33,652 nucleotides of DNA. It comes from Catajapyx aquilonaris (taxonomy: Eukaryota). How positions within the stretch are numbered: position 1 is the stretch's first letter; each line of letters begins with the position of its first letter. The notes beneath the pieces are model-generated. The model did not search any database, had not been told where the DNA came from, and saw only the letters and a program-made list of their open reading frames with translations. The position numbers were made by a program, and so were the translations under genes. Location: contig KZ539091.1 of the NCBI GenBank assembly GCA_000934665.2, positions 1 to 33,652 on the forward strand, given 5' to 3'. Shown piece after piece: positions 1-33,652 of this stretch.

Positions 1-236
1 GGGCGCGTTCTATAACACCCTTTTTGCGTTCATTTCACTTCGCGTGACGTCAACATTTTCTAGGGAAACAGTGACGTCACCATTTCCCTACATAAAACCC
101 CCAATTACTCCGGAACGGGAACTGATATCTTAAAACGGAATATGCCAAAAAAATCCAAAAAATATGGGCGAATTTATTATGTAGTTTCCAAAATGAAGGC
201 TAGTTCCCCATTCGATTGTGAAATTACCTTGCCTAT
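1..236. mobile_element. Possible end of a non-autonomous DNA transposon
   Basis: Two GTGACGTCA palindromes and MITE-like composition. The partner terminus is outside the window and cannot be verified. Confidence 0.25.
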
Positions 237-264
237 ATACAGTACAACAATAGTAGTTGCATAC

Positions 265-385
265 CTTTTCAGTTGGGTACATTAGAACCTAGTAGGGTTG
301 ATACTCACCTGTAAGGAAAGAAAACATGATTTAGTACATTATATTAAACAGAAAGAGGAAGGAAACCGTCAATTAAATTGCAATT
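265..385 (-). other. Recursive splice site (ratchet point) AG|GT at 309/308 with a 44-nt cryptic exon (308-265)
   Basis: The minus strand reads ...TACTAAATCATGTTTTCTTTCCTTACAG|GTGAGTAT. This gives a branch-point-like TACTAAA, a pyrimidine tract, about 75 nt free of AG, and an acceptor fused directly to a consensus donor. A second donor AAAG|GTATGC lies 44 nt downstream. Confidence 0.72.
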
Positions 386-3300
386 CTTGGAAACAGTCAA
401 CAGCACGAGAAAAACCAAAAAGATGCTAGTTCATTGCAGTCTTCACACCCTTACTACAATGCAGAAAATTTTCCTGCGACTTCTCTTCCCATAACTGCAG
501 AGCTGCACTTCCCTATACCACCCTGTACTCCCCCAAAAAATAAACCCGTTCGGCCGCATTATGGCACGGTCGAAAGCATAGTAAAAGCACGTAGTACAGT
601 CGTAGCATAATCTGCACATCAACTCTCGACTTGCAAAGCCATAACTATTATTATGAGTCACAAGAGTTGCAGGGAATGTGTGTAAAGGCCGGGGTGTGGC
701 ATGAGGAGGAGGTAGAGCATATACGATGCCAGCTAGTCCCCTCAGCATGAATCACAAGGCAGAGAGCTCTGCGAATTCTGCGGAGAACTCTGATAAGTAT
801 CAAGGCGCAGAAGAAGATAGCGGGAGAAGGAGGCTGTTATCAGCCTTGAAGGAGCCAAGAAGCTTTGGCCAACGCTGGTCTGTTTAGCGTTACTCTCGAG
901 AGGCAGCAGCAGGATGGCGGTAGAAACATCCGCAAAAAAACAACAAAAAAATAAATAAAAACGGAAGATTCTGGGATCCATCTGCCTATCACGCGAACCA
1001 TCGGCTATTTTAACCCTAGGTTGCGATCAAGTGGTAAGTTGGTAAGATGGCGCCCCCAAGCCAAGATGGGCGAGTTAAGGTGTAGTCGGGAATAATTTGG
1101 GGGGCGCCAGATAGCCTGTCAGTTTAGAGCGCATTTAGGTCATCATTTGGCTCCAGTGATTGGCAGGTTGACAAGAGAAAAGAAGTGGTGTTGGGGCCGG
1201 TCCTTCCAGTATTCATCTCTTGGGCCCTCCCCCCTGTTTCTTGCCACCATCCATCCCATCGTCGTCGTCGTTGTTGTCGGAGGTGGCTGACTGGGGGTTG
1301 GGGGGGAGTCGGAATATGTCAACGTCTGGGTGGGAACGATAGCAGATGACGATTCACGGCAGGCTGCTAATGCGGCCCACGTGACAGGCGCCGCATCCTC
1401 ATCTGTCACATCATGCCAGGAAATAAGCTGCTCGCCGGAACTATTTGTTCTGGGCCAGCTTGTGTTAATGCGCTCGTTTCCAATCCCATTCCGCCTCTCA
1501 TCATTCCCACTCTAATGCCTTCGCTTTTTTTCTCTTTTTCTTTTTTTTTCAAAAAAAGGACCCACCTCCATTTCTCCCCTGTCAAAGGCCAAACTAGGCA
1601 GCATTTACATTCGTGCTCACTGCCCCAGCTAGAAGGTTATTATTCATAATGTCCAGAGCCCCCAGCTGTAACCCGGCGTCGTAAAGTCACCGTCATTGGT
1701 CGGAGGGACGTCACGTGCTCACAAGCCAGTGATGCAACTCAGGTGACAAATATTTCGAACAGAATATTCAAACACAATTTTTTTACATGATACAAATGCA
1801 ATGTTTTGCTATTTTCTTCCGGACTAATTGCAAATTTCTTGAAACTACATCTTTACACCCCGCTCAGTTGAAACCGACGACAATCCCATCGATGTCACCG
1901 GCTCGCACCTGCCCTTGAGGCTAGTGACATCCGTGACCCTGCCACCTGTCCAATGACCACCCAGTTGCATGCATTCGAGCCGGCTGGCAAGCAATAATTA
2001 TATTGCGCAGACCGACCACCGTCCGCACACGACAAGGAAACCCGCGCCAGGCAGGCCGCACCATATCTCGCCAGCAGCGGCCTGCATTACATTATACCCG
2101 TACCTACGTAGTCTATCCCTCCGGAAAAGGAAGCACACGGCTCCATTTTCCCCTTATCCTTGCATTCATCCACTCGCAACTTGACTCCCTAATCACTTTT
2201 TGGGGCCCATTCGGCCATGCATTCATTCCCAGCACCCACACGCAGAACTCGCATCTGATCGCTGCCCACTCTGATTGCGTAGAGTGCGTCTAAAAGGAGA
2301 TCCATCACTACAGCAACCGTTGCTATTGGTTCCTAATACAACAGAGGTTTAAAAAAAAATGTGGGAAGAGACAAAAACGCGTGATGTCACAGTTCCATTA
2401 GCGACCAACAGCAAAAAAAAAAAAATCCGGAATTTGTGGAACGCCGCTGTGGCCGACGGGGCGCGTACCGAATGCTCCGTAACGAGTATCTCAACTGCAG
2501 AAAATTGGCAGGCGATAATAAATCACCTTGTATGCATTCGATTAGACTCATATCCGGTTAACGAATATCGTGGCTGACACGGTACTGATAATGCTACCGG
2601 GCCCGTACATGCCCCGGTATGTAGGCTTACTGTACTGTACCAGTAAGGCCTGTTTATGGATGGAGAGCGCAGGCGATGGAGGCAATCATCAACAACACTT
2701 CCCTGGGTGCTGGCAGCATCTAATTTGCGCCAGACCCGCCTTGGGCATCCATAATTACTTGGGAAACAGGTTTACCCCCCCCCCCCCTCCCTCCATATTT
2801 TTTTGGGGGACCGCCTTAGGAGGGGCATCGGCGGAGAAATCTGGCCATCCCAAGCACATCCGATGGAGAGATTTGCTTCCATAATGAGGCCGGCCAAGAT
2901 GGATAAGCGACACTTTCCTGCCAACAAGGCAGGGCGGAGCCAGAAGAGGGCCTACCAGACAGGCTGACCGGCTGGCTATATATGCAGGCCGAGTTCAGCG
3001 ACAAATCAGAAATAGCTAGCGACCGGGCGACAGATCGCTGCGACGTCGTCGTCTTGCCGGTGCCGAATAATTGCTAGCCGGTGTAACGATCCTTCTTGGC
3101 CGGCCTCAAAAGACTACATCTGAGGATAAACGAGGCGCTGCACTTGCTCGTCATAAAACGGGCGGACATCCCAAACCCGGCTCCGTATAAACCCTCCGGA
3201 ATGGCTCCTTTTCATTTCCAACCCGACGCTTGCATCTTGGCCATTATTTTGGGCCGGCTTTCAAATGACTTGTTGCGGTTCCCGCGGCCATTGGTCTCAT

Positions 3301-3489
3301 CGGCTCGTGGGACTAATTAAAACGTGATGTAACACAGCCCAAGAGCAGAGGCAAGTGGGAGCCAGCGACGGACACGCCATCGTCGTCGTCATCGCGTGGC
3401 TCGCACGTACACGTCACCAGCGCCCGAATCAAGATTTCAGTGCCTTCATAAAGATATGGCCGGGTCTTTGTTCACGTGGAAACAGGGCC

Positions 3490-3810
3490 ACGATAAGCTT
3501 CTCCTACGTGCATTGGCCCGCTTTGCCTGGTCCGGACCGACACTAGGACGAGCACGCAACAATACGAGTAGTGCAGCAGTGTGTGGCTCATGCACGACCT
3601 TGCTGCTGCAAGTCTTGCTCCGACGCAGGGTCCTATAGGACGGAAGGCAGGTCCCAGATAACAGAGGATAACCGCAGCCCTCTACTATCGCCATCTCTTC
3701 CCCGTTTCGCTTATCGGCCTTCCCCAGCAGGTCAAGATAAAGCGCTTGCCCAGGACAAACTTACATACCCAACAGCCAGCAGGATCCATCCGACCCGGCT
3801 ATCACGACCA
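3490..3810. promoter_or_regulatory. GATA-motif cluster (candidate enhancer)
   Basis: Seven GATAR/YTATC motifs at about 3492, 3657, 3667, 3685, 3711, 3736 and 3799. A RUNX-type ACCGCA at 3671 overlaps one of them. Confidence 0.5.
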
Positions 3811-4439
3811 TGACCGCCAGGAGCGCCCCCAATGCACCTGGCTGCCCTCTGGTTCGCCAGTTCCAACCTGGCTAGTCACATGCTCCAAATCAGCCAATGG
3901 GTGCTAATAACAAGCCCACCGTCACGTGACACACCATGCATTGTTGGGCCCCCCACGGCCCATCTTGTATGAGGAAAAGAAACGCGGGAGGGCGCAAAGT
4001 GCCAGCATTATAATAATGGCGGCGCTTTGCTTCCTCCGACTTGCCTGCAGCTTTTCTTATCGCTTTTCCAGCCAGCAGCCTGCCAGAGATTGCGCGATAT
4101 ATCCCCCAACTCCCCTACAACTGCAGCCTGTGCTCTGAATAAAGACCCTGCTGCCTGCCACCCACTAACCCTGGCCGTCCATGCACATTCTGCAGACCCT
4201 GCACTCATATGCCTCATCTTCCTGCAGGCTTGTCAAACTCTTATTGACTCTAGGGGAAGGAGAGGCAATGTATTGTCGGGCGAAGGCGTCGTCGGCCGGG
4301 TGGGGTGGGTGGAGGGACTCGATCTCTTTTCTTAGACGACGACGACGACAGACGTGTTTGCTGGTGTTCCCTGCCGATATCCACACTCGATTTCCCTCTG
4401 ATTTTTCATCCCCGCCCGCCAAAAACAAGCCTGCCTCCG

Positions 4440-4990
4440 CCGCGATAAGGCCAGCCGTCCTTGATTCGCTCCCAACATATGAAATGTATTCAATCTGTTG
4501 GCTCCGATAAGCCGCGCCCTTCAATAAGAAATCAATTCCCAAAGTGTCCTTTGCGCAAAAGACGCCATCCTCTTTTCCCTTCTGTGCCCGCGGCTTATAT
4601 ACCTGATGTAATATAGGACACCCCCCCCCCCNAACCCTTCTCCCCAAACTCGAAAATTGTTTCGCAATAGGCGAACAATGCACGGTGTTGTTGCATAGCG
4701 TCGTGCATAGCTTCCCCTCTCCCCCTCCCTCTACACGCCCCTCCCTGCCACCAGCCACCCACCAGTTAGTTGCAGGCCTTGCTGGGCGAAAAGGGCAGAT
4801 AATGAAAAATTGCCGATGAGATCGGGTTATTGTATAGCCGGCACAGAGGAAAAAAAAGGTCCCCGGAGGAAAAGTCCGATAAGGATTGATCTGTCCTCCA
4901 GCCAACCACAGTGCTGATGGCCGCATTTGACCCTGATGCTCCGGTGACGTCACCAGTCGATACTATCGCGCGCCTCCCCAACCTATCCCT
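4440..4990. promoter_or_regulatory. GATA/RUNX/CRE motif cluster (candidate enhancer)
   Basis: GATAA at 4444, 4506, 4798 and 4878; CTATC near 4963 and 4983; ACCACA at 4905; TGACGTCA at 4945. Confidence 0.4.
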
Positions 4991-6184
4991 TGCTAATTAT
5001 TATTTCTGGGGCCGTTTGTCCTCCCAAGATCGTTCACGCCCATTCCCCGGCTAAACCCCCGACATCACCACTGACGATCAAATCGACACCACTTAGTGTC
5101 CAGTAAACTCCCTTCCCCAAACCCAGAAAAAATTAAATCGTGAAAAAAAATAACAATAATGAAACTATGGCGGAAGACGTTGTTGGTATTCATCGCGTAT
5201 CGGACTTGGTACTTTTTCAAAGATCTGATTGACGAGCACGCAACTCTGAATCGTTACTTTCTATCTAAACGTTTATATAAAAGTGGTTCAGTGAACTGCT
5301 ACCATGCACTCTTATCCAAAAATAATTTGTTGATATGCGAGTGTACGAAACATTCTGAAGAGAAATGATGGGGGGCTGAGAAGACAACAAGCGACAAATT
5401 ACATGTCGCTGATTCCGCACATACCCAACTCTTCCTAGTCAATCGACTCTCCAGGGTGGTCAGTTGATTTTTTTCCCCCTCCAAAAATGACACGAAATCA
5501 TATGTTTATACGTAACTTAGGCAAGTACTACACAAGTACCGTCTACAAATTTCACCACGTTCAAAATCCTGTTGTCGCGATGTCATCCTTTCGACACGGT
5601 CTTCCTTGACCAACGCCCTGTCGGCCTGCCTATGAACACCTGTGCAATGCCCCACGCCCGGAATACGACAAGGGTTCCGTTTAAATAATTATCACGTCAG
5701 GGTAAACGAGAGCCGTCTGCCCATCTCGTTAACCCGCGTTAAAACCGAGCCCGCCCGCCCGCGAGGCAACTTGCTAGTCTGCAACCGACCTCTGTCTACA
5801 CACTCACATGTGGAAGTCATGGGCCGTTGCCGCGAATTTATTTCGCATCGCACGCGCGTGTCCACTGCCGGACTTAATGTATGCCGTTTACCTCGAGGCG
5901 GGATGAAAAAAAAACAGGACCGTGAGAATCAAGTTTTATGTGATCAAAATAAAGTTGGGCGTAAACAGTAACATCAGTAGGCTAATTATATGGTGGTCCT
6001 ACACTTCAGAGGTATAATTCTAGGGGGAAAGAGGTGGGGTGGATCAGTATGTAATGCCTCGACTATTAATTTTTAACGCATCAGGCGTTACTTGTTAAAA
6101 AATGACACGTGCACATTTGGATAAACTGTGGGGTCCTGATGGTGGCGACACATCAGGACTCGGTGCAGATATGGGAAATTGTAA

Positions 6185-6240
6185 AATTGCAACAATTTTC
6201 TGTATTGTACAATTGCAACAATTTTCTGTATTGTACAATT
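6185..6240 (+). repeat. Perfect 26-bp tandem duplication
   Basis: AATTGCAACAATTTTCTGTATTGTAC occurs twice. Confidence 0.95.
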
Positions 6241-7928
6241 TGTTTCAGCACTTACATATATTTTAAACTATACATTTCACACGGCCTTCATTATTCAACT
6301 AACCTACACTGTAACCTACTTGTATAATACTGTGTCTATTCACGGAACATAGGCCGCAACCACAGGAAAATATCACTCTATATCGCTTCATATAATGCAG
6401 CCATCCCGCCCCTTGGAAGCCCCATCACCAATAGATACTGTCTCTTGAATATCAAGAGAAAGCGTTTCGCCGAACCATTCTTGGTAATACGACGTGTTTT
6501 TCCCATTCTTTTCATACGTAATCGAAGTAGAGCAGAGCAGCAATCGCGTGCTGGCAAAATTGTGTATCGAGAAGGACCACCGAGCTCTCTCTTGCTCAAA
6601 AAGGCGTCCCATTTCGCCTACCAATATTTCCGGCCTGTTACATAGCACCAATTGCACAAAAGTATTCTAATATACTTGTGTATAACGAAGCCGCAACTGT
6701 AGAAAGAAGAACCAGGTAAATTTGTATGTGCCAGACACTGGATGCCTCAAAAAAATTCACCCACATTGGTACATTGGTATAGAGAGCTGGAACAGTAGTC
6801 ATGCAGAGTTTTTGTTGTTGTTATAACTCGTTTGGAGTGCAACCTCCGCAAAGGTGAATCCACAGGCCTCCTGAAGATGTGGCGCACCGGTATAAACTAC
6901 ATAATACAGGATTCGCACCTGCGTCTTTCACACTTATCAACTGATCCCGGTCATTCGTGCTACTCCCTTCAGTATATAATTATTATCAGCTTCAACAGCA
7001 TAAGCTTGCCAGACACAAACGAAAAAGAGAAAGTTCTCTGTAAGACCGCACGTACTGTACTGTACAGCGCACCGTACACACCACATTGACTCCAGATATA
7101 CCCTTCAGTGAGTCACTACACAATGTTCTCGATGTAGGTGGAGTACTGTTAAGATGAGGGGGAGGGAGGCGGAAAGTAAGGGGTGGGGATGGAGGGGCAC
7201 TATATCTGGAGCAATCTCTCCATTGGCAAGTGTTATCAGTGCGCGCCAAATGGAAGTGGAATGTAAATGTTCCTTGGCTTATCAGCGCCGCATCTTTCAG
7301 CCTCCAGATTAATATTCGCAAGAGCCTTAATAAGCTGGCTTATCGCCACTCGGCCTCTGCGCAAAACTTTTCCCCAGGAAACGCCTCATCCATTCACATT
7401 CACTCTTTTTTTCTTTCTTTCTTCCTCTCTCGCAGGATGGTCACTCATCTCTCCACTCTGCATCTTCACTCGTGTAATTTGCACTCTGGGTTCGGTCCAG
7501 CCCACTAACATAACTGTAGATCTCGCTTCCAAGTGCCAGAGTTTTTTTTTGTAGTAATCTCTCAAGGGGTTACTGCACATGCTGATTGGGCCCTACACTG
7601 GCGGAAAAAAAAAAATCTACAACCCAGTGTTCTTTTTATTTCGGTCATCAAATAACATTCGCTGCATGTAACTTGGAAAATATCCCATATCTTACAAAAT
7701 ATTGTCATACTTTCACGCCATCTTATTTTCGCAACAGTGCAATGCAGGGAAGATGTGTATAACTTACATCTACTCAGATACCAGTTCTCGGGTATTTTCC
7801 CTAGATTTAAAGGTTCCGTGATAATGTTCCGCACCTAACAAGACGTTTCTGTTACATAACAGGGAAAACAGAGCGCACTGGAAATCTTATTAGACCAAAA
7901 GTTCTGAAATGGACATGTTTGATATGTA

Positions 7929-7966
7929 ATATCGCTCAAAAACATAGAGACGATTTTGAGCGATAT
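7929..7966. repeat. Internally deleted, inverted copy of the 16639-16719 element
   Basis: ATATCGCTCAAAA-ACATAGAGACGA-TTTTGAGCGATAT shares both arms and the AGACGATTTTG segment with the reverse complement of the longer copy. Confidence 0.65.
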
Positions 7967-9280
7967 AGTACTTAGCCCCTTACAAGCAGGTTTAACTGCA
8001 TTAGCTCCAAAAAAGTCACACTTAAATTTTAAAACGTAGGCCTACGGCATGCAATATATTTCAGCGTTACAGTCATCAATCATTCTATAGAAAAATGCAC
8101 TAAACAAGGCTCGAATCCTTCCACACAAGCCTTCATTTAATGACTATTTTTTGTGCTATCAATTAATGGCAAGCAAGCGAAGTAGGACAAAGTCGCAATT
8201 TTCATGCCGGCGTTATCGAGATGCTCAACTTTTTTTTTTCTTTCTTAAATCAGGGAATAGTCTATGCATGACAGAGTTGAAAACACATAAACTCATTTCA
8301 AAAACCGCACATTAAGAGCCCATGGAAGAAAATTCGGTCATATGTATCATCTTGAAAGAGAAAACTTGACGACCAAGAACCATTGCAGCAAAATACCACA
8401 GAGTAAAAACTCGTCTTAGGTCCCTCTTCACTATCAAACCTCTCTAGTCTGCTGTTAGTCTGCTCGTTACTGTTGCAAAAAAAGAAGAAGAAAACTTGCT
8501 GCCCATATCAGTCGTTAACGATCCTGACCAACCTGCAATCTCAAATAAAGTACACACTCATGTGTACACTGTCACCGGGGGTAGCCCAACATCTCCACAA
8601 AAACAAACATCCCTCAGCAACTCCTAAAGTCCCGAGATGTCATCTTAGTATGATTGTCATGTGCCGCGATAAAAAAGTGGGCGCCAAGAATGTAATTATA
8701 GTGCAGCATCACTATCTGGAAACCTCTGACTCCTCTTGCTATCTGACAGGATATATCTCCTGATAAGGAATAGACGTGACCTCTTCTCTATCTCACAACC
8801 AACACACTCTTCTCAGTACGGCCTCCCCCTCCCCCCTTAATATGAATACACCACTCTAAAAAAAACTGTCCCTTGCAATTTTCTAACGGCACCTTCACTC
8901 CGGATAAAAACAAACCTGTTGCAAATGGTAGGTGAGAAAAACGTGGCAGAAAGGTGGAGGAGTGGTGCTTAGGTGAGGGTCGAGAGCGGCAAATGGCTTG
9001 TTGTTGTAAGGAATGGAGAGACACGAGTCCAAGGCGACCAGAATGACGCGAGTGGGGCTTTGCGGCCGCCCTCTTGATGAATTGGACGATGCCATGGGCG
9101 AGGCCGTTAAGTGAACACAAAGTGATGCTCCGGCCAGGCCGGCACATTCTTACAGATTCTTCCTCCCCGGACGACTCCGGTTTCCCTTCCAAACCAGTGC
9201 ATAAGACGCCGGCAGGGGTCAGGTGGAGTGGGGATGTTCACATGTAGGACATCTGGGGGTGGGTTCCTGACAAACTTATG

Positions 9281-9459
9281 AAGGGTGTTCCTCAATTCAT
9301 CTCCGATCACTATACTAGTAGAAATATCGCCCAAGTGCATTAAGTTTACAATATTTTAAAATAATTTAAATTGAATTGAATGCCGTCTATTACGTGTAAG
9401 ACCAATATTGAGCCTCCTTTCATCGCTATGTTGTTGTAGATAACTTTAGGAGCACCCTG
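9281..9459. mobile_element. Degenerate Tc1/mariner-type MITE (about 180 bp)
   Basis: The left end AGGGTGTTCCTCAATTCATCTCCGA matches the reverse complement of the right end, AGGGTGCTCCTAAAGTTATCTACAA (19/25). The right end is CACCCTG|TA. Confidence 0.55.
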
Positions 9460-11864
9460 TATGTGAGGACTCGGTATAGGTCGGGTTTGACCTCGAGCTC
9501 AGCATTACAACTGCATGACACAGCATTGCCAAGTATACTATAGCGCCTGCTAGGTTTTATTGGCATTTCATAGCAAGCCTCTAATTCGAGAGGAGTATCA
9601 CGCAAATATATATTTCATAAACTATTCCTATACACTGCTGACGGGTATCAGATGACAATGGGTGCTACAGCTTGCACCTTATCATAATGTTTCGGTTGCA
9701 TTATTGACAGGCCAGAGTGATCCGGACTGGGACGGACTAGCAGTAAAATTATTATAAGCTGACGACAACGACTGCTTCGTCAGAACATTTCTTATCGCCA
9801 GTCTCTTATGTAAATCATCATCGAAAATTTAACACAACGACTTCGGGTGCTTTAGAAAATAATGCATAACATAAAACAGATAAAAGAGCGCAATATCTTC
9901 ACTACATTCATTATTTACAACACTGCGACTTGGTACGTGAGAACTGCCGAGTGTGGGAAATGGAAGACCTATGTACGAAAGAATTGCAAGGAATGCAGTA
10001 ATATTAATAAAATAAGAGTAAAAGGTATTTTCACACTGCATAATCGTGGGACTGTGCTTTCGCCAGCATACAGAAAGGGCTTGGGGGGTTGACGCTAGGT
10101 CCCCTGCTGGCTCCAACTGAATTAGCTCCCTGGTCAGTGCTCGCCCTCCAAATGTTGCAAATGTTGCGGTTTTACTGTAAAGTCCTCTGAGTGAAGAGAA
10201 AAGTCCCAATCTCCCCCCACTCCCACGTATAAAATGCATGGAATGGAACCAACTAGAACCCTTCACATGGACCAGGAAATTGAACCTCGGACCGCAGAGA
10301 TGTGCACAATCGCATACTGTAGGGTTATACAGCACACCCAATTGAGACATGTCACTTGCACCAATCAATGCCATCAGTTATTGCCTGCAAAATCACAGTG
10401 GTGAAATATCCAGAAACATTCTAACAAGTATGACCCTCGACACATTATATACAACAGGTGTACTGTCAAATAAACAGTTCTGGACGTTATAAAAATGACA
10501 AAATAATCCTAAATGATGTCCTTGCACGGACTAATGGGCTAATTATTCTGGATATAAATATACAACAGAGAATTTCCATGGCCTAGATTCTTCATTAACA
10601 CAGCCAGGGCGTTCAACAAGCCTGTCATAAAACCGAACTGACATCAACTCATACCCAGCACACCTTCAATTTTAAAACTCCTAATGAGCCTGGGAACACA
10701 CGCCTTCATTATTTGAAGGCCCAATCTCGTCTGTGACGGTGACAACGAGCCGACATGATCAGTCAAACCTGCACCGAAGCAATTGACCTCCTAACAGGAC
10801 CACTCCATATACCCTCTTTGAACCTGATTAGACCCCCAGTTCCATCCCCAACTACTACTCAGCCCCTAAAAAAACACGAGCTGCGAGGTGAGATGATGAC
10901 TTTGGCAGGTGTTGTACCACACGTCCCACCTGACACCCCGAGACTCGCTCACGTCCAGATCTCTATCTACAGCAGGTAGATCCGCCGCCAAGTCCGGAAT
11001 ATTAAACAACTCGTTGCCTGACTGCTTGGCTAGCTTTCTCGCTCAGGAACGCTCCTATCTATACCTCTCCCTCCTATCTCCCTTCTCACACACACATATA
11101 CCAGCAATCGCCATTTTTAACCCCCAAAAATTCCGTCTGTCCCATGGGCCGGCCGGCTTCTTCAGACTAGGCGACACGACTCGGTAGTCCAGTGCCCGTG
11201 ACATTTACAGGTTGAAACACAATTTATGATGGGCATAAACGGCCATTAAGAATGCCTCATTTCCTGCATGCCTACTAATCCTCCCTGCTATTCGAGTCCA
11301 TTGCTGGTGGTCAAGAGTCGGGCTGGACAAGAAATATGAACTCCGTGCTGGTTTGGAATGAAGAGGATGCGCGACACACAAGTGCGTGGCAGCAGACGGG
11401 GTATGGCATTCCAGGGTCTGCAAAAAATTATTGAGATGCCGCTTCAACCTGTCAGATTGACCTACATTGAGACGCTTCTACATGTAGGCTACAAAGGTTA
11501 CACTGTCTGCTCATTTGACCCATTCCTACATGGAAAGTGGCTCGTAGAAACGGGGGGAAAAGTACGACTTTGTTACACGTGACAGTATTTGCTGGGATCA
11601 GATGCTTAAGTAATGCGATGTATGGACTTGCAAATGTTTGGAATCGCATTGCTTGAGTGATCGAGTCAGTCGGTGGAAAGATTCGGGATCGCTACACGTG
11701 CTGGTGAAGATCTTGTACTTATTCATGCAAGTGATAACAGTATTCTATGTATCGCTCGAGGCAGTTCAGATAACAAGGGGGAAGACCCTATACGTCGCCT
11801 CATTATGTTGGTGAGGTGTTTACGTAAATGTAGGAATTCTACGATGTTTTTTTTTTTTTTTTTT

Positions 11865-11890
11865 NNNNNNNNNNNNNNNNNNNNNNNNNN
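11865..11890. other. Assembly gap (N run) after a poly-T tract
   Basis: 26 N characters. Confidence 1.
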
Positions 11891-12799
11891 GACGAGCGAT
11901 GAGTGCATATGTGACGATGTATCCCGTTGGCTGTATACCAATTCATCATTTTCTCAGTACCCATTTGTTCTCCAAGTATATGTTGATGCTGTACCTCCTA
12001 CGTCAAAAATCTCGAGGACTGAAATGCAATCCCGTCAGAATAACGCCCAGATAACAAGCAGCAATATCGTCTCATGTTAGACCTCTCCAAATAATTAACT
12101 TGTACTTACCTGACGAAAATCCTGGCACACTACCCTAAGTGACTTCAACGCCCCGAAGTCTTGGCTAAAGTGTACTGGTATTCTAATGAGGCTCATGTTG
12201 GAATAGATTGCCAGCACTGTTGGAAATATTCGCCTCAAATTACCCCTTTTCGTGACCCATCTTCATCATAACAAGACCCAATCTAGCCCCCCCCCCCCTC
12301 CACCAACGTCCCCCTTGCCCTTCTACTCTGATCAATATCTAGTTTCTTCTCAGTTGCCATTATAATCTTCAGATGGGAAGCCCATACTGAAGACAAAAAA
12401 AATAATCAGTTATATCATTAAAAAGAGCCTTACAGCAGGTCTTCGAGATATATGAGAATTTTCCGTAGCACTATAGTTATAGGCCCATCAACCATGGACC
12501 TATAGCAGGATACACACCCTCCCGCTCTAAACAGAAAAATGGTGACGAGCCATGACAGACATGGAGGTGAAAATGGCTAGCGTAAGGGCCAACGTTCATT
12601 TCCTCGGGTTGACACCCCCAGCCAAAATGCAGAAGAGCGTGTCCACATATCGAGAAGCCCCAGCTGGGTGCAGCAGGCAGGCAGGCAGGCCAGTGTGCGA
12701 GTGCAGGTGCAGCAGCCATGGTGCGGTGGGGGGAGAGGAAGCCGATATGGAATAGAGTGGGAGGGAAAACATAATAAATTCTTGGGGAGGAGCGAAAGG

Positions 12800-13860
12800 C
12801 AGCTTATCCGCGGCACACGCAGCAGATTAGCATCGTCGCTTGGCCCGCGCCGCATCGCCCATAATTTATCTGCCTCATTGCCGATGATGTCCGGATAATG
12901 CGTGCTGATGAAAGGCCCGCAGCCTATCTATCGCCTTCTATCGGGCCAGCCCCCGCGCTAGCTGCCATTCCCCGCAAGCAGGCCAGGCCAGGGCCACCAC
13001 CATAGTCTTTGCATCCATCCATTTAGAGAGGGAGCCTGGCTACAAAAAGCATCCTTTGGCACACTGATCATCATCATCAGGCAGTGTCGTCTGTGGCTGG
13101 CTGAACCCTGCGCTGCCCCCGGTTGCGCACAAGTCCTGCGCGGGGCGGTCCTTGGGCATTAGTGGCAAAAGCTTCATTGTGTATGTATCAAATGAAGTCT
13201 GGGTGTGATGGATTGGCACAGTACGGGGCATTTCATTTCCTGAACTCCCTTCAATTCCTGCGTGTGGGAAAAAATGCAAACGCGGAGAGATAAGCCAGCC
13301 AGCCGAGGCAGCAGCAGCAGCAGCAGCAAAAGCTAGCTAGCTGCTAGCTAGCTGGCTGGCTGGCTGGCTGCTGGCTGGAGAGTGGCAGTGGGGCCAGGCC
13401 GATAATGCCGGGGCGCAGATACAAAACCGGGGGCCCAAATGCCCCTATCACGTGGCAGCCAAGTGGAAGTAATGGCCGGCCCCGCCAACTTGGCTTTTCC
13501 ATCTCCATCCACATCTCGCCCCCCTTCATTTCCTCCCATTTTTCATCATAACACCTCGCTGCCTCCTCTTATACTCTGCTGCTGCTGCTGCTGCGTACTT
13601 TTTATTTCCCCCCCCCCTCCCCCCTCCCCTTTTCCACCCCCCTACCCTATCCACCCCTGCTGTGGACAGCAAGCACGCTTTGCTTACCAGCTAATAGAAC
13701 AGGGTGTAATAAGAGATGGAATAGAGCGGGTGGGCGGCATACTGAGAGGGTTCCCACCCCACAATTCGATTGCCACTGTGTATGCATCCCGCGATTTCCA
13801 TTCCCATTCCCTTCCCTTCCAGCATTCCGTTCTCTGGGGCTGCAATTCCATTCCGCATTT
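12800..13860. promoter_or_regulatory. GC-rich candidate enhancer or alternative promoter with GATA and CATTCC clusters
   Basis: Six GATA motifs in 12804-12942, more near 13289, 13401 and 13445, and four CATTCC in 13799-13854. Confidence 0.45.
13293..13378. repeat. Compound microsatellite (AGCC)n-(CAG)n-(GCTA)n-(GCTG)n
   Basis: Visible directly; the flanking blocks are complementary to each other. Confidence 0.85.
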
Positions 13861-15431
13861 TGCTCCAGCACCTGCGGATTATTAACACGTCTTTTTCCAC
13901 TCGCTCATTCGTCCCCCTCCCTTCGCCCAACAGGGCTGCTTTACTTTTCGAAACTGCCGCCCAACCACCCGCTCCTCTAACCGGGTTTTGCTGCTGATGC
14001 GGCGGCCCATTGGAAAGTCACACGACTGCTGCCTCGTTTCAGATACACTTGCTACTTTTAATGGTGATTAACTCATGCTATGATAAGAAAGGTTTTTTTA
14101 AAAAAATCTAGCGGGATGTGGGAGACTTTTCCGTCATCCCATCATGCGTGTATATCCTAACAATGTGCACCAACTAATGATTCGGTTGTAAAAATAACGT
14201 TCTATCCAAACATGAGACGGGAAACAGGAACCGGTTAAGCCTGACTCAGAGTGCGTTATTTACAATCAAATCTCTGCTGTACAGCATTGTAGTCAATTGT
14301 GTGCCAGACATCACAGGCAACGTACCCACGATTTCCATTTATATAAACTGCGAAAACAACGCGCTATATGAAATAAAGTTCCCTAACCTGCAACCGTAAG
14401 TAATTCTGTGGATTGATAGAGTTTGTTGTCTAAACAAACACAATATCGTTTGGGTCGGTATACTGGATGAATATCAGATGGAGATGGGCGGGCTGGGTAC
14501 GACACAGGTTGGGCAATCCGACTCTGACTGAGACGGATGGGCATAGGCACGTACGGTATGTCTGAGCATACCGGAGCTTGGTGAGAAAGTCGACCGGGCG
14601 GGGAAGGAACGATCCTGTCCGGCGATTCCTCGCATGCATGTAAGTGCTGAAAGGCCCGCATAATAAAATTGGTAGGGATGATGTGAATGAAAATCGGCGA
14701 GCGTTAGGGATTTTTTAATTAGAGGGCTTGGGGAAAAAGAGGCGGTGTGGAAAGGAAGAGGGGCAAATTGGACCCGGGGCCGAACCGTAGAACACCCCCC
14801 CCCCCCCTTTCTATCCATCTATCTGCTGGTCAAACTCGTGATCGTGACTCCTGCAATCACCGCGTGCTGTCTAGTCATGCACCACCTCGGCCAGCATTTT
14901 ATGGTTGCTTTATGGGCGCCCTCCCACCAAACACCTCTCGGCACATATCGCTCCACACCATCGCCCACCCCAATTACACACTCCCCACCTACCCCCACTT
15001 CGTATCCACCCCAACACCCTCTCTAAACACATACACCATGCACTACGGGGGTATCATCGCCGCGACCATCCTTTTCCCTGCAGTCACTCAAGCAGGATGC
15101 TTATCCCTTCCCGACACTCATTGGTCCAGACATGTCCAATCACAGCATTCTGACTGACCATACCACGACGCAAGTGGCTCATTGACGACGACAGACCGAA
15201 CCTCAGAAGACCTGTCACGCCACCATGCCCCCAGGAGCTACAAGAGCGTGAATCAAGCCAAGCCAAGCAGGGAAACGACGTCCCAAAAAATGATTACAGT
15301 GTGATATTCAATCGGGAAGAAAAGCGAAGGCGTTCCGATAAGCCCAGCTGTCCGCAAAGCACATACATAGCGATAAATCAGATGCGAAGGCGTGTCCAAG
15401 CGTCACGGCCCCACGCTTTTTTTATATTTCT

Positions 15432-15480
15432 TTCTTCTTCTTCTTCTTCTTCTTCTTCTTCTTCTTCTTCTTCTTCTTCT
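15432..15480 (+). repeat. (TTC)n microsatellite
   Basis: About 16 perfect units. Confidence 0.97.
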
Positions 15481-16638
15481 TTTCATCTCACCCTCCCTCA
15501 CCCCCACATCTCCGCCCACTGAGAGGAAAAGAAAACAATCATATTCATAATCTAATGTAAAAACCCACAGCACATTTCCCCAACGCCATCCATTTTCTCC
15601 AGCCCCTATCTCCGCTGCACATCTTCTCTTTCTTTTCCACCCACCCCCCGCACTCTTAATATTTACGATCCGTGTTGCGCGCGCCACGTGACTTCACCCA
15701 CTATACACCATATATGCCAGATCATACCGTAACCCACACCTGTCCACCAACCATCAATCCGGCCCATTTACTTTATATTATTTTTAATTCATTTATTTGT
15801 CGCGAGATATGGGTAAAAATAGAGCCATTTGTGTGGTGCCCAAATGACGTTGTCTTCTTCGGTTCTCACCGGAGCATGATGATCTTCACGTTGCACACCT
15901 TTTTACTCCATGGCCCCCAGGCCGCCTTACTTATATTGCACCTCCAGCACCATTATGCACACTATACTTTGGCTATCTGGCAAGAAATCATCCCACACCT
16001 GCATCATAAACGCGCCCCTCTTCGATCAACTGCTTGGGTCTAATTTCACGCCAAAAGAAAACCGGCTAACGTCCTGGGGAAAAAAAAGAAGAAAAAAAAA
16101 ATCCACCTCCCACCTCCACTAAATAAGACACGAGAACCGGGCGTCTTGTTGGGACAAAAAATGCCGTTTTCCACTACATAATATTATCGCCCGCCTTTAT
16201 CAATGCATATGATGGCCAAGTATGGCGGGTAACTTGGGACAAAATGTGGCGTGGGAGCACGTGTTCTCTAAACGACCTGCCCCTGCAACTACACTAAAAC
16301 GGCGACCCTGACAAATCCGTACAAAAAAAAGCAGCCGTTAGCCTAACCTGCGACCTGTGATTGCTTACAATATGTGGTCCACTTTTACGCTGACCACTAA
16401 TGCAATGGTTCCCCCTCATAACACCGCACACCTTCGGAATGCGCAAGTGCAATATACCCTACATATAGCGTCAATATCTCAAGGTTTCCTAAGAGCGCCA
16501 TTAGTTGCTACTCATAAGCCCATATCAAAATATAAGTCCGAGGTCTCCGGTGACTCCGTTACTTGGAATTTTTACTGCACAAATTGTACGCTTGAAAAGA
16601 AATGGTGACGACATAAATTTCAGCTTGCATAATATATG

Positions 16639-16719
16639 CTATATCGCTCAAAATGATGGGAGACACTTTTGCATTCGGCTTCAACGCAAAATCGTCTTCA
16701 TCTTTTTTGAGCGATATAG
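16639..16719. repeat. Small inverted-repeat element CTATATCGCTCAAAA...TTTTGAGCGATATAG (longer copy)
   Basis: 15-bp inverted repeats flank about 50 bp. A related copy lies at 7929-7966. Confidence 0.7.
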
Positions 16720-19700
16720 TACAGTACACCTGTGATACCTGATGGTAACAACCCCTCCAGCATGGTTCTGGCACGCTACAGGTAAGTGCATCGCGCTCTA
16801 ACCAGTACTTTCGACCCACACTTTCGGCCTCTCCCAATGGACATAGAGTGAGTCCCGAGAGAAGACAAGCGTCTCGGAGAGTGCTCATCCATCCATCAGT
16901 TTGCACCAATATCTGATGAACGAGTGGATGGAAGATGAGGAGGAGGTGCTTGCGGCCAACTAAATTACTACGCCACACCTTCCCACTGCACACCAACAAG
17001 AAGGGCAGTCACGATTTTCCCTGCCTAGGGCTACATTTATAAAAGCTACAGTCTACTTTCGTATACCCCCAACCATTTTTTATGCCTCACAACTAAAGAT
17101 AAAAGTGGTACCGGTACCATCTCAAAAGATGCAACCTGGTGCGCCTATGCAACACAAGACATGTTAGGACACCTACTGGCCAACAGCTAACATGTAGGGG
17201 GAGGTAAAACTTTGAATAAAATGTGAGGAAACGATCCGAATAATTTAGTCCGCGGAAGGCAGTTGATAATAAGACGAATAAATCCCGACTCCTTATCTTA
17301 ATCGAGTTCACCTGAAACCCTAAAGGAAGGTGTCATCTTGGGGGCCCTTTTAGCACCCTTGATGATGATAGCCCGCAACAACAGGCCTGCAAGGGAAGAT
17401 TTATGCTCCCTGGTCTTCGGATGGAGGGGGGGGGGGGGGTAAGACTGGACTGGACAAGGCAAAAAGAAAAGAGAGGATGGTGAGGGCTAGGATGGGGTGG
17501 GTGAAAAACGCATTAAATTTCCCGTCTTGTTTTCAGTCCCGGTGGTCTTTAACGCTCCATCTGATCATGCATTTGCCCCGACTTTTCCTCCGATCGATCC
17601 TGTCGCCTTAATGACACTTTTCCAAGGCAGCAAATTAAGCCTGATTTATAGGTGCAACAAGCGCTTCCCCAAATAAATCAATGGGTTTTTTTTCGACTTT
17701 ATTTCTCTCCTTTTTTTTTGTTTTCGTGGTTGGGTCGCGTCTCGTCCAGGTAACTGGTTACCCACGGCATCTGGCCGATTCTCACGCCAGCTTCCACGTG
17801 GGACCATTGATGTTACGTCAAAGCATAATAAGCGCACTGAGGTTGGTGCAGCACATGTCAATTTCCTTATCTGGATTTAAATCCAAAGTTGCATGTTAAT
17901 AAAATAATGACAGATTTAAATTGCGTCCATTTGGTTGATTATTGTTAGCAATTGTCGCCACTCTGATCATATTTCGGTAATTCTGCAAAAATATAACCAT
18001 GAAATCGCATGAAATTGCAATATTGTCCAACATATTCCTCCAAAGGGTACGCGGCTCTCGTAATTACAACATAGCTTATTACATGCCCCGCCTGGGTATC
18101 AACATTTTTTCCTATTAGCAAATATCTCCTCCACCCCCCACCCCGGGTCGTCTATCCTGTTTTTGAAGCTGTTTTGAGCTTGTGGGAAAAGATCCTCATG
18201 GCGATAACAGGAACGAAACTCATTCTCACAACTGACCAATACACAAAGTTCAATTTACACTCCAACAATATTACATTTTCACTACATTTTAAATTCATCG
18301 ACTGAGCTATGTAACCATCCAATATTTTTTCTCCAAAAAAAAATCACAATCATCAATCATGAAAAATTTTACATACGAGACTTTCTGCCCTCAACTCCAT
18401 CGACTATGCATTAGAGTGACGCCAAGAAACTTGGACGACGTCTCCATAATCCCAGCCACTTACCAAGACTTTCAGCTTACAGAACCTCAAACATCTCGGC
18501 AACGCCACATTCCTGCAGTTATTACAGCACACGCTTTGCCTGGCACTAACAAGCGCATTTCCCAAAAACAAAATCTTGCAATCCACTTCTATCGCCAGCC
18601 ACGTGCCCCACCCGCCAAAAACGCAACGCACATAATTATTTCCCCTTCCAAAATAACTCATTCGAGGCATTCAGCATGTCGCAACTGTCAATCGGTACCC
18701 CCCCTCAAAATTTGCATGAAAATCATCCAGCTTACTCAGACTAGATCATGATTCTCCCAATTCCTGCAGCAACTAGTGGGCAAAGGTGGCTTACTCCACA
18801 AACACTCTGCCGCTTTCCCAACCGATCTTCACCTAATAGTCCCCTATAGGACCTCACGTGCCCCAACGACAACACTCGTCTCCCGAGGAAATGCACCCAT
18901 TATAGGCACCAATGACAAATGCAACAGTGACGTCGTTTCCCCTTCTCCCTCCATCCAATCAGGAGCCGGAAATGTTCGCCTTCAGTCACGTGCCAAGCGC
19001 TTAAAAAATAACAATAAAAAAGTACTAGGGGTGGAAGGGTGGGGTGGGGGGGGGGTGTCCCATTTGAATCCGGCAAATGGACACTTTGTAAGCTGCAATG
19101 CCTGCCGCCTGATTGATGCACAGACTACCGGGGTGGAGCGGAAGAGGGGGGACGGTTATACACCCTGTCCTATAACCCTCCCCTGGGAAAAAAAATCATC
19201 GTCTGAAAAATGAAAGTGAGTCACGTATGGTCATGCATCCCGTAATGACTTTGCTGCAACATTGACGCCATAACTTGAAACTTTTTCTGCACTGATTTAT
19301 CACATGGTCATTCGTTCTTGGCAGATTCAGCAGCACGTGGACTACGGGCAATGAAAATTACCTATGAATCCCACTTAGCTCTAACCAGAATAAAAGTTAC
19401 CGAATCACGTATATGTAAAAAAAAAAAAAACAGAAATATTATTAAGTGATCTGGCCGTGGTAGGTTGGTCCCTAACCTATAATCCTAACCTAAATTGTTC
19501 CCCACCCATTTCCCCCTCTACTACAAGCAGGCATATACTAAACATCGGCCCTAAAAGCACCCAGCCTGATTCATAGTGCGAAGCTACATGAATTATTTAG
19601 TCGCCAATTTTAATGCCTAAACATCCCACCAGAACAGCTGGTGGGCACATGGTGGGAACCTTCAAATAGCCGCAATACACTTTGTCCTTGCAAACGGCTA

Positions 19701-22700
19701 TCCTTATTCTAAGACGCTCATTTCCTCCAAGTATTATACGACAGCCCTTATATAGACTACTGTCTATAGGTACACCCTATAGTGCAAGCACTGTAGATCT
19801 GATCATATCAGAGGCCCCCACTAAGCGCATTAACCTTTAATCGGCAAGGATTATTGGCAAGAACAAGCCTACTCGAAGATATCGTCACGCATCCAAGCAC
19901 AAAATCGATAGTCAGCCATAATATTTCATGCAACACGCCTATTTTTCTTTCATTTGCCTCACTATGGTCAAATATTTAGGAACCAATCACAGGATTCCAT
20001 TCTCCCCCACCTCCTTCATTCAACATCTATTACCCTTCATATACATAACATTGATCCAGATCCGAAGCCTTAACCATATTGGGTCACATATGACATAAAA
20101 AGGACCGCCTCGATTCTCACCACTCAACCTGTGTATACCCCCTTGTCTATACTCTACCAATCACTTGAGAAAGTTCAAGCTATTCAACTTGGCGCAGGCA
20201 CCCCTCTTTAAAAAAATAATAATAAAAATAAAAAAAAGATCCCCCAACGCACATTCAAATATTACATGAAGTACACCACGTCGATACGCATTTATTCCTG
20301 CGTTTTTAATCAACTAATATCCCGAAATTGCCAATGGCGCGCACTATTTCTCCTTCAGATAAACCGCTGAATAACTTACAGCACACGTTCAATTTCAGGC
20401 CAACTATGCCCCGATGTTGATCTATACCGACTTCTCATTTTCTCGTGCTCAGAAAGTGGGTGTCGATATCAAAGCGGAATATATGCAACGACCATGCCTT
20501 AGCGATCGCGGTCGGCCACTACAGTTACCTACAGGTCCGTGGAAAAATGCCAGTAATGCCAACGATGCCGTAACAACTAGAGATCTAGGGTACCGCATGT
20601 CGAAATCCATAGGTCCATATGAGAAGTATCCATTCCATGCACACAAAAAAAACATCAACATATACCCAGATTTGCTTACATTTAATTATCCACCTGCTAA
20701 TTAGGGACCACCCTGGATGCTGGGTATAAGACGTTACATGGAAGCTTTCCCCCTATATTCCCAGAGGGGCCAATCACCCACGTCACTTCCTGGCTGAATC
20801 TACTGGGTACTTTCTGAACCATGCACCGTGGAGGATACATAAACATGCAGCTGACTATCATAATATAGGGCAGGAAATGACGTGTGTCGCAGGTTCCAGA
20901 TAAGCGTCAAGGTACGCCAGGCTGGCTCAGCCTTATCGGATCCAGCCTGCAAGAAAGACACAGGAGGACCCACCCATCACCCAGCTATACCCACACATGA
21001 TAGATGCATACGTGCATTCATCTGCGAGCCCATCTTTGGAATGCAGGTAACACGTTTGGGCGCGTGAGTTGGGCCCTTCTTTCCCGGGCTACGTGTCGGA
21101 ATGTGCCACCCCCCACCCCCCACCCTTCCATCCCATAATCTGTTTGTCCCATCAACTCAGTCCCACTAAATTCATCAAGGCTCCCAAAGCGACCCTGATG
21201 GTGTAAATGAGACTGACTGATTTGACTGACAGAGGCTTCCTTCAAAAAAACCCGGCACTAATATGTGGGCAGGGATGCAAACTTTACCAACTCGGACTGA
21301 AGAAAAAAAAATGCCACAAGTTGGTACACAAACTTTGATAATTATCTTATCCGAAGTCAGCCTGAGAAGTCTGGAATATTCTGGCTGGCATGATGTAATA
21401 TTCAAGATGGACCAACTGCATCCCGCCTTCTGTGAGTACCGGAATTACTACATGTCAGGTCCTCCACTGACTCCGTACCGGGCACCGATTTTTCCTCCAC
21501 TTGTAAACGATGACGTGAACGTAGTTCAAAATCATTCTGAACCCTTGATTCTCGCAGCATATACAGCTCCACATGCGCCAGTTGATGCCTGAGGCCACCA
21601 AGCCGAGAGATGTGTTATCAGACGCAAATGGACGATAAGGGGAGTTTGTCCTTTCTCCCCGCACGTTACTATAGCACTTAGGTGCGAATGTAACGTGATA
21701 CACATGTAATCGTTTACGTGGCTATAGAACCGAATAGCAAGAAGCTTATCTCCAGAGTGCCAGCTGCAACGAGTCACCTTCAAAACTTATACGCCGAACT
21801 TGACAATATATCGCTAAGTTTCTCCATTCTATGCTCAAGAACCAAGAAGTGATTTTATGCCCGTTGTTACACTGTTACGACAGCAAACTTCCTTATTTAT
21901 ATTTCTTTGTTTCGGTTGCATTCCTCAGCCCCGGAGATCATTCGGTCTCTATCGCTCAGATATTATTAATCTCATATCCATGCGCAATCGTGCCGTTTCG
22001 GTGCCAGGAACATCGTTTCTTTGTGTGGATGTAATCGGGACCCTATACTTTCAGATTGCCTTACGATATGAACAAAATGAGAAAAAAAGAGAGAGAGAAA
22101 AACAAAGTACACTAAGAGATTCTTCGAAACTTCACCTCCCGTCTGATTTCCGCATCAAATCTAGAAACGCGACACAAATTACGAATTTCAAATTAATATT
22201 GAATTATTCCTAAGGTCGTCACTTTCTGCAATGCAATTTATGGAAATAGAGGCACCATTCAAGGTCATGGGACGACTTGACTGCACGTGTCGCCGATGGA
22301 ATGTAACATTTTGCCTACCTCTGGATTATGCATTCTATGTAGATTTGCTTACCTTTGTCAGAAGGTTGCACATAATGATTTGGTGAGACAAGTCTGAAAA
22401 CAGTACTGAGGCAATGGTCAATGTACTGTACTTGCCCCAGATAAATCAGAATCTGCGTATATTCCGCCGAGTCTAAACCTCCTAAACAGGGGAGCTGCAC
22501 ATATACCTGTTTATAACTGTTACGCATCGGATATGCAGATATCCTCGACCCAAACAGCTGCCAGTTATGATAGGAACATTACAAGTATATATGAAAAAAT
22601 AACTATCAGGTAATAACTTCCCCATTACCCCGAACCCTGCCCAGCACGTACGGTCTAGTGATTGGACGCCGTCCTGCTGTGTTGTCTTCAGCCAAATATC

Positions 22701-24889
22701 ATGAATTTGGTAATGCTTCAAATCGAAATGGCATACACCTGATATTACCTTTCAGACTCCTGTACATGCTTGAAATGCGTACGTGACAAGCCATATCAAT
22801 GCCGTCATCATATTCAAATCAATGCCAAGTGCATTATTAAGGGGTAATGCACACTTAGATTTCATGCGCTTCGAGGCCTTTTGGGCTGTCTTATACTACA
22901 TGCGACGTACTGTACGGGTGTTTTTTAAAAGAGAGCTAGGTGCTTAAATATTTGATGGTTATTTTGGCTGTAGATGTTGCGAAAGGCGATTTCTGGCAAC
23001 TTTAACTTTTTTAAAAAATATCAGTAAATTATTATGTATCTATACAGTATAAGACATGCTCCATACGCTTTATAAGCTCTATCCTAGTTTTACTTGAATT
23101 TTTAAAAAATACAAGTGATTTGCGAGCCAAAATTATCGTATCGAAGTTTCCTGCAGACGAGGAGATTCCAGCGTCTTTTAAAATTCAACTTCCGGGTTAA
23201 TATTACATCAAATTTGACTATACATAAAAGCTCAGCGGTCTCTCACATTTCTGGTTATTTCATGCAGTTTACCAATTCCGGCTGACAAAATAACTGAGCC
23301 AGATGCGGAATCAGTCGATGACCCGAAATCCTGCGCTTTGATACATCCCACTCCAAAGTATATTTGATTACAATTTCCACGAACCCGAGCTTTGACTTTC
23401 CTTTCCGTCTCATTGTAAACACATTTAAAAAGCAGCAGTCGCATTTCCGGGTATATTGACAAAAGCCTACCCATCTTCACTGTATATTGGCCAGGGTAGG
23501 TCTATATCATTACTTTTTTTCGACTTCAAAAAAAGTCTTGATTATTGTCTCGTCGTATCACTTTCAAACAGTAAACTTGCGATAATTCGAACCACTTTAG
23601 AATCCCTCTCATAACTGGAACTCTTGGCCTTTAGGTGATAAATAAGAAATGATAAGCTTTGTTCACTGGACGCTCTTTAATCACTGTCCCTCGTCAACTT
23701 ATCCCGAGTTGATTGCACTGTACTCAAATAAGCTGTACCCCAATCACATGTGGATCTCTGATAACTTGTGCTCCGAGGTAAACGGATAAAATATAACACG
23801 AGCATACGCTTCTGTGACAACAGCTTCAAGTTAATGCAAAAAGACCCATCGGGAAACTCGTCTTCTGGATTATAATTATATTATAAAAATTCTTTCATGT
23901 ATAGTGTATGGTAACAGTACATGTTGGAATATACCCTATATACCTATACGTCCATAAGCCACCTCTTGGCCAGCCCTGATGGTTCGCAAGGTTTCAGGGT
24001 CCGAGAATATAGATCGGTGATTAATTAGCGATAAATATTCTACCAAGACTCCCACTCAATTTCTGAGCCGCTAAGTGAGCTCTATTGAACAAGACTTGGG
24101 GAGCCCCAAGTGCTCCAAGAAAAGTCATTTCGGCGTGGGAAAAATCGAACGCATATACGTTTATATACACGTTCCGCATTTCCCACGCACATCGTTTGAA
24201 GGTCGTAACTCCCTTGCCCAAAACAGACAATAAATATCGGCCTGCTTCAAGACTCGGGGGTCTCCTATAAACGACTGGAGATATGGGTGGCATTTTATCT
24301 GTCAAAGGATTAAAATATTCTAATCTCACTTCAATAGTGATTACCTTTTCATATGTTCTGAAAATAAGAGCTGTGGAGTGGTTACAGCGATTGAATCAAG
24401 TGTAAAGGTAAGTATTGGTATGGCAAATATGCTCCAGAAGATTGGTTCTGAAATTAGCATTAAAATAATATTACAAGTATACAGTATTATGGATAGTTTA
24501 AATTTTGGCCTGATTGCATTTCATAGGTTGAATGTGGGCGCGCAAGTGACGTGCGATGACTGACTGATACGGACATTTAAAAAAATTACCTGATCAAAAT
24601 CGCATGAATAGGACATGTAATGCCAATGTGCCGAACATTAATATCAGAAACATGGCCTGCCCGTACAGCATATGATGTGTCATGAAGGTTGGGAATGCTA
24701 ATCTTACACTTTCGTTGGACCAACAGTGTCGAATCAAATTGCAGGCTTGCACCTGGCATTTAATGTTACATTGAACTTTCAGTATTTATGATCATGTTCA
24801 TTTTCCCGTGCAGTACAGATGTATCGAAGTACACCTTACTCGTATTGCAAGCTGCCAGCCCCGTCATGGGTGTAATGCTCTTTAATGAG

Positions 24890-25175
24890 TCTTATGAGAT
24901 ATAAATAACTTCAATCGTTTTTTTCGACATGGGAAATTTTCTCATCACATCAGGTTACTGTAGTACGATGCAATGACCATGTGTCACTGCTCAGGCAAAT
25001 TAAATTGTTATTTAATATTCAACCTTGGAAGGTAAACTCCTGGTGTCACATGCAAAACCTGCATTAACTTACAGTATAGATATTTCCAATTCTTATAGTG
25101 CATCAATAATTGCCATTAGCCTTGAAACTTAGGCCCTACTTGAGTGAAAAAATAAAGACACAAAAACGTTACACT
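24890..25175 (+). repeat. Old dispersed repeat, copy 1
   Basis: Blocks TCTTATGAGATA, TTTTTCGACA, AAATTTTCTCA, TCAGGTTACT, TAGCCTTGAAA, TAGGCCCT and CTTGAGTG occur in the same order at 28369-28580. Confidence 0.75.
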
Positions 25176-25595
25176 TGAACAAACGCTCTGGGAAACAATG
25201 GCTAGATATGTTAGATAAAAATAGAACCTGTATTATTCTCAGTGACCCGCAATAAAAATACAGTACCAAGTTGTAGACCGATATATCAAGAATATCTCAA
25301 CAATCCTATTTCACAATACGTAACTTGCTTATCTAATGTGGAGGGCATTTGGTCAATCGTCACAAGACACGCAATTATCTTGGAGCGTATAGAACAAAAT
25401 CTTAGGATTAATGACTGCTAAAATTCCAATTAAGTTAGTCACTCCGTTCCGGCATGTCAACGAAAATGTTCACAAATATTAACAGTCGGGCCCTTTATGA
25501 CCATGCAGGGTTCAATGTGCGATCATAAGGAATCACAAGATCAGGCCATATCTCCCAGAGTCATGAAATAATAATAGGCATGTTGGGTCAAAGGC

Positions 25596-25598
<3 letters not shown>

Positions 25599-25634
<36 letters not shown>
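25599..25634 (+). repeat. (GA)n microsatellite
   Basis: 18 units. Confidence 0.97.
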
Positions 25635-25637
<3 letters not shown>

Positions 25638-26180
25638 AATAGTGCATAGTGCAATAATATCCTCACCAAACGGTCCTTACTATGTTACCTCCACTGTCCT
25701 ACAGCTATAGTCATTTGACGAAAAAGTGTCTCGGAATTTCTCTAAAAATCTCTGCAGGGATTATCCATCAAGCATCGGTAACAAGCGTCCTCTATATCAT
25801 TAGGGCAGTGACTCCATTTAAATGTCAGGACAACTTCGTCGCGGGCATTCGGCCTATAATATCTGCCTATACAGTACACATTATTCCGTGCATGAAGCAG
25901 TTATCCTGCTTTTATCCTAACCTACACCCGGGGCTATCACTGACTTGTGAGTCTCCTCACAGGGAAAGTACATGTTCCAAGACATACTTGTAAACTGATA
26001 AGATCGCATTACAAAGTGTTTCATAATTAATAATTAACATAATATTATCATCGCATAATGTCAATGACCAATATAGGCCAAGTGGGAGAAATATAACAAA
26101 ATGTATTACTGTATATACCGTATATGTTTCACAATTTTCAAATAGTAGGCGAATATTGAGATTCCTTATTTATAGGTCTA

Positions 26181-26602
26181 CAGGGTGATTCCGGTAACTT
26201 TGGCAAAAATCACAGGGTGGGTAGAGGCCCCATAGTCAAGTATTTTGGGCTTCGGTACCTATGTCCGGAAATGCCCCCATACGGGGGTACGGCCGTTTCC
26301 ACCTTTAGTATGTTGCGCCTGTTGGGTAGGCAACCCATCGTACTCGAAGGTAGCGTTCATCAGGTTTTGCACTTGACATTCGCATGTTTTCACCTTCGTC
26401 TCCTCCACACGCGACACACCTGATGAACGCAAGTTTCGAGAACGATGGGTTGCCTACCCACCAGGCGCAACATACTAAAGGTGGAAAAGGCCGTACCCCC
26501 GTACGGGGGCATTTCCGGACATGGGTACCGAAGCTCAAAATACTGGCCTATGGGGCCTCTACCCACCCTGTGATTTTTGCCAAAGTTAACGGAATCACCC
26601 TG
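26181..26602. mobile_element. Tc1/mariner-type MITE (422 bp) with about 185-bp terminal inverted repeats and TA target-site duplication
   Basis: TA|CAGGGTGATTCCG...CGGAATCACCCTG|TA. Arms 26181-26365 and 26418-26602 are near-perfect reverse complements around a 52-bp spacer. No coding capacity. Confidence 0.92.
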
Positions 26603-27641
26603 TACATATTTCTGATTCTGGACTGGGCACTCTCAGATAATGAATTATGTTATGTTTCCCTATATTCTGAACAAGATCCACACACCTTAAGATGATTAGT
26701 CACTTCGCATAAGGGATGGTTTAAAATACCACAACAACATATCGAGATGATCATATTGTGAGAATCTCAAGAGCATTTCTTTTCTCTTTTACTTCAGGAT
26801 AGTTCTCTAATATTCACGGCCTGTTGCGAGAGACTCTTTCTTTTGTGAGTCCGGACCATCCTGAATAATAAACCAACCAAGGGGGTAATTTAAAAACATG
26901 ATCCTATTCATTCCTCTACTGGTGAACCTATTCGTCCCAAACATGTCCACATCTAATTCCATCCTCGGGTTCGCGCGTGAGAAGCACAAAAATTCTATTG
27001 CACCCACGGACCTGATATCCATTAACAATGGCATGCTCCATCACCATTTCGAATTCGAAATGCCGTCACAGGCCTTCGAAACGCCCTATCAAGTGTCCAC
27101 AGTAGTATAATAGATCAGGTAATACATAGTAGCGTTTCTAGATAGGTACCTCACCTTCACTGCTGATAACTACAGGATCCGATAATTGGCTTCTTCCTGG
27201 CTCCATGAAGGTTGCTTTTCCTGTACAGATTAGTTGGTTAGAATGACACTTGTGACAGGTTCGACGCATAGTCGATCCTTTTCATAGCAGCCCACGGTTT
27301 TATCGTAACTTACATTCCTCGTGAAGAATATATAGGTTACAAACGTTACGTTGCATTAATTAATATTTCGAATATCTACTCGTCCCATTGGTGCTATTTT
27401 TCTCTCCGACGGTCGTCGTTACATCTGTAAGATATTATATCTGCATCCTCCGTAATGGAGCGGTAGATCTGTCATATTGGGGTACATGTGCAAGATGAAA
27501 TAATTCATTGCAACCTCTCGAAATTAATAATACTTTGTCACCTGAACAGATTCGGCACACACTAATTACGTCAAAATGAAAGTATGAATAATCATACATT
27601 ACATTTTGTATTAATATGAAGATAGCAATAAATTGCTGTCG

Positions 27642-28174
27642 TGTACTATGGGGCTCAAATTGTTTTGGCCACTTTATCCTGATCTTGAAGCAACACTTCA
27701 CACACACACACACACAAACACACACTCTTGTCTTGACTAAGGCGTGGGGATGGACATTGATCACTTTTCACTGCGAGTGTAAACTGATCTAACCTAACCT
27801 AACCTAACCTAACCTAACCTAACCTTACCTTACCTTACCTTACCTAACCTATCCTACCTAACCTACCCTACCCTAAGTAACCTAGGCTGAGAAAAATGGA
27901 CTTTTGTGAAAACCTACAAATGAAAATAGTGGGGACATGTCCCCACTAATTTACACATGTCCCCACTGTAATGGTACACTTCGCGTGTGTGAGACTGTGG
28001 GGACCGACAAATGTCCCCACAATTGGAACTGGTCCCCACAGCTACAGTAAAACCACAGACTTCCGTCCCCAGACCTTAGTCAAGACCTGATCACCTGCTC
28101 AACGTGGGGCCTGTGTGAAGGGTTGCTTCAAGACCAGGATAAAGTGGCCAAAACAATTTTAGCCCCATAGTACA
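27642..28174. mobile_element. Non-autonomous element with nested inverted repeats, (CA)n, (CCTAA)n and GGGGAC/GTCCCC motifs
   Basis: Outer 63-bp inverted repeats at 27642-27704 and 28112-28174 (3 mismatches). Inner 25-bp inverted repeats at 27730-27754 and 28062-28086 (3 mismatches). Internal palindrome GTGGGGACATGTCCCCAC and repeated GTCCCCAC. Confidence 0.8.
27789..27885 (+). repeat. (CCTAA)n array degenerating to CCTTA/CCTAC; the reverse complement of the arthropod telomere repeat TTAGG
   Basis: About 7 perfect TAACC units followed by TTACC and other variants. Confidence 0.9.
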
Positions 28175-28368
28175 TCACTGATCTGAATGCCTCTTCTACG
28201 TAGGAATGACGCCATATGTAAGGATTGTCCAGATAAAAGCTAAAATTAACATTTATTGCATATAACTACATGATTGTGCATAATATAACTTACTGCTATT
28301 GCAAGACTGTCTGACGGGGGCGTTTTATGAATGCGGGCAACCGATAATTGTAAAAATTGAGTCATATC

Positions 28369-28580
28369 TCTTATGAGATATCTGCATCTTGGACCCATTT
28401 TTTCGACAGTAAATTTTCTCAACGCGTCAGGTTACTCTAGAATGCCTAAACGCAAAGGCCATGTGAATAGCTTACCATTACTAAATTAAAATTTACCTAT
28501 TCTTATAATGTGTCAGTAATTGCCCCTAGCCTTGAAATGTAGGCCCTCCTTGAGTGGAAAATAAGATACAAAAAGTCACT
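28369..28580 (+). repeat. Old dispersed repeat, copy 2 (shorter internally)
   Basis: Colinear similarity with 24890-25175. Confidence 0.75.
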
Positions 28581-30047
28581 CCAGCAAAAAATTGTTACAT
28601 AGAATAAGGAGACGGCTCAAGATGCCACCGGGCCGAGCTTAGGACATAATAATTATGAGAAGGCGAGCCGGAAGCCAATGTTGTTATAAGGCTTATGATG
28701 GACGATGAAGGAGTGAGAGGTCAGCAGCATGGATGGAAGTTGCCGGCGTCCTAATCAGTTCTAATCGCATTTCATGTCCGGATAATGCTTGCTCTCATTG
28801 CACATTACTGTAAGCAATCCTTCTTACCTCTGGAGTCTGTCAGTCCACCTCTATAACTGGGCACCGAATGTGACTAATGTAAATAGTGCTTCAGGCATTC
28901 AAATGAAAACTGCACTGTAGACCCTAAGTCGTTCATTTAGCATTTTCTTAAAAAGCAGGTTTCAAATTGAATGCGACTAACCTGAGGCGAGTTATAAATT
29001 TTGGACTATTAGGTATCCAGTTTCCGGTGCACCACTGGCCGTATGTCATTTCAAAAGTAGACTTACAAGTTATATCACCACAGGTTGCCGCTTTGGTATA
29101 TTTTTAAAAGGCACAATTTATGTTGGGAAAATAATATGATCGCACATCAATAACGCTCCAATTCTGACTCGCATTATTAGCGGATATAATTTTTCCAAAG
29201 TTCTTTATTGACATTAAGGTGACACGCCAGCATTTTTGAAAAAGTTTTAACTGCCTTTTATTTATCTTTATTTTTTTGAAAAGCATACATTATGGTACTA
29301 GACTAATATTCAACAAGCTCAAAACAAGCAGGGCCATAATCAGCCACATTATACTTAATATTTGCAAATAGCCCTGGTGTTAGAGCCACAACCATTCAAT
29401 GTAGCAACAAACTCTCCCATTGGTCAACACCAGCCACTGGCTAGTTCGAGGGATAAAAAAAGAGAGGGGGATAAAAAGAATGAGCCAATAGGAAATGATC
29501 GCTTTTGCATGAAAAAGGGCCAAAGTAAGATAAAAAGTCCTTGCCTGAGGGCAGATTGCCAGACAATAGACAAATGTGTGAACAAAGGAGCTGCTTTTGC
29601 ATTCCAAATCCCCCACTCCCTCCCTGGCGAAGTATGGGAAAAACGAGAGGGGGGGGTATGGGGGGTGTCAAGTGAAAAGGGCATNTGAAAAGGGCATACT
29701 GCCCACACTGCATTATCAATTGCCTTTGCAGAAAAGGGGAGGAAAACAACGGGGATTTTTTTTTTTTTTGCATAAAAAGTGTACAAAATTGGGGGAGGCG
29801 GGAAGGCCGACCAACATTGGCTATACACGTTATTATTACCATGAACAAAACCAACCTTACATGAACGTGTTTAGGTAAGATAACTGGCGGCAAACTTAAA
29901 CCGGGGGCATACTTTGCATCGACACAAGTTGAACCCGGCGGGTGTCCGCTGACAAGTGGCATGCAGCCAGGCAGGTGCCAACGTGCGCCCGCGACCACGT
30001 GGGCTCCCGGCCCGGAGGGAGAGTCAAATCAGGTGAAAAGTACTTAC

Positions 30048-30087
30048 GCTTAAGCGGCTTGGGATGGCTCTGCTTGCGTCGAGACAT
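30048..30087 (-). CDS. ush: First coding exon (40 nt, phase-1 donor) of a FOG/U-shaped-type zinc-finger cofactor; encodes the NuRD-interaction motif MSRRKQSHPKPLK(R)
   Basis: The minus strand reads ATG TCT CGA CGC AAG CAG AGC CAT CCC AAG CCG CTT AAG C|GTAAGT. MSRRKQxxP is the NuRD-binding N-terminus shared by FOG/ZFPM, SALL, BCL11 and ZNF423/521. The QS-x-P-x-x-x-KR variant is closest to FOG1/FOG2 (MSRRKQSNPRQIKR / MSRRKQSKPRQIKR). From memory, vertebrate ZFPM genes also have a 13-codon+1-nt first coding exon. The zinc-finger exons are outside the window, so the family assignment is an inference. Confidence 0.78.
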
Positions 30088-30540
30088 TGGTGGTGGCAAT
30101 GTCGTACCTCCTAGTGGCACCTGCAGTTGCTGTCCTGACACCACCGCAGCACCGGCTCCGCTGCACTCATCCTCTTCCTTAACTCCAGAAGTTTCTTGCT
30201 TGGCTTCACTGTCAGACTGTTGTCGATCAGGGCGAGCGTGACTGCCGTGACGGTCGAGCCACGTCTCGCTCCTCAGCATCCGGGGTCCCCCCCTAATAAC
30301 TCGCCAACGGGCCAACGTGCTACCTAGCCCGCCCGACTCCGAAAGCAGACCTCGTCTTGAACGCACCGAGCTGCACTGCCCGCCCCCAACCCACCTCCGG
30401 TCTACTCCTCCATCATTTAACTCCTCCCACCAACACCATAACCTACGACCTTCTTGCCATCTATCCGCCTAATTCGCTACCTCCCACGTAGTCAGTAGAT
30501 GGCAGCATAGTTTCATTGATCCGCGGCCATTTTAGTCAGC
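30088..30540. promoter_or_regulatory. GC/CpG-rich 5' leader and promoter region of the minus-strand gene, probably bidirectional
   Basis: CpG-rich and immediately upstream of the ATG. Contains a GC box (CCGCCC near 30380), a CTCF-like TCAGTAGATGGCAGC at 30492-30506 and a YY1/PHO-like GCGGCCATTTT at 30523-30533. The exact TSS cannot be determined. Confidence 0.6.
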
Positions 30541-30585
30541 TGCACTGTTTGGATCGGGGCAGTTGGTAACCGTGTGTCTAAGCAG
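30513..30585 (+). other. Candidate non-coding first exon of a divergently transcribed gene
   Basis: Inr-like TCATT at 30513, a YY1 motif just downstream, and a donor CAG|GTATGA at 30585/30586. The sequence to the right becomes G/T-rich on the plus strand and CpG-poor. Confidence 0.4.
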
Positions 30586-31421
30586 GTATGAAGGTCCGTC
30601 TGCAGTGACCCAGATCCCAGTGAGCTTGGCTATTGCGGAGCTGAGGGCTTGAGGTTTATGCTCCACTTGAGCTTCAAGGTGAGGGTGTATAATCTTAGCG
30701 CCTTTTACAAACGGTGCGCGGAGGTGGGTAGACTTATTGGACAGGTTAGCAACAGGGATGATTATCAGTAAGTTAAGTGACCCCCGTGTTCTGAGTGTTG
30801 GGGTGATTATACGCTGCACGTGCACGGATATGGTAGTTGCAAGGTCGTTTGCACTACTGACGGAAATGTTTCTTCAGAGTGATGTGAGTATAATGGCTTT
30901 TGGCAGGTGGAAAAAAAAGTTTGATAAAATTCTGGTAGAGTTTGGGCAAACTCATTTATAGAATGTGCCAATATGTGGTCTCAATAGCTGAATGTTGTCA
31001 GTAAACAAAAGTGATCATATGCAAATTAATGACACCCACTAAAAGCTGCCATGTCAATATTATTATTACTTAAAATATTTGCTAACAATTTAAGCAATTA
31101 TAAGCCTCATTTGCACTGTGCTGTTTGCCACATGTTTCATGGGTAATTTGTGTTCCATTTCATACCTAGCGATAGGAGGCACCAACTTGGATGATCTGTA
31201 TGTTGCTAATGCTATTGTCAAAGGCAATTATTATAAGTTGAGTAAGGAGTACAATAAAACAACACGGCATTATGATTGGGGAAATCCGGGAGCTTCAACA
31301 TTTCTGCATAATTGAATAAGGACTTGACATACTTCCAATGTAAAACTTGTAATTGTCACCTCCTTGCATAGTTTAAAACTAGATGATGATACAGTAGGAC
31401 CATACATAATTGCTTGAAAGT

Positions 31422-31656
31422 GGAGTGGCATGGTAGTGCAGTGGTTAGTGCTGCAAGCTTCCACCTCTGAGGTCCCTTGCTCAATCCCCAGAATGGGAAG
31501 AGGCTTATTTCATATGGCAGAGTTTCAATGGTTCTCTTCTTGTTCATATGGATTTTCTTGAGGTTCTCCCATTTCCTGTTACACACAAAATTCATCAACA
31601 TTGCTGGGTAATCAAGTCAAGTTATTTAAGAAAGAGTCGTCTTAAAGGCCACGTGA

Positions 31657-31710
<54 letters not shown>
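31422..31710 (+). mobile_element. Old, degenerate tRNA-derived SINE with a V-domain-like core and a possible (ATT)n tail
   Basis: The head GGCATGGTAGTGCAGTGGTTAGTGCT is A-box-like, with a decayed B-box at CTCAATCCC. The core GAGTTTCAATGGTTCTCTTCTTGTTCATATGGATTTTCTTGAGGTTCTCCCATTTCCT resembles, from memory, the V-SINE core GAGTTTGCATGTTCTCCCCGTG..TGGGTTTCCTCCGGGTGCTCCGGTTTCCT. (ATT)n runs from 31658 to 31710. No TSD seen. Confidence 0.55.
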
Positions 31711-32154
31711 GGGGTGTTCCAATTGAAACACCTGTTTTTATTAGCTATTTGTAATGAAAAAGCATTAGCTGCTAATAGTAATCTCAAATTCAAAATGATA
31801 CACATAATTTTTGGCCAGTTGTATTAATGTAGCGTATAGCAATTAACTTTTTTGGTATCCTTTTGTGAATTATAGAGAGTATTTTGAAAGCCAACTGAAC
31901 CATCTTGTGTAGTTGCTTCATGTGGTTATGTCACCAAAACTTAATTGCTGGCATGCACTGTAGTGACGGAAGGCATTTCATAAGCTGTATAGAACAGAAA
32001 GAACACCGGATGCACTCAAGTAATATCGCAGTGGAGTTAATATTGTAATTTAAAAATTAAATTAATACACATATAATTATGGTGTGGCTGTGAATTAGTC
32101 AGAGAGATCTCGACTTTTCTCTGGTGCTGCCAAAAGGATTAAATAGAGTTACCA

Positions 32155-32456
32155 GGGGCGGCATGGTGGTCTAGCGGTTACGCCGCTGGCCAGCCAAGTG
32201 GGAGGCCGGGGTTCAAATCCCGTCCCCGTCACCTCTGCTTGGCCGGGTCTTTTTCCGCTTTTCACCCGACATGCCGGAGCAGAATTGCACTCCCTTCTCT
32301 GCTCGGGGCCAGGAGAAAAGGCCTGGTGTTAAAGAATGTCAGAAATGGCTATCGCACGGCGCCCTCCCTTGGGAACTTCCCCCTTCCCCCCTAAGAGGGC
32401 CACGAGCTCTATCACGGGGTAACAAAAAAAATAATAATAATAATAATAATAAAAAA
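32155..32456 (+). mobile_element. tRNA-derived SINE, full length and young, with a head resembling tRNA-Gly(GCC)
   Basis: A-box TGGTCTAGCGG at 32167-32177 and B-box GGTTCAAATCC at 32210-32220. A/(AAT)n tail. Perfect 14-bp TSD AAATAGAGTTACCA at 32141-32154 and 32457-32470. Confidence 0.93.
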
Positions 32457-32716
32457 AAATAGAGTTACCATTCAAGATATTAAAAGCTTGCCTTTTTTCT
32501 GAATCATCATGATATAGTTATATGTAATGTTTTCCCTAAGAAAATTGAACATATTGGGGGAGGGGGTGCAATGCAGGTTGCTAATGGCTGAAGGGATTGC
32601 CAATGTTTCACATGCTTTCATATATCTGAAGCTGTAAACGCCATTTGTAATTATTTGAATAAAACCATTAATTATGTCATTGTGTCTCATTGAAGTACAA
32701 TGTAGTGGCAGAATTC

Positions 32717-32862
32717 ATCTGTAGTTTGTTCAGTGAAAGAATGCCATGATGTCACTCTCTTTAACAATGAATGACTCGCAGGTTGCCTGACGACTTATTC
32801 CTTGTCATTCATTGTTAAAGAGAGTGACATCATGGCATTCTTTCACTGAACAAACTATAGAT
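32717..32862. repeat. Long perfect inverted repeat (54-bp perfect stem, 59 bp with one G-T pair; 28-nt loop)
   Basis: 32722-32775 is the exact reverse complement of 32804-32857. Confidence 0.95.
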
Positions 32863-33383
32863 AGTTTGACTTTTTTTTGGCATGAAAGAGTTAGTCCCAA
32901 AGCATTTTCAAGAGCTGTTGAGTGGCATTGAATGGGTTGTAAACTCCGTAAGTGAATTAATTTTGCCAGTGCACTGTACATTAAAGCAATATGGCATGAA
33001 AAGGAATTCCTTTGTCCACTGGCTTTTGATATATTAGCAACTTCCTGTGTTTACAAAAGCAATAACTTTAAAGTTCAGAGAAGAACACTGTTATGTGTAA
33101 AGTGCTATTATGTAAGAGAGCCTCCAATGCAAACTTTATTCAGAGTTCAATTTCACTTATTTGTGGAGGAGGTCTATATTGCTGTTACATTCACAGATAT
33201 TTTGTGTAATCTAGTCAACTCTGAATATAAGAGCCTTGGCTATAAGCAACACTCACAGTCAGTTAGACCCAACTCGAAAGGCTGGTCCTGGCGTACTTCT
33301 ATAATAAAGCCTGTGTATTTGGATATAGGCTATAGGTTACAGATTTCGGTGGTCCCTTGAAATCTCGTATATATATATATATA

Positions 33384-33652
33384 CAGGGTGATCCAACTCT
33401 GTGGCACCAACAGTTATTGGAAAAATCAACAAGCTGCTTGTTTATAAGCAGGTCGTTGCTAAGAGATCAATAAGAGTTACTTTCTGGAGAATCGGGAATA
33501 GCACCTGCTGATATTAGGTCCAATGCCCATGTAACAATATTAATGAGGGAAAAAGGGGTCATCCGTGGGAAACAGGCTGTTCTGGTGTTCGCTGGAGGGT
33601 TTCACATGAGGTCACTAGCTGCCAAACCAAAGGTCTAATCCGTCGGAACTGG
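33384..33652. mobile_element. Probable left end of a Tc1/mariner-type element inserted in a (TA)n run
   Basis: (TA)n is followed by CAGGGTGAT, the same terminus as the MITE at 26181. The matching right TIR is not in the window. Confidence 0.45.

Follow-up and report, generated by a model that had tools for sequence, protein, structure and literature searches.

A recursive splice site probably lies in the first, long intron of a gene that resembles the zinc-finger genes u-shaped/FOG. Exon 1 of this gene is in the window, by which we mean the whole stretch of Catajapyx aquilonaris DNA that was analysed (33,652 nucleotides). We argue that the site is an intronic ratchet point of the Drosophila type and that it heads a short cryptic RS-exon. 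The signal that ends an intron is fused here to the signal that starts one, and removal of the intron is therefore likely to be stepwise, as it is in fruit flies. The initial annotation had proposed a ratchet point whose cryptic exon could also act as an NMD switch. The ratchet point is supported at the sequence level, where the full fly-type layout is present: a fused AG/GT (the slash marks a splice boundary), TT just upstream, a branch motif at -23, an AG-free zone and a donor 44 nt further on. The switch is not supported.

The site occupies positions 385 to 259 and is read on the minus strand, as are all features of the gene given below. Every coordinate and letter first reported for it is correct to the base, and the branch-like TACTAAA, the AG-free pyrimidine stretch, the fused GTGAGT and the second donor 44 nt on are all present. 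The AG-free, pyrimidine-rich zone is 75 nt long (311..385) and has two pyrimidine tracts that flank the branch-like motif, the upstream one being TTTCCTTCCTCTTTCTGTTT. The previous AG is at 387/386, which leaves an AG-to-AG gap of 77 nt before the acceptor AG at 310/309. On the sense strand of the intron 25 of 1830 such gaps are at least this long. The TACTAAA lies at 330..336, and its putative branch A at 331 is position -23. TACTAA is found within -15 to -45 of 5 out of 1829 intron AGs, and CTAA stands at branch distance in 2 of 31 acceptor-like sites. Next comes the polypyrimidine tract with its acceptor, TCATGTTTTCTTTCCTTACAG, at 309..329. It has TT at -6/-5, a placement shared by 150 of 1829 intron AGs and by 11 of the 31 acceptor-like sites. 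The pyrimidine fraction of the last 15 nt before the site's AG is 0.87, a value that 19 of 1830 intron AGs reach. The acceptor ends in TTTTCTTTCCTTACAG, whose last base is 309, and GTGAGT (303..308) is fused directly to it, the boundary falling between 309 and 308. This GTGAGT is the candidate ratchet-point donor, with the G of its GT at 308.

The predicted cryptic RS-exon is the 44 nt at 265..308. It would be closed by the donor AAG/GTATGC (AAAG/GTATGC when one more base is counted) at 259..264, which has its GT at 264/263 and matches the consensus at 7 of 9 positions. A further donor-like AAG/GTAATT at 222..227, read by eye and unscored, would close an exon of 81 nt instead. The 44-nt exon is out of frame and has an in-frame TAG when joined to exon 1. 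Ligated in this way it reads MSRRKQSHPKPLK-REYQPY-stop, and the frame ends after 19 codons. The phase of exon 1 and the early stop in the mini-exon were both part of the initial annotation, and our own reading reproduces them exactly.

The coding part of exon 1 is at 30048..30087. It starts with an ATG at 30087-30085 and has phase 1, because 13 codons plus 1 nt follow from that ATG. Its donor, AGC/GTAAGT (...CTTAAGC/GTAAGT), occupies 30042..30047 and has 7 of 9 consensus matches. From this donor it is 29,739 nt downstream to the candidate site, which is on the sense strand; this bears out the figure of about 29.7 kb first given for its depth in the intron. The intron is at least 30 kb long, and its end and exon 2 lie beyond the window. 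Between exon 1 and the site the DNA appears to be non-coding, though small exons may lie there. None of the 41 ORFs of at least 90 aa in the whole window reached the Pfam cut-off (there were 2 sub-threshold low-complexity hits), and no part of the window matched an Rfam family. Positions 1-264 were considered as a place for exon 2 and rejected, since by our own reading the two acceptor-like AGs there meet stops within 6-14 codons in phase 1. The idea that the site is a copy of a repeat was rejected as well, since positions 1-1000 have no second copy in the window. An exact 25-base scan of metagenome contigs returned 0 matches, and no look-alike stretch turned up in the other genomes scanned.

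A GC-rich island at 29900-30400 runs from the exon 1 leader through the short coding stretch into the start of the intron. Its GC content is 0.57-0.65 against 0.45 for the window. An upstream in-frame ATG at 30279 would put 64 extra residues before the MSRRKQ start. A 2026 preprint associates recursive splicing with first introns whose upstream donor has CG-rich flanks. The GC-rich flanks of the exon 1 donor would be a loose parallel to this.

We infer the splicing steps from the anatomy described above. Exon definition would pick out the 44-nt stretch 308-265 between the acceptor at 309 and the donor at 264. Exon 1 would be spliced to 308, and the first 29.7 kb of the intron would leave as a lariat with its branch near 331. 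This ligation would restore a donor, AGC/GTGAGT, that is near-identical to the original donor of exon 1. The regenerated donor would remove the cryptic exon together with the remaining intron, and the mRNA would keep nothing of the site. In the RS-exon model as reviewed for flies, a ratchet point heads a cryptic exon of about 50 nt that is closed by a downstream donor and is defined first (PMC8605326). The same review describes the regenerated donor in fly as generally stronger than the RS-exon donor; it usually outcompetes the latter, and the exon is removed.

The relative strength of the two donors is where the present site departs from this description. After ligation to exon 1 the regenerated AGC/GTGAGT is one purine off the exon 1 donor AGC/GTAAGT. 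When it is set against the RS-exon donor AAG/GTATGC the consensus matches are 7/9 vs 7/9, and crude U1 duplex energies are -6.0 vs -5.7 kcal/mol. By these crude measures the regenerated donor has no clear advantage over that of the RS-exon. Near-equal donors would leave room for some inclusion of the cryptic exon, though these measures are too coarse to establish it. In its sequence the site has every feature of the Drosophila type save a clearly stronger regenerated donor.

The fused motif is rare by every count that was made. YYYYYNYAGGTRAGT has 1 match on both strands of the window, where the shuffle mean is 0.01 and a match appeared in 1 of 100 shuffles. For the sense strand of the 30,047 nt of intron, 1000 dinucleotide shuffles averaged 0.007 matches where the DNA has 1, and 7 of them had one or more. 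Shuffling destroys natural pyrimidine tracts, and therefore a conservative null was also computed. It takes the acceptor-like sites that are really there (YYYYYNYAG, 31 of them) and applies the local GTRAGT rate to each. With the tracts retained in this way, 0.013-0.034 fused motifs are expected on the sense strand of the intron part. There are 148 AGGT sites on the minus strand of the window; 7 of these have at least 14/20 pyrimidines upstream, and among the 7 the present site alone is followed by GTRAGT.

The sole other AG/GTRAGT on the sense strand is at 12109 (minus strand), where TTTTCGTCAG/GTAAGTAC gives AG/GTAAGT at a distance of 17,938 nt from exon 1. Its pyrimidine tract is short and poor (11/20), and it has no TT at -5/-6. 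We regard it as a weak candidate for a further ratchet point. At 5891 (minus strand) an acceptor-like stretch with 17/20 pyrimidines is fused to a weak donor, TTTTTTTTCATCCCGCCTCGAG/GTAAAC.

One can imagine that acceptor and donor came together by chance here, and that the spliceosome ignores the site or uses it only as noise. Between 0.01 and about 0.08 core motifs are expected per window (both strands), and over hundreds of this genome's windows some false examples are expected. Since a few chance core motifs are expected over that many windows, the argument draws on all the features together and on their context, and not on the core motif by itself. The downstream donor does not help much in this respect, as 21-26% of intron positions have a donor at least as good as AAG/GTATGC 20-100 nt downstream of them. 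Taken alone it is weak evidence and unremarkable. However, the remaining features are rare ones that were known beforehand from fly sites (TT 11/31, CTAA 2/31, the 77-nt gap 25/1830). The product of the feature rates is about 1e-4 per 30-kb sense strand if independence is assumed. The site is also on the sense strand, in a long intron of a developmental regulator, and this is the gene class where fly sites concentrate (Pai, PMC6110457). We therefore consider a chance juxtaposition unlikely. It should be added that a preprint on lungfish states, in the text available, that long introns do not necessarily rely on recursive splicing there, and this counts against reading the site as a ratchet point. 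A different scenario keeps the exon and gives it a function. The 44-nt stretch, or its 81-nt version, would be an RS-exon that is expressed or regulated, or else a poison cassette, and would be present in a meaningful fraction of transcripts. The frame would end after 19 codons, and less of the NuRD-binding isoform would be made, either through NMD or through a switch to a downstream start. Inclusion does bring a stop codon, and since the competing donors are about equal in crude strength the cryptic exon may not always be excluded. Ubx is an example of a gene with an expressed RS-exon (PMC8605326), and some fly Ush isoforms are without the N-terminal motif (Lenz 2021). However, a stop is the default for any non-coding insert of 44 nt, as about 3/64 codons are stops and 2/3 of lengths shift the frame. 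Cryptic RS-exons are in general out of frame and are normally removed (Joseph and Lai, PMC8605326). Since an out-of-frame stop is what non-coding sequence gives by default, nothing specific argues for the NMD switch of the initial annotation. We think it quite unlikely that the exon is a regulated one.

The GTGAGT at 308 could also serve as donor to an alternative first exon, if transcription starts at a promoter within the intron. That isoform would have 7 residues of its own, as fly Ush-A has 7 unique ones. There is an ATG at 327-325 (minus strand), 19 nt before the donor, and the frame that it opens (MFSFLT + 1 nt) has the phase of exon 1 and is free of stops up to the donor. Fly ush does have alternative promoters, with 7 unique N-terminal residues in Ush-A versus 14 in Ush-B (Lenz 2021), and two CRE-type palindromes are close by at 45-52 and 72-79. 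With 1 ATG vs 3 stops per codon, we estimate that an in-phase ATG ahead of a stop arises by chance about 1 time in 4. Two upstream ATGs with immediate stops come first, and the CRE pair is downstream of the donor, not upstream. This scenario also leaves the perfect acceptor, the branch motif and the AG-free zone unexplained. We hold an alternative first exon to be very improbable. The palindromes are worth describing in their own right. Both are perfect copies of TGACGTCA (CRE/ATF-type), 27 bp apart, and lie beyond the cryptic exon on its downstream side, at about 190-260 nt. In the whole window TGACGTCA has 3 matches vs 0.33 expected, and 0 of 100 shuffles reach 3. The CRE/ATF-type pair could belong to an enhancer in the intron or to an alternative promoter close by; the region continues past the window's edge.

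The identity of the gene is a separate question. The exon 1 peptide, MSRRKQSHPKPLK, matches, at residue 1, what we take to be the letters of the FOG repression (NuRD-binding) motif. Our best guess is that the gene is ush-like, and we put this at somewhat better than even on the strength of 13 residues and of exon structure and phase. The main alternative is an OAZ-like gene. Fly Ush-B has 14 unique N-terminal residues that include the FOG repression motif and bind NuRD, and in the fly proteome only Ush and OAZ are reported with the motif at the N-terminus (Lenz 2021). The motif itself is not specific to ush, since according to the same paper mammalian Sall4 and BCL11A carry it too. A short first coding exon (13 codons + 1 nt) with an intron of at least 30 kb behind it is consistent with the Ush-B arrangement and is not diagnostic of it. 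The family's array of about nine zinc fingers, among them those that bind GATA factors, would be encoded by the downstream exons, all of which are beyond the window. Protein searches seeded with exon 1 gave 79 candidates for a 77-aa query, none at E<=1, and 6 candidates for a 40-aa query, none at E<=10.

The closest comparison for the site is with the ratchet points of fly genes such as kuz, Bx and Ubx. These have the same fusion of acceptor and donor at AG/GT and the same prominent tract with TT at -5/-6, a dinucleotide found in 196/197 fly ratchet points, which are conserved among Drosophila species (Duff et al. 10.1101/006163). They too lie deep in long introns of developmental regulators and have a short out-of-frame cryptic exon with a second donor. 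The core TTACAG/GTGAGT of the present site is identical to that of several experimentally supported fly sites (Pai S1 rows 23, 39, 56, 63). The differences are that the present site is in a non-Drosophila arthropod, that it is predicted from sequence, and that its regenerated donor is not clearly stronger. The S1 Table of Pai 2018 (PMC6110457) lists 539 fly sites. In it AGGTAAGT is found 37 times and AGGTGAGT 51 times, which makes 88 motif hits. With just 88 hits in a table of 539 sites, the GTRAGT core is neither necessary for real sites nor typical of all of them. It marks the strongest fly sites, not all.

The fly ush gene (FBgn0003963) itself has a high-confidence recursive site, 2L:508865, in a 34-kb intron at 2L:491358-525390 (Pai S1 Table, PMC6110457). 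The site is flagged there as also found by Duff et al., and its junction reads are 336, 249, 140 and 0 across the labelling periods. It divides the intron into recursive segments of 17.5 and 16.5 kb, and another ush intron has two further low-confidence entries in the same table. The gene in the window is probably the ortholog, and in both an intron (at least 30 kb here) lies upstream of the common exons. In both, a single strong ratchet point (here a candidate) is far from the upstream exon, the distance being 17.5 kb for the fly site and 29.7 kb for the present one. However, the fly site reads ...TTATTTCCAG/GTTGGT, and only the generic motif is common to the two. The orthology is argued from 13 residues and exon phase, and the fly intron may or may not be the one after the Ush-B exon. 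Since fly site and present site share the generic motif and nothing beyond it, they might be related by descent, and we would not put it more strongly. A bolder scenario is that stepwise removal of the intron behind the NuRD-motif exon is ancient in u-shaped/FOG genes, with donor competition as a tunable switch. The switch could choose between the NuRD-binding isoform and a frame that ends after 19 codons, possibly leaving an isoform that starts downstream and has no motif. We mention this scenario as a long shot.

Other known systems share parts of the layout. Vertebrate RS-exons (Sibley 2015, Blazquez 2018, as cited in PMC8605326 and PMC6224609) are likewise defined first, have a donor regenerated at the 5' end, and are skipped or included according to donor competition. 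Mammalian RS-exons differ in that, by the same two accounts, they are mostly annotated and included, and the exon junction complex represses their recursive donor. The present exon does not code, and its inclusion would do harm, as in the fly pattern. Poison exons coupled to NMD also bring a premature stop on inclusion, but ordinary ones have no donor fused at the first base of the exon. The nearest case outside Drosophila is the 230-kb intron of the locust NPF1 gene (PMC8892266). That is also a non-Drosophila arthropod, and its site was also predicted with the fly motif and has a branch point and pyrimidine tract upstream. It differs from ours in having some experimental backing, in the form of U2AF65 RNA immunoprecipitation, where the present one was read from the DNA.

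A recursive site in an invertebrate other than Drosophila had been put forward as notable in the initial annotation. The novelty is lower than this implies, as a recursive site has already been proposed in the locust gene (PMC8892266). A 2024 preprint names fruit flies, mice and humans as the species in which recursive splicing has been identified. In the arthropod literature, as far as the sources were available, locust NPF1 with its partial experimental backing is the only case proposed outside Drosophila, and the available text of a preprint on bees mentions recursive splicing merely to exclude it. What we add is the link to the validated site of fly ush and the near-equal strengths of the two donors. 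If the site is used, then ratchet points of the fly type extend to another arthropod lineage. Since a ratchet point has been validated in fly ush, use of the present site would also pose the question of an old origin for the one in the ush/FOG intron. Loss of the GTGAGT donor is predicted to insert a frame-breaking exon of 44 nt into a key haematopoietic and developmental cofactor. Equivalent donor mutations in fly kuz and Ubx are strong loss-of-function alleles (PMC8605326).

Several minor features of the window remain to be described. The genome had been called CpG-methylating, which goes further than the window suggests: its observed/expected CpG ratio of 0.77 is only a mild depletion. A tandem repeat at 27789-27884 consists of 19.6 copies of the 5-base unit CTAAC on the plus strand, and is thus TTAGG-type on the strand of the gene. 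TTAGG is the usual telomere unit of arthropods. Inside this repeat a GGTAA variant forms four tandem AAG/GTAAGG donor-like motifs, 2.2 kb into the intron, and these could be decoy donors or U1-binding sites. Palindromic (self-complementary) stretches are found at 26179-26604 (about 430 bp) and 32717-32862 (146 bp). Their arms are about 86% identical, and they may be foldback or MITE-like elements. There are also two perfect trinucleotide arrays, (TTC) with 16.7 copies at 15432-15481 and (TAT) with 18 copies at 31657-31710.
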